Shown: piece by piece, positions 1 to 32,000 of the stretch | Position numbering within the stretch: position 1 is the stretch's first letter | Layout of the letters: every line of letters starts with the position of its first letter | NCBI RefSeq assembly: GCF_000016745.1 | Contig: NC_009483.1 | Span: forward strand, 2,550,001 to 2,582,000 | Direction: 5' to 3' | From: Geotalea uraniireducens Rf4 | GTDB lineage: Bacteria > Desulfobacterota > Desulfuromonadia > Geobacterales > Geobacteraceae | DNA length: 32,000 nt | Translations under genes and position numbers: made by a program | Notes under the pieces: model-generated | What the model was told of the DNA's origin: nothing | Databases searched by the model: none | What the model saw: only the letters and a program-made list of their open reading frames with translations

Positions 1-431
1 GATGCAGGCACAAGACAGATTGCAGGATGGTCGCCATGGGTACCCCATTTAGCAGACATGACATCAGACTGGCTGGGACCGGTAGGCATACCGGTTGATG
101 GACCACCACGCATAACGTTGATAATAACGCATGGAGTTTCGGCTATGCATGCGTAACCGATAAGTTCCTGCTTAAGGGAAAGTCCGGGGCCGGAAGTGGA
201 TGTCAGTACCTTGGAACCTGCCAGTGAGGCACCGATAACAGCGGCCATAGCCCCGATCTCGTCTTCCATCTGAATAAACTTACCACCTATTTTCGGTAAC
301 TCTGCCGACATAACCTCCGCAACCTCAGTTGACGGAGTAATCGGGTAACCGGCGAAAAACTTGCACCCGGCATACAGTGCGCCATGGGTAGCAGCTTCGT
401 TACCCTGCATAAAAGCAACTTTCTTTGCCAC
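1..431 (-). CDS. korA: 2-oxoglutarate:ferredoxin oxidoreductase alpha subunit, N-terminal part (runs off the left edge)
   Basis: Hand translation of the minus strand gives (V)AKKVAFMQGNEAATHGALYAGCKFFAGYPITPSTEVAEVMSAELPKIGGKFIQMEDEIGAMAAVIGASLAGSKVLTSTSGPGLSLKQELIGY..., a KorA/PorA-type N-terminus. AGGAGG lies 8 nt before the GTG at 431 (alternative GTG at 437). It sits directly downstream of korD. Confidence 0.85.
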   Translation of the reverse strand, partial: MAKKVAFMQGNEAATHGALYAGCKFFAGYPITPSTEVAEVMSAELPKIGGKFIQMEDEIGAMAAVIGASLAGSKVLTSTSGPGLSLKQELIGYACIAETPCVIINVMRGGPSTGMPTGPSQSDVMSAKWGTHGDHPAICLVPA

Positions 432-454
432 TTTCACTACCTCCTGTTTAATTA

Positions 455-649
455 TTAAGCGGTCACTTTAATAGCAAAATCCGGACATCTCAGTTCGCAC
501 TGCATACATTTGATGCAGGCTTCCAGGTTTTTTACGGATGCCACAAAGCCCTTCATTTCCAAGACTTTAGTAGGGCAAAACTCTACACAGATATGGCATC
601 CCTTGCAGTACTTCTCGATGATCTCAATTGTCGGAAGCTTCTTATCCAT
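455..649 (-). CDS. korD: 4Fe-4S dicluster ferredoxin, delta subunit of 2-oxoacid:ferredoxin oxidoreductase
   Basis: 64-aa ORF with two CxxCxxCxxxCP motifs (CKGCHICVEFCP and CIKCMQCELRCP), located immediately upstream of korA. Confidence 0.85.
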   Translation of the reverse strand: MDKKLPTIEIIEKYCKGCHICVEFCPTKVLEMKGFVASVKNLEACIKCMQCELRCPDFAIKVTA

Positions 650-767
650 CTACGTACACTCCTTTACTGGAATATGCCTTGCGGGCAAGCAAACACGGTT
701 TCTATAACACATACTGTATACAAAAAGCAAGAAAGACTTTATACCCACTGTTACGGTCACGCAGGTA

Positions 768-808
768 ATAAAAAAGGTAAAGAAGGGCTAATAAGCCCTT
801 CTTTACCT
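768..808 (-). terminator. Rho-independent terminator after mdh
   Basis: Perfect 13-bp stem GGTAAAGAAGGGC (777-789) / GCCCTTCTTTACC (796-808) with a 6-nt loop. On the minus strand it is followed by a T-run (A-run at 771-776 on plus). It lies 23 nt past the mdh stop. Confidence 0.8.
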
Positions 809-830
809 GCTAGTTAACAACTATTACAAA

Positions 831-4072
<3,242 letters not shown>

Positions 4073-4357
4073 TTAGTTTTTATGCCAGCATCGCCAGAGG
4101 CTTAATGAAAAGATGTTGTAGTGCTTGCAAGCCGTTTTAACACTTTTCAATCTTGTTACTTGAATGAAGCGTAGAGTTGATGTTTTTCACAGCCGAACCG
4201 CACTTAATAATCTTGGACTCTGAATTTGTCCAAACATTTTAAAGTGTTAGCAAATCAGCATCGGGCCTTCAAAATTTTGTATACAGTATACAAATCAGTT
4301 TTCGGTGTCAAGGAAAATATTGGAGGAAATTATTGTGTTTTTCTACTTCAGGGAGAA

Positions 4358-4389
4358 ATGGTTGAGCAGTTTCTCAACTGCTCAACCAT
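4358..4389 (-). terminator. Terminator-like hairpin after the LysM lipoprotein gene
   Basis: Perfect 12-bp stem ATGGTTGAGCAG / CTGCTCAACCAT with an 8-nt loop, 17 nt past the stop at 4406. The trailing U-tract is weak (TTCTCCC). Confidence 0.5.
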
Positions 4390-4405
4390 CTGCTTTCGGG
4401 GGAGA

Positions 4406-5122
4406 TTAATGGAGAGGTTTTTCCTGGGCGTAACGTCTTGCCTCAACGATATCTTCGCGGCTCAGGTTTCTCGGTATGCGCAGCACCTGGCCGGGCCAGA
4501 TATGTTTGGGATCGCTGATCTGATCCCGATTGGCGCGGTATAGAAGCGGCCAGAGGTTTCGATCGTTGTAAACCTCCGGCTGCGAAGCTATGAACGGCAA
4601 ACTTTCACCACGTTTCACCGTGTGATAGGCGGGTAGTTGCCGCTCTTTGGGTTGCCTGGCCTTTTCGGCGTTTTTTTCTGCAATTCTGCGCGCCTCTGCT
4701 TCCTGCGCAGCTTTGGCAGCTTCATACTTTTCCAGAGCGATCCTGCGTGCCTCCGCCTCCAGTGCGCGCTTTCTCTCCAGCTCAAGCCTTTCAGCATCAG
4801 CCCTGCGCTGGGCCTCTTCCTTGAGCCGAAGTTTTTCAGCTGCAAGTTTCTTTTCCAGCAAACTACCTTTAGACCAGGCTAACAGGAATAATTTATCGGC
4901 GTCCTCAATCTCTTCTTCTTTTACAAGAACTTCTCCCTTCAGGATCAGTTCCTCAATACTCGCGAATTCCGCGGGGAAGATTTTATCGCCTTCGTCTCTC
5001 CGGGCCTTATCCAGGACATTTTGTGCCTCCTGTCTCCACATCGGTGCAGGTGTGGTGCAGCCGGACAACAATAACACAATCAGGATTACCAATAAGGGTA
5101 ATTTGCCACAGAGCCGAATCAT
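4406..5122 (-). CDS. LysM-domain lipoprotein with a central coiled-coil
   Basis: Lipobox LLSGC near the N-terminus. Charged Ala/Glu/Arg/Lys coiled-coil region. C-terminal LysM-like segment YHTVKRGESLPFIA...LWPLLYRANRDQISDPKHIWPGQVLRIP. Confidence 0.8.
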   Translation of the reverse strand: MIRLCGKLPLLVILIVLLLSGCTTPAPMWRQEAQNVLDKARRDEGDKIFPAEFASIEELILKGEVLVKEEEIEDADKLFLLAWSKGSLLEKKLAAEKLRLKEEAQRRADAERLELERKRALEAEARRIALEKYEAAKAAQEAEARRIAEKNAEKARQPKERQLPAYHTVKRGESLPFIASQPEVYNDRNLWPLLYRANRDQISDPKHIWPGQVLRIPRNLSREDIVEARRYAQEKPLH

Positions 5123-5131
5123 CCAGTACCT

Positions 5132-6913
5132 TTATTTGACGACCGTTTTCAGCCCGAGTTCTCGCAATTGCTTCATATCTACAGCAGACGGCGCCTCAGA
5201 CATCAGACAGGCGCCTTTCTGGGTTTTGGGGAAAGCGATGACATCCCTGATCGAATCACTGCCGGTGAGAAGCATGATGAGGCGGTCAAGACCAAAGGCG
5301 ATTCCACCGTGGGGCGGAGCTCCGTAATCCATGGCATCCAGCAGAAAACCGAATTTGGTCCGTGCGTCTTCCTCGGAGTGGCCAAGCATCTTGAACATAA
5401 GAGACTGAATTTTTTCCTGATGTATCCTGATGCTGCCTCCGCCGATTTCGTTGCCGTTCAGCACCAGATCATAAGCCTTGGCGCGACAGCGGCCCGGATC
5501 GGATTCAACATATTCCAGATCCTCATCCATCGGAGCGGTGAATGGGTGATGTACGGCAGCCCACCGTTTTTCTTCTTCGTCCCACTCCAAAAGAGGGAAG
5601 TCGGTGATCCAGACAAAATTAAAGGTATCCTTATCCAGCAGCCCGAGACTTTTGGCCAGGTGATTGCGCAGCTTACCCAGCGAATCGTTGACGACCTTCG
5701 GTTTGTCGGCGACAAAGAGAAGCAGATCGCCTTCTTTGGCGTCAAATGCCTTGTCCATGGCCGAGATTTCCTCAGCGGTAAAGAATTTGGCGATGGGTGA
5801 CTGCCACCCCTCGGCGGTCATCTTCACGTAAGCCAAACCCTTTGCACCGTAAATCTTGGCGAACTCGGTCAGGTCGTCGATCTCCTTGCGCGACATGCCG
5901 CCACACCCCTTGGCATTCAGCCCCTTGACGATCCCGCCGCCGGCCACCACATCGGCAAACACCTTGAATCCGGCGTTTTTGACGATATCAGACAACTCGA
6001 CCAGTTCCAGCCCGAAACGAAGATCGGGATTATCAACGCCAAAGCGGCGGATTGACTCGGCATAGGTCATGCGCGGGATGGGGAGATTTACCGTCGCCCC
6101 CTTTGTCTCGGTAAATATCCGGGCAATAAGCCCCTCCATGACGGTTATGATGTCCTCACGATCAATGAACGACATCTCGCAATCGATCTGGGTAAATTCC
6201 GGCTGCCGGTCGGCGCGCAGGTCCTCATCGCGGAAACAGCGGACTACCTGAAAGTAGCGGTCAAAACCCGATACCATCAGAATTTGCTTGAAAAGCTGCG
6301 GAGATTGCGGCAAGGCATAAAACTCACCCCGGTTGATCCGAGACGGGACGAGAAAATCGCGGGCACCTTCAGGCGTCGATTTCGTGAGGAACGGCGTTTC
6401 CAGCTCCAGGAAACCATTACCGGTCAGATACTGACGGGTAATCTGGGCAACCTTCGAGCGGAGGATAAGGTTTTCCTGGAGAACCGGACGACGTAAATCC
6501 AGATAACGGTGCTTGAGGCGCAGGTTTTCAGCCACATCCACATAATCATCCAGGGTAAAGGGAAGCGCCTTGGAGCGATTGAGCATCTTGCATTCCGATA
6601 CCAGCACTTCCACTTCGCCGGTCTTGAGGTTCGCATTGACCGTGCCATCAGGGCGGGGTATTACCTTGCCCCGTATTGCCACCACATATTCATTGCGGAT
6701 CGCTTCAGCTTTTTTGTGTGCCGCCGGACTGTTATCCGGGTCGAAAACCACCTGGGCCAAACCCTCCCGATCGCGCAGGTCAACGAATATCAACCCGCCA
6801 TGATCGCGCCGACGGTGCGCCCATCCCATCAGCACCACTTCTTTCCCTATATCACCCGCGGTCAAAGCTCCGCAATAATGGGTTCTCTTCCAGCCTCCGA
6901 GAAAATCTATCAT
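5132..6913 (-). CDS. aspS: Aspartate--tRNA ligase
   Basis: 593-aa ORF with class II aaRS motifs ([40 protein letters not shown]) and the bacterial-type insertion domain. Confidence 0.97.
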
Positions 6914-7009
6914 TTAAACCATCCCCCTATTCCTCTCAGTTAAAAAACCGGTCAAGTATACTCAAAAAGAAATGACGCTTCAAGGAATAATGCCGTTCTT
7001 TATCTATAA

Positions 7010-7049
7010 ATTTTATTTAAAAAGGCCTTACGGACATTCCGCAAGGCCT
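7010..7049 (-). terminator. Rho-independent terminator after the GntR-family gene
   Basis: Stem AAGGCCTTACGG (7021-7032) / CCGCAAGGCCTT (7038-7049) with one mismatch. On the minus strand it is followed by TTTTTAAATAAAA. Confidence 0.7.
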
Positions 7050-7073
7050 TATCATAAATAAGAGACGAGCAAT

Positions 7074-7793
7074 TTACTCCCGTCCCCGGGCAACATAGGC
7101 GCTGCTGCGTTGTTCGGCAAAGGTCAGATGTAAAAGCATCAGATCCCGCGCCTGCTCCGGATTCTTGTCTCTGATCGCCTCGAAAATGCTTCGGTGATGG
7201 GTATAAAGCATCTTGTGATCCTCTTCGGTCAGATAAACCGCCCGCCAGACATTCCGCTGAAACTCCTTCATGGCGTCAAAGATACTCTGCATCATATGCA
7301 GCCAGACGACATTATGGGTTGCCCTGGCAATCACCGTGTGAAAATTTGCGTCCAGGTCCTCGGATGACTTTGCCCCATCCAGGTTCCGGGCCATGGCGTC
7401 GACGATTGCCTGCAACCTGACGATATCCTCGGGCAAAGCCCTTTGTGCAGCGTAATAGGCAGTCCAGGATTCCATCCCTTTCCGCACCTCGATAACGTCA
7501 AGGGCCCGTTCCCCTTCCCCCCTGATCAATTCGGAGAGCGGAGTGCCGGTGGGCGTTTCAACGAGGGACTTGACCACGGTCCCCCCGCCCTGGAATGCCT
7601 CCACCAGGCCGGAGGCAGCCAGAACATTGAGCGCCTCGCGGACAGAAGGTCGGGATACGCCGAACAACTCGGCCAGTTCGCGCTCGGGCGGGAGCTTGTC
7701 GCCTGGATTGAACTCGCCCGACAGTATTGATGTACGGATCTGCTCCGCAATCTGCGTGGAGATTTTCTTCGGCTTGATCGGTTTGAACTTCAT
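7074..7793 (-). CDS. GntR/FadR-family transcriptional regulator (LldR/PdhR-like)
   Basis: N-terminal winged HTH (PGDKLPPERELAELFGVSRPSVREAL) followed by an all-helical FCD-type C-terminal domain. It sits next to lactate/glycolate utilisation genes. Confidence 0.9.
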   Translation of the reverse strand: MKFKPIKPKKISTQIAEQIRTSILSGEFNPGDKLPPERELAELFGVSRPSVREALNVLAASGLVEAFQGGGTVVKSLVETPTGTPLSELIRGEGERALDVIEVRKGMESWTAYYAAQRALPEDIVRLQAIVDAMARNLDGAKSSEDLDANFHTVIARATHNVVWLHMMQSIFDAMKEFQRNVWRAVYLTEEDHKMLYTHHRSIFEAIRDKNPEQARDLMLLHLTFAEQRSSAYVARGRE

Positions 7794-7805
7794 GGCGCTC
7801 CAATG

Positions 7806-7833
7806 AAAAAAGGGTTAGCATTAACCCCTTTTT
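7806..7833 (-). terminator. Hairpin plus T-run between glcF-like stop and the GntR start
   Basis: GGGTTA / TAACCC stem extended by A/T pairs, with a T6 run on the minus strand (A-run 7806-7811 on plus). It ends only about 13 nt before the GntR ATG. Confidence 0.5.
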
Positions 7834-7868
7834 CATACAATATATATGTTTTAATGGCAAGCATATGT

Positions 7869-9110
7869 TTATTTCACCATAAAACTCTCCAGCAACAGCT
7901 CGGTTATATGCGCCACCCTGACCGGTTGGGCATCGGCTGCCAACGCCTTTTTCAGCTGAATCAGACAGCCGGGGTTGGCGGTAACCAGGCAATCGGCGCC
8001 GGTGCGGCGGATGTTGTCCACCTTTCGTTGCAGCACCTTGTCCGCCATCTCCGGCCGTTGGATATTATACGTACCCGCGCTGCCGCAACATGCGTCCGCC
8101 TCATTCAGTTCCCGATAATCGAGCCCGGGGATCAGTTTCAGGAGCTGGCGCGGCTCCTGGCGGATTCCCTGGCAATGGGCGATGTGACAAGGGTCGTGAT
8201 AGGTCACCCGCCTCCCGAGCGGCTTGAGCAGCTGCCGCAGCTCCCCGGCATGCAGGGCAAGGATCTGGGAGATGTCGCGCACCTTGCCGCTAAATTCCGC
8301 AGCGGCATCGCCGTCCAGGTGATGTCCGTACTTCTTCAGCTCAGCCCCGCAGCCGCCGCAATCCGTGACGATGTAATCGACGTCGAAGCCGCCGAACAGC
8401 TCAACGTTGGTGCGTGCCGCCTCTTTCAACCCCTCCAGATCGCCCCCCAGCATATTGGGAGCGCCGCAGCAGACTTGGTCGCGCGGGGTGATCACCCGGT
8501 AGCCCAGCAGCGAGAGTAGTTGGATGGTGGCCCGGCTGGCCTCGGAGAAGATCAGGCTCATGACGCAGCCGAGGAAGAAACCGACCGTGCCACGTTCTGT
8601 ACCCCGTGCAGGGGTGACCTCCTGGATGGTCTGGCGCAACGGTCTGGACGGCAGCGCAGGGAGCAGGCCCTCCATCCGTTCCAGCGGTTTGGGAAACATC
8701 TTCAGGACGCCGAGTCTCCTGACCAGTTTCTGCAGGCCGCTCCGCTGGTAGACCCGCATCGGTGCCATGGAAGCCTCCAGACGGTCGGGATGGGGCACCA
8801 GCTTGCGCAGGATCAGGTTTTCCATGAAACCGAGGCCGGCTTCCCCCTTCCGCTCGCAGGTGAACTCCGCCACCAGTTCGCCGGCATTGACGCCGCAGGG
8901 GCAGGCCGAAGCGCAGGCCTGGCAGTCCAGGCAGAGCGACAGGTATTCCAGCAGCCGTTCCGACTGGTCAAGTTCCCCTTCCTGGAGCTTGCGCACCAGG
9001 GCCACCCTGCCGCGAGGCGAGGCGGTTTCGAGAAAGGTTTCCTTGTAGGTCGGACAAGCGGGTAGGCACATGCCGCAGCGCATGCAGTTGATCAGTTTGA
9101 CGTAGTCCAT
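7869..9110 (-). CDS. glcF: Fe-S subunit of a glycolate / D-lactate oxidase (GlcF-like, CCG-domain protein)
   Basis: Two 4Fe-4S motifs (CMRCGMCLPACP, CLDCQACASACP), then two cysteine-rich CCG-type repeats (CCGAPN..., DCGGCG..., CCGSAGTYN...). Confidence 0.88.
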   Translation of the reverse strand: MDYVKLINCMRCGMCLPACPTYKETFLETASPRGRVALVRKLQEGELDQSERLLEYLSLCLDCQACASACPCGVNAGELVAEFTCERKGEAGLGFMENLILRKLVPHPDRLEASMAPMRVYQRSGLQKLVRRLGVLKMFPKPLERMEGLLPALPSRPLRQTIQEVTPARGTERGTVGFFLGCVMSLIFSEASRATIQLLSLLGYRVITPRDQVCCGAPNMLGGDLEGLKEAARTNVELFGGFDVDYIVTDCGGCGAELKKYGHHLDGDAAAEFSGKVRDISQILALHAGELRQLLKPLGRRVTYHDPCHIAHCQGIRQEPRQLLKLIPGLDYRELNEADACCGSAGTYNIQRPEMADKVLQRKVDNIRRTGADCLVTANPGCLIQLKKALAADAQPVRVAHITELLLESFMVK

Positions 9111-9191
9111 TGTAAACCCCGTAATTCAGGACTGGGAACTCGGACGGGTCTTTTCTTTGTTCTTCCCAATCCCAATCCCCAGTCCCCGTTG

Positions 9192-10565
9192 TTAAAACAC
9201 CTTGCCCGGGTTCAATATCCCCTTCGGGTCGAATGCCTGCTTGATCCCCCGCATGACCCGGATGCCCGACTCCCCCACCAGTCGTGGCAGGTACTTCTTC
9301 TTGGCGATCCCCACCCCATGCTCGCCGGTGATGGTCCCCCCCATGGCGATGGCGACGTCGAAGATCTCCGCAAAGGCGGCATGGGCGCGCCGGATCTCGT
9401 CCTGATCCCGCTCGTCGGTCAGGCAGGTGGGATGCAGGTTGCCGTCGCCGGCATGGCCGAAGGTGCCGATGGTGACGTTGTACTTCGCGGCCGCCTCCTG
9501 GATGACCTTCAGCATCGGGGCAATGCAGCTGCGCGGTACGGTGGCGTCCTCCAGGATGGTGGTCGGCTTGAGCCGTGCCAGGGCGGACAGGGCAGTGCGG
9601 CGGGCAGCCGCCAGATTGAGCGCCTCGTCGGCGTTCTGCGCCGTCTGGAAGAATGAACAACGATATTTTTTGCAGATTTCCGCCACCGCCGCGGCCTCCT
9701 CGGCAATCACCGCCGGGTGGCCGTCCACCTCGATCAGCAGCACGGCGTCCACGTTCAGCGGCAGGCCGACATGGGCGTAGTCCTCGACGCACTTGATGGT
9801 CACCTTGTCGAGGAACTCCAGTGTGGCCGGGATGACCTTGGCGGCGATGATGGCCGAAACCGCCAGAGCCGCATCCTGCAGCACCGGGAAATGGGCCAGC
9901 ATGGTGATCTTGCCCTGCGGTTTGGGGATCAGCTTTACGGTGATGCCGGTAAAGAACCCCAGGGTCCCTTCGGATGAGACCAGCAGCGGATTGAGACTGT
10001 AGCCGGCCACGTCCTTGACCACCTTGCCGCCGGTGCGTAGCAGATCGCCATTGGCCAGTACCGTCTCCAGCCCCATGACATAGTCGGCTGTGACCCCGTA
10101 TTTCAGGCCGCGAAGCCCTCCCGAGTTCTCGGCAACGTTCCCCCCCATGGTGGAGATGTTCATGCTCCCCGGATCAGGCGGGTAAAACAGGCTCCGCGAC
10201 TCCACCTCCCGGTGCAGGGCACTGGTGACCACCCCCGGCTCAACGGTGGCCGTCAGGTTTTCCTCATCGACCTCGATGATGCGGTTCAGTCGGCTGGTCT
10301 GCATCACCACACCGGCATTGACCGACAGGGAGCCACCCGACAGGTTGGTGCCCGAGCCGCGGGGAGTAACGCTCACCCCGGCATCATGGCAGAGCCGCAG
10401 AATGCGGCTGACGTCTTCCGCCGTTGCCGGCAGAACAACTGCTCCCGGCAGGCTCTCGATCTCCGGCGTCGAGTCGTAGCCGTAGACCGCCAGCGATTCC
10501 CGATCGCTCAGGGTGTACTGTTCGCCGACGATGGTCTGCAGCTCTTTGATGAATGATGGTTCCAT
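9192..10565 (-). CDS. glcD: FAD-linked oxidase, glycolate oxidase subunit GlcD / D-lactate dehydrogenase
   Basis: FAD PCMH-type domain (VLPATAEDVSRILRLCHDAGVSVTPRGSGTNLSGG) and C-terminal GGTITGEHGVG motif. I place the start at the internal ATG at 10565 (MEPSF...), which has a GGAG Shine-Dalgarno sequence. The ORF-track start at 10595 lies inside a palindromic repeat. Confidence 0.9.
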   Translation of the reverse strand: MEPSFIKELQTIVGEQYTLSDRESLAVYGYDSTPEIESLPGAVVLPATAEDVSRILRLCHDAGVSVTPRGSGTNLSGGSLSVNAGVVMQTSRLNRIIEVDEENLTATVEPGVVTSALHREVESRSLFYPPDPGSMNISTMGGNVAENSGGLRGLKYGVTADYVMGLETVLANGDLLRTGGKVVKDVAGYSLNPLLVSSEGTLGFFTGITVKLIPKPQGKITMLAHFPVLQDAALAVSAIIAAKVIPATLEFLDKVTIKCVEDYAHVGLPLNVDAVLLIEVDGHPAVIAEEAAAVAEICKKYRCSFFQTAQNADEALNLAAARRTALSALARLKPTTILEDATVPRSCIAPMLKVIQEAAAKYNVTIGTFGHAGDGNLHPTCLTDERDQDEIRRAHAAFAEIFDVAIAMGGTITGEHGVGIAKKKYLPRLVGESGIRVMRGIKQAFDPKGILNPGKVF

Positions 10566-10580
10566 ATATTCTCCGTCCAC

Positions 10581-10640
10581 GTAGGGGGCGCCCACCTGTG
10601 GTTGCCCTTTTCACGGGCGGCCACGGGTGGCCGCCCCTAC
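10581..10640. repeat. REP-like GC-rich palindromic element between lctP and glcD
   Basis: Imperfect inverted arms GTAGGGGGCGCCCACC (10581-10596) and GGTGGCCGCCCCTAC (10626-10640), with an inner GGCCAC..GTGGCC palindrome. Confidence 0.6.
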
Positions 10641-10650
10641 AGTATTTCCT

Positions 10651-12600
10651 TTACGGGATCATCCACTGGAGGACATACGCCTGCAGATAGACGATGATAC
10701 CCACCACTATGGTCAGGAAGATCGAGTGTTTCAGCGTGAAGCGGAACAGGGTGCCCTCTTCGCCCACCATGCCGCAGGCGGCGGTAGCCACGGCCAGAGA
10801 CTGGGGCGAGATCATCTTGCCCATGACGCCGCCGCTGGTGTTGGCCGCGCCGGTCAGGATCGGGTTCAAGCCGAGCTGTTCGGCGGTGGCCTTTTGCAGG
10901 CCGCCGAAGAGCACGTTACTGGATGTATCGGAGCCGGTCAGGAAGACCCCCAGCCAGCCGAGGAAGGGGGCGATGAACGGGAACCAGTGGCCGGTCTTGG
11001 TGAAGACGAGGCCGAGGCAGTTGGTCATGCCCGAGGTGTTCATGACGTAGGCCAGGCCGAGCACCGAGGCTACGGTGAGTGCCGGGAAGCGCATGTCGTA
11101 GAGGGTCTTGCCGGCGATCTTCATGGTATCTCCCATACCTACACCGCAGAGCAGCGCGGAGAGGAAGGCGGCAATCAGGATGGCGGTGCCGGCGGCGGAC
11201 ATGAAGTTGAAATTGTACTTGGCTGCCAGCTTGATCGGCAGCTGGTCGGCGACCGCCTTTTCGAGGGGTTTGAACTGGTCCTTCTTGGCGCCGTTGATCT
11301 TCACCAGTTCGCCGCAGAGCTTCTTGGTTTCGGTCATCTTCTTGGAAACCAGGTCGCAGGCCTGGAGGCGCTCGTCGGTCAGCACCGCGCCTTTGCCCGC
11401 AAGGCCTGTTTCAACCGGCAGGAAGGCATCCTCAAGCCCCTTCAGCTCCTTAAGTTTTGCAGCCAGCTCGGCCTGTTTCGGATCGGTCGGGGAGAGGGTG
11501 GCCAGCTGCTTGTCGATCTCCTCGTTCACCTTGGCGATCTTCTTGAGACCATCCTCGGGCTTGGAGACCTTCTTGACGATCATATTATCCAGGCCGGCCA
11601 CGGTGATGACCACTTTGCTCTTGTCAAGCTGGGCCTTGATGGAGGGGATGCCCCACAACAGCACCATCACGGTCAGGGCCAGATAGGGTGACCAGGCGCG
11701 GAACACCTCGCCGGCGGTATAGTGATGCTGCTCGACACCTTTGCTGGCCGCTTCGTGGTCGAAGACGTAGTTCTCTTTAGGGCTCCAGACGCGCAGCAGC
11801 AGTACCAGGGCAGCCATGGCAGCCAGGGAGGAGATGATGTCGGGGAGATAGGGGCCGAGGTAGCTGGCGGTGGCCCACTGGCAGACGGCAAAGGTGACGC
11901 CGCAGGTAATGATGGCCGGCAGCACTTCGATGGTCTTCTTCCAGCCGACCATGATCATGATCACGTAGAACGGAATGACAACGGAGATGAAGGGGAGCTG
12001 GCGGCCGACCATGGTGGAGAGTTTCATCATGCCGTCGTCGCCGTAGCCCATGACGCCGGCCAGGGCTACTACCGGGATACCGATGGCGCCGAAGGCAACC
12101 GGCGCGGTGTTGGCGATCAGGCAGACACCGGCGGCATAGAGCGGACGGAAACCGAGACCCACCAGGGTGGCTCCGGCAATGGCTACCGGCGTGCCGAATC
12201 CTGCGGCGCCCTCGATGAAGGCGCCGAAGCAGAAGGCGATCAAAAGTGCCTGAATACGACGGTCCGCGGTCACGCCGGCCAACGAGGCCCGGATGATTTC
12301 GAACTGCCCCCCCTTGACGGTAATGTTGTACAGGAACAAAGTGGTGATGACGATGTAGAAAACCGGGAAGAGGCCGAAGGCCGCCCCCTGCATGAAGGCG
12401 AGACCGGCCAGCTTGGCCGGCATCCCCCATACGGCAATGGCGATGGCAACGGCAGACACAACTGCCAGTGGTCCTGCCTTGTGGGCCTTCATCTTCAGCA
12501 CGGCGAGACAGACGAAAATTACCACGAGTGGAATGGCAGCAACCAGTGCCGACAAACCGAGACTTCCTCCTACCGGGGTGTAGCTCTGAATCCAGGGCAT
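10651..12600 (-). CDS. lctP: L-lactate/glycolate permease (LctP family) with a large hydrophilic insertion
   Basis: 649-aa polytopic membrane protein with LctP-type N- and C-terminal halves (e.g. GLFPVFYIVITTLFLYN, TGSDTSSNVLFG). GGAGAA Shine-Dalgarno sequence before the ATG. Confidence 0.9.
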   Translation of the reverse strand: MPWIQSYTPVGGSLGLSALVAAIPLVVIFVCLAVLKMKAHKAGPLAVVSAVAIAIAVWGMPAKLAGLAFMQGAAFGLFPVFYIVITTLFLYNITVKGGQFEIIRASLAGVTADRRIQALLIAFCFGAFIEGAAGFGTPVAIAGATLVGLGFRPLYAAGVCLIANTAPVAFGAIGIPVVALAGVMGYGDDGMMKLSTMVGRQLPFISVVIPFYVIMIMVGWKKTIEVLPAIITCGVTFAVCQWATASYLGPYLPDIISSLAAMAALVLLLRVWSPKENYVFDHEAASKGVEQHHYTAGEVFRAWSPYLALTVMVLLWGIPSIKAQLDKSKVVITVAGLDNMIVKKVSKPEDGLKKIAKVNEEIDKQLATLSPTDPKQAELAAKLKELKGLEDAFLPVETGLAGKGAVLTDERLQACDLVSKKMTETKKLCGELVKINGAKKDQFKPLEKAVADQLPIKLAAKYNFNFMSAAGTAILIAAFLSALLCGVGMGDTMKIAGKTLYDMRFPALTVASVLGLAYVMNTSGMTNCLGLVFTKTGHWFPFIAPFLGWLGVFLTGSDTSSNVLFGGLQKATAEQLGLNPILTGAANTSGGVMGKMISPQSLAVATAACGMVGEEGTLFRFTLKHSIFLTIVVGIIVYLQAYVLQWMIP

Positions 12601-12781
12601 GACAGTTCTCCTCTCTTTACTCTGCTCTGTTGGGGTTGACGGGTATGGTTTCGTTTATGTTTCGAACTTTATTCAGGTGGCCTCCCATTTCTTGCCGTAA
12701 GCCTCAACATGCTATTTGGCATCTTCTGAAACCAGGTTAAATGCGGTGCATATACCTGCAATCAAACCCGGTTATACATGT

Positions 12782-12792
12782 TGGTATTACCA
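12782..12792. promoter_or_regulatory. Candidate GntR/FadR-type operator upstream of lctP
   Basis: TGGTATTACCA is a near-perfect palindrome of the GT-N-AC class (compare the LldR/PdhR consensus AATTGGTnnnACCAATT). It lies about 185 nt upstream of the lctP ATG. Confidence 0.45.
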
Positions 12793-12881
12793 TTTATCCT
12801 TTATTCCAAACAACTGTCAAGTATTTTTTCTTGCAGCACCGTCTACCCATTGACTGGCCTACATTTATTAAATACCATGTT

Positions 12882-12900
12882 TTGTAATATGGTATTACAA
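12882..12900. promoter_or_regulatory. Second candidate GntR-type operator
   Basis: TTGTAATA-tgg-TATTACAA has perfect 8-bp inverted arms and contains the same GGTATTAC core as the site at 12782. Confidence 0.4.
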
Positions 12901-13071
12901 TTTAAAAACGAGGGAGGCACCGATGCTTGATAAATTCCATATTGCAGCAGAAGCTGCAGGCGCAAACGTAAAACGGTTTCCCCTTCCACACCTCCCGCCA
13001 ATAGCAGAGACCCCTTTCCGGGACCTGGTGCGGGAACGAGGAGCGAGAGAAAAAGTAAATGTAAGCACACA

Positions 13072-13110
13072 AAAAAACGGCCGCTCCAGTTTCCCGGAAC
13101 GGCCGTTTTA
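13072..13110 (-). terminator. Rho-independent terminator after the surface-protein remnant
   Basis: Stem AAAAACGGCCG / CGGCCGTTTT flanking a 16-nt loop. T7 run on the minus strand. It lies about 30 nt past the TAG at 13137. Confidence 0.6.
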
Positions 13111-13136
13111 GCAATTTTCACCAGCTTCGCTGCGTT

Positions 13137-13748
13137 ACTACATGATCGCCAGGTTCTCCACAGTGAGCGTCCCGTCGCTGACCGTCAGCGAACCTTGCAG
13201 GGTGGTGAAGCCGGACCTGTTCGCGTAGGCGGCATCCCACCCACCTTGTATGGTCACACTCACCTGCCGATTACAGTCGAGACTTTCGACAAAACTGCCG
13301 ACTGACGTAAGAAGTAGCTGCCCATTGTCTGCAGCGGCATTGTAAGCGGTCTGGAGGCTGGCGGGTGGCGTAATGCGATAGATCCCCTCCTCAAGGAAAA
13401 TGACAGGACTAACGATCGTTGTGAGGTTCCCTGCCTGGTCCAGGAGTCTTACCCATACCTGAATCCCGTACCGCGCAGGGGGAGATCCAGGACCGGATGA
13501 CTAGCGGAGTTCAAGGTTATCCGCAAGGCGGCGCTCCGGGCGCCATCCGCTGTGGGGGAGAAAGCCACGTTGACCGTGCAGCTCCCACTGGGCGCCAAGG
13601 TCGGCGTAAGGCTGCCGCAGCTCCCCGGAGTGACGCTGAACTGTCCGGCGTCCGTTCCGGCGACAGCGATGGAGCTCACCGCCAGACACATCGCACCGGT
13701 ATTGCTGATGATGAAAGAATGAAACGCCGATGTATAATACCCGGCGGT
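13137..13748 (-). pseudogene. 5'-truncated, frameshifted remnant of a large cell-surface protein (choice-of-anchor-D / HYDIN-like Ig repeat plus C-terminal domain)
   Basis: One frame reads ...FTAGYYTSAFHSFIISNTGAMCLAVSSIAVAGTDAGQFSVTPGSCGSLTPTLAPSGSCTVNVAFSPTADGARSAALRITLNS...LPLRGTG, then stops at 13449. A second frame continues GIQVWVRLLDQAGNLTTIVSPVIF...GFTTLQGSLTVSDGTLTVENLAIM to the stop at 13137. The upstream frame is closed by a TGA at about 13750, with no start codon or signal peptide. Confidence 0.6.
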
Positions 13749-13926
13749 GAAATATTTTCAAGAAAATATAATTATACGCAACTAATCACCAATCACTGAC
13801 GGCTTGTCGGCGACCGGATGCTTTGGCGAAAAAAAGCCCGCCGATAAAGGCGGGCAATCTACAACATGGAGGTAGCTCGACTGGAATATATCAACGTTAG
13901 CTGGCAAGGCCGAAACCAAACAATTT

Positions 13927-14009
13927 TCACGCAACGGCGCAACGACGCAACGTTTAAAAACCAAGAACCAATAATTTGTTTAAAAGCCTTTCGTTGCGTC
14001 GTCGCGTGA
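13927..14009. repeat. Palindromic intergenic repeat (CGCAACG-type)
   Basis: TCACGCAACGGCGCAACGACGCAACG (13927-13952) faces CGTTGCGTCGTCGCGTGA (13992-14009) across an AT-rich loop containing two TTTAAAA motifs. It abuts the IS left end. Confidence 0.55.
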
Positions 14010-14184
14010 GTCAAGTTTCCCCCTGTGTCAGAATAGTTGTCGCCTCAGATGGGTTGTTTAGCCACGGTCTTTCGAGCTGAATTGCAACGAGCGTAGCGAG
14101 CTTGCGATTCAGCTCGAAAGACCGGGACCGGCAAAAGCCGGCGACCCGTATTTTTTCAACATCTGGGGGCAGCAAGGATCTATA

Positions 14185-14718
14185 ATGACATACACACAAG
14201 GATTCAAATCCAGCCTGGTTCGCAAGATGGCCTGCCCTAATGGCGTCTCGGCCTCAGCTCTATCCCGAGAAGTGGGAATTCCCCAACAATCACTCTCTCG
14301 CTGGCTTCGAGACGCAAATGTCGTGAATGAATCTGGTAACTCCCCAATTTCTGAAGCACCATGGAGAACAATGTCCCCAAAGCGCCCACAAGACAAGTCT
14401 GCCGAAGAAAAGCTCAAAATCGTCATCGAAGCCGAGACGGTTGCCGAAGATCAACTTGGCGCCTTCCTGCGTCGCAATGGAATTCATGAAGCACAGTTAC
14501 GCGAGTGGCGCGCCATGATGCTTTCGGGGCTGCAAAAACCGTCTCGGCCTTCCTCAAAAACATCAGAGGAAACTCGCAAAATTCATGCACTGGAAAAAGA
14601 ATTACTGCGCAAAGATAAAGCATTGGCCGAGGCCGCCGCGATTTTGATCCTCAAAAAAAAAGTCCAATCGATCTGGGGGGGCGAGGACGAGCCCACGGAC
14701 AAGAGGAACGGCAGATGA
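14185..14718 (+). CDS. IS3-family transposase OrfA (HTH DNA-binding and leucine-zipper part)
   Basis: 177 aa with an N-terminal HTH (SALSREVGIPQQSLSRWLR) and coiled-coil C-terminus (IHALEKELLRKDKALAEAAAILILKKK). AAGGA Shine-Dalgarno sequence before the ATG. Confidence 0.85.
   Translation: MTYTQGFKSSLVRKMACPNGVSASALSREVGIPQQSLSRWLRDANVVNESGNSPISEAPWRTMSPKRPQDKSAEEKLKIVIEAETVAEDQLGAFLRRNGIHEAQLREWRAMMLSGLQKPSRPSSKTSEETRKIHALEKELLRKDKALAEAAAILILKKKVQSIWGGEDEPTDKRNGR
14653..14661 (+). promoter_or_regulatory. Programmed -1 ribosomal frameshift site (A9 slippery run)
   Basis: The A9 run falls within the orfA codons CTC AAA AAA AAA GTC. The -1 frame is open from here (KKSPIDLGGRGRAHGQEERQ) into the orfB ATG at 14715, which lies in the -1 frame relative to orfA. 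Confidence 0.7.
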
Positions 14719-15740
14719 TCGGGCAACTTATTGAAGAGGCAACCCATTCCGGAGCGAGACTTGAATCGGCCGTTGTCGCCATCGGGCTGAGCATTCGCAC
14801 GTTCCAGCGTTGGAATCTCCAGGATGACGGAGCAGATCGGCGACATGGGCCAGTCGCAGAACCGGCGAACAAGCTGGCTCCGTCGGAGCGGCAGAACATC
14901 ATCGATATTGCAAACTCCCCGGCGTTTCGGGATATTTCGCCGAAACAGATCGTGCCGCAATTGGCCGATCAGGGAATATACGTGGCGTCGGAATCGAGTT
15001 TCTACCGGGTGCTCAAAGACGATGGGCTGATGACTCACCGGGAACCCTCCCGGCCCGCCACCAGCCGCAAGCCAAAAGAACATGTGGCTACCGGTCCTTG
15101 CCAGGTCTGGTCATGGGACATCACCTACTTGAAGAGCCCGATTCTTGGGCAGTTCTTTTATCTCTACATGATCATGGATGTCTGGAGCCGCAAGATCGTA
15201 GCGTCCACGGTGTTTTTAAAAGAATCCAATGACTATAGCGCCAGGCTGTTTCTGAAAGCCTGTATCAGGCTCGGCATCAATCCGGAAGGCCTGATTCTTC
15301 ACTCCGACAACGGCGGCCCGATGAAAGGGGCGACCATGCTGGCTACTCTCCAGCGCCTGGGCGTAATTCCTTCCTTCAGCAGGCCACAGGTCAGTGACGA
15401 CAACCCTTTCTCAGAAGCGCTGTTCCGAACCATGAAATATAGACCTGGTTATCCGAGTCGGCCTTTTTCAAGTCTGGCAGCGGCCCAGACTTGGGTTGAT
15501 GGTTTCGTCGCTTGGTATAACACGGAGCATCTGCACAGCGGCATTCGCTTCGTCACCCCGGACGATCGCCACTTCGGCCGGGAGAAAGCCATCCTGTTAA
15601 ACCGCCGGGAGATATACGAGAAGGCCCGGCAACAAAACCCAAACCGCTGGTCAAAAAACATCCGAAACTGGGAGCCAGTGGAAACAGTTTATCTTAACCC
15701 TGAACCAACGGCGGAAGTCGAACTTCTTGACGCCGCATAA
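14715..15740 (+). CDS. IS3-family transposase OrfB (DDE integrase core)
   Basis: 341 aa with rve/DDE signatures: WSWDITYL (first D), HSDNGGPM (second D), NPFSEALFRTMKY (E region). An ATGA overlap joins it to the orfA stop. Confidence 0.9.
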   Translation: MIGQLIEEATHSGARLESAVVAIGLSIRTFQRWNLQDDGADRRHGPVAEPANKLAPSERQNIIDIANSPAFRDISPKQIVPQLADQGIYVASESSFYRVLKDDGLMTHREPSRPATSRKPKEHVATGPCQVWSWDITYLKSPILGQFFYLYMIMDVWSRKIVASTVFLKESNDYSARLFLKACIRLGINPEGLILHSDNGGPMKGATMLATLQRLGVIPSFSRPQVSDDNPFSEALFRTMKYRPGYPSRPFSSLAAAQTWVDGFVAWYNTEHLHSGIRFVTPDDRHFGREKAILLNRREIYEKARQQNPNRWSKNIRNWEPVETVYLNPEPTAEVELLDAA

Positions 15741-15807
15741 AAATTCAACAGAGGCGACAACTACCTTGACACCCGCCGGTTTTGCTTTAACATTTTGCTC
15801 TTGAATA

Positions 15808-16779
15808 TCACGGTTTCCACAGGTACATGAAACCCGCGTCCGACAGCATTTCCAGGCCGTCCCCGTTGATGCTGATGAGACTGAGGGCTTGGTTGGCTGC
15901 GTCCGCTTCGCCCGAATAGATGGTCCCCCGGTAGCTGCCGGGCCGATAATAGCTGATGACCCTCGCCTGCTCGATGTTGCCGGCCTTTTTCACTGCGGAC
16001 ACGGTATCGTCCAGGTAGCCGATCCGGTCAATGAGCTTCGCCTGCAATGCCTGCTCTGCCGTATAGATGCGCCCGTCAGCCAGGATTTCCAGCTCTTTGC
16101 GCTCCAGTTTATTGCCTGGCCTTGCCTGGACCACATCCACAAAACGGCCGAAGAGCCGGTTGATGACATCCTGGATGATCTTTTCCTCTTCAGGCGTGGC
16201 CGGCCTGAACGGCGAGAGCATATCCTTCTTGTCGCCCGACTTGACGGTATGTTCGCTGACGCCGATCTTGGTCAGAAGCCCCTCCACCTCGAAGCGCATC
16301 AGCAACACGCCGATGCTTCCCGTGACAGCAGTGGGATGGGCGCTGATTTCATCGGCAGCAGTCGCCACGTAGTACCCCCCCGATGCGCCGATACCCATGA
16401 TGCAGGCGTAGACCGGCACTTTCTTGCGCGCTTTGAAGGCAAGTAACTCATGGTGGATGATGTCGCTGGCGGTCACCGTGCCGCCGGGCGAGTTAATCCT
16501 GACGATGACCCCGGCGATGTCGTCGTCCTTTTCCGCCTTTTGCAACGCCTCCTTGACCTCTGCCACCATTGACGGTTTTTGCTTCAGCCGTCCACCCTTC
16601 TCCTTCTCGGTGATGATCCCGCTTATGTCGAGCAGGAGCAGCTTTGGCTTCCCCTCCCCTTCAATGACCGTTTCCCGAAGAGGACTGACCGGGTGCATCA
16701 ATCCCACGTTGAAAAGTGTGCAGCCGTTCAGAAGGAGAGCAAGGAGAACCATCCCCAACCAAAGTGAGTTTCTTGCCAT
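15808..16779 (-). CDS. sppA: Signal peptide peptidase SppA, 36K type
   Basis: N-terminal membrane anchor, ClpP/crotonase-fold motifs (RINSPGGTVTASD, GASGGYYVA). The start is placed at the ATG at 16779, preceded by GGAGGGA; the track start at 16794 overlaps that Shine-Dalgarno sequence. Confidence 0.9.
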   Translation of the reverse strand: MARNSLWLGMVLLALLLNGCTLFNVGLMHPVSPLRETVIEGEGKPKLLLLDISGIITEKEKGGRLKQKPSMVAEVKEALQKAEKDDDIAGVIVRINSPGGTVTASDIIHHELLAFKARKKVPVYACIMGIGASGGYYVATAADEISAHPTAVTGSIGVLLMRFEVEGLLTKIGVSEHTVKSGDKKDMLSPFRPATPEEEKIIQDVINRLFGRFVDVVQARPGNKLERKELEILADGRIYTAEQALQAKLIDRIGYLDDTVSAVKKAGNIEQARVISYYRPGSYRGTIYSGEADAANQALSLISINGDGLEMLSDAGFMYLWKP

Positions 16780-16864
16780 ATACGTTCCCTCCATCTATCA
16801 GGTTTTGAACTGCGCTTATCAGGTCGTATCCCATGTTCTCCGCACTGACGGGCTTTCACTTTCG

Positions 16865-17311
16865 TTATCCCCGTTCCATCTCCTCCGCCCTCGCCTTCAG
16901 AAACTGCAACTCATTCTCAATGTCGGCGACAAGCTCAGCTTCTGTCGACACAAGTCCTTCCACTTTGAACGATTTCCGCTCCAGCTCAACGGCAATCTGC
17001 AGGTCGACCGGTGCCATGGGGTTCTGCACCGAGGTGGGCACCAGCCGGGTAATGAGTCGCCCCTCGTAAATGGGGTGCTCCAGCAACTCATGGGTAACGC
17101 GGTTTTCATTTTCCTCAGGAAGAATCCTCTCCCGCACGCGCTTCCCTTCCCACAGCATCTCCCTGACTACCCCCCCGGCTGAACGCTCCACGATCCGCGC
17201 CGACTCCACGCCATGCAGATAATTCTGCGGGTTCTCCACCCGGTCCATGAGTATCTTCCAGATCGTAGCCGGCTGGGCGTGCACCAGGGTTTGAAATGTG
17301 TTGATCAGCAT
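16865..17311 (-). CDS. SRPBCC/START-like superfamily protein (function unknown)
   Basis: 148-aa ORF with a good Shine-Dalgarno sequence (GGAGGTG). The fold assignment rests only on size and general resemblance to AtaL/DUF1857-type SRPBCC proteins, so it is weak. Confidence 0.5.
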   Translation of the reverse strand: MLINTFQTLVHAQPATIWKILMDRVENPQNYLHGVESARIVERSAGGVVREMLWEGKRVRERILPEENENRVTHELLEHPIYEGRLITRLVPTSVQNPMAPVDLQIAVELERKSFKVEGLVSTEAELVADIENELQFLKARAEEMERG

Positions 17312-17489
17312 CTGTCACCTCCACGGCAAAGATTTAAACACGCTAACAATAATACCATTGTTTTGAACTTTTTCGCTGCCAGGAGTCTGTCGGACTTAGG
17401 GAATCGTAGTAAATGGTTTATGTGGTGCGGAAGGGGATGAAAACATGGCCCGGGAGACGGGCCATGTCAGGATTACGCGTCTCGGCGGA

Positions 17490-17969
17490 TCAGTTCACTG
17501 TGATATCGAGGCTCCCTTCCCACAGGCCATGGAGGTTGCACTGCTGTTTCGCCACCAGGGTCACCTTACCCGACGGCACGGCTTCCTTTGGGACCACCAC
17601 GGTAAAGGCGACCTTGGGCTTGAGATACCCCTTAGGCTGCAGATCTACCCTGCCTGCCGGCTCGTTGCCGATGTTCAGTTCAATGGACCCGATCCAGTGG
17701 CTTGGCCCCATGACGTGGAGGGTCTCGCCGACCGCTACCTCGACGGTGAACGGCTCCCCGGCCTTCACCGTCGACGGAGCGGTAAGCACCGGCGCATGCG
17801 ATTTCTCCAGTCCGCTCTTTTTGGCTGGGTCCTTCGCCCGGTTGATCCCTGCGAAAAGCGACTGGTCCACCTGGGCAGGGAAATAATATTCGGCCGCAAA
17901 GGCCGTCCCGGCAAACCCCGCAGCCACGGAACCGGCGACCGCGGTTTTCAAAAATGTCCGTCTGTCCAT
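17490..17969 (-). CDS. Tat-signal-bearing superoxide reductase-like protein (desulfoferrodoxin ferrous-iron-binding domain)
   Basis: Twin-arginine leader MDRRTFLKTAVAGSVAAGFAGTAFA. SOR centre-II-like ligand motifs are EKSHAPV, HVMGPSHWI and CNLHGLW. AAGGAGG Shine-Dalgarno sequence. Confidence 0.8.
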   Translation of the reverse strand: MDRRTFLKTAVAGSVAAGFAGTAFAAEYYFPAQVDQSLFAGINRAKDPAKKSGLEKSHAPVLTAPSTVKAGEPFTVEVAVGETLHVMGPSHWIGSIELNIGNEPAGRVDLQPKGYLKPKVAFTVVVPKEAVPSGKVTLVAKQQCNLHGLWEGSLDITVN

Positions 17970-18155
17970 TCTCTGCCTCCTTAGCGAAGCCGCAACTCAC
18001 AAGAGCGACGGCACGATATTGATTTCTTCAAATTCTAACGCGCGGAAGAGGTAAGTCAATACGGGTGTAATGCCCTCTTTTCCATGTCTGCGCCCACTTC
18101 ACACTTCTCTTTTCCTTTCATTTCCTATTTCCATGGAATGCGCTAATCTTGTTTC

Positions 18156-19040
18156 ATGCAGATGCTCTGGCTTCCCATAACATTGCTGTGCGCCTTTTCC
18201 CTTGCCACCAGCGACGCCCTTACCAAAAAGGCACTCGCTGCCCGGTACAACGAATATCTCGTTGCCTGGCTCCGGCTCCTCCTGATGCTCCCTCCCCTCA
18301 CCGTCCTTCTGCTGTCGACCCCAAAGCCAACCCTCGGACCGGAGTTCCTGCTGACGATTCTAATTGCCCTCCCCCTCGAACTGGTGGCTCTAATCCTCTA
18401 CATCAAGGCGCTCAAACTCTCGCCACTCGGGTTGACGGTGCCGTTCCTGGCGCTGACACCACTCTTTCTACTGGTAATACCCTACCTTCTTCTGGGGGAG
18501 CGGATCTCCTTAACCGGCGGGATCGGCGTCCTCTTCATCGCCGCGGGAAGCTATGTCCTCAACCTGAGCAGACACGGCAACGGTATTCTGTCTCCTTTCC
18601 GGGCGATCCTCAAGGAGCGAGGATCTCTCTGCATGATCGGGGTCGCCGTCCTCTACAGCTTCACCGCCACCCTGAGCAAAAAGGCGATCTCCGTCTCGTC
18701 CCCGCTCTTTTTCGCCAGCTTTTATCCGATGCTGGTTTTTCTCTGCTTGACGCCTGTGGCACTCTGGAAAGGGCGAAACGAATTGAGGTTCATGAAACAA
18801 ACGGGGATTATGCAGGCAGCCCTGTTTCCGGCGTTCTTCAGTTTTGTGGAAACCATCACCGGAGTAGTTGCCTTGAGTCTGACCAACGTTGCGTACATGA
18901 TCGCGGTAAAACGCCTGAGCCTGCTTATGGGGATACTGTACGGATACTTTCTGTTTCGGGAGGATGGTCTGGGAGAGCGTCTTGCGGGGGGAATATTGAT
19001 GATTGCGGGAGTCGCGCTGATCGTGATCGGGGGAAGATAA
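18156..19040 (+). CDS. EamA/DMT-family transporter
   Basis: 294-aa protein with about 10 hydrophobic segments and two EamA-like halves. The start is uncertain (ATG at 18156 or 18162; no clear Shine-Dalgarno sequence). Confidence 0.8.
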   Translation: MQMLWLPITLLCAFSLATSDALTKKALAARYNEYLVAWLRLLLMLPPLTVLLLSTPKPTLGPEFLLTILIALPLELVALILYIKALKLSPLGLTVPFLALTPLFLLVIPYLLLGERISLTGGIGVLFIAAGSYVLNLSRHGNGILSPFRAILKERGSLCMIGVAVLYSFTATLSKKAISVSSPLFFASFYPMLVFLCLTPVALWKGRNELRFMKQTGIMQAALFPAFFSFVETITGVVALSLTNVAYMIAVKRLSLLMGILYGYFLFREDGLGERLAGGILMIAGVALIVIGGR

Positions 19041-19061
19041 AACCGCAGCTCCCAAGGGTTC

Positions 19062-19370
19062 CTACAGGAGTTGCACCTCGCTGACCCGAACGATCAGCAT
19101 CTCCTGGCGATAGCGAGCAGCCAGTTCCTCCCGGTAGCCCCGCCACCAGTCCTGGTCCAGTTGCTCCGTCATCACTTCATAGATGACGATATCATCATGT
19201 ACCGTCGTGGTACTGGTTTCCTTCCATAACCCCTTTGCAGGAGAGCGGACATAGGTGGTAAGACCGCCGAAACGTTCCGTCAGTTCGTCCCGCACCAGTT
19301 CAAATTCATGCTGAGGAAAAGGCTTCCCCTCATTATCGTAGAGCGGCAACAGTATCTGGATAAGATGCAT
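19062..19370 (-). CDS. Hypothetical protein
   Basis: Start placed at the internal ATG (MHLIQILLPLYDNEGKPF...), preceded by GAAGGAAA. The longer track ORF (to 19493) has no Shine-Dalgarno sequence. No family recognised. Confidence 0.55.
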   Translation of the reverse strand: MHLIQILLPLYDNEGKPFPQHEFELVRDELTERFGGLTTYVRSPAKGLWKETSTTTVHDDIVIYEVMTEQLDQDWWRGYREELAARYRQEMLIVRVSEVQLL

Positions 19371-19540
19371 GATTTCCTTCTGTTCGTGCATGCAATGGGT
19401 ATGGAACATTGTACCGCATTTTGCGGAGATTTTAGTCGGATCGCCTTCCAAAAGTGAGAAATGGAACAGAAATGGCCTGCGAGTGCAGGCCATTCAATGA
19501 AAGCATGGAATTCAAACAGGTGCGAAAACCTGCCGATATT

Positions 19541-19660
19541 TCACAGGGGGCCGGTTGATTTTTTACTGAAGAGCATGATGTACGCTAAAAAAGTGATACA
19601 GAGAGCGCCGATAAAAACAGCTGCAATCTCGAGCCCAAACTTGATAGTTGAAAATTCCAT
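19541..19660 (-). CDS. Possible 39-aa single-pass membrane peptide
   Basis: MEFSTIKFGLEIAAVFIGALCITFLAYIMLFSKKSTGPL, with a strong GGAGGG Shine-Dalgarno sequence 7 nt upstream. It is too short for the ORF track. Confidence 0.4.
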   Translation of the reverse strand: MEFSTIKFGLEIAAVFIGALCITFLAYIMLFSKKSTGPL

Positions 19661-19852
19661 GGTCAATCCCTCCAAGGTGTTAGTGATTACTGCGGGTGAC
19701 CATTTAGATAACATCATCATGTTACAGGGGGATTATGGAATGGCAAGGATCTTATGACATGTCGTAAGCTTGATTATAGCAGTAGATAGACAAGAGCGTC
19801 CCACCACGAATTTATGAAATACGCATCTTCTTCGGTTTGTTTAAACAAATAT

Positions 19853-20122
19853 TTATTGTTCCGTATTCTCCAAAAAGATAACTTCGTTGCTCCCTTCCGG
19901 ATGAGGCTTTACATGGACATGCAGAAACGCCTCGTAAGAAGGATAAATACCCATTGTGCTATACGCGTCAATGCCCTTGTCCTTTACATTCAGGTCCGTC
20001 CGCCAACAGGTTACTACCTGTCCGGTGTGAAAGATTACCCCATCGAGAACTCTTCCGGTGCCGCTGATGCCCGAGGGGTCGATTTTCCTAACAAGGGTGA
20101 AAAGCTTCGGATTTGCTTCCAT
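19853..20122 (-). CDS. 89-aa protein of unknown function, last gene of the CBASS operon
   Basis: GGAAGGTG Shine-Dalgarno sequence; the start is 11 nt after the Cap5 stop. It contains the motif DPSGISGTGRVLDGVIFHTGQVVTCW. Confidence 0.7.
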   Translation of the reverse strand: MEANPKLFTLVRKIDPSGISGTGRVLDGVIFHTGQVVTCWRTDLNVKDKGIDAYSTMGIYPSYEAFLHVHVKPHPEGSNEVIFLENTEQ

Positions 20123-20133
20123 GTGTCACCTTC

Positions 20134-21318
20134 CTATTCTACAGAACTTCTGTTTATGGCGAGTGCGCAAGTATATCCACCAGCGTCATTGATAAAGTCG
20201 TAGACCATAATTGGTGGGTCGCTTTTCGGTAAGAGCAAACGCCCACATTCAATAGCAACGGGAGCTGGCACTGCGCAAAACAGATGGATTGGCTTATTGT
20301 GCCCATTGTTTGTGCGCAAAATTTCCAGCAAACGCCTATACTCATAGCTGAACGTCTTGAGTTTTGATCGCTTAGAAAGAAAATCACGGCTAGGATTAGC
20401 CACCGATAATTCATAGCAATTATATTCATCTCCCATAACCGCAGAGACAGTAGACTTGTTAACACTGCTGCTTATGGAGATAATTACAGCTGTCTTTGCA
20501 TCAGGGTCGTGTTCCTCCGGGCCACACAAACTATAATACTGTTCAGAAAGTTCTTCTGGACTTTCCTTCCATTTCCAGTCATCGGTTTTAAGATGTCTTT
20601 GGTAGAGGTCAACAGTCCTTTTATCACCAATAAGATTACCTAAAAACACCAGCAGTGGAATTGGTGCCAATGCAAAAACAGAGATATGATTGAATTCTCT
20701 CCTTTTGACGCCTTGGTTAAAAATCTCATCGAACTTTGTTTTGATAATTCGAGATAAGAATGGCCAGTATCCTTCACCTGTTTCTTTTTCCGGTATATCT
20801 GACAAATCGATTATGTACGCATTTTCGTCAGCTGGGTACTTAGGTAGAATTGCCTGAAAAGCATGCGCCTGGTCGATATGGAAAGTTTTTCCGGCAATTG
20901 GCGCTTGGAAAATAAGGACATGGGTCTTTGAGTCTTCTTGTATTCCAGTAAGCACCTTGATTCTTTTTTCGTGCTCTGTTTTGTATTCACGAAGCAGTGC
21001 AACTGGATACTTCGGTACGTGTTCAATGCTGTCAATAATTTTACCGTGTTTTCTGCATGTAAGCATTAGATTCGAAATATCAGTTGCAAGGCGAAAAGAG
21101 TCAACGGGGTTCCCTCTTGGGCCGTTCGGTTCATAGGCGATAATATGAGAAATGACCGCCAGGTTGTCGTGCAGTTTGGTTAAATCATCAGAATATAAAA
21201 TGTCATTACAGCCGCGGAATTGGCAACGTCCGGCTGCTCGTGCCCAAAGCTGATTGACAACTTTGTCGGGAATTTTTATGCGACCTGCTTTCTTCTTTTT
21301 TTCTGGCACTTCTGCCAT
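20134..21318 (-). CDS. cap5: CBASS effector Cap5: HNH endonuclease fused to a SAVED sensor domain
   Basis: N-terminal HNH-type region (CQFRGCN..., ISHIIAYEPNGPRGN, NLMLTCRKHGKIID). The roughly 270-aa C-terminal region has SAVED-like features (HLFCAVPAPVAIECGRLLLPKSDPPIMVYDF). GGAGGG Shine-Dalgarno sequence, 10 nt after the Cap3 stop. Confidence 0.85.
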   Translation of the reverse strand: MAEVPEKKKKAGRIKIPDKVVNQLWARAAGRCQFRGCNDILYSDDLTKLHDNLAVISHIIAYEPNGPRGNPVDSFRLATDISNLMLTCRKHGKIIDSIEHVPKYPVALLREYKTEHEKRIKVLTGIQEDSKTHVLIFQAPIAGKTFHIDQAHAFQAILPKYPADENAYIIDLSDIPEKETGEGYWPFLSRIIKTKFDEIFNQGVKRREFNHISVFALAPIPLLVFLGNLIGDKRTVDLYQRHLKTDDWKWKESPEELSEQYYSLCGPEEHDPDAKTAVIISISSSVNKSTVSAVMGDEYNCYELSVANPSRDFLSKRSKLKTFSYEYRRLLEILRTNNGHNKPIHLFCAVPAPVAIECGRLLLPKSDPPIMVYDFINDAGGYTCALAINRSSVE

Positions 21319-21328
21319 AAACCCTCCA

Positions 21329-21823
21329 TTACAATAATTTCAGCATTGTAATCGTTCTCGAACGTCTGTGCCCCTCCCACATCCGCATCTCAGAGGTGCC
21401 GACAATCAGAAAGAAGAGACTATCGCTGTCGACTATGTCATTTTTCAACTTCCTTTTCCAGTTGGTATCGTCGATGCTTGACGGCGACGGATGTGGTTCC
21501 GGGTGGGTATGCCACTCGCCCAGGTAGGTGCAGGTATGATTGCTGGCCTCCCATGCCCTATCGATTACCTGCTGATGCGCCCTCTTCTTCCGGAAGAAAG
21601 TTGTCCTCGTGGCCCTGTCTCCAGGCATCGGGAAAGAAATCTTGTCAATCACGACATCCTGCGAGTCGATAATGTAGCGCCCCAACATTACGCCGCCGCC
21701 TTCCGGTTTATGCCGGTCATTTTGGATATATCCATGGATGGATGCTATCACCTCGACCGGAAGTTTGATTCGGCCGCCGTTTGGCCGGGCATATACCAGG
21801 TTATCACACAGTTTCAGGTTCAT
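21329..21823 (-). CDS. cap3: CBASS Cap3, JAB/JAMM-family isopeptidase
   Basis: JAMM motif in EASNHTCTYLGEWHTHPEPHPSPSSIDD (E...HxH...S..D). The start is uncertain: ATG at 21823 (20-nt overlap with cap2) or TTG at 21865. Confidence 0.85.
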   Translation of the reverse strand: MNLKLCDNLVYARPNGGRIKLPVEVIASIHGYIQNDRHKPEGGGVMLGRYIIDSQDVVIDKISFPMPGDRATRTTFFRKKRAHQQVIDRAWEASNHTCTYLGEWHTHPEPHPSPSSIDDTNWKRKLKNDIVDSDSLFFLIVGTSEMRMWEGHRRSRTITMLKLL

Positions 21824-23534
21824 GGCAGACAGGGCATTCTTCAAAGTGGTAATTAGCTTCCTCAATAAAATGGTCGTTCGAGGCGGAATACCTCGACGAC
21901 AGTTTCTTGCCGTTCTTCAGGAACTCCGTAGCATCGCCCCGCCATGAACGAATCAGGTTTGTTTTGATGTCGCCATTCAGTGTGGCGATAGCCAGCCTCG
22001 TAGCGAGTTCGGCAGTCTTCATGGCGTCGAGCGACCCGAACGGCGTAAAGACATTTCGGCAGCCATTAATGTTTTTGGCGAAAGACTGACCTTTTTCGGC
22101 AAATGATGCTCGGCACCGTAAATCCCCATCCTCGGGCTGATACAGACATTTAAGGCACCCCTTCTTGGAGCCGTTCCTCGTAAGAAGCGCATGCCCGCCA
22201 ATGCCATATGGCTCAAGCCAGGTGAAGATGACCGGGGGTGAATCGATGCCATGAATGTACTTGCTAAAGACCAGTTCTACCGTGACATTCCCAAGGGCGG
22301 ATATTATGAGGTCGAAATCCCCTATTTTGATTTTTCCCGATTCCAGCGCATTCTCAAGAGACAAGGGGATTGGAAGCACCTCGACAAATGGCAGTCTTCC
22401 CTCGATGTCGTCTTTGATGCCATCGACCTTATTCTTGCCGACATGTTTCTTCCCGAGAACATGACGGAACAGATTCTCATGAGTCAGCACATCCTTGTCA
22501 AGGACGGTCAATCGCAAGATGCCGGCACGAGTCAGTTCGTTGGCGATGAATCCACCAACGGAGCCGCATCCAAGCAGCAGTACACGTTTTTCGCGCAATG
22601 CCAGGTTGCTTCCGCCCCGGGGGAGAAGATACTCCTTGTCTCTCCGGGTTATGGCCAAAGGGATTATTTCACTTGCCCTCCCTGCCTCGTGCAATGGGTG
22701 CTCATGATTGACCCCCTTGAACTTGATTCCAAAGAGCGTTTCACCATCGGAGGCCCTGGGTAGGCTGAGAAGAATCACCTCTTCGTGATGAGGTTTTGTT
22801 AAGAGCGACAGCAGTTCGGATTTCTGGTCTGCCCGCAGATTGTCGAAGACTATCTTGCGGATATCGAGGAGTTCCCAGAACTTGTCAGGGTGAGGCGGAG
22901 TGATGACTGTCCCAATGGGCAACGGAATGTAGATGGCAGGATAATGTTTCCAAGGTACATGGGGTTTAATCTTGCGGTATTTCTTGTAACTCTGCTCATC
23001 GTCTGCAAGGTACCCTGCCCCACCTTTAACTTTATAAAGATGGATTCTTTTGACCTGGTCGCCAGGCGAGACAATAGAGGTAAAGAACTTCACCTTTTTG
23101 AGGCGGTCCCAGTACGCTCCGAACTCGTCAAGGAAGTCTTGATGGTTCTTCCCAGAAATGCCATCTACGACAACCTGTATGGCCCTTGAAAGTGCCTCCT
23201 GGGCTATTCCGGCAACATCGTCGAAATCGAGGACAGAGCCATCCTCCTGCGCGTAACATATATACCCGTCTGTTTCAACATGAGGGAGGATGCCAAACGA
23301 ATCCCATTGCGCCAGAAAGATATACGGAAGAGATAACGGGAAGGACTTCTTGACCCCAAAATAGAAATCTACCGGCACCCCATTCAACTCAATTACCAGC
23401 TTGTAGCTACGGCAAACAAAGCGGTCCTTGGCCCACGGTTCTGCCAGGCGCTTTGGGTGGAGTTCCGCAACAGATTTAACCAGTAGGCATGTTTCAAGTG
23501 CCTCTTTCAACAAGGATTCATCATAATTAAGCAT
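21804..23534 (-). CDS. cap2: CBASS Cap2, E2-like / E1-like (ThiF) fusion
   Basis: N-terminal E2-like domain with PHVETDGYICY (candidate catalytic Cys). Central ThiF/MoeB Rossmann LLLGCGSVGGFIANELTRAGILRLTVLDKD. C-terminal CxxC pairs (GCLKCL, ECPVCH). The start is placed at the ATG at 23534, which overlaps the CD-NTase stop by 8 nt (ATGCTTAA). Confidence 0.88.
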   Translation of the reverse strand: MLNYDESLLKEALETCLLVKSVAELHPKRLAEPWAKDRFVCRSYKLVIELNGVPVDFYFGVKKSFPLSLPYIFLAQWDSFGILPHVETDGYICYAQEDGSVLDFDDVAGIAQEALSRAIQVVVDGISGKNHQDFLDEFGAYWDRLKKVKFFTSIVSPGDQVKRIHLYKVKGGAGYLADDEQSYKKYRKIKPHVPWKHYPAIYIPLPIGTVITPPHPDKFWELLDIRKIVFDNLRADQKSELLSLLTKPHHEEVILLSLPRASDGETLFGIKFKGVNHEHPLHEAGRASEIIPLAITRRDKEYLLPRGGSNLALREKRVLLLGCGSVGGFIANELTRAGILRLTVLDKDVLTHENLFRHVLGKKHVGKNKVDGIKDDIEGRLPFVEVLPIPLSLENALESGKIKIGDFDLIISALGNVTVELVFSKYIHGIDSPPVIFTWLEPYGIGGHALLTRNGSKKGCLKCLYQPEDGDLRCRASFAEKGQSFAKNINGCRNVFTPFGSLDAMKTAELATRLAIATLNGDIKTNLIRSWRGDATEFLKNGKKLSSRYSASNDHFIEEANYHFEECPVCHEPETV

Positions 23535-24567
23535 GTGCAGAGGCACTGGCCGTGGATATGGCGCGGCTCTTTTTTTCGCCGGTGTCAGGTTTTTCCGGAA
23601 CAGGGAAATCGTCCCCAAAGACCTTTTTCAGGGTTTCACATGCCTTTACCGGGTCCACTTCGCTGGCGGCCGAGTCGAGGGCCTCCAGCAGACTGCCCAG
23701 TTTCTCCTTCAAAGTTGCCATCTGATTGTCGGTCATCTTCTCGAACAACTCGGAATAGGGTTCAACTGGGAGGTACACTCTCAGTCGGTCGCCGAAATTG
23801 TTCAGCATCCCATTGACAACACCCCTTGTTGCCTGCAGGTCGTTGTATTTGTACGTGCTCGCCACGATGTCCATTAAGGTCTTGTTGGGGGTGAACCAAT
23901 TGTATGCCGCGATGGTCAGGCCTATGCCGATTGGCGCGGCGTTTCCGTTGGAAGAGAAGTTGTAATCCTTCCACCGCTTCAAATACCGTATTACCATGAC
24001 GAATTGTTTCTTGTCGTCTCCCGCATGTTTGTCCCCGACCGTATCCGCCAACTTTTGTGGTTCGGAGATTTCCCAACATTTGTTATCGTCGGACGAATTC
24101 AGTTTCCCTTTCGCTAGGTATTTCTTGCCGTCTGAGTTACACGACTCGTCGGAATATACAGCCAGGTCCACATGATAAACCGGCTCGTCTCCTTTCTGGT
24201 AGAAAACGGTAACGCATGGCCTTCTCATGTCGACTTTCTTGGTGTGTCCGTTCAAGGCGTCATATACCCATTCCTTGACCTCCACCGGGTCCAGATAGTT
24301 GTCTTTCGAGACGTTGAAGGACACCCCGACATCGATATCGTAGTCGCTGTCCAGCGGGATAATGCCGGTACCCATTTTATAGCTCCCCTGGTCAAAAGTC
24401 TGGTACGTGGGAACCGGTTCGTCCTTCTCCTCGAAAATAGTCTTCAGACGTGACTTCAGTTTATCAAGGACGATGTCTCGTTTTTCCCTCAGGATCTGGT
24501 TTTCATCGAACTTCTTGAGCTTTATTGCATCATGAAAGGTCTCAAAATATTTTTGAACATCAGCCAT
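23527..24567 (-). CDS. CBASS cGAS/DncV-like nucleotidyltransferase (CD-NTase, SMODS domain)
   Basis: Pol-beta NTase signature: GSYKMGTGI ... DYDIDVGV ... HVDLAVY (GS, DxD, third Asp). 346 aa. Ala-terminated flexible tail ...RAISTASASAHA. GGGAGG Shine-Dalgarno sequence. Confidence 0.88.
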   Translation of the reverse strand: MADVQKYFETFHDAIKLKKFDENQILREKRDIVLDKLKSRLKTIFEEKDEPVPTYQTFDQGSYKMGTGIIPLDSDYDIDVGVSFNVSKDNYLDPVEVKEWVYDALNGHTKKVDMRRPCVTVFYQKGDEPVYHVDLAVYSDESCNSDGKKYLAKGKLNSSDDNKCWEISEPQKLADTVGDKHAGDDKKQFVMVIRYLKRWKDYNFSSNGNAAPIGIGLTIAAYNWFTPNKTLMDIVASTYKYNDLQATRGVVNGMLNNFGDRLRVYLPVEPYSELFEKMTDNQMATLKEKLGSLLEALDSAASEVDPVKACETLKKVFGDDFPVPEKPDTGEKKSRAISTASASAHA

Positions 24568-24593
24568 ATTGCCTCCCTGAATAACGAAGTGAT

Positions 24594-24848
24594 CTACTTC
24601 TTCCCTCTTCCTTGCCTCTGCGCCAATGCACTCCCCGCCGCGGTCTTTGAATCTTTATTTGTCCGTCCGTCACTCAATACCTTTGAGGCCGCTGTTGCCG
24701 CCTTTGCAGATGTAACCTTCGCCGGTGCCTTGGTCTGAGATAATGCACTACCAGCCGCTGTTTTCGATTTTGGAGCAGTACTGCCGCTTGTCAGGGTTTT
24801 TGATGCACTTGTTGCAGCCTTTGAACCTGTCACTTTTGCCTTTGTCAT
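24594..24848 (-). CDS. 84-aa Lys/Ala/Ser/Thr-rich protein made of two ~36-aa repeats (unknown function)
   Basis: Strong AAGGAGAA Shine-Dalgarno sequence before the ATG at 24848. The stop lies 27 nt before the CD-NTase start. The two repeats (AKVTGSKAATSASKTLTSGSTAPKSKTAAGSALSQT and AKVTSAKAATAASKVLSDGRTNKDSKTAAGSALAQR) are conserved as protein but diverged at synonymous sites. Confidence 0.75.
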   Translation of the reverse strand: MTKAKVTGSKAATSASKTLTSGSTAPKSKTAAGSALSQTKAPAKVTSAKAATAASKVLSDGRTNKDSKTAAGSALAQRQGRGKK

Positions 24849-24892
24849 GATGTTCTCCTTGAGCAATATTTTTCGGCATTTCACAAACCCAA

Positions 24893-25408
24893 CTACCTGA
24901 AATTCCTCGCCGACCCGAAAAAATTCGCTATCGCAATTGTCATCGCCGGTTTACTCACCTGAAAGATCCCCGCCAGTTTGTCCGGATTCTTCAAATCCGA
25001 CTGATACTTCTTCAACTGTTCCACCGGTATAAGCAGTTCCGAAGCGAAGGCATCCGCTTCCTGTTCCTTAGGCGGTTTGGCATTTTCCGGCATATCCTCA
25101 CCATATTCCCGCGCCACCTCGGCATCGTAAAACTCCCGCTTGTCGTGGTTGAGAAAGATGTGACCCAACTCGTGAGCCAGGGTGAAACGGGCACGAACGA
25201 AAGGTTTTGCCTTGTTCAACATGGCAACCCGAGTTCCGTCTAGTTCCAGAATCATCCCATCAAGTTCATCCGGATCGTCGAGCTCGACATATTCCAGGCC
25301 GAGGCTCTCACAGATTACTTGCAGGTTCGTGGGAACCTCGTTGATCTTGTGCTTTTTCAGAATCTTTCGCGCCATCTCTCTGGCATAGGTGTAGTTTGCC
25401 GCGATCAT
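24893..25408 (-). CDS. ImmA/IrrE-family zinc metallopeptidase (CapP-like)
   Basis: HEXXH in TLAHELGHIFLNH, with a downstream EQEADAFASELLIP motif typical of COG2856/ImmA. An ATGA overlap joins it to the upstream HTH gene. Confidence 0.88.
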   Translation of the reverse strand: MIAANYTYAREMARKILKKHKINEVPTNLQVICESLGLEYVELDDPDELDGMILELDGTRVAMLNKAKPFVRARFTLAHELGHIFLNHDKREFYDAEVAREYGEDMPENAKPPKEQEADAFASELLIPVEQLKKYQSDLKNPDKLAGIFQVSKPAMTIAIANFFGSARNFR

Positions 25409-26292
25409 TGTCCGCCTCCAGCCTGATCCAGGCGCTCCAGGGCAGCTTTCACCCTTGCCAGATAGTCATCGCTTACCAGCTTCTGCTCCTGAGGGCTCCC
25501 CTTTTTCTGCGCCAGTTTTTCAAGGACCTTGTTGACACTGCTTGACTGTACCGCCGCTCCCTTGGCGTCGTAACAGGTAGAACGGGCATGCACCATGGTA
25601 ACGGAGTTTTTCATGTCAAAGATGGAGAGGGTTGCATTCAGCAGCCGCTTCAGGTTGTCGAGAGTAAGTCCGAAAAACCGGACGATTCTGGCCGTAACGT
25701 CGGGAGAAATCTTTTCCGGCGGAAAGTCGTTATTCTCAATCTTTACCAGGTCCGCCGGTTCGATTTCCAGAGAAGCGCAGACCACATCGGGCAAGAGTCT
25801 GGTGGCGGCAATCACTTCCCTGATGTATTCGCCAAAGGAGATATATTGCTCCAGCAGGGATGTATTGGCCTTTTGTATTGCGGTGGTCCGCTCATTCTGC
25901 AACAGGTTGACGCGGGCATCGGGCACCTTTTCGATGAGGTTATGCACCAACAGGTTCATTGACGGCGTGATCGCCACCTCTCCCCGTTCCCAGCGGCCGT
26001 AGGTATTGCGCCCGATCTGCAGCAGATCGCAAATCTCGTCCAGCTTCATATCAAGAACGCGGCGCAACGTTTTCAGTTGCTCCGGCGTCAGGAGCGGCTT
26101 CAGCCCGAACTCCATGGCGATCCTCTTCTTGTCGATCTCCAGGCTCTGGGCATGGGTAAAGGTCACCTCCCCGCAGGCCGGGCAGATTTCGCAATCAAGG
26201 TCGTGTAAGACGTGACTCTCGTCGTTGACGGTTATGGTAAGTTCGGTTTTGGCAGCGCGGTATTCGGCCTCAAAACAGTTCGTGCAGATCAT
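25405..26292 (-). CDS. MqsA-like zinc-ribbon plus XRE HTH protein with a second HTH-like domain and C-terminal extension
   Basis: N-terminal CxxC...CxxC ribbon (CTNCFEAEY...CEICPACGEVTF). HTH LTPEQLKTLRRVLDMKLDEICDLLQIGRNTYGRWERGEVAITPSMNLLV, as in MqsA/YgiT. A second XRE-like segment FGEYIREVIAATRLLPDVVCASLEIEPADLVKIENNDF. 295 aa, whereas I recall about 130 aa for MqsA. Confidence 0.8.
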   Translation of the reverse strand: MICTNCFEAEYRAAKTELTITVNDESHVLHDLDCEICPACGEVTFTHAQSLEIDKKRIAMEFGLKPLLTPEQLKTLRRVLDMKLDEICDLLQIGRNTYGRWERGEVAITPSMNLLVHNLIEKVPDARVNLLQNERTTAIQKANTSLLEQYISFGEYIREVIAATRLLPDVVCASLEIEPADLVKIENNDFPPEKISPDVTARIVRFFGLTLDNLKRLLNATLSIFDMKNSVTMVHARSTCYDAKGAAVQSSSVNKVLEKLAQKKGSPQEQKLVSDDYLARVKAALERLDQAGGGQ

Positions 26293-26303
26293 GGTCGTTT
26301 CCT

Positions 26304-26642
26304 CTATTTGATCGTGAAAGAGGTCAGCTTCCAGCCGATGAATTCACCGGTCTGCGGGTGGTAGTTGCTGCACACCTTGCAGTAAACCGCCACCCCGGTG
26401 GTGCTGGTCCCCTGTATCACATAGTGGGTGTTGTGCGGATTGCTTGCCCGCTCGCTCGTTGCCGGCATGGCCTTCTCAATAGTGTCGGCAGCCATGATGA
26501 CCTTTTCCACATCGGCCTCGTAGAGCTTGGCGCGATCCATGTCGTCCATGCAATCCCTGGTTTTACGTATCTTCCCCACCAGATAGGCATCCTTAATTCT
26601 CTTGAGGACAAGATCATCCAGTTCCGTTCCAATTGGTGTCAT
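26304..26642 (-). CDS. MqsR-like toxin-fold protein (tentative)
   Basis: 112 aa from the ATG at 26642. Hand alignment to E. coli MqsR recalled from memory: GKIRKTRDC vs GQVRTTRSA, VAVYCKV vs QVYLKIT, WKLTSFTIK vs LIVSFKEK. The gene order is toxin-first, as in mqsRA. Start could also be 26660. Confidence 0.55.
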   Translation of the reverse strand: MTPIGTELDDLVLKRIKDAYLVGKIRKTRDCMDDMDRAKLYEADVEKVIMAADTIEKAMPATSERASNPHNTHYVIQGTSTTGVAVYCKVCSNYHPQTGEFIGWKLTSFTIK

Positions 26643-26712
26643 ACATACCCCAGACAACATACTGCACCAATTGGTGTTATTATTAATATACCAATTGGTG
26701 TTTTGATGTCAA
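26627..26712 (-). promoter_or_regulatory. Sigma70-type promoter with three palindromic operators for the nine-gene operon
   Basis: On the minus strand: TTGACA (26712-26707), 16-nt spacer, TATATT. The 11-mer ACACCAATTGG occurs three times (plus-strand CCAATTGGTGT at 26691-26701, 26667-26677 and 26629-26639). The full palindrome CACCAATTGGTG is at 26665-26676. Confidence 0.75.
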
Positions 26713-26845
26713 TTAATTTCTCATTCCATGATTTTTGCTGCTGATTTCACCGAGCTACAACTCTCTGTCATCGCAGATAGCAAGGACAAAGCTATCAGCT
26801 CAGCTATATTCGTAATTTCGAAAACATGCAACAATACCCCAGAAA

Positions 26846-26889
26846 TCAAAAAAGCCGCCAATCAGCATATCCCTGACCCGGCGGCTTTT
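26846..26889. terminator. Bidirectional terminator-like hairpin upstream of the island promoter
   Basis: Stem AAGCCGCC (26852-26859) / GGCGGCTT (26880-26887), with inner TCAG/CTGA pairing. It is flanked by an A-run and a T-run. Confidence 0.55.
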
Positions 26890-27088
26890 ATCTACACGCA
26901 GTGCATCTATTCCACTTTTTATCACCCATCCAAAAAAACTCCGCATAACGCAATAAAATCAGCTTTCTATTTACACCCTGGATGCACTCGGTGTCAACCT
27001 TTAGAAGGGAAAAAGGGTCTGCGCTTGACAAGAGGCAAATGCTTTCTTTAACAATCCATTAATAACCTACACCCCATAAAAGACTAAT

Positions 27089-27185
27089 TTAACAGGGATG
27101 AACAGGATGAACGGGATGACACCACTCAAGCTAAATTCACTCCCTGTTAAGTCAGATTTGGGATTCTGTCAGAGGGCGTCATCCC
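27089..27185. repeat. Nested inverted repeats plus three tandem 9-mers
   Basis: TTAACAGGGA (27089-27098) / TCCCTGTTAA (27141-27150). Tandem GGGATGAAC-AGGATGAAC-GGGATGAC(A) at 27095-27121. GGGATGAC (27113-27120) / GTCATCCC (27178-27185). Confidence 0.6.
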
Positions 27186-27256
27186 TCGTCACTGGACAAG
27201 TCTCCAGCCGGCCTCGAAAGATCAGCCTTCCAAGCCATGTCTCCTCTTACCCACCA

Positions 27257-27288
27257 AACAAAAAAGCCGTCCCGTCAGCACGACGGAC
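27257..27288 (-). terminator. Rho-independent terminator (second of two after brnA)
   Basis: On the minus strand, a GTCCGTC / GACGG(G)AC stem followed by GGCTTTTTTGTTTGG. Confidence 0.5.
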
Positions 27289-27360
27289 CTTTCTACCCTG
27301 GATATTTACCCGCTTACCGGCGTATGGGCGTACCCTGACAACCTCCATAAGGCGGCACAA

Positions 27361-27388
27361 ACGAAAAAGGCCGCATTGTCGCGGCCTC
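27361..27388 (-). terminator. Rho-independent terminator after brnA
   Basis: AGGCCGC / GCGGCCT 7-bp stem with a 6-nt loop, followed on the minus strand by TTTTTCGTTTG. Confidence 0.6.
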
Positions 27389-27531
27389 ACGTGCAGAACT
27401 ATTGCTCTCAATCTACCTCTCTCACCGCAGAGAACGTAGAGGACGCAGAGGAATGCTAGAAATGACTTCAAGCAGCGCCTCAGGCTGCTACTTTCCGTTA
27501 AAGGTATAAGGCTGTCACAGCCGGCTTGTCC

Positions 27532-27750
27532 TTACGCCGCCTTTTTCGCCTTGGCTCTAGCGATCCGGACGAGTGACCGCAAGGCATCGTTCACCGATTT
27601 CGAATCGGGGAAAAAATCGGCGACATCCTTTTCAAGCAGGACCAGATTCGTCCCCTTCGCATACTCTCCCGCATATTTTCCTTTCACCCCCGTTTTCATT
27701 GCGGAGAGATCATATTCGGGACGCACATCATCATTACTCGTTTTCTTCAT
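27532..27750 (-). CDS. brnA: BrnA-type antitoxin
   Basis: 72 aa. MKK...RPEYDLSAMKTGVKGKYA...GTNLVLLEKDVADFFPDSKSVNDALRSL matches the antitoxin family usually paired with BrnT/DUF497. 17-nt overlap with the upstream toxin frame. Confidence 0.75.
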   Translation of the reverse strand: MKKTSNDDVRPEYDLSAMKTGVKGKYAGEYAKGTNLVLLEKDVADFFPDSKSVNDALRSLVRIARAKAKKAA

Positions 27751-28008
27751 AGTAGTTCCTCTCGGCGCGAGTCGCCTTTCTTGCAGAGATTATTCTGATA
27801 GCCCCGGCCCGGTCGGCATGTGCAAAGAGCAGCACCCGTCCTGCCTCCGACATGCCGATGGTAATGAACCGTTCCTCATCCTCAGAATGGTCAGGATCAG
27901 GAAATGTCAACGACAAGGGATCACCAAAAACAGAAGCAGCTTCAGCGAAGGAAACGCCGTGTTCTTCAGGTTGCTCACAGCCTTTCTCTTATCCCAGGCG
28001 AATTGCAT
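27734..28008 (-). pseudogene. brnT: BrnT (DUF497) toxin gene with a 1-nt frameshift
   Basis: The ATG at 28008 gives MQFAWDKRKAVSNLK, after which the frame derails. The remainder, (E)HGVSFAEAASVFGDPLSLTFPDPDHSEDEERFITIGMSEAGRVLLFAHADRAGAIRIISARKATRAERNYY, is in another frame. The junction AAGAACAC (about 27964) appears to lack one base relative to the expected K-K-H-G. Confidence 0.7.
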
Positions 28009-28093
28009 ATTACTAATAGTAAAGGCAATTCCAGCCTGTTGCAAGCTGTTTTCTCGCATGCGGATGATTGCGGCCGGGTACGGCCGTCAGTAA

Positions 28094-29704
28094 CTACCCT
28101 TTGACAGGTTTCATCCGCGGTTTACTCTTGGAGAGATCGAACTGTACCATGAAATAACCGTAATCGATATCCTCGCCGCTCCCGGAGGCATCCCGGAAAA
28201 ATCCGCCGGTAAAGAATCGGTCATAACCGACGAGGAAAGAGAGCCCCTCCGCCAGGTTGTAAGTCAGGGTAAAGTCGGTCTCCAGGCCGAGACGGCGGCT
28301 CAGGCCGTCCTCGACATTGTTGGCGAGGAAATAGCGGCCGGTGGCGGAGAAATTCAGATCCTTTGTCAGGTCCACTCCCCAGCCGAGGGTATAGATCTGC
28401 AGGCCGCTGGCATGATGGCCGTTGACGGTGACGCCGGACATGTCCCCGATGACGCTCATGTCCCCCACCAGCGCGTTGTCGTTGTTGGGAGTCCTGAATT
28501 CCCTGGCGACCGAGACGCCATTGGCCGCGTTGCTGCTCCCTGAGCCGTAGGCATAGCTCGCGAAGAACTTGTTGTTGTAGCCGGCCAGGACCGACTCTGC
28601 GGAGAGATCGAGATGGCCGCCGAAGGCGTCGATCCGATCATTGGCCTCCCGCGCGCTGTTGAAGGTCCGCCCCGACTGGTAGACCGGCTCGAATTCGACG
28701 GCGACCGGGCCTGCCTTCCCCGTAAACCTGGCCCCCCAGGTGGCGAGGTGTTCCCCGGCATGGTGGTCGGTCGAGCCGGAGTCGCGGAACGCATAGGCCT
28801 CGACGGCGTTCCCCTCGGAAAATGCATAGGTGGCGTAGGCTCCGGCCAGGTTACCCTCGATGCCACCGGAGAAGGGGGTGGCGTAGGCACCCACCAGGAG
28901 ATCGACGGTGAGCGGCTCGACCGGTCTTATCCGCAGCCTGGCCGCGTCGAACGAGAGGCCGTCATAGAACGAATCGGGGCCGAGGATGAAGGTGCTTCCG
29001 TAGCTGAATTCCTGGCGCCCCCCCTTCAGGGCGAACAGCTCGCTGCCGGGGAGTTTCGCCTCAACAAACCCCTGATACAAGGAGAACTTATTGTACTCCT
29101 GGTGGCTCCCGCCGGTGAAGCCGTACCCCTGCCCCTCCGCGTGGATATCCAGGTAGTCGGTCGGGTGCCAGTAGGCGTACGGCTTCACCCGGTAGAGGAA
29201 GCGCCCCTCGCCGTGGCCGGGGACGTAGCTGAAATCGGTCAGGGTGAAATTGCCGACCCCCTCGCCGCGCAGAAAGCCGTTGACCCCGACCTTGTATGCG
29301 AACTCCGGCACTTCCGGCTTGGCCAGCATCTTTTCGATCGCATCCCGCCGGAGCTGGTACCCTTCATACCGGGCCATCTCCTCCTTCAGCGCCTCGTGCA
29401 GGGTGGCAATCCGCTCCAGGTCCTCGGCGGGGACCGCCTCGCTCCCCTCCCTCTCGCACCTCTCCAGCGCCTTCTCCATCACCGCCAGCAACGACGCTGC
29501 CAGATCCTTTTTCTCAATTGACTCCCCTTCTGGGAGCTTTTTCAGGGCGCCGTACTTCGCGCCAAGCTCCGCGATCTCCTTCCAGGTCCAGTGCTCCCTG
29601 GGCACCTTTCCCAGGATGTCGTCGTGACTCTCGTGGGCAAGGGCGGCGCCGCACAGAAACGCGGAGAAGAGAAGTGAAAGGAAAAGAACCATAAACTTTT
29701 TCAT
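28094..29704 (-). CDS. Outer-membrane beta-barrel porin (alginate-export-like), with N-terminal helical region
   Basis: Signal peptide MKKFMVLFLSLLFSAFLCGAALA. The C-terminal roughly 400 aa show alternating aromatic/Gly beta-strand patterning. The family call is by resemblance only. Confidence 0.65.
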   Translation of the reverse strand: MKKFMVLFLSLLFSAFLCGAALAHESHDDILGKVPREHWTWKEIAELGAKYGALKKLPEGESIEKKDLAASLLAVMEKALERCEREGSEAVPAEDLERIATLHEALKEEMARYEGYQLRRDAIEKMLAKPEVPEFAYKVGVNGFLRGEGVGNFTLTDFSYVPGHGEGRFLYRVKPYAYWHPTDYLDIHAEGQGYGFTGGSHQEYNKFSLYQGFVEAKLPGSELFALKGGRQEFSYGSTFILGPDSFYDGLSFDAARLRIRPVEPLTVDLLVGAYATPFSGGIEGNLAGAYATYAFSEGNAVEAYAFRDSGSTDHHAGEHLATWGARFTGKAGPVAVEFEPVYQSGRTFNSAREANDRIDAFGGHLDLSAESVLAGYNNKFFASYAYGSGSSNAANGVSVAREFRTPNNDNALVGDMSVIGDMSGVTVNGHHASGLQIYTLGWGVDLTKDLNFSATGRYFLANNVEDGLSRRLGLETDFTLTYNLAEGLSFLVGYDRFFTGGFFRDASGSGEDIDYGYFMVQFDLSKSKPRMKPVKG

Positions 29705-29778
29705 AATTGTTACGACCTCCTGGCACTATGTAAGGTTGGTTTACTTTCTTATCGGCAAAATCAAGGTTAAATGAACCG

Positions 29779-29907
29779 TTACTTTTTATCGCAGCTCCCG
29801 CTGGAGCACCCTTGGCAGTGCCCCTTTTTCTTCCAGACGGAGCGATAGAGGAGATACGCCGCGCCTGCCAGGATTGCAGCTGCTATAATAATGTCTGAAG
29901 CTCCCAT
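29779..29907 (-). CDS. FeoB-associated Cys-rich membrane peptide (42 aa)
   Basis: MGASDIIIAAAILAGAAYLLYRSVWKKKGHCQGCSSGSCDKK: one TM helix, a basic patch and a CxxCxxxxC tail. GGGAGG Shine-Dalgarno sequence. It is too short for the ORF track. Confidence 0.65.
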   Translation of the reverse strand: MGASDIIIAAAILAGAAYLLYRSVWKKKGHCQGCSSGSCDKK

Positions 29908-29988
29908 GTCAACCTCCCAGCCCCAGGAGAGTTCCGCTGTGATATCCGCAAAGGCGTGGCATTGATATTCATTTTCACTGTATGGGCG

Positions 29989-30669
29989 TTAATAAGCGCC
30001 GTTACAGACCGCTACCTGGGGTACGGCTATTTTCAGGCAATTGATCGGGTCGTCGCACCGATTCAACTGGCAAGCCTTGCGGCTACGACACTGCCGATGG
30101 GCTTCGGCCAGACTCAGGCTCTCCCGCGGATCACCGAAAATTTTCCATGGCCCCTGCGATGAAAAAGGCAGCGGCGCCCACCCCATAAAGCCGATGACAT
30201 CCTTTAGCGGATAGCCAAGGAACACCCCTATTTCGTGGGGGAAATTTCCCTCTGTAAGCCGGGACTGCAACTGTGCCAGGGTTTTCTCCAGGTTGGCCGG
30301 CTCCGTGTACCCTGCTTTGCGTAGGATGATCGCCACACTTTTTCGGGCAAGCAACGCTGTTAATTCACTCCGGCGATACAGGAACAGAAGCACTGAATCG
30401 CCACGATCGACGAATTCGATCACCTCTAACCCGCTATCCTGAAGTAATGCTGCACCCTGTTTCTTCCAGAGCACGTACAGATTGCGCCCACAGGAACGAC
30501 GCTTATTGACAATATTTACCAGGTTTGCCGGCTTTACCCCTTCCAGCACCTCAGCCGTTTCAAGGGCAAGATATGAGGCTAGACAGTCCCTGTCATCGGG
30601 GAACCGTCGTGAAAAATCCTGCCACATCGGCCTGTGTCGGGTAATGGAACGGTCGGTGATGCTTTTCAT
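29989..30669 (-). CDS. DUF3793-family protein
   Basis: LEGVKPANLVNI...LFLYRRSELTALL...FPHEIGVFLGYPLKDVIGFMG matches my recollection of DUF3793. The start is uncertain: ATG at 30669 chosen; the ORF is open to a TTG at 30771. Confidence 0.65.
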   Translation of the reverse strand: MKSITDRSITRHRPMWQDFSRRFPDDRDCLASYLALETAEVLEGVKPANLVNIVNKRRSCGRNLYVLWKKQGAALLQDSGLEVIEFVDRGDSVLLFLYRRSELTALLARKSVAIILRKAGYTEPANLEKTLAQLQSRLTEGNFPHEIGVFLGYPLKDVIGFMGWAPLPFSSQGPWKIFGDPRESLSLAEAHRQCRSRKACQLNRCDDPINCLKIAVPQVAVCNGAY

Positions 30670-30797
30670 GGCAGGAGTTTCCCGATCTCTATTTGTGGTT
30701 CCCATTATTCCCCCGCCCAAAGTTCTGACCAGCATTTCACTGAAACGCCATGCTCCTGACAGCTCAGACAATCCCGCTGCACGCAGACGTTGAAATT

Positions 30798-30830
30798 GAT
30801 AATAGTTTTCGTTTGCATTATTGTCAATAA
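30798..30830. promoter_or_regulatory. Fur-box-like AT-rich imperfect palindrome
   Basis: GATAATAGTTTTCGTTTGCATTATTGTCAATAA contains GATAAT / ATTAT(T)GTCAA hexamer-type arms resembling the Fur consensus GATAATGATAATCATTATC. By eye about 12/19 positions match for the first 19 nt. Confidence 0.35.
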
Positions 30831-31139
30831 AATATTTGGAGAAATATTCAACTACGTTTTTTACAAATACTTTATGTATGTGTGAGGGGCTCGAAGAGGA
30901 TTATGCTGATATCCGCAGGCTGTACGGCGATGATTTTATCGGCGAGAGGGTTAGGCCGGATCTGGTGGCTCAAAAAACTACAGACAGTCCTTTGAGAGCG
31001 GCAGACACTTAAACGAGAAAGAATTGTCACCTCTGGAAGAGCAGGCTTGCTGACAGAAGGGACAGAAAACGCAAAAGGCCCCTGGCTTTTGTAGTCAGGG
31101 ACCCTTTGCTTATAAATACATGAAAATGATTTGTAAAAA

Positions 31140-31214
<75 letters not shown>

Positions 31215-31228
31215 TCAACGAGTTCTGT

Positions 31229-31257
31229 TTTATAGCAAAAGAGGCTTTGCTAGTCAA
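31229..31257 (-). promoter_or_regulatory. Sigma70 promoter for tRNA-Gly
   Basis: On the minus strand: TTGACT (31257-31252), 17-nt spacer, TATAAA (31234-31229), with an AT-rich UP-like tract upstream. The -10 ends 14 nt before the first tRNA base. Confidence 0.6.
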
Positions 31258-31295
31258 CAGTTTTTTTACAAAATTTATTTTTTTTGCTCAAGCGA

Positions 31296-31448
31296 TCATT
31301 TTTTGCGTAACTGCTCCCCCTCTCCTTCCGCCACAACAAGGCCGTCTCTGAGGACTATCGTCCTATCGGTATAGACGCAATTCTCCGGGTTGTGGGTCAC
31401 CATGACAACGGTCCGGCCGCCACTGTTCAACTCCTTGAAATGAGCCAT
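31296..31448 (-). pseudogene. C-terminal remnant of an ABC-transporter ATPase (MacB/LolD-like)
   Basis: The minus strand reads ...VMAHFKELNSGGRTVVMVTHNPENCVYTDRTIVLRDGLVVAEGEGEQLRKK-stop, i.e. only the H-loop end of an ABC ATPase. No Walker A/B or signature motif lies upstream. Confidence 0.6.
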
Positions 31449-31560
31449 TACTGGATTTATGTGTGATCGTGGGTGAAAAATGTGGTCGATTGTTGAAAAG
31501 ATACGAAGATTGGCCGGGACATCGTTGGCCCGACCAGAACGGAAGAAAGAAGCGTTATTT

Positions 31561-31926
31561 TTATTTTACAGGCTGAATGAGGCAGGATGCGGTATCTTTT
31601 TTGGCAATGTCACCGACCTTGACTGCACCCTTGACGATTTCCGCATCGAAATAATGTTCTCCTGCATAACCGATGACTTTAACCTGGCCGACTTCTCTGG
31701 ATTTCACACTGCTCCCACCCATGGTTTCACGGTAAACCGGGATCACATCATTGATGCAGATTTCCTTTTTTACGTCCGCAGTGCCGCTATGGAATAGATG
31801 CACCTTGCTGCCGACCTTCATAACCACTTCACCTTTTGTCTTCGCTTCCTTGGCGACGGCAACCGGCGGCAAGGACAACATGACGGCCAGCGTCAGCAAA
31901 CCAATAATCCTTACGATTACATTCAT
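31561..31926 (-). CDS. Small secreted protein, unknown function
   Basis: Start placed at the ATG at 31926 (AAAGGAGAA Shine-Dalgarno sequence). Signal peptide MNVIVRIIGLLTLAVMLSLPPVAVA. 121 aa. Confidence 0.6.
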   Translation of the reverse strand: MNVIVRIIGLLTLAVMLSLPPVAVAKEAKTKGEVVMKVGSKVHLFHSGTADVKKEICINDVIPVYRETMGGSSVKSREVGQVKVIGYAGEHYFDAEIVKGAVKVGDIAKKDTASCLIQPVK

Positions 31927-32000
31927 GTTCGTTCTCCTTTCAGTTATGATTTCAATTGCAATATACCTTATTTCGCCACCACCTCCCGGTTCCAAACTGG

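Follow-up and report, generated by a model that had tools for sequence, protein, structure and literature searches.

Organization of the locus

The window analyzed here, a stretch of 32,000 nucleotides of Geotalea uraniireducens Rf4, carries nine minus-strand genes between positions 19853 and 26642 which, judged from their sequences, appear to form a real nine-gene type II CBASS anti-phage operon. In the order of transcription, these genes are:

26304..26642, minus strand: O1, 112-aa protein of a small family without Pfam assignment (185 homologues, 67-96% identity)
25405..26292, minus strand: O2, 295-aa predicted repressor/antitoxin (Pfam MqsA, 1.9e-12; TIGR03830)
24893..25408, minus strand: O3, 171-aa M78 (ImmA/IrrE/CapP-type) zinc metallopeptidase with the motif HELGH (Peptidase_M78, 5e-16)
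24594..24848, minus strand: O4, 84-aa basic protein, pI 11.4, two 38-aa repeats (phrog_5079, 9.6e-21)
23527..24567, minus strand: O5, CD-NTase (cyclic-oligonucleotide synthase), C-terminus ...SASAHA (DncV-like NTFase; PADLOC Cyclase, 1.2e-127)
21804..23534, minus strand: O6, Cap2, E2 + E1/ThiF (Prok-E2_B, 1.4e-47; ThiF, 2.7e-20; PADLOC E1-E2, 6.4e-170)
21329..21823, minus strand: O7, Cap3, JAB/JAMM isopeptidase (Prok-JAB, 5.5e-17; PADLOC JAB, 8.6e-53)
20134..21318, minus strand: O8, Cap5 effector, HNH nuclease fused to a SAVED sensor (SAVED, 2.9e-47; PADLOC endonuclease effector, 7.2e-117)
19853..20122, minus strand: O9, 89-aa Acb5-family protein, predicted cyclic-dinucleotide nuclease; last gene, homologues carry PF26761 'Acb5'

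All ORFs were confirmed, and the tight packing described in an earlier note on this DNA, in which neighbouring genes overlap or lie no more than 44 nt apart, is present as reported there. O1 and O2 are separated by 11 nt with the Shine-Dalgarno sequence AGGAAA, O2 and O3 overlap by ATGA (25405-25408), and gaps of 44 nt and 26 nt, the latter containing GGGAGG, follow O3 and O4. Further downstream, O5 and O6 overlap by ATGCTTAA (23527-23534), the O7/O8 gap of 10 nt contains GGAGG, and the O8/O9 gap of 11 nt contains GAAGGTG. For Cap3, the ATG at 21823 is the most likely start, giving a 20-nt overlap with Cap2, and a TTG at 21865 was set aside in its favor. The start of O1 is, from its alignment, most likely the ATG at 26642 (112 aa); a start at 26660 was rejected, since nearly all 185 homologues have 112 aa and an N-terminus of the form M-[TAPSV]-P-[IL]-G. 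The nine genes form one tightly coupled unit behind a single near-consensus promoter. No Rfam elements were found inside the operon, and terminator-like hairpins at 27388-27367 and 27287-27271, located between the operon and an upstream BrnTA remnant, insulate it from the latter.

Promoter and candidate operators

The following features surround the start of the operon:

26685..26712, minus strand: sigma-70-type promoter, TTGACA (26712-26707), 16-nt spacer, TATATT (26690-26685), TGn extension
26690..26701, no strand assigned: candidate operator palindrome 1, ACACCAATTGGT, within the promoter spacer and touching the -10 element
26665..26677, no strand assigned: candidate operator palindrome 2, ACACCAATTGGTG, at about +1, invariant in the related loci L032, L035 and L039
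26629..26639, no strand assigned: third palindrome copy, ACACCAATTGG, directly after the O1 start codon

The single strong promoter proposed earlier at 26712 matches the consensus at 11 of 12 positions, is the top site in the 9.2 kb scanned and is kept in the heads of L032 and L035. The palindrome ACACCAATTGGT(G), which is absent from the earlier note, occurs in three copies around the promoter and the start of O1, and all five matches to CACCAATTGG with at most one mismatch in the 32-kb window fall inside the 72 bases of the palindromes. Palindromes 1 and 2 keep their position in three other heads, and the DNA further upstream is not conserved. The third copy, which is degenerate in L035 (ACACCAATCG) and L039 (TCACCGATTG), could be a third operator or could simply represent the codons for M-T-P-I-G.

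A portable head with a proposed regulatory role

The first three genes resemble toxin-antitoxin (TA) and repressor-protease modules without fully matching any of them. As in MqsR/MqsA, O1 is the first gene before an antitoxin, O2 has an N-terminal zinc ribbon and HTH (residues 1-125), and palindromes are found at the promoter; as in the three-component TA systems of Makarova et al. (2009; PMC2701414), a protease gene is attached. The module differs from both in that O1 is not detectably of the MqsR, RelE or PIN family, that O2 has about 170 extra C-terminal residues, and that it heads defence operons. The earlier designation of O2 as MqsA-like was borne out by TIGR03830 (63.2 bits, cutoff 61.8), whereas that of O1 as MqsR-like found no support: a Pfam search gave no match, hhalign against MqsR gave a probability of 1.4%, and the MqsR structure 3HI2 was not among the top 50 Foldseek matches of the O1 model (AF2, pLDDT 90.6). 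The top PDB match of this model is a TA toxin at E=0.09, below significance; neither by sequence nor by fold does O1 significantly match MqsR or any other toxin. Its family comprises only 26 clusters, distant members of which match DUF4258 weakly, and an MqsA-like gene always comes next; O1 is considered a candidate toxin or co-regulator.

The added C-terminal domain of O2 (residues about 126-295) is presumed to be the protease-sensitive part. Residues 151-270 resemble an HTH protein that locus L124 pairs with an M78 peptidase, and the domain boundary P124-D125 is the recombination breakpoint in the sister locus L133. For O3, the proposed ImmA assignment is upheld by its M78 domain and by the PADLOC capP profile (5e-28, covering profile positions 5-152 of 242), and CapP (7T5T) was the single match in a PDB sequence search. 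CapP senses ssDNA through a GAF domain and a cysteine switch. O3 consists of the peptidase domain alone, without the GAF part and with Ala at the Cys-switch position, and DNA damage can thus not be assumed as the trigger.

With CapH/CapP, O2 and O3 share the combination of an HTH repressor and an M78 zinc peptidase beside CBASS, but the repressor, which has a zinc ribbon, is of the MqsA type rather than CapH, the peptidase lacks both sensory elements of CapP, and an extra gene, O1, lies upstream. Furthermore, CapH/CapP are usually divergent, as the earlier note had stated: for "the vast majority" of 408 CBASS systems, they have been described as lying upstream and on the other strand (10.1101/2022.04.27.489752), whereas O2 and O3 are co-oriented and translationally coupled, a layout that is unusual relative to the literature. 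ImmR/ImmA of ICEBs1 and DdrO/IrrE of Deinococcus provide a further parallel, namely a short single-domain M78 peptidase co-transcribed with the repressor that it targets, cleavage by O3 being the presumed equivalent; COG2856 proteins have about 160 aa (Makarova et al., 2009; PMC2701414), and O3 has 171. The present module differs from these in the MqsA-like DNA-binding part of O2 and in having its regulated cargo downstream in the same transcript.

O4 has 850 homologues with a shared repeat motif and is under purifying selection. Its structure model contains two predicted helical hairpins, for which a fold search gave no match, and this small, basic and conserved protein accompanies regulators of the head type.

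Together, O1-O4 constitute a head that can move as a unit, equipped with a promoter of its own and with conserved palindromes as candidate operators. O1-O2-O3-O4 precede, at 74-82% identity and co-oriented, a TIR/ThsB-like system in G. sulfurreducens (CP010430), where the DNA sequences cease to be similar precisely at the stop codon of O4, leaving 10-26 nt to the first cargo gene, and O1-O2-O3 likewise precede, co-oriented, a 6A-MBL system that also encodes an E2-E1-JAB protein and a patatin. The sister locus L133 (95% identical) keeps the promoter, O1 and O2 residues 1-125 and carries different cargo, the differing block being:

19763..25916, minus strand: O2 C-terminal domain, O3, O4, CBASS core and O9

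This distribution also bears on whether O1-O2-O3 might be a self-standing three-component TA (addiction) module that stabilizes the island, with CBASS expressed by read-through and without meaningful regulation. In loci L039-L043, O1-O2 stand without cargo beside a decayed O3, which implies that the head can persist alone in the manner of an addiction module; the sister locus has a plain two-gene pair of O1 and a short MqsA, and systems of a COG2856 protease, an Xre repressor and a RelE or PIN toxin have been predicted (Makarova et al., 2009; PMC2701414). We nevertheless regard this explanation as unlikely. The space between head and cargo is too short for a strong promoter (gaps of 44 and 26 nt; the only promoter-like site, inside O4, scores 9/12), in independent systems the head joins its cargo 10-26 nt before the cargo begins, and all three head-plus-O3 contexts with cargo carry a known or candidate defence system. 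Moreover, more distant CBASS relatives with an Acb5-like tail (L059, L062, L066, L071, L083) have a CapP-like gene in the canonical divergent position, so that the head would here fill the slot of a known regulator. The two functions are compatible, since a TA-type repressor can double as a switch.

The head is a generic module, also found before TIR and 6A-MBL systems, rather than a CBASS-specific one. The neighbourhood check proposed in the earlier note came out in favor of linkage, in that the flanking genes are not chance neighbours of CBASS. The closest CBASS relatives, on the other hand, have no head at all.

The CBASS core and its Acb5-family tail gene

The four core genes conform to type II CBASS with Cap5, as the earlier note had assigned them, in content, canonical order, expected domains and PADLOC matches. 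O7 matches the NCBIfam Cap3 model at 7e-31 and 107.5 bits, under its 200-bit cutoff, and O8 has a GC content of 0.42, with 0.48-0.55 in its neighbours. Two features set the locus apart from such systems: the co-oriented four-gene head, and a fifth conserved gene, Acb5-like, after Cap5.

This fifth gene, O9, is the most interesting point of the locus. Described earlier as unknown, it belongs to the Acb5 family: its homologues, which include 96 Streptomyces phage records, carry PF26761, BLASTP aligns it with the characterized Acb5A at 51% identity over the N-terminal 37 residues (E=6e-10), and hhalign gives a probability of 96%. Residues R12, W40, H70 and H74 do not vary among 29 homologues; they correspond in the alignment to R10, W38, H59 and H61 of Acb5A, the roles of which are taken from the published work (10.1101/2025.07.12.664507). 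Acb5 first became known as a phage protein that counters CBASS by destroying its signal molecule; Acb5A activity was tested on 3'3'-cGAMP and cUA only, and its products end in a 2',3'-cyclic phosphate. O9 shares with phage Acb5 the Pfam family of its homologues and the equivalents of R10, W38 and H61, but it is host-encoded, inside a CBASS operon, with about 10 residues inserted behind the Trp and two additional residues between the two His. In the literature, we found no description of a CBASS operon with an Acb5-family gene after Cap5.

Of the metagenome loci with an O9 homologue, 71 were informative, having 300 nt or more of sequence upstream. In 53 of these, a Cap5 homologue lies directly upstream on the same strand, and wherever Cap5 is present and the upstream flank covers at least 4 kb, the genes upstream are CD-NTase, Cap2 and Cap3. 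The other 18 have no Cap5 homologue directly upstream; a few of them (L051, L107) carry CBASS genes in a different order, and some of the others are phage-borne (L114, L127-L130), which suggests that members of the family serve as simple anti-defence genes as well. Genomes from several phyla also have the O9 homologue immediately behind Cap5, and the five-gene layout of core and Acb5-like gene recurs on a Deinococcus plasmid and at four loci of GTDB genomes, which represent three distinct sequences because L001 and L002 are identical.

The phage connection raises the question of whether O9 is a captured phage anti-defence gene that hitch-hikes behind Cap5, having no regulatory role or even silencing the system. 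Besides the discovery of Acb5 in phages, it is in keeping with this that close relatives at 47-51% identity adjoin tail, terminase and endolysin genes. We consider it very improbable, as the position after Cap5 is conserved in Desulfuromonadota, in Deinococcota and in many metagenome lineages, O9 is translationally coupled, and the CBASS genes are intact. O9 identity tracks that of the CD-NTase (Spearman 0.85, n=19; Cap2 0.76; Cap5 0.69), and synonymous to non-synonymous changes against L001 (35:8) indicate strong purifying selection. A rough NJ tree, without support values, also nests the close phage-borne relatives within the CBASS-embedded radiation and not the reverse.

Alternatively, O9 could be a specificity filter that removes non-cognate cyclic dinucleotides, originating from a neighbouring CBASS or from housekeeping signalling, and thereby restricts Cap5 activation to its own signal, while the cognate signal resists, for example through a 2'-5' linkage. 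Several loci (L018-L021, L053) indeed have a second CD-NTase and a 250-aa gene directly after the Acb5-like gene, and the 2',3'-cyclic phosphate chemistry of Acb5A would presumably need a free 2'-OH beside the 3'-5' bond, so that 2'-5'-linked signals could escape. Most loci, including this window, however, have a single CD-NTase, and the co-divergence of O9 with its own CD-NTase fits a cognate substrate at least as well, which makes a filter improbable.

Proposed mechanism and implications

We favor, with a probability of roughly 60%, one autoregulated operon composed of a portable regulatory head, a type II CBASS core and an Acb5-family signal-degrading brake. O2 would bind the ACACCAATTGGT palindromes overlapping -10 and +1 and thereby keep the entire transcript repressed, its own gene included. 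O3, coupled to O2 by the ATGA overlap, would cleave the extra C-terminal domain of O2 on some infection or stress signal, in parallel to ImmA/ImmR, IrrE/DdrO and CapP/CapH, and the operon would be derepressed. O1, at the place of the toxin gene in an MqsRA-type pair, might be held by the zinc-ribbon domain of O2 and may also be released upon cleavage. In the core, the CD-NTase, primed by Cap2-mediated conjugation that Cap3 would undo, is expected to make a cyclic nucleotide, which the SAVED domain of Cap5 would bind for the HNH nuclease to cut DNA.

O9, translated right after Cap5, would degrade the operon's own cyclic dinucleotide, setting a threshold against spurious activation and then clearing the signal. 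From its sequence, its position and its divergence in step with the CD-NTase, we infer that it is a built-in signal-clearing brake, or off-switch, although a signal-degrading enzyme made together with the effector might just weaken the defence. A precedent for one enzyme family serving as both host brake and viral weapon is provided by type III CRISPR, whose ring nucleases, Crn2 in hosts and AcrIII-1 in viruses (PMC11724313), follow the same logic with unrelated proteins, a different signal (cA4 instead of a cyclic dinucleotide) and in a different defence system. The Acb5 family, so far described solely as a phage enzyme, is here part of a CBASS operon, and, read as a brake, O9 would be the CBASS counterpart of the type III CRISPR ring nucleases.

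Organization of the operon and its core

Nine consecutive open reading frames on the minus strand occupy positions 19853-26660 of the window and are referred to here, in order of transcription, as O1 to O9. They comprise a head of four genes (O1, a 112-aa protein; O2, a 295-aa MqsA-family protein; O3, a 171-aa M78 peptidase; O4, an 84-aa basic repeat protein), a CBASS core (O5, CD-NTase; O6, Cap2; O7, Cap3; O8, the HNH-SAVED effector Cap5) and an 89-aa last gene, O9. Operon, core and linked extra genes are as an earlier note made from the sequence had described them; every junction named there is confirmed when read on the minus strand, and the overall interpretation of that note is only partly supported. 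The transcription unit has the following features.

26712..26685, promoter, TTGACA-16-TATATT (11/12 positions, TG extension), the best site in the 9.2 kb scanned
26629-26642, third copy of the putative operator palindrome, overlapping O1 codons 1-5 (ATG ACA CCA ATT GG)
25405-25408, minus strand, ATGA overlap at the O2/O3 junction
O3/O4 junction, gap of 44 nt, the largest in the operon
23527-23534, minus strand, ATGCTTAA overlap at the O5/O6 junction
junctions 5' of O2, Cap5 and O9, gaps of 10-11 nt with Shine-Dalgarno sequences

Two gene starts were corrected: that of O1 was placed at the ATG at 26642, because its homologues are nearly all 112 aa long and begin with M-[TAPSV]-P-[IL]-G, and that of Cap3 is most likely the ATG at 21823. 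GC content amounts to 43-51% across the operon versus 54-65% over much of the flanking sequence, and no Rfam element was found within the operon. The remaining window is ordinary chromosome, encoding malate dehydrogenase, monomeric isocitrate dehydrogenase, AspRS and lactate utilisation functions, together with an IS element, SppA, an EamA transporter and tRNA-Gly. Upstream of the operon lies a BrnT toxin fragment lacking its N-terminus (27734-27916, minus strand; Pfam BrnT_toxin 1.7e-14, profile positions 29-77 of 77), which overlaps a 72-aa BrnA-like open reading frame (27532-27750, minus strand), and terminator-like hairpins (27388-27367 and 27287-27271) stand between this remnant and the operon promoter.

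The core is a textbook type II CBASS, as had been claimed, and Pfam, PADLOC and NCBIfam agree on it. The CD-NTase matches PF21654 (6.3e-14) and the PADLOC Cyclase model PDLC00795 (1.2e-127) and has a visible GS...DxD motif; Cap2 matches Prok-E2_B (1.4e-47), ThiF (2.7e-20) and PADLOC E1-E2 (6.4e-170). Cap3 is recognized by Prok-JAB (5.5e-17), PADLOC JAB (8.6e-53) and NCBIfam Cap3 (7e-31, 107.5 bits, under the 200-bit cutoff of that model), and Cap5 by SAVED (2.9e-47), the PADLOC endonuclease effector model (7.2e-117) and SAVED_HNH (6e-112).

The last gene belongs to the Acb5 family

Acb5 is a phage anti-CBASS protein, described in 2025 and predicted to form a homotetramer, which cuts 3'3'-cGAMP into 2',3'-cAMP and 2',3'-cGMP, and whose anti-defence activity is abolished by mutation of R10, W38 or H61 (10.1101/2025.07.12.664507). 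The 89-aa protein O9, which had been listed as unknown, turns out to be a member of this family (PF26761) and the key to the locus. It matches phrog_7499 (1.8e-13), and a homology search returned 237 proteins, of which the 120 listed (53-94% identical) all carry a precomputed PF26761 assignment, the family being named 'Acb5' in the gene tables of the homologues. The sequence of the characterised phage protein Acb5A was taken from the supplement of 10.1101/2025.07.12.664507; O9 aligns with it over its first 37 residues at 51% identity (BLASTP, E=6e-10), and a profile of the O9 family matches it with an hhalign probability of 96%. In a joint alignment, R12, W40, H70 and H74 of O9 correspond to R10, W38, H59 and H61 of Acb5A, and these four residues of O9 are invariant both in 29 CBASS-linked homologues and in a 9-sequence alignment with phage Acb5 proteins. 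Because of the PF26761 homologues, the match to Acb5A and the aligned residues, we regard O9 as an Acb5 family member with its key residues intact. No match to O9 was found in the NCBIfam and PADLOC libraries, in the local Pfam library (E<=0.01), which possibly does not include PF26761, or among PDB sequences.

Compared with the phage Acb5 proteins, O9 carries roughly 10 inserted residues behind the Trp, plus two extra ones between the two His. The genetic setting differs as well: Acb5 is phage-encoded as an anti-defence gene, whereas O9 closes a CBASS operon on the chromosome. Streptomyces phages account for most of the Acb5 homologues in isolate phage genomes (10.1101/2025.07.12.664507), and in our tblastn search of phage genomes every one of the 96 matching records was a Streptomyces phage.

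Conservation of the gene within CBASS operons

The earlier note had named chance adjacency of the flanking genes as a possible refutation; for O9, the tabulated neighbourhoods of its homologues speak for linkage to CBASS instead. A metagenome scan with the O9 family alignment yielded 80 loci, 71 of them informative (at least 300 nt upstream), and in 53 of these 71 (75%) a Cap5 homologue lies directly upstream on the same strand. Wherever Cap5 is present and the upstream flank extends to at least 4 kb, the genes further upstream are CD-NTase, Cap2 and Cap3. Two of the 18 loci without Cap5 directly upstream (L051 and L107) still have CBASS genes in another order, which in L051 is CD-NTase, an E2-only protein, the Acb5-like gene and Cap5. 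In GTDB genomes, the four CD-NTases closest to O5 (64-85% identical) are all encoded in operons of CD-NTase, Cap2, Cap3, Cap5 and an O9 homologue in this same order, and these operons represent three distinct examples, since L001 and L002 are sequence-identical. In these four loci, O9 is 75-90% identical and more conserved than Cap5 (58-61%). The five-gene layout is also found in a cultured bacterium, Deinococcus wulumuqiensis NEB 479, on plasmid pDrdI (L131; NZ_CP031163.1, 57939-63013), where the fifth gene encodes the Acb5-like protein WP_114673269.1, annotated just as 'hypothetical protein'.

Across loci, the identity of O9 tracks that of CD-NTase (Spearman 0.85, n=19), Cap2 (0.76, n=22) and Cap5 (0.69, n=45), and the comparison of O9 with its homologue in L001 gives a ratio of synonymous to non-synonymous changes of 35:8. 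Relatives at approximately 47-51% identity occur in true phage contexts, adjoining minor tail, terminase and GH25 endolysin genes. A rough neighbour-joining tree, which carries no support values, groups these phage-borne relatives with a few stand-alone copies in a single sub-clade within the CBASS-embedded radiation, and Acb5A and the proteins of Streptomyces phages branch outside it. A less likely reading of O9 is that of a hitch-hiking anti-defence gene.

Two further observations concern the make-up of these operons. In five metagenome loci (L018-L021 and L053), the Acb5-like gene is directly followed by a second CD-NTase (~330 aa) and by a 250-aa gene that belongs to no family, a tandem CBASS arrangement in which the Acb5-like gene lies between two systems. 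In the operon studied here, the Cap5 gene (20134-21318) has a GC content of 0.42 versus 0.48-0.55 in the other eight genes, and Cap5 is only 57-58% identical to the Cap5 of relatives that reach 73-90% identity in CD-NTase, Cap2, Cap3 and the Acb5-like gene; a 78% version occurs in one locus (L046). Recombination within the operon seems to have exchanged the effector gene.

Proposed role of O9

O9 is best read as a self-limiting brake, because it would be a host enzyme that carries the catalytic residues known from a cGAMP nuclease and whose translation begins 11 nt behind Cap5, the nuclease that the signal activates. In such a role, O9 would clear away basal or residual signal, and Cap5 would fire above a threshold only and could be reset afterwards. 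A precedent exists in type III CRISPR, where a single ring-nuclease family is found both in the host (Crn2) and in viruses (AcrIII-1), and a bacterial origin has also been described for Apyc1 (summarised in PMC11724313). A rival, less likely reading is that O9 acts as a filter against non-cognate dinucleotides.

For the brake, no earlier description of operon-encoded CBASS signal degradation was found in the literature searched, nor any report of Acb5-family genes inside CBASS operons. A motif search of the supplementary lists of the Acb5 paper, which are possibly incomplete, did not find the motif of the CBASS-linked clade.

The head proteins

We infer the functions of O1-O4, like that of O9, from sequence and context. 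O2 is MqsA-like, as had been proposed, with an N-terminal CxxC...CxxC zinc ribbon and a helix-turn-helix (HTH); it scores 63.2 bits with TIGR03830 (cutoff 61.8) and matches PF15731 (MqsA) over residues 1-125 (1.9e-12) and the YgiT finger (3.1e-5). MqsA reads its operator via Asn97 and Arg101, as seen in the MqsA-DNA structure, and N96 and R100 of O2 are invariant in the same HTH context. C-terminal of the MqsA part, O2 has ~170 extra residues. Residues 151-270 of O2 show similarity to an HTH protein of another element (L124), where this protein is paired with an M78 peptidase and an O4 homologue. This architecture fits a fusion of an MqsA module with a putative ImmR/CapH-like, protease-sensitive tail. 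A search of O2 against PDB sequences gave no matches.

O3 is an M78 peptidase (Peptidase_M78, 5e-16) with an HELGH motif (HExxH). Its best PADLOC model is capP (5e-28), matched at profile positions 5-152 of 242 and thus over the peptidase domain only, and its sole relative among PDB sequences is CapP 7T5T (6.7e-5). In CapP, a C-terminal GAF domain forms a groove for ssDNA and a cysteine-switch loop is present (10.1101/2022.04.27.489752). O3 has 171 aa versus 291 aa in 7T5T, lacks the C-terminal GAF domain and has Ala at the position of the switch Cys. Its domain content resembles that of the short single-domain COG2856 peptidases (such as ImmA) more than that of CapP.

O1 had been called MqsR-like, and its gene does lie 5' of that of the antitoxin, as in MqsRA, but the family link was not found by profile search of the PDB, by hhalign (probability of 1.4% with an MqsR query verified as 3HI2) or by Foldseek, where 3HI2 is not in the top 50. 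The top Foldseek match is 7vd7_A, the toxin chain of a Salmonella TA complex (E=0.09), and the predicted model (pLDDT 90.6) has a β-sheet of four longer strands and one short strand, against which three helices pack. O1 has no Pfam match; its family comprises only 26 clusters in 1.8 billion representatives (exhaustive HMM search), the most distant members of which match DUF4258 below the cutoff of that family. As no significant link in sequence or fold was found, we do not call O1 MqsR-like.

O4 is basic (pI 11.4) and consists of two 38-aa repeats, predicted by AF2 to form two helical hairpins. It has at least 850 homologues and no match in Pfam, NCBIfam, PADLOC or phage records, and its AF2 model has no fold match in the PDB. 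Two candidate functions were considered and rejected. A role of O4 as a dedicated lysine-rich conjugation target of Cap2 was discarded, since it is also encoded next to TIR, GTPase and other cargo without Cap2 (cargo denoting the defence genes 3' of a head). A role as the missing nucleic-acid sensor for O3 was discarded as a requirement, since a head preceding a 6A-MBL-type system has O3 (84% identical) without O4. Homologues of O4 are encoded behind an HTH-M78 fusion that precedes a GASH/DO-GTPase system, and also behind a WYL-WCX (CapW-like) regulator. In several loci (L025-L031, L124, L032-L034) they lie just 3' of damage-type regulators, namely an HTH-M78 fusion, a WYL-WCX protein or an M78 and HTH pair, and 5' of candidate defence cargo; others occur in unrelated contexts (DUF4238, DUF6765/HlyC, Deinococcus plasmids).

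Proposed regulation by the head and comparison with known regulators

The putative operator palindrome ACACCAATTGGT is present in two to three copies, over the -10, +1 and start-codon positions, and is conserved in other heads. O2 would bind the palindromes over -10 and +1 and repress the whole transcript, including its own gene; upon a signal, O3 would cleave the C-terminal domain of O2, whereby the operon would be derepressed and O1 possibly freed. The third palindrome copy is degenerate in L035 (ACACCAATCG) and L039 (TCACCGATTG), and may also be an operator or a translational control site, or may be kept merely as coding sequence.

The proposed interplay of O2 and O3 matches ImmR/ImmA, DdrO/IrrE and CapH/CapP, and the head as a whole matches predicted three-component toxin-antitoxin (TA) systems that consist of a COG2856 protease, an Xre repressor and a toxin (Makarova et al. 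2009; PMC2701414). With MqsRA, the head shares the gene order, a zinc-ribbon/HTH antitoxin and promoter palindromes. Since O3 has none of the known ssDNA-sensing parts of CapP, the head protease may respond to another trigger.

The earlier note had held the co-oriented, translationally coupled layout to be undescribed, and it does differ from the published arrangement of CapH/CapP. Among 408 CapP-associated CBASS, 'the vast majority' have capH and capP upstream on the opposite strand, and the same divergent placement is stated for all CapH/CapP-like operons found with FlaGs (Lau et al., 10.1101/2022.04.27.489752). [quoted passage not shown] More distant CBASS relatives with an Acb5-like tail (L059, L062, L066, L071 and L083) have a CapP-like gene in the canonical divergent position, and the closest CBASS relatives have no regulator whatsoever. 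The co-oriented head therefore stands in the regulator slot, as a replacement or as an addition. No description of MqsA with CBASS or with ImmA was found in the literature searched.

The head as a mobile cassette

The head also occurs in front of unrelated genes. In G. sulfurreducens CP010430, O1-O2-O3-O4 (74-82% identical) precede genes for a TIR/LD-cluster protein and ThsB-like TIR genes, and on contigs from hydrocarbon metagenomes O1-O2-O3 are followed by a 6A-MBL-type system that includes an E2-E1-JAB protein and a patatin; in other loci, O1-O2 are retained beside a decayed O3, without cargo. Across these heads, the promoter and two palindromes are kept in sequence and position, and the sequence further upstream diverges. 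DNA similarity to the G. sulfurreducens head ends exactly at the O4 stop codon, with a cargo gene following 10-26 nt later in both. The head was not found in viral contigs.

A sister locus, L133 (groundwater metagenome ERZ909598 k127_41871), matches the window at 26902-25917 (95.5% identical) and at 19762-17355 (94.3%). Between the matched stretches, it encodes a 181-aa MqsA-like protein, which is close to O2 up to residue 125 and then diverges into a short K-rich tail, and a 1329-aa DUF8371 protein. L133 retains the promoter, O1 and the part of O2 up to residue 125, and everything from the O2 C-terminal domain to O9 is replaced, with breakpoints at O2 codon 125 (the MqsA domain boundary) and 90 nt after the O9 stop. 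Since the sister locus matches on both sides and holds different cargo in between, window positions 19763-25916 are taken as a swapped block, and the site looks like a hot spot of cargo exchange.

The stretch common to both loci also contains a 143-aa open reading frame directly 3' of the operon (19062-19493, minus strand), to which no Pfam family was assigned. Two segments of the window are apparently absent from L133: an IS element (14185-15740; an HTH_Tnp_1 and an rve integrase open reading frame) and a 562-bp stretch (16793-17354) with a 148-aa AtaL-like open reading frame. Both would be further small insertions near the island.

Implications

CBASS safety and signal shut-off are partly known, through the reversal of priming by Cap3 and through transcriptional repressors. 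In the most far-reaching interpretation, to which we give a probability of about 0.45, a large branch of type II CBASS (Cap5) operons would encode an Acb5-family cyclic-dinucleotide nuclease as a fifth core gene, acting as a built-in off-switch and threshold device analogous to the CRISPR ring nucleases, and this gene would have passed between phages and host operons on more than one occasion, providing the phages with anti-CBASS weapons. The present operon would in addition be wired to a portable head of a toxin-like protein, an MqsA-type repressor and an ImmA-type protease, coupling a proteolytic trigger to operon induction and toxin release. Two separable points stand out: a gene of the Acb5 family is conserved within operons of type II CBASS, and defence operons can carry a portable, TA-like head of repressor and protease. 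The head amounts to a compact mobile cassette of promoter, operator, repressor and protease, placed in cargo orientation before unrelated defence systems (CBASS, TIR, 6A-MBL).

The cultured D. wulumuqiensis strain with its five-gene version makes the brake hypothesis directly testable. If it is true, a signal-degrading enzyme kept within the operon would be a third, direct layer of CBASS control, and CBASS would gain the duality of host brake and viral weapon known from Crn2 and AcrIII-1 of type III CRISPR. Acb5, presented in 2025 as a phage protein only, would then be recast as a family common to defence operons and phages.

Follow-up and report, generated by a model that had tools for sequence, protein, structure and literature searches.

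A widespread lysine-rich mini-protein family associated with HTH/M78 switches and defence operons, represented by a small gene in a type II CBASS cassette of Geotalea uraniireducens

What determines the moment at which defence operons and prophages switch on is actively studied. The switches described for them, namely CapH/CapP, CapW, CapK/CapS, ImmR/ImmA and RosmerTA, are to our knowledge two-protein modules. The closest counterpart of the locus presented here is CapH/CapP, studied by the Corbett laboratory, where an HTH repressor and an M78 peptidase are encoded ahead of interchangeable immune operons; in the accessible portions of the two reports, the portability of this front end across different cargo is already described (bioRxiv 10.1101/2022.04.27.489752 and 10.64898/2026.05.16.725639). 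Word searches of the 2022 preprint (bioRxiv 10.1101/2022.04.27.489752) revealed no mention of a small extra component. Neither a conserved small third component nor an MqsA-type, co-directional cassette with a GAF-less peptidase was found in the accessible parts of the CapH/CapP and CapK/CapS literature. CapS, considered as a possible identity of the small protein described below, was rejected, being a STAS-domain protein according to the available part of its description (PMC13373217).

The window analyzed in this study is a stretch of 32,000 nucleotides of Geotalea uraniireducens Rf4 (NC_009483.1, positions 2,550,001 to 2,582,000). From position 26660 down to 19853, every gene is located on the minus strand. 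As proposed in the initial annotation, an M78 peptidase and an HTH regulator are encoded upstream of the small gene and CD-NTase, Cap2, Cap3 and HNH-SAVED proteins downstream of it. The features of the cassette, in the direction of transcription, are as follows:

26665..26712 (-): promoter TTGACA-16-TATATT (26712-26685) with two CACCAATTGGTG palindromes (26665-26676 and 26689-26700)
26304..26660 (-): first cassette gene, 118-aa protein without family assignment, conserved in L011, L036 and L013 (E = 1e-55 to 1e-61)
25405..26292 (-): MqsA-type zinc-finger and XRE HTH protein, 295 aa (Pfam MqsA_antitoxin, 1.9e-12; TIGR03830, 2e-17)
24893..25408 (-): short M78/ImmA-type metallopeptidase, CapP-like, 171 aa (Pfam Peptidase_M78, 5e-16; PADLOC capP, 5e-28)
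24854..24860 (-): Shine-Dalgarno sequence AAGGAGA, 5 nt before the ATG of the small gene, conserved in A4
24594..24848 (-): small basic protein gene, 84 codons plus stop, two predicted helical-hairpin repeats
24735..24839 (-): repeat 1, residues 4-38 (self-alignment and shuffle test)
24618..24722 (-): repeat 2, residues 43-77, with an invariant DGR(T) loop
23527..24567 (-): CD-NTase, first cargo gene (Pfam/PADLOC-type family matches)
21804..23618 (-): Cap2, E2 and E1 (family match)
21329..21865 (-): Cap3, JAB (family match)
20134..21318 (-): HNH-SAVED effector of the Cap5 type (family matches)
19853..20122 (-): 89-aa ORF matching phrog_7499

The peptidase of the window carries the CapP signature. 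Several features distinguish the cassette from CapH/CapP, which is divergently organized, whereas the window cassette is co-directional. As presumed repressor and counterpart of CapH, it encodes a 295-aa MqsA-type protein with a zinc finger and an HTH. Its 171-aa peptidase consists of the peptidase domain only, lacks a GAF domain and aligns only to residues 91-161 of CapP (7T5T, 291 aa). In addition, the cassette contains two extra conserved genes, encoding the small protein and the 118-aa protein, the latter without a family match in Pfam, NCBIfam, PADLOC or PHROGs. Modularity of regulators and cargo is known from CapH/CapP, while the small third component is apparently new with respect to the accessible literature.

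TTGACA-16-TATATT was the sole strong promoter-like site found for the operon. No terminator-like site was found between the small gene and the CD-NTase gene, and the only Rfam match in the window was a tRNA located elsewhere. Since one operator-bearing promoter drives them, the small protein is most likely co-expressed with the regulators and the CBASS proteins. Outside the sister cassettes described below, the CACCAATTGGTG palindrome was found neither in the rest of the window nor in 163 other loci searched. In analogy to CapH/CapP, the zinc-finger/HTH protein would bind the CACCAATTGGTG palindromes and would itself be cleaved by the M78 peptidase.

The product of the small gene (MTKAKVTGSK...GRGKK, 84 aa) contains 14 lysines, three arginines, two aspartates and no glutamate, with a computed net charge of +15 and a pI of 11.4. 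A recount agreed with the initial annotation, which had listed 14 lysines, two acidic residues and neither aromatic residues nor cysteine. All homologues begin at the same methionine; none uses the GTG further upstream with which the mechanical ORF starts. The strong Shine-Dalgarno sequence claimed for the gene was found, while the gap between its stop codon and the ATG of the CD-NTase gene is 26 nt and not 27. The protein was also described initially as two repeats, which holds: residues 4-38 and 43-77 share 24 identities over 35 residues, and the BLOSUM62 score of the self-alignment was 108, compared to 31.7 ± 5.7 in 2000 shuffles (z = 13.4), none of which reached 108. SKTAAGSAL occurs twice, with different codons at six of the nine positions and every change synonymous, exactly as had been listed. 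Over both repeats, different codons are used for 15 of the 24 identical residues (dS approximately 1.9, dN/dS 0.16), and the two repeats are ancient. The core motif of the protein is AAxxASKxL...SKxAAGSALSQ. Four helices arranged as two hairpins were predicted by AlphaFold2 from a 30-sequence alignment (mean pLDDT 77), a model that argues against the plain disorder assumed at first.

The protein belongs to a widespread, uncharacterized family. At the level of 90%-identity clusters, 850 homologues were found, and at 50% identity the family comprises 978 clusters; nearly all members are 45-110 aa long. Together with a dN/dS of 0.08 to 0.09 against the closest relatives at nearly saturated synonymous sites, these numbers bear out the earlier view that the ORF encodes a real protein under selection. 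By pattern scans, the family was detected in at least 344 species genomes, and it extends over Desulfuromonadota, Chlorobiota, Spirochaetota, Proteobacteria, Planctomycetota, Acidobacteriota, Patescibacteria, Deinococcota and Firmicutes. Across phyla, members share 55-85% amino acid sequence identity and 18 invariant residues. A pattern scan of IMG/VR identified the family in 72 viral contigs, where the genes mostly encode one-repeat forms of 42-48 aa; the unit that occurs alone in these phage versions is repeat 2. The profile phrog_5079 (function unknown) matched the small protein in two stretches (E = 9.6e-21, 74.6 bits). Both repeats match this 49-position profile, and the one-repeat viral proteins resemble phrog_5079, while the window protein differs from it as a tandem duplication of the unit encoded in a chromosomal defence operon. 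No match was obtained with tblastn against GenBank phages and only two, both in Deinococcus, against plasmids, in either case probably owing to the low-complexity filter of BLAST. An enterobacterial copy gave no blastn match in 5,426 complete E. coli genomes.

The composition of the window protein is typical of the family. Median values are a net charge of +15 (over approximately 84 aa) and 14 lysines, and 98% of the members carry a net charge of at least +6. Aromatic residues are absent from 251 of 284 domains, leaving the family almost without a hydrophobic core, and cysteine is absent from 270 of 284. In the two SKxAAGSAL motifs, the lysine positions hold lysine in 97-98% of the members and arginine in 2%, and arginine is rare at all lysine-rich columns. 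The conserved S, T, K, R, Q and G residues are located in the loop and at the helix N-terminus. Three of the 284 members, among them the Deinococcus gobiensis copy, are net negative and retain the core motif.

Neither Pfam, NCBIfam nor PADLOC contained a model matching the small protein. A PDB sequence search with the family profile gave no match, and Foldseek returned only generic helical-hairpin noise (best E-values 4.4 in PDB and 2.5 in BFVD). The motif strings of the family were not found in the literature searched. A DNA motif flanking the gene and shared across lineages was not found either; only AAGGAGG-type Shine-Dalgarno words and the first codons were enriched, and universal sequence-specific binding was rejected on these grounds.

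Information on the side of the operon to which the small gene belongs is provided by sister cassettes. The window, L011 and L036 have four genes in common, those for the 118-aa protein, the repressor, the peptidase and the small protein; their cargo is a type II CBASS, SIR2-HerA and a patatin-CBASS, respectively. DNA alignment of these three loci covers capP and the small gene and stops at the stop codon of the latter, so that the small gene is to be assigned to the regulatory side and not to the cargo. In a further cassette, L013, the homology starts only at the Shine-Dalgarno sequence of the small gene. According to these breakpoints, the small gene is a discrete module moving with the regulators. 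All four sister cassettes possess the same promoter, operators and regulators in front of CBASS, SIR2-HerA, patatin-CBASS or a phospholipase C-type operon; the promoter and both CACCAATTGGTG palindromes are invariant among them, while the DNA around these elements is not conserved. Both the breakpoint and the shared promoter thus identify the small gene as an accessory member of a CapH/CapP-type cassette with exchangeable cargo. With a shared front end and different cargo, the four cassettes represent a natural experiment on the role of the small protein.

The genes downstream of the small gene were compared in 82 bacterial loci. The 80 genome loci of the set are the best-scoring ones, with a crude gene calling, and the sample is accordingly biased toward close relatives. 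A cyclase search seeded with two divergent CD-NTases was positive in only one of the 82 non-redundant bacterial loci (L036), and no cyclase model was among the 25 most common families when 140 CD-NTase-sized neighbours from 69 loci were analyzed with PADLOC. The downstream genes are highly varied and mostly of the defence type. They encode SIR2 and HerA, QatA, GASH with double GTPases, HNH/FRG/GmrSD, HamA and LmuA as well as TIR, SLOG, KAP NTPase, OLD/AAA_21, multiubiquitin with E2 and restriction subunits; the defence operons preceded by the small gene include SIR2-HerA, Qat, Hachiman, Lamassu, TIR, OLD-type, GTPase and restriction systems. The next gene is located on the same strand in 62 of the 82 loci and on the opposite strand in 17. 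Of the 63 loci with a same-strand next gene (window included), 31 have its start no more than 40 nt away. In the homologues of the SKTAAGSAL family, a conserved linkage to CBASS was hence not found, the very outcome that the initial annotation had named as speaking against its proposal. The small protein is not tied to CBASS and is not a CBASS-specific cyclase partner.

On the upstream side, the M78 peptidase was the most recurrent neighbour, encoded in 14 of 83 clustered loci (window included) and in 13 of these upstream of the small gene. Among the 82 loci without the window, the M78 matches bunch within the 2 kb directly upstream (less than 1.5 kb in 11 loci) and are isolated elsewhere. An HTH gene was present in the first upstream kb in 12 of 78 loci, compared to about 1-2% per kb elsewhere. 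Altogether, only about 15% of the bacterial loci have an HTH or M78 gene close by. An XRE HTH and an M78 gene adjoin the small gene ahead of an immune operon in the window, L011, L036, L012, L014 and L015 and also in L017, L019, L026, L041 and L044. RmrA, capP and capH were the most common PADLOC models among the neighbours. The neighbouring peptidases fall into three classes: short co-directional ones of 171-180 aa, divergent ones of CapP length (263-288 aa) and HTH-fused ones of the RmrA type (371-412 aa), which are the antitoxin of RosmerTA systems. In the window, L011 and L036, 44-48 nt separate the short peptidase gene from the small gene downstream of it; in L012, L014 and L015, the small gene is located directly after RmrA-type genes.

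In viral loci, an HTH gene was present within the first kb downstream in 34 of 68 cases, and the phage neighbours within two genes mainly belong to repressor and regulator PHROGs. The one-repeat viral form is located beside CI/Cro-like repressors. A recurrent prophage layout consists of the small gene, one or two short HTH genes on the opposite strand and then a larger HTH repressor gene on the same strand, after which an M78 gene comes in some cases. The small gene is therefore positionally enriched beside the HTH/M78 genes of ImmR/ImmA, CI/Cro and RosmerTA (RmrA) switches in bacteria and prophages. None of these switches is described with a conserved small basic third component, and the small protein differs from their constituents in that it contains neither an HTH nor a peptidase motif itself.

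In rare cases among the 150 listed representatives, the repeat domain is part of an antitoxin encoded beside a toxin gene. P0128 combines an antitoxin-type HTH of the HTH_37 family (40 bits) with the repeat domain, and the first base of its gene is the last base of a Gp49-type toxin gene. This architecture recurs in P0224; since the two proteins are only 47% identical, the fusion of HTH_37 and the repeat has persisted while the sequences diverged considerably. P0123 carries the repeat domain ahead of an Xre/MbcA/ParS toxin-binding domain, which was seen in this single protein and matched just below the Pfam cut-off (E = 5.6e-5, 23.5 bits versus 24.5). The P0123 gene adjoins a RES toxin gene, and the repeat domain stands in the usual slot of the DNA-binding HTH of the antitoxin, a position equivalent to the N-terminal DNA-binding domain of Xre/MbcA/ParS antitoxins.

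Taken together, the small protein is an ancient, strongly constrained and portable mini-protein tied by position to HTH/M78 switches as well as the 5' side of diverse defence operons. As to its function, we tentatively favour a portable basic helical-hairpin protein that serves HTH/peptidase switches as a cofactor or sensor and binds nucleic acid irrespective of sequence, with a probability of roughly 0.4. The lysine-based charge, the lack of a hydrophobic core, the predicted hairpins with conserved residues in the loop and at the helix N-terminus and the antitoxin architectures all point in this direction. Each unit of approximately 36 aa would form one helical hairpin, with one or two units per member, and the small gene is a portable module of the regulatory front end in mobile defence operons and prophage immunity regions. 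In the window, it is the fourth of eight genes, encoding the 118-aa protein, the zinc-finger/HTH protein, the M78 peptidase, the small protein, CD-NTase, Cap2, Cap3 and HNH-SAVED. Upon removal of the repressor, the small protein would be produced along with the regulators and the CBASS proteins. It might then fold on nucleic acid (DNA or ssDNA), contacting the phosphate backbone non-sequence-specifically via the conserved loop, the N-terminus of the second helix (DGRT...SK) and the many lysines, and tune or inform the HTH/peptidase switch as a cofactor. The cyclase would not be its target.

Lysine- and alanine-rich nucleoid proteins that bind the backbone non-specifically, such as histone H1-like tails and helix-hairpin-helix proteins, are the comparison class for such a protein. 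They share with it the extreme basicity, the preference for lysine over arginine, helices of small residues and a duplicated hairpin unit. A sequence or fold relationship is not detectable, however, and DNA binding of the small protein is putative; neither Pfam, NCBIfam, PDB nor Foldseek revealed homology to known nucleoid or histone-like families (HU, H-NS, H1-like, HhH). The histone-like DNA binder suggested as an alternative in the initial annotation is nevertheless close to the reading preferred here. Caution is advised by the acidic members, the many loci without a near HTH or M78 gene and the lack of a structural precedent. The opposite-strand downstream genes at 17 of 82 loci and the monocistronic plasmid copies likewise count against this reading. 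As the net-negative members keep the core motif, the ligand of the conserved surface may not be nucleic acid. The small protein could be a missing cofactor of the known two-protein modules or an independent signal-handling element. A more far-reaching version, which we consider doubtful, views the family as a mini-domain that acts with extreme promiscuity as the sensor or adaptor of HTH/M78-type switches in bacteria, plasmids and temperate phages. It would be an overlooked third component that passes a nucleic-acid or DNA-damage cue, or a lysine-specific modification of the two invariant SK lysines, to repressors and antitoxins and would in this way gate many unrelated defence systems and prophage induction.

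The mechanism favoured initially was that of a lysine-bearing acceptor or scaffold dedicated to the conjugation of the CD-NTase C-terminus by Cap2. The position of the small gene 26 nt upstream of the CD-NTase gene in an operon with Cap2 and Cap3 fits this proposal, as do the lysines of SKxAAGSAL (97-98% Lys, 2% Arg) and the E1/E2 or multiubiquitin genes at a few other loci (L036, L048, Multi_ubiq and Prok-E2_E matches). A CD-NTase is encoded in only one of 82 other loci, though, and the downstream defence genes are varied, which leaves a CBASS-specific acceptor unsupported. Moreover, the identical cassette precedes SIR2-HerA in L011, most cargo lacks conjugation machinery, one-repeat forms are encoded in prophage immunity regions and the domain is fused to antitoxins. 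A dedicated acceptor is thus very unlikely: the initial annotation was accurate in its observations and wrong in the mechanism it favoured, and a tempting lead for the long-sought conjugation targets of Cap2 is removed. Even less credible, and in our view close to negligible, is a translated leader ORF whose translation, and not its product, controls downstream expression. Such a role would suit the strong Shine-Dalgarno sequence of the family and the short distance (within 40 nt in 31 of 63 loci) to same-strand next genes, but not the strong purifying selection on the amino acid sequence with saturated synonymous sites, nor the monocistronic copies and domain fusions.

Three further explanations of the small protein were considered. 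In CapP, ssDNA is held in a groove between the peptidase and GAF domains, and the GAF domain helps in ssDNA binding, according to the accessible part of the CapP preprint. The 171-aa window peptidase corresponds to the peptidase part of 7T5T only. An extremely basic protein encoded 44-48 nt after the short peptidase gene in the window, L011 and L036 could therefore be a trans-acting subunit that binds ssDNA and gives a DNA-damage signal to short M78 peptidases without GAF. The small gene is also found beside CapP-length, divergent (263-288 aa) and HTH-fused RmrA-type (371-412 aa) peptidases, and an M78 gene is missing from the vicinity at most loci, among them nearly all viral ones; a trans-acting subunit is accordingly unlikely, and replacement of a missing GAF domain was rejected as a general explanation, as peptidases of the two longer classes are accompanied too. 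A second possibility is a stability module, either a degron or a competitive decoy for a conserved host protease, that sets the lifetime of the repressor or antitoxin, as CIII of phage lambda sets the lifetime of CII. The low-hydrophobicity, probably conditionally folded sequence, its attachment to antitoxins already complete with an HTH of their own (P0128 and P0224), the location beside lysis-lysogeny switches and the cross-phylum conservation, which fits a universal protein partner and tolerates acidic variants, are in line with this. Known degron motifs and aromatic or hydrophobic patches of the kind preferred by Lon are absent, and we regard a stability module as quite improbable.

Finally, the small protein might resemble cargo, as a stress or effector protein whose induction accompanies that of the operon. 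It could coat DNA and protect it, as small acid-soluble spore proteins or Ddr proteins do, or be a small RosmerTA-like toxin. The fusions to antitoxins that have separate toxins speak against a toxin, as does the absence of transmembrane or amphipathic killer features, and overall we judge this explanation to be unlikely as well. It would be compatible with the strong Shine-Dalgarno sequence found family-wide, the position straight after RmrA-type genes in L012, L014 and L015 and the monocistronic copies in several places, some of them on plasmids. It would also agree with the RDRM-type operator upstream of the D. gobiensis copy, although the two other Deinococcus copies lack an RDRM (one of three positive). 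In this plasmid-borne copy, the 17-bp palindrome TTATGCTGTGGACATAA is located approximately 54 nt before the start codon and fits the published RDRM sites bound by DdrO (PMC8533742).

The promoter of the regulatory cassette, including both copies of its palindrome, is unchanged across four cassettes of differing cargo (that of the window and three sister loci). The two CACCAATTGGTG copies are probably operators of the MqsA-type zinc-finger/HTH repressor encoded in the cassette. The elements concerned are located in the window as follows:

26665-26712, minus strand: promoter TTGACA-16-TATATT, in which the 12-bp palindrome CACCAATTGGTG occurs twice
26304-26660, minus strand: 118-aa protein, the first cassette gene, immediately ahead of the MqsA-type gene
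24893-25408, minus strand: CapP-like M78 peptidase of only 171 aa

The 118-aa protein is conserved in the first cassette position and gave no family match; in its position and C-terminal pattern it is reminiscent of MqsR-type toxins, albeit without a profile match. While the GAF domain of CapP forms half of the ssDNA-binding groove, the M78 peptidase of the window is devoid of such a domain.

The G+C content of the regulator and CBASS island (window 19000-28000) is 43-53%, compared to 54-61% in its flanks (approximately 16-19 kb and 28-30 kb). Since this is below the flanks and a tRNA gene is located nearby, horizontal acquisition of the island is suggested. Features of the island's 3' end and surroundings are:

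19853-20122, minus strand: 89-aa ORF located 3'-terminally in the CBASS operon (match to phrog_7499, function unknown, E = 1.8e-13)
27734-27916, minus strand: BrnT ribonuclease toxin gene (Pfam E = 1.7e-14)
27532-27750, minus strand: 72-aa ORF, putative BrnT antitoxin, overlapped by the BrnT gene
31140-31214: tRNA-Gly(GCC) gene, 3.5 kb past the island

The BrnT gene and the 72-aa ORF, which looks like a candidate for the cognate antitoxin, adjoin the CBASS island (27532-27916, minus strand).

Homologues of the small Lys-rich protein are also encoded in other settings. In three proteobacterial loci (L024, L028 and L030), the small gene follows genes for a heavy-metal P-type ATPase and a MerR regulator instead of a regulator of the defence type. 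One Oceanispirochaeta contig harbors two copies on the same strand, about 10.7 kb apart (L021 and L022), which scored equally in the tblastn confirmation and in the family-profile search. In L014, the small gene lies behind a RosmerTA-like pair and is followed immediately by a gene for a large protein:

L014, 8395-13536: 1713-aa protein, no Pfam match

The DGRT-containing repeat is the second unit in most family members outside Deinococcus, whereas it occupies the first place in Deinococcus copies (L091, 7001-7249; L082, 2220-2492). This reversed order suggests either an independent duplication or a unit swap. The D. gobiensis member, WP_014686914.1, has a negative net charge and is not Lys-rich. 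Upstream of its gene, a palindrome resembling the DdrO-bound operator was found, which is absent from two other Deinococcus copies:

L092 (Deinococcus gobiensis plasmid P4), 6922-6938: RDRM-type palindrome TTATGCTGTGGACATAA

What the first reader, a model, noticed from the sequence alone, without database searches (positions are those of the whole stretch)
24893..26660. MqsR-like toxin, MqsA-like double-HTH protein and ImmA/IrrE peptidase as a candidate three-part switch for CBASS
The 295-aa protein has the MqsA hallmark (CxxC...CxxC zinc ribbon followed by an XRE HTH) and is preceded by a small MqsR-like ORF in the toxin-first order typical of mqsRA. Unlike MqsA it carries a second XRE-like HTH and a roughly 90-aa tail. 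It is translationally coupled (ATGA) to an HEXXH ImmA/IrrE peptidase. ImmA/ImmR, IrrE/DdrO and CapP/CapH are established peptidase-cleaves-repressor switches. This locus would therefore merge a TA-type autoregulator with a protease-triggered derepression switch. A plausible model is that ImmA cleaves the tail or linker of the HTH protein, simultaneously freeing the toxin-like protein and derepressing CBASS.
Basis: inference. Interest (0 to 1): 0.8.

Follow-up and report, generated by a model that had tools for sequence, protein, structure and literature searches.

The report
MqsRA-like repressor/peptidase cassette controlling defence operons
Three small genes in front of a CBASS anti-phage operon in Geotalea uraniireducens form a conserved, portable module: a toxin-like protein, a zinc-ribbon DNA-binding repressor and a metallopeptidase, which most likely acts as a protease-triggered on-switch for whichever defence system lies downstream.

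Summary
On the minus strand, 26304-26642 (112 aa), 25405-26292 (295 aa) and 24893-25408 (171 aa, ATGA overlap) lead straight into a type II CBASS operon.

- **295-aa protein:** a true MqsA relative (Pfam and TIGR03830 above cut-off; Foldseek top hit E. coli MqsA). It carries about 160 extra C-terminal residues.
- **171-aa protein:** an intact M78 (ImmA/IrrE/CapP-type) peptidase, but it lacks CapP's GAF/ssDNA-sensing part.
- **112-aa protein:** only a remote MqsR relative (hhalign 82.5% through intermediates; no Pfam, PDB or Foldseek hit; 2 of 4 MqsR toxicity residues kept).

New evidence:
- The window's best sigma-70 promoter carries ACCAATTGGT palindromes. These are conserved at the same position in most of about 90 related loci and nowhere else in them.
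- The small gene is followed by the MqsA-like gene in 51 of 52 loci.
- The peptidase accompanies about two thirds of full-length forms.
- The cassette precedes at least eight different defence cargoes: CBASS, SIR2-HerA, Old, ThsB/TIR, E2-E1-JAB and others.
- A conserved, predicted-disordered H-x-R motif in the repressor tail is invariant wherever the peptidase is present.

Best reading: a new variant of the CapH/CapP-type "controller of adjacent pathway", built on an MqsRA-like pair. Cleavage, toxicity and the trigger are all untested.

The parts
26685..26712 (-). Sigma-70 promoter: TTGACA, 16 nt, TATATT, with TG (extended -10)
   Evidence: Best promoter-like site in 19000-27200, 11 of 12 matches. 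The TTGAC and TATA blocks are conserved in aligned homologous loci.
26690..26699 (.). Operator O1: palindrome ACCAATTGGT in the promoter spacer, abutting the -10
   Evidence: Exact match. The same 10-mer lies at about -57 from the small gene's ATG in most related loci and nowhere else in them.
26666..26675 (.). Operator O2: palindrome ACCAATTGGT, 24 nt from O1, around the expected transcription start
   Evidence: The 24-25 nt spacing is conserved.
26628..26637 (.). Operator-like O3 (one mismatch), overlapping codons 2-5 of the small gene
   Evidence: Present at +5 in a subset of loci.
26304..26642 (-). 112-aa remote MqsR-like protein (candidate toxin or co-regulator), ABQ26402
   Evidence: Family alignment. 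Model with pLDDT 90. hhalign to the MqsR family 82.5% through intermediates. Followed by an MqsA-like gene in 51 of 52 loci.
25405..26292 (-). 295-aa MqsA-like repressor: Zn ribbon (1-46), HTH1 (70-122), helical XRE-like domain (153-207), long helix, disordered conserved VHARST motif (about 234-249), C-terminal helix (275-292); ABQ26401
24893..25408 (-). 171-aa M78 (ImmA/IrrE/CapP-type) metallopeptidase without a GAF domain, ABQ26400; ATGA overlap with the repressor gene
24594..24848 (-). 84-aa basic low-complexity protein, an optional fourth cassette gene
   Evidence: phrog_5079. Homologs directly follow the peptidase in loci with different cargo.
23527..24567 (-). CD-NTase (CBASS cyclase), ABQ26398
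21804..23618 (-). Cap2 (E2 + E1/ThiF)
21329..21865 (-). Cap3 (JAB)
20134..21318 (-). HNH-SAVED endonuclease effector (Cap5-type)

Best explanation
This is a portable, autoregulated 'controller of adjacent pathway' cassette built from an MqsRA-like pair plus a minimal M78 peptidase.

Shown:
- One strong extended -10 promoter heads the operon. It carries two to three ACCAATTGGT palindromes in its spacer and at the expected start site.
- No further operator and no convincing terminator lies between the cassette and CBASS.
- The same cassette, with the same operators, heads many unrelated defence operons.

Inferred:
- The MqsA-like protein binds the palindromes through HTH1, as a dimer or higher oligomer, and keeps the whole operon (itself, the peptidase and CBASS) at a low level.
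- On an unknown stress or infection signal, the peptidase cuts the repressor in its conserved, disordered C-terminal segment, most likely before the invariant Arg of V-H-A-R-S-T (residue 238).
- The cut inactivates or destabilises the repressor, and the defence operon is induced.
- The small MqsR-like protein binds the Zn-ribbon domain, as MqsR binds MqsA. It is either a toxin released by the same cut or a modulator or sensor that tunes repression or peptidase activity.
- The peptidase lacks CapP/IrrE's GAF domain and ssDNA groove, so the input signal must be read differently.
For: - **Promoter and operators:**. The operator 10-mer is exact and position-conserved upstream of the small gene in most of the 44 non-redundant loci checked, and again in most of 55 metagenome loci. 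It never occurs elsewhere in those 2-20 kb stretches.
- **HTH1 reads the operator:** short 133-134-aa MqsA forms that lack the extension keep the same operator.
- **MqsA identity:**
- **Peptidase:** catalytic motifs are intact in 23 homologs.
- **Diverse cargo directly downstream and co-oriented:**
  - type II CBASS (window);
  - patatin + CD-NTase CBASS (L027);
  - SIR2-HerA (L025, L032, L035);
  - Old nuclease (L036; peptidase reduced to a 95-aa remnant there);
  - ThsB + Olokun (L008);
  - TIR proteins (L001);
  - E2-E1-JAB operons (L010, L012, L024, L038, L039);
  - DUF6791-ThiF (L047, L051);
  - phospholipase C / nuclease / TIR (L011).
  Sources.
- **Tail motif:** H-x-R is present in 34 of 34 distinct peptidase-linked repressors. 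The Arg is clearly lost in 3 of 12 peptidase-less ones, and the motif could not be located in a fourth. The motif lies in a segment with pLDDT below 50.
- **Cleavage precedent:** CapP cuts CapH at F82/R83, and the R83A mutant is uncleavable (10.1101/2022.04.27.489752).
- **Gene spacing in the window:** 45 nt from peptidase to KR gene, 26 nt from KR gene to CD-NTase.
Against: - No experiment supports any step.
- The peptidase is absent or truncated in about one third of full-length cassettes. Some of these still precede defence genes (L033, L083).
- In Syntrophales, Desulfobacterales and related homologs, the three genes have no co-oriented cargo (L044, L045, L049, L050). The module can therefore exist on its own.
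- Short MqsA forms show that HTH1 alone presumably suffices for operator binding, so it is unclear why cutting the tail would release DNA.
- CapH/CapP are divergently oriented, whereas this cassette is co-directional. Derepression would also raise repressor synthesis.
- Internal promoters inside coding regions cannot be excluded.
Confidence: 0.55

Rival explanations
1. The three genes are a self-contained tripartite toxin-antitoxin or abortive-infection system. This would be a RosmerTA-like system with the HTH and peptidase split into two genes, or the toxin-Xre-COG2856 system predicted by Makarova and colleagues. It would merely cluster with other defence genes in islands and would not regulate them.
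For: - PADLOC RmrA models hit the peptidase.
- The three genes occur without co-oriented cargo in L044, L045, L049 and L050.
- The small gene and the MqsA-like gene are an obligate pair (51 of 52 loci), in toxin-first order as in mqsRA.
- A three-component COG2856-Xre-toxin system has been predicted (PMC2701414).
- RosmerTA is a validated defence system.
Against: - Wherever the cassette sits in Desulfuromonadales, the next genes are on the same strand, separated from the peptidase gene by short gaps (mostly a few tens of nt, up to a few hundred), and are known defence genes of many kinds.
- No separate strong promoter or terminator lies between the peptidase and CBASS.
- Toxicity of the small protein is doubtful: 2 of 4 MqsR toxicity residues are missing.
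Confidence: 0.2
2. The small protein is not a toxin. It is a non-toxic MqsR-derived sensor or adaptor that replaces the missing GAF/ssDNA-sensing module of CapP/IrrE. It would either present the repressor to the peptidase or displace the repressor from DNA once it has bound a signal.
For: - The peptidase is only 171 aa and matches capP profile positions 5-152 of 242, so there is no GAF domain (CapP architecture).
- The small protein lacks equivalents of MqsR Q68 and K96.
- It carries a family-specific invariant C31 / C88-x-x-C91-S-N-Y-H95 cluster that could bind a metal or sense redox state.
- It evolves as slowly as the peptidase and the repressor's N-terminal half.
Against: - The small gene also pairs with short MqsA forms that have no peptidase, so its function does not depend on the peptidase.
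- K57 and Y87/K89 align with MqsR K56 and Y81/K83, which is compatible with RNase activity.
- The metal site is untested, because model coordinates could not be inspected.
Confidence: 0.15
3. The MqsRA-like pair is a selfish addiction module that stabilises the defence islet, and the peptidase gene is an unrelated or decaying passenger.
For: - Peptidase loss or truncation is frequent (L016/L041, L031, L036; 10 of 31 full-length loci).
- Two-gene versions sit in non-defence contexts next to DUF3750 (L004, L020).
Against: - The peptidase's catalytic motifs are conserved across Desulfuromonadales, Syntrophales, Thermodesulfovibrionia and Ignavibacteria, at 62% mean identity. This is similar to its partners.
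- The repressor and peptidase genes overlap or lie only a few nt apart in most loci (ATGA overlap in the window).
- The H-x-R motif is invariant wherever the peptidase is present.
Confidence: 0.08

Closest known systems
CapH + CapP (CBASS/defence-associated HTH repressor and ssDNA-activated M78 peptidase; Lau et al. 2022, Calloji et al. 2026)
   Same: - An M78 HExxH peptidase encoded next to an XRE-type repressor, at the head of diverse immune operons.
- The PADLOC capP model hits the peptidase at E 5e-28.
- A candidate cleavage site before a conserved Arg in the repressor's C-terminal region.
   Different: - The repressor here is 295 aa and MqsA-type, with a Zn ribbon and an extra helical domain. 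CapH is about 107 aa.
- The peptidase lacks the linker/GAF domains and the ssDNA groove, and has no conserved cysteine-switch Cys.
- The cassette is co-directional with, and part of, the cargo operon rather than divergent.
- There is a third, MqsR-like gene.
E. coli MqsR/MqsA type II TA system
   Same: - Toxin-first gene order.
- The antitoxin has a Cys3/6/37/40 Zn ribbon and an XRE HTH.
- Two palindromes lie in its own promoter, with ACC...GGT half-sites.
- The small partner has the same order of secondary-structure elements, and a G-x-[VI]-R-x-T strand that aligns with the MqsA-binding strand of MqsR.
   Different: - The small protein is not detected by the MqsR Pfam or NCBIfam models, and it lacks Q68 and K96.
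- The MqsA-like protein has about 160 extra residues.
- A peptidase gene is translationally coupled.
- Defence cargo lies downstream.
ImmR/ImmA (ICEBs1) and DdrO/IrrE (Deinococcus)
   Same: The logic of a peptidase cleaving its repressor. ImmA-like size (about 170 aa, no GAF domain). The repressor is an XRE-family protein.
   Different: It does not control integration or excision genes, or a DNA-repair regulon. The repressor architecture differs. There is an additional MqsR-like partner.
RosmerTA (RmrT/RmrA), and the toxin-Xre-COG2856 three-component TA predicted by Makarova et al. 2009
   Same: A toxin-like gene upstream of HTH and M78 peptidase functions. PADLOC RmrA models hit the peptidase. 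Found in a defence-island context.
   Different: HTH and peptidase are separate genes here. The HTH protein is MqsA-type. The module is followed by a variable defence operon that it probably regulates.
PanA antitoxins with ZBD-HTH-Panacea architecture (MqsR:PanA, NetFlax)
   Same: An MqsA-type Zn-ribbon + HTH antitoxin extended by an extra C-terminal module that may act as a sensor.
   Different: The C-terminal extension here has no Panacea, Pfam or PDB match, and it is linked to a separate peptidase.

Membership tests
MqsR toxin (PF15723 / NCBIfam MqsR family) | Recognised by the curated family model | tested here: not met
   No Pfam or NCBIfam hit at E <= 0.1. No PDB sequence hit to 3HI2_B with the family profile.
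MqsR toxin (PF15723 / NCBIfam MqsR family) | Detectable homology to the MqsR family by profile-profile comparison | tested here: inconclusive
   hhalign of family plus distant relatives (A4) against an MqsR alignment (A5): 82.5% probability, E 9.9e-6, 72 columns. The narrow family alone gives only 10%. Intermediates hit MqsR_toxin and DUF4258 weakly (E 0.002-0.07).
MqsR toxin (PF15723 / NCBIfam MqsR family) | RelE-like fold: beta-sheet plus three helices | tested here: inconclusive
   The model (pLDDT 90) has three helices and five strands in the MqsR order (PMC2791442). Foldseek found nothing at E <= 1e-3. The best-probability hit is a TA toxin, 7vd7_A (prob 0.84, TM 0.47/0.54). 3HI2_B is not in the top 50.
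MqsR toxin (PF15723 / NCBIfam MqsR family) | Toxicity residues K56, Q68, Y81, K96 | tested here: not met
   K57 and Y87 align with K56 and Y81. Q68 and K96 have no equivalent: K96 corresponds to E or T at position 110.
MqsR toxin (PF15723 / NCBIfam MqsR family) | Encoded immediately upstream of an MqsA-type antitoxin | tested here: met
   51 of 52 loci found through the small protein. All contexts agree.
MqsR toxin (PF15723 / NCBIfam MqsR family) | RNase activity and growth arrest, neutralised by the partner | not testable with these tools
   Needs expression and cleavage assays.
MqsA antitoxin (PF15731 / TIGR03830) | Curated models matched above cut-off | tested here: met
   PF15731: 47.8 bits against 30. 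TIGR03830: 63.2 against 61.8. Foldseek 3GN5: E 3.8e-6.
MqsA antitoxin (PF15731 / TIGR03830) | Four Zn-ligand cysteines (C3, C6, C37, C40) | tested here: met
   Invariant in 45 homologs. Same positions as E. coli MqsA (PMC2791442).
MqsA antitoxin (PF15731 / TIGR03830) | Palindromic operators in its own promoter | tested here: met
   Two to three ACCAATTGGT sites in the promoter, conserved across loci. Actual binding was not tested.
MqsA antitoxin (PF15731 / TIGR03830) | Two-domain protein of about 131 aa | tested here: not met
   295 aa. Residues 131-295 have no Pfam or PDB match. Canonical 133-134-aa forms exist in sister loci.
CapH/CapP regulator | M78 HExxH peptidase next to an XRE repressor, adjacent to immune operons of several kinds | tested here: met
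CapH/CapP regulator | CapP three-domain architecture (peptidase, HTH-like linker, GAF) with an ssDNA groove | tested here: not met
   171 aa. The capP profile is matched at positions 5-152 of 242 only. Architecture taken.
CapH/CapP regulator | Cysteine-switch loop (present in most but not all CapP) | tested here: not met
   No conserved Cys between HELGH and the third ligand in 23 homologs.
CapH/CapP regulator | Regulator genes divergent from the regulated operon | tested here: not met
   The cassette is co-directional and is the 5' part of the operon.
CapH/CapP regulator | Peptidase cleaves the repressor's C-terminal oligomerisation region before an Arg | not testable with these tools
   Only a candidate exists: an invariant H-x-R in a disordered segment.
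RosmerTA | Antitoxin is a single HTH-M78 fusion paired with an upstream toxin | tested here: not met
   HTH and peptidase are separate genes. RmrA models match only the peptidase domain.
Type II CBASS | CD-NTase + Cap2 (E1/E2) + Cap3 (JAB) + cyclic-nucleotide-sensing effector | tested here: met
   PADLOC: Cyclase 1.2e-127, E1-E2 7.6e-170, JAB 8.6e-53, SAVED-HNH 7.2e-117.

The most novel reading that the evidence does not exclude
This is a fourth class of 'Cap' (controller of adjacent pathway) regulator, in which the repressor of the defence operon is also the antitoxin of an MqsR-type toxin. A single proteolytic event by a GAF-less M78 peptidase, triggered by a signal other than direct ssDNA binding, would then both release a growth-arresting RNase and induce whichever defence system is plugged in downstream (CBASS, SIR2-HerA, Thoeris-like TIR, Old, ubiquitin-like systems). 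That would give a two-layer response from one switch.
Probability: 0.25. Interest if true: 0.8.

Novelty: new variant of a known kind. Interest (0 to 1): 0.62.

Why it matters
Only three families of dedicated regulators of anti-phage operons are described: CapW/BrxR, CapH+CapP and CapK+CapS (PMC13373217). All three read DNA damage through ssDNA.

This cassette would add a family with three differences: a different repressor scaffold (MqsA), a peptidase that has lost the known ssDNA-sensing module, and an extra toxin-like partner. If confirmed, it would do two things:
- link classical type II TA autoregulation directly to transcriptional control of CBASS, SIR2-HerA, TIR and ubiquitin-like defence systems;
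- raise the question of what signal a minimal M78 peptidase reads.

The module is compact, with a defined promoter and operator and many natural cargo swaps, so it is experimentally tractable.

Tried and rejected
1. **Direct MqsR membership.** Pfam, NCBIfam, PADLOC and PHROGs gave nothing for the small protein. PDB sequence profiles gave nothing. Foldseek against PDB and BFVD gave no hit at E <= 1e-3. I therefore call it only a remote relative, not a member.
2. **Exhaustive 1.8-billion-protein HMM search.** It found only 28 representatives, so the family is narrow. It did supply the roughly 105-aa intermediates that bridge to MqsR.
3. **Second HTH and tail.** A profile of residues 131-295 found no PDB or Pfam family.
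4. **Phage or plasmid origin.** No viral contig encodes the small protein. There was no tblastn hit for the repressor in PLSDB plasmids, or for the KR protein in phages. A mobile-element immunity module (the ImmR/ImmA sense) is therefore unlikely.
5. **Prior description.** I looked for the G. uraniireducens system in the CapH/CapP paper, its one text-held supplement, and the wider literature. It is not mentioned.
6. **Identity of 7VD7.** I could not identify the entry from the literature.
7. **Rfam.** Only the tRNA-Gly was found.
8. **A wasted literature search.** One search matched 'immature' instead of ImmA.
Full report
**What is in the window**

The window is from Geotalea uraniireducens Rf4. 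Four of the operon's proteins match ABQ26398 and ABQ26400-ABQ26402 exactly. On the minus strand, nine genes run head to tail from one promoter:

| Gene | Coordinates | Product |
|---|---|---|
| 1 | 26304-26642 | 112-aa protein |
| 2 | 25405-26292 | 295-aa protein |
| 3 | 24893-25408 | 171-aa protein (ATGA overlap with gene 2) |
| 4 | 24594-24848 | 84-aa basic low-complexity protein |
| 5 | 23527-24567 | CD-NTase |
| 6 | 21804-23618 | Cap2 |
| 7 | 21329-21865 | Cap3 |
| 8 | 20134-21318 | HNH-SAVED effector |
| 9 | 19853-20122 | 89-aa ORF |

The flanks are housekeeping genes, and the 19-28 kb stretch has lower GC content.

**The three proteins**

*The 295-aa protein is a bona fide MqsA relative.*
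- Pfam MqsA_antitoxin and TIGR03830 both score above their curated cut-offs.
- Cys3, 6, 37 and 40 are invariant, at the positions of the E. coli Zn ligands (PMC2791442).
- The AlphaFold model (pLDDT 84) retrieves E. coli MqsA as its top structural match (3GN5, E 3.8e-6).
- Beyond residue about 130 it has a helical XRE-like bundle (153-207), a long helix, a conserved but low-confidence segment (234-249, V-H-A-R-S-T-x-Y-D-A-K-G) and a confident terminal helix (275-292).
- This half matches no Pfam or PDB family. HTH_19 is only marginal.

*The 171-aa protein is an M78 peptidase.*
- HELGH and the E-x-EAD-x-FA-x-ELL-x-P motif are conserved in 23 homologs.
- It matches the PADLOC capP model only over positions 5-152 of 242. 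It therefore lacks the linker and GAF domains that form CapP's ssDNA-binding groove.
- It has no conserved cysteine-switch residue.

*The 112-aa protein is the uncertain one.*
- No family model or PDB sequence recognises it.
- Its model is confident (pLDDT 90). Three helices and five strands follow the MqsR order, but Foldseek finds nothing significant. The best-probability hit is a TA toxin, 7vd7_A, with TM about 0.5.
- An exhaustive HMM search found a very small family, plus a set of roughly 105-aa proteins that weakly hit MqsR_toxin and DUF4258.
- With those intermediates included, hhalign against an MqsR alignment gives 82.5% probability (E 9.9e-6). It aligns G-K-I-R-K-T with the MqsA-binding strand G-Q-V-R-T-T, K57 with K56, and Y87/K89 with Y81/K83.
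- Q68 and K96, the other two toxicity residues, are not conserved.
- My conclusion: it is a remote MqsR-superfamily protein, and toxicity is open.

**Evidence from related loci**

I collected about 115 loci in three ways: by exact-protein look-ups, by a genome scan with the repressor profile, and by a metagenome scan with the small-protein profile. No viral contig carries the small gene.

1. **The core pair is obligate.** The small gene is followed by the MqsA-like gene in 51 of 52 loci ascertained through the small gene. The exception has a disrupted Zn-ribbon region. This pair is the core.
2. **The operator is conserved.** The 10-mer palindrome ACCAATTGGT occurs, usually twice and 24-25 nt apart, at about -57 and -33 from the small gene's ATG in nearly all loci, from Desulfuromonadales to Ignavibacteria. 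It occurs nowhere else in those loci. In the window the two sites lie in the spacer and just downstream of the best promoter in the region (TTGACA-16-TATATT with TG, 11 of 12 matches).
3. **The peptidase is accessory but maintained.** It accompanies about two thirds of full-length repressors: 21 with against 10 without, plus 7 short forms. It evolves at the same rate as its partners. Mean pairwise identities are 62% for the peptidase, 64% for the small protein, 68% for the repressor N-terminal half and 47% for the repressor C-terminal half.
4. **The tail motif is tied to the peptidase.** H-x-R is present in 34 of 34 distinct peptidase-linked repressors. The Arg is clearly lost in 3 of 12 peptidase-less ones, and the motif could not be located in a fourth. 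CapP cuts CapH before an essential Arg; from memory, IrrE likewise cuts DdrO before an Arg.
5. **The cargo varies.** Immediately downstream and co-oriented lie type II CBASS, patatin-CBASS, SIR2-HerA, Old, ThsB plus Olokun, TIR proteins, E2-E1-JAB operons, DUF6791-ThiF, or phospholipase/nuclease/TIR sets.
6. **Exceptions exist.**
   - Three-gene units without co-oriented cargo (L044, L045, L049, L050).
   - Two-gene units next to DUF3750 in non-defence contexts (L004, L020).
   - Truncated peptidases (L016, L031, L036).

**Mechanism**

The anatomy fits a protease-gated repressor switch of the ImmR/ImmA, DdrO/IrrE and CapH/CapP kind, placed at the 5' end of the regulated operon.

Shown:
- the promoter and operator architecture, and its conservation;
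- the identity of the repressor and the peptidase;
- modular association with defence cargo.

Inferred:
- operator binding by HTH1;
- cleavage near H236-A237-R238;
- derepression;
- the nature of the trigger;
- the role of the small protein (released toxin, or sensor/co-regulator).

A weak point remains. Short MqsA forms suggest that HTH1 alone can bind the operator. Tail cleavage would therefore have to act through loss of higher-order oligomerisation, or through degradation.

**Comparison and novelty**

- The three-component toxin/Xre/COG2856 idea was predicted in 2009 (PMC2701414).
- RosmerTA and CapH/CapP are validated systems.
- TA co-option of regulators is documented for CapK/CapS.
- MqsA with added C-terminal modules is known from PanA.
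- I found no description of an MqsR-like/MqsA-like/M78 cassette heading defence operons, nor of this G. uraniireducens system.

I rate it a new variant of a known kind.

Noticed in passing
window 24594-24848 (-): An 84-aa very basic, low-complexity protein with two SKTAAGSALSQ-like repeats (phrog_5079). Homologs sit directly after the peptidase in at least seven loci with different cargo (window, L001, L008, L027, L032, L035, L074). It is an optional fourth cassette gene of unknown role.
   Followed up: partly
window 19853-20122 (-): An 89-aa ORF immediately after the HNH-SAVED effector. It matches phage family phrog_7499 (E 1.8e-13) and has no Pfam hit. It may be an extra CBASS-operon gene.
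   Followed up: no
window 27532-27916 (-): An N-terminally truncated BrnT toxin fragment (Pfam BrnT_toxin positions 29-77 of 77, E 1.7e-14), overlapping a 72-aa BrnA-like ORF. This is a second, decayed TA pair just upstream of the cassette.
   Followed up: partly
window 26850-26889: A GC-rich hairpin (AAAAGCCGCC...GGCGGCTTTT) followed by a T-run on the minus strand. It is a likely terminator that insulates the cassette promoter from upstream transcription.
   Followed up: no
window 26628-26642: A third operator-like copy (one mismatch) overlaps codons 2-5 of the small gene. The encoded P-I-G-T is conserved in the protein family, so this stretch may be under both coding and operator constraint.
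   Followed up: partly
window 26304-26642 (protein residues 31, 88, 91, 95): A family-specific, (nearly) invariant C31 and C88-x-x-C91-S-N-Y-H95 cluster that is absent from MqsR. It could be a metal-binding or redox-sensing site. Model coordinates could not be inspected.
   Followed up: no
L052, L054, L056, L057: Sister loci with the same operator but short (133-134 aa) or otherwise truncated (191 aa in L052) MqsA forms. L052, L054 and L056 also keep the small gene; in L057 it was not detected. They precede DUF1016/YhcG PD-(D/E)XK nucleases, GmrSD, a WYL-WCX (CapW-like) regulator, or an 1128-aa SMEK-NACHT-TPR protein.
   Followed up: partly
P0263: A 175-aa protein in which a Zn-ribbon-like N-terminus (CPDC...) is fused to a distant MqsR-like domain. 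It looks like a possible toxin-antitoxin fusion.
   Followed up: no
window 31140-31214 (-): A tRNA-Gly(GCC) gene about 3 kb from the low-GC islet (19-28 kb) that holds the cassette and CBASS. No integrase was seen in the window.
   Followed up: no
L004, L020: Two-gene versions (117 aa + 302-319 aa, no peptidase, diverged tail) are followed by a DUF3750 protein and sit next to a P-type ATPase, not defence genes.
   Followed up: partly

What the first reader, a model, noticed from the sequence alone, without database searches (positions are those of the whole stretch)
26627..26712. Three copies of ACACCAATTGG (palindrome CACCAATTGGTG) placed in the spacer, at the predicted start site and on the start codon
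The identical 11-mer occurs three times within 75 nt, with centre-to-centre spacings of 24 and 38 bp. Copy 3 fills the 16-nt spacer between a perfect TTGACA and TATATT. Copy 2 (full 12-bp palindrome, 26665-26676) lies just downstream of the -10. Copy 1 overlaps the ATG at 26642. This is a textbook autorepression layout and gives a concrete DNA target for the MqsA-like dimer. MqsA also binds a short palindrome in its own promoter.
Basis: seen in the sequence. Interest (0 to 1): 0.7.

Follow-up and report, generated by a model that had tools for sequence, protein, structure and literature searches.

The report
Repressor operators gating a CBASS operon
Two of the three repeated palindromes are strongly conserved binding sites for an MqsA-like repressor, placed on the promoter of an eight-gene operon that ends in a CBASS anti-phage system; the third copy is more likely an RNA hairpin arm or a weak half-site, and the same switch sits in front of many different defence systems in related bacteria.

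Summary
ACACCAATTGG occurs three times on the minus strand (26691-26701, 26667-26677, 26629-26639), spaced 24 and 38 bp, and nowhere else in the window. No 11-mer clustered like this in 300 shuffles. Copies 3 and 2 (sites A and B) are very probably real operators. Site A lies in the -35/-10 spacer and site B on the predicted start site. All 30 protein-selected relatives keep site A, and 24 keep both sites 23-26 bp apart. Of 40 metagenome contigs found by the DNA pattern alone, 38 carry the gene for the 295-aa MqsA-like HTH protein and/or the 112-aa small-ORF gene immediately downstream. That protein keeps MqsA's DNA-contact residues, and the motif (ACC-N4-GGT) resembles MqsA's own. Copy 1 is different. 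It encodes Thr-Pro-Ile-Gly and only its left arm is constrained. That arm pairs with transcribed site B in a leader hairpin over the start codon. The promoter drives a toxin-like ORF, the repressor, a short CapP/ImmA-like peptidase, a repeat protein and a complete Type II CBASS. In relatives the same cassette precedes other defence systems. I call it a new variant of CapH/CapP- and MqsRA-type regulation. All of this is in silico.

The parts
26849..26889 (-). Intrinsic terminator-like hairpin plus U-tract, about 135 nt upstream of the -35; it insulates the operon from upstream transcription
   Evidence: -22.9 kcal/mol, z = -3.7, 0 of 200 shuffles fold as well; the sequence is
26707..26712 (-). 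-35 hexamer TTGACA
   Evidence: 11 of 12 promoter match; conserved as TTgaca with an A-rich tract upstream in relatives
26688..26701 (-). Its right arm is fused to the extended -10 (TGgTATATT)
   Evidence: Present in all 30 protein-selected relatives that have upstream sequence. About 2 bits per position against near-random flanks
26685..26690 (-). -10 hexamer TATATT, preceded by TG
   Evidence: conserved
26664..26677 (-).
   Evidence: Conserved 23-26 bp from site A in 24 of 30 relatives and in 48 non-redundant loci. The start site is inferred from the -10 position only
26648..26651 (-). Shine-Dalgarno-like GGGG, 5 nt before the ATG
   Evidence: a conserved G-rich block at the same place in relatives
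26640..26642 (-). Start codon of the 112-aa ORF
   Evidence: Most of the 185 homologues are called at 112 aa; the SD is conserved and conservation begins at M-T-P-I-G
26629..26639 (-). Copy 1: ACACCAATTGG = codons 2-5 (T-P-I-G). Only the left arm ACACCAAT is constrained at the nucleotide level. It is either the 3' arm of a leader hairpin with site B or a weak half-operator
26304..26642 (-). s112: 112-aa protein of an uncharacterised family, possibly a BECR/RelE-superfamily (DUF4258/MqsR-like) toxin-like protein
25405..26292 (-). 295-aa MqsA-family repressor: Zn-ribbon (1-46), HTH (70-122), second HTH-like domain (about 153-207), a conserved disordered segment (about 235-249) and C-terminal helices
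24893..25408 (-). 171-aa M78 peptidase with an HExxH motif (CapP/ImmA-like). Its start overlaps the HTH stop codon (ATGA)
   Evidence: PADLOC capP 5e-28; PDB 7T5T CapP
24594..24848 (-). p84: 84-aa basic repeat protein made of two phrog_5079 domains. It travels with the cassette in several relatives
23527..24567 (-). CD-NTase (CBASS cyclase)
   Evidence: (1.2e-127)
21804..23618 (-). Cap2 (E2-E1 fusion); the true start is probably downstream of the listed TTG
21329..21865 (-). Cap3 (JAB deconjugase)
20134..21318 (-). Cap4 (endonuclease-SAVED effector)

Best explanation
A sigma-70-type promoter (TTGACA, 16 nt, TGgTATATT) heads one operon on the minus strand, from about 26712 to 20134. In order, the genes are the 112-aa toxin-like ORF, the 295-aa MqsA-family HTH protein, a short M78 peptidase, the p84 repeat protein and a Type II CBASS (cyclase, Cap2, Cap3, Cap4).

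Dimers of the MqsA-family protein bind two 14-bp palindromes, aCACCAATTGGTrt. Site A fills the spacer and overlaps the extended -10. Site B covers the transcription start. Binding at both excludes RNA polymerase, so the whole operon, including the repressor itself, stays at a low autoregulated level. This step is inferred from strong comparative evidence.

Derepression most likely happens when the co-encoded peptidase cleaves the repressor in its C-terminal extension, as CapP cleaves CapH and ImmA cleaves ImmR. This step is inferred by analogy and from co-occurrence. The toxin-like s112 protein may also modulate repressor binding through the Zn-ribbon, as MqsR does with MqsA; that is speculative.

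Copy 1 is not a full operator. Its conserved left arm pairs with the transcribed right arm of site B to form a leader hairpin that buries the s112 start codon. Alternatively it acts as a weak auxiliary half-site.
For: Non-random cluster.

Promoter. The -35, the -10 and an upstream A-tract are conserved in relatives.

Phylogenetic footprint: all 30 protein-selected relatives keep site A in the spacer. 24 also keep site B 23-26 bp downstream, while the flanks are unalignable.

Specificity: the palindrome occurs nowhere else in 548,575 bp of related loci. In loci without s112 (L030, L034, L056) it lies directly upstream of the HTH gene.

Reverse test: 38 of 40 metagenome contigs retrieved by the two-palindrome DNA pattern alone have s112 and/or the HTH gene 20-25 nt downstream.

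Repressor identity: it scores above the curated cut-offs for Pfam MqsA_antitoxin (47.8 vs 30) and TIGR03830 (63.2 vs 61.8). The top structural match is MqsA 3GN5 at E 2e-6. MqsA's DNA-binding residues Asn97 and Arg101 align with N96 and R100, which are nearly invariant and invariant in the family. The most conserved peptides of the family are the recognition helix, YGRWERGE, and the stretch just after it, ITPSMNLL. E. coli MqsA binds AACCT-N2/3-AGGTT, present twice in its own promoter; this gives the same ACC-N4-GGT core as here.

Single operon: short gaps, an overlapping HTH/peptidase junction, good SDs, and no convincing internal promoter or terminator. There is also a terminator upstream.

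Peptidase link: PADLOC capP 5e-28 and PDB CapP 7T5T. An intact adjacent peptidase is found only with the long HTH form, 27 of 42 against 0 of 13. A conserved but disordered segment at residues 235-249 is a candidate cleavage region.

Mechanistic precedent.
Against: There are no experimental data. The transcription start site, the protein-DNA binding and the cleavage are all predictions.

The peptidase lacks the linker and GAF domains and the cysteine switch through which CapP senses ssDNA. The inducing signal is therefore unknown.

15 of 42 long-HTH loci lack an intact adjacent peptidase, so repression can exist without it.

The HTH protein does not match PADLOC's CapH model.

The co-occurrence and footprint counts come from related sequences, not independent ones. 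The profile is also partly circular, because 40 loci were selected by the motif.

The 24-bp spacing puts the two dimers on different faces of the helix, so cooperativity is not self-evident.
Confidence: 0.7

Rival explanations
1. Three-operator model. All three copies are equivalent binding sites for repressor dimers. Copy 1 adds a roadblock or loop at the start codon. Sites A and copy 1 are 62 bp apart, about six helical turns.
For: The 11-mer is identical in the window. It is also exact in L003, L004, L029 and L035. Codons 2-3 are ACA-CCA far more often than codon usage predicts: 16 of 17 Thr and 19 of 23 Pro codons, against 11-12% background. Residues 1-6 of s112 are conserved but predicted to be unstructured.
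Against: Copy 1 is exact in only 7 of 49 non-redundant relatives; the commonest form is ACACCAATCGG. The right arm never matches the operator: the Gly codon is GGG or GGA and never GGT, and the next codon is ACN. The wobble positions tolerate G (14 of 82) but almost never C or T. That pattern fits U-A/U-G pairing better than a base-specific protein contact at positions that are invariant A in sites A and B.
Confidence: 0.25
2. Leader-hairpin model for copy 1. Site B is transcribed at the 5' end of the mRNA. Its right arm (AUUGGUGU) pairs with copy 1 (ACACCAAU). The stem puts the SD in the loop and the AUG at its base, which damps translation of the toxin-like first gene or stabilises the mRNA. 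This complements operator function at sites A and B rather than replacing it.
For: The window leader folds this way with a 10-bp outer stem. The hairpin is in the minimum-energy fold in 42 of 49 non-redundant relatives, at -15 to -20 kcal/mol and mean z = -2.3. 91% of pair cells are standard pairs. The one-sided changes at the two wobble-position pairs are all A to G, which gives U-G. One pair shows changes on both sides: UA 24, CG 5.
Against: Covariation is marginal: 0.081 against 0.070, with 5 of 500 shuffles as high. That is within the range unconstrained related sequences can give. The central pair is an A-C mismatch in 24 of 41 sequences. Pairing follows automatically from two operator-like sequences, so it could be a by-product. 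A longer window construct that runs further into the ORF scores only z = -1.0, against -1.9 for the shorter leader used. The start site is only predicted.
Confidence: 0.4
3. Plain toxin-antitoxin autoregulation. The palindromes control only an MqsRA-like toxin-antitoxin pair. The peptidase and CBASS genes are independent neighbours with their own expression.
For: The gene order, toxin-like ORF then MqsA-like antitoxin, and the two promoter palindromes mirror E. coli mqsRA. Some relatives have the pair without a peptidase.
Against: There is no convincing promoter or terminator between the HTH gene and Cap4. The peptidase start overlaps the HTH stop, and the downstream genes follow after gaps of 26-44 nt. 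In relatives the cargo is always co-oriented and follows the cassette closely, whatever it encodes. s112 is not demonstrably a toxin.
Confidence: 0.12
4. The palindromes are bound by something other than the HTH protein, such as s112 or a host factor, or they are recombination or insertion sites that mark a mobile cassette boundary.
For: The cassette is clearly modular and sits in front of many different cargos. CAATTG-containing palindromes could be enzyme sites.
Against: The motif stays with the HTH gene when s112 is absent. It lies upstream of the cassette, not at the cassette-cargo junction. It is locked in register with the -35 and -10 elements. It matches the ACC-N4-GGT logic of MqsA operators.
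Confidence: 0.04

Closest known systems
CapH/CapP regulators of CBASS and other defence operons (Lau et al. 2022, bioRxiv 10.1101/2022.04.27.489752; Calloji et al. 2026)
   Same: An HTH repressor gene and an M78 (IrrE/ImmA-type) Zn-peptidase gene sit upstream of a defence operon. The repressor binds the promoter. The associated cargos are CBASS of several types plus E2-E1-JAB ('6a') and multiubiquitin/E1 ('6e') operons, the same cargo classes seen here.
   Different: Here the regulators are co-directional and apparently co-transcribed with the cargo, not divergent. The repressor is a 295-aa MqsA-family Zn-ribbon-HTH protein, not the roughly 107-aa CapH, and it gives no hit to PADLOC's CapH model. 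The operators lie inside the core promoter and on the start site, not in a 22-bp element upstream of the -35. The peptidase is 171 aa with no linker, GAF domain or cysteine switch. There is an extra toxin-like first gene and often a p84 gene.
MqsR/MqsA toxin-antitoxin system of E. coli and P. putida
   Same: The toxin gene comes first. The antitoxin has a Zn-ribbon N-domain and an HTH. Asn97 and Arg101 equivalents are conserved. The operators are ACC-N4/5-GGT palindromes, two per promoter in E. coli, and they mediate autorepression.
   Different: The repressor carries about 160 extra C-terminal residues. The operator half-site is CACC-AA rather than AACCT. The upstream protein matches MqsR_toxin and DUF4258 only below threshold. 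The operon continues into a peptidase and an anti-phage system.
ImmR/ImmA of ICEBs1 and phage phi105
   Same: A short, single-domain M78 anti-repressor peptidase is co-transcribed with an autoregulated HTH repressor that it cleaves. This switches on a mobile-element or defence programme.
   Different: ImmR is a cI-like HTH without a Zn-ribbon. The regulated genes are for excision and transfer and are transcribed divergently. No toxin-like partner is present. The statement that ImmA is of similar size (about 169 aa) is from my own knowledge and was not checked here.
DdrO/IrrE (PprI) of Deinococcus
   Same: An M78 peptidase cleaves an HTH repressor in its C-terminal dimerisation region and so derepresses the targets. 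DdrO appears among the weak structural matches to the HTH protein.
   Different: IrrE has a GAF domain and binds ssDNA between its domains. The DdrO regulon is dispersed across the genome and uses a different palindrome.
Rosmer (RmrT/RmrA) and other HTH-M78 antitoxin systems
   Same: An M78 peptidase domain is linked with an HTH and a toxin in a defence context. The peptidase here also hits PADLOC RmrA models (best 6.5e-15) and NCBIfam spr1629.
   Different: RmrA is a single fused HTH-peptidase protein. Here the HTH and the peptidase are separate genes, the HTH is MqsA-type, and a complete separate effector system (CBASS) follows.

Membership tests
MqsA antitoxin/repressor family | N-terminal four-cysteine Zn-ribbon followed by an XRE-type HTH, scoring above the curated family thresholds | tested here: met
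   Pfam PF15731 scores 47.8 bits (cut-off 30) over residues 1-125. TIGR03830 scores 63.2 (cut-off 61.8). C3, C6, C37 and C40 are invariant. Foldseek's top hit is 3GN5 at E 2e-6.
MqsA antitoxin/repressor family | The DNA-contacting Asn97 and Arg101 of the recognition helix are conserved | tested here: met
   They align with N96 and R100. R100 is invariant and N96 is nearly invariant. The role of these residues is taken from PMC5422877.
MqsA antitoxin/repressor family | Binds ACC-N-GGT-type palindromes in its own promoter | not testable with these tools
   In silico only: conserved ACC-AATT-GGT palindromes that are locked to the promoter and track the gene. Binding itself needs EMSA or footprinting.
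MqsA antitoxin/repressor family | Partnered with an upstream MqsR (RelE-fold) toxin that it neutralises | tested here: inconclusive
   The upstream 112-aa protein matches only below threshold: DUF4258 in 42 of 63 members (best 5e-4) and MqsR_toxin in 13 of 63 (best 0.04). hhalign against MqsR gives probability 3%. Foldseek finds no significant hit; the best plausible one is TA-complex chain 7VD7_A with TM 0.45-0.52.
CapH/CapP defence regulators | An HTH repressor gene and an M78 peptidase gene immediately upstream of a defence operon | tested here: met
   The peptidase's best PADLOC hit is capP at 5e-28.
CapH/CapP defence regulators | Regulators on the opposite strand, sharing a divergent promoter region with the cargo | tested here: not met
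   All genes are on the minus strand in one array. The same holds in the relatives.
CapH/CapP defence regulators | CapP has three domains (peptidase, HTH-like linker, GAF) that form the ssDNA-binding groove | tested here: not met
   The protein is 171 aa and covers only positions 5-152 of the 242-position capP profile. It aligns only with residues 91-161 of the 291-aa CapP 7T5T. The architecture is described.
CapH/CapP defence regulators | Cysteine-switch loop (present in about a third of CapPs) | tested here: not met
   The residue aligned to the Cys113 region is Asp ('FYDAEV' against 'FQCSD').
CapH/CapP defence regulators | The repressor belongs to the CapH sequence family | tested here: not met
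   The PADLOC scan of the 295-aa protein returned only two weak PDC-S02 hits and no capH hit.
CapH/CapP defence regulators | The peptidase cleaves the repressor on DNA damage or ssDNA and derepresses the operon | not testable with these tools
   There is only indirect support. The peptidase occurs with the long HTH form only, 27 of 42 against 0 of 13. There is also a conserved disordered segment at residues 235-249.
Type II CBASS | CD-NTase plus Cap2 (E1-E2), Cap3 (JAB) and a cyclic-nucleotide-sensing effector | tested here: met
   PADLOC gives Cyclase 1.2e-127, E1-E2 7.6e-170, JAB 8.6e-53 and endonuclease-SAVED effector 7.2e-117. Pfam agrees.

The most novel reading that the evidence does not exclude
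The cassette is a previously undescribed, portable four-part sensor-switch for anti-phage operons: a BECR-like small protein, a long MqsA-type repressor, a minimal GAF-less M78 peptidase and p84. It merges toxin-antitoxin logic with proteolytic derepression. Because the peptidase lacks the ssDNA-sensing domains of CapP, the infection signal would be read by another component. Candidates are the toxin-like protein bound to the repressor's Zn-ribbon, the repressor's second HTH-like domain, and p84. In this reading the operator doubles as an RNA element: site B pairs with copy 1 to throttle translation of the first gene. One 14-bp sequence would then act at both the DNA and the RNA level.
Probability: 0.3. 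Interest if true: 0.7.

Novelty: new variant of a known kind. Interest (0 to 1): 0.55.

Why it matters
Only a minority of CBASS and other abortive-infection systems are known to be transcriptionally gated. So far three regulator types have been described: CapW/BrxR, CapH/CapP and CapK/CapS. This locus defines another architecture with an unusually clean and experimentally tractable cis-element: two near-invariant 14-bp palindromes inside a near-consensus promoter. It also ties that element to a specific repressor family. The same switch precedes at least nine different cargo types, so understanding it would explain how a whole set of defence islands in Geobacter-like and related anaerobes is kept silent and then induced. 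The GAF-less peptidase raises the question of what signal is sensed. The operator sequence also gives a simple way to find more such cassettes: of 40 contigs that matched the DNA pattern, 38 carried the cassette genes.

Tried and rejected
1. Chance occurrence: rejected.

2. An internal promoter or terminator separating the regulators from CBASS: none convincing was found.

3. Naming s112. Pfam, PADLOC, NCBIfam and PHROGs gave no significant hit. A PDB profile search gave nothing. Foldseek against PDB and BFVD gave nothing at E <= 0.001. An exhaustive profile search over 1.8 billion representatives found only 28 relatives, and the remote ones match DUF4258 only weakly.

5. A viral-contig scan for the operator pair returned 0 hits.

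6. The primary MqsA-DNA structure paper (PMC3023523) was not held. The roles of Asn97 and Arg101 were taken from PMC5422877 instead.

7. Literature searches linking MqsA to CBASS, or to metallopeptidase plus anti-phage, found nothing relevant.

8. The two DNA-pattern hits without the HTH gene (L054, L065) turned out to be an unrelated AT-rich mobile element carrying a cluster of similar palindromes. I did not pursue them.

9. Covariation for the leader hairpin was tested and is only marginal, so I do not claim it as established.
Full report
**The observation**

On the minus strand the region reads:

...AATTAA**TTGACA**TCAAA**ACACCAATTGGTAT**ATTAATAATA**ACACCAATTGGTGC**AGTATGTTGTCTGGGGTATGT**ATG****ACACCAATTGG**AACGGA...

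The 11-mer ACACCAATTGG is exact at 26701-26691, 26677-26667 and 26639-26629. The 8-bp core CCAATTGG occurs only at these three places in the 32 kb window, against 0.87 expected. In 300 dinucleotide-preserving shuffles of the window, no 11-mer ever occurred three times within 100 nt. The promoter scan returns TTGACA, 16 nt, TATATT with a TG extended -10. That is 11 of 12 matches and the best site in the region. The one nuance is that copy 1 abuts the ATG and forms codons 2-5, rather than overlapping it.

**What lies downstream**

All genes are on the minus strand.

- A 112-aa ORF (26642-26304). The 118-aa call from an upstream ATG is not supported by the homologues.
- A 295-aa protein that passes the curated thresholds for MqsA_antitoxin and TIGR03830.
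- A 171-aa M78 peptidase whose best PADLOC match is capP at 5e-28. Its start codon overlaps the HTH stop.
- An 84-aa repeat protein, p84.
- A complete Type II CBASS: cyclase, Cap2 (E1-E2), Cap3 (JAB) and Cap4 (endonuclease-SAVED).

The gaps between genes are short and the SD sequences are good. No convincing internal promoter or terminator was found. A strong terminator hairpin (z = -3.7) lies about 135 nt upstream of the -35. The simplest reading is one insulated operon of about 6.6 kb, driven by the promoter that carries the palindromes.

**Comparative test, from protein to DNA**

The HTH and small-ORF families have 242 and 185 cluster representatives respectively. A genome scan with an HTH alignment returned 38 loci from Geobacter and other Desulfuromonadales, Syntrophales, Thermodesulfovibrionia and Ignavibacteria.

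- All 30 loci that include the region upstream of the small ORF have a palindrome in the -35/-10 spacer, in the form TTGACA-N8-9-CACCAATTGGTATAtt.
- 24 of them have a second palindrome, aCACCAATTGGTGt, 23-26 bp downstream. The surrounding DNA is not alignable.
- The more distant Syntrophales-type loci keep only the spacer site.
- Across 548,575 bp of these loci the palindrome occurs nowhere else.
- Where the small ORF is missing (L030, L034, L056), the palindromes lie directly upstream of the HTH gene.

**Comparative test, from DNA to protein**

I searched metagenome contigs with the DNA pattern alone: ACCAATTGGTAT-N8-14-ACCAATTGGTG. It gave 40 contigs. 38 of them encode the small ORF and/or the HTH protein 20-25 nt downstream. 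The two exceptions (L054, L065) are an unrelated AT-rich mobile element with a cluster of similar palindromes. No viral contig matched. Position-wise information is about 2 bits across CACCAATTGGTAT and ACCAATTGGTG, and near zero in the flanks apart from the -35, the -10 and an upstream A-tract. That profile is partly circular because of the pattern-selected loci, but the protein-selected set shows the same pattern.

**Who binds the palindromes**

Residues 1-116 of the 295-aa protein align end to end with E. coli MqsA (PDB 2KZ8 and 3GN5). Its AlphaFold model has mean pLDDT 85, and its top Foldseek hits are MqsA (3GN5, E 2e-6) and the MqsA N-domain from the MqsR complex.

MqsA binds DNA through Asn97 and Arg101 (PMC5422877). 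These residues align with N96 and R100, which are nearly invariant and invariant in the family. The family's most conserved peptides, YGRWERGE and ITPSMNLL, are the recognition helix and the stretch after it.

E. coli MqsA recognises AACCT-N3-AGGTT, and AACCT-TA-AGGTT at csgD. Two copies lie in its own promoter (PMC4894380). That is ACC-N4/5-GGT, the same core as ACC-AATT-GGT here. An invariant recognition helix paired with an invariant operator, across proteins that fall to about 43% identity, is what a cognate repressor-operator pair should look like.

**Copy 1**

Copy 1 differs from the other two.

- It is exact in only 7 of 49 non-redundant relatives. The commonest form is ACACCAATCGG.
- Eight of its 11 bases are fixed by the peptide Thr-Pro-Ile-Gly.
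- Its right arm never matches the operator. The Gly codon is GGG or GGA, never GGT, and the next codon is ACN.
- Its left arm is nevertheless constrained beyond coding. Codon 2 is ACA in 16 of 17 Thr codons and codon 3 is CCA in 19 of 23 Pro codons, against 11-12% background use. The Ile wobble follows background usage. The Thr at codon 6 is spread over all four codons, which shows that synonymous sites in this family are otherwise free to vary.
- In the larger set, the two wobble positions are A or G in 81 of 82 cases and almost never C or T.

That pattern is what pairing with a U would give. Site B is predicted to be transcribed, and its right arm AUUGGUGU is complementary to ACACCAAU.

- The resulting hairpin has the SD in the loop and the AUG at the base of the stem.
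- It is in the minimum-energy fold of the leader in 42 of 49 relatives, with mean z = -2.3.
- Formal covariation is marginal. One pair shows UA 24 and CG 5, and the score exceeds all but 5 of 500 shuffles.
- The central pair is an A-C mismatch in most sequences.

I therefore treat copy 1 as either a leader-hairpin arm or a weak half-operator, with the hairpin slightly favoured. I do not accept it as a third equivalent operator.

**How derepression may work**

The architecture resembles CapH/CapP, in which an HTH repressor of a CBASS promoter is cleaved by an ssDNA-activated M78 peptidase (bioRxiv 10.1101/2022.04.27.489752; 2026 preprint). It differs in every structural detail I could test.

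- The regulators are co-directional with the cargo, not divergent.
- The repressor is MqsA-type with a C-terminal extension of about 160 residues, and it does not hit PADLOC's CapH model.
- The operators lie in the core promoter, not upstream of the -35.
- The peptidase is a 171-aa minimal domain without the linker, the GAF domain or the cysteine switch.

Two findings support a functional link. An intact adjacent peptidase is found only with the long HTH form: 27 of 42 loci, against 0 of 13 with short forms (the sequences are not independent). The extension also contains a segment (about residues 235-249, VHARSTxYDAKG) that is sequence-conserved but predicted to be disordered, which makes it a plausible cleavage or recognition site. 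The inducing signal cannot be inferred.

**The first gene**

The s112 model is confident (pLDDT 91): three helices packed on a four- to five-stranded sheet. No database gives a significant match. Below-threshold hits point consistently to BECR/RelE-superfamily toxins.

- DUF4258 matches 42 of 63 members and MqsR_toxin matches 13 of 63.
- A toxin-antitoxin complex chain is the best plausible structural hit in the PDB search.
- A DUF4258 phage protein and MuF C-terminal domain proteins appear among the weak viral hits.
- DUF4258-MqsA fusions are on record (PMC11980606).

I call it toxin-like and nothing stronger. In E. coli and P. putida, MqsR prevents MqsA from binding DNA. An analogous anti-repressor role is possible here.

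**A portable cassette**

None of the 38 genome loci has a homologue of this window's cyclase. Downstream of the same cassette, with the same operators, lie the following cargos:

- E2-E1-JAB fusions with patatin;
- patatin with a CD-NTase;
- SIR2 with HerA;
- a Zn-dependent phospholipase C;
- multiubiquitin with an E1 and DUF6527;
- GMT-wHTH/DUF5131 genes;
- YhcG-type PDDEXK nucleases;
- a SMEK-STAND ATPase.

p84 travels with the cassette in several of these loci.

**Verdict**

It is wrong or unproven for copy 1, and it misses that the switch gates a CBASS system. I found no paper linking MqsA-type regulators to CBASS or to M78-peptidase defence regulators. I rate this a new variant of known regulatory kinds, of moderate interest. 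Everything here is in silico; binding, the start site and cleavage all remain to be shown.

The window's own sequence is from a metagenome assembly (Logan SRR29904084).

Noticed in passing
window 24594-24848 (-): p84 is an 84-aa basic, low-complexity protein made of two copies of a roughly 40-49-aa repeat (KAAT-ASK-L--G-T---SKTAAGSAL-Q). It matches phrog_5079, of unknown function, at E 1e-20 with two stretches. It sits between the peptidase and the cargo here. It is also in L004, L009 and L012 (after the peptidase), in L068 (after a short HTH) and in L033. It therefore seems to belong to the regulatory cassette rather than to CBASS.
   Followed up: partly
window 27532-27916 (-): A BrnT-like toxin ORF (Pfam BrnT_toxin, E 1.7e-14; only profile positions 29-77 are covered, so the start may be mis-set or the gene truncated) overlaps a 72-aa putative BrnA-like partner. 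Together they form a second toxin-antitoxin module just upstream of the CBASS operon.
   Followed up: no
window 26849-26889 (-): A strong terminator-like hairpin with a U-tract (z = -3.7). The terminator scan missed it because the stem-loop between the GC-rich arms exceeds the scan's loop limit. It separates the BrnT region from the operator-bearing promoter.
   Followed up: yes
L054 about 700-900; L065 about 4950-5100: A cluster of five or six related palindromes (GCACCAACTGGTGC, GTACCAATTGGTAT, ACACCAATTGGTGT, GTACCAATTGGGGG and others) lies in an intergenic region of an AT-rich mobile or viral-like element that encodes a D5-like P-loop primase/helicase. No MqsA-like gene was detected nearby. 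It could be an origin or an operator array for an unrelated or very distant regulator.
   Followed up: partly
window 26304-26642 (-), protein residues C31, C88, C91, H95: The small ORF has invariant or nearly invariant Cys and His residues (C31, a C88-x-x-C91 pair and H95) that could form a metal site. MqsR has nothing comparable. C91 is lost in the divergent L019 subfamily.
   Followed up: no
window 19000-27500; tRNA-Gly at 31140-31214 (-): G+C drops to 0.43-0.53 across the CBASS/toxin-antitoxin region, against 0.58-0.64 in parts of the flanks. A tRNA-Gly gene lies about 4 kb away. Both are consistent with a horizontally acquired defence island.
   Followed up: no
L029-L038, L060, L068, L069: A short form of the HTH protein (133-255 aa; only residues 1-134 are homologous) keeps the same operators but never has the peptidase. 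It is often followed by a YhcG/DUF1016 PDDEXK nuclease. This may be the ancestral MqsRA-like state of the cassette.
   Followed up: partly
window 25405-26292 (-), residues about 153-207: The repressor contains a second HTH-like helical domain (Pfam HTH_19, weak, residues 175-216). Whether it binds DNA, dimerises or docks the peptidase is unknown.
   Followed up: no
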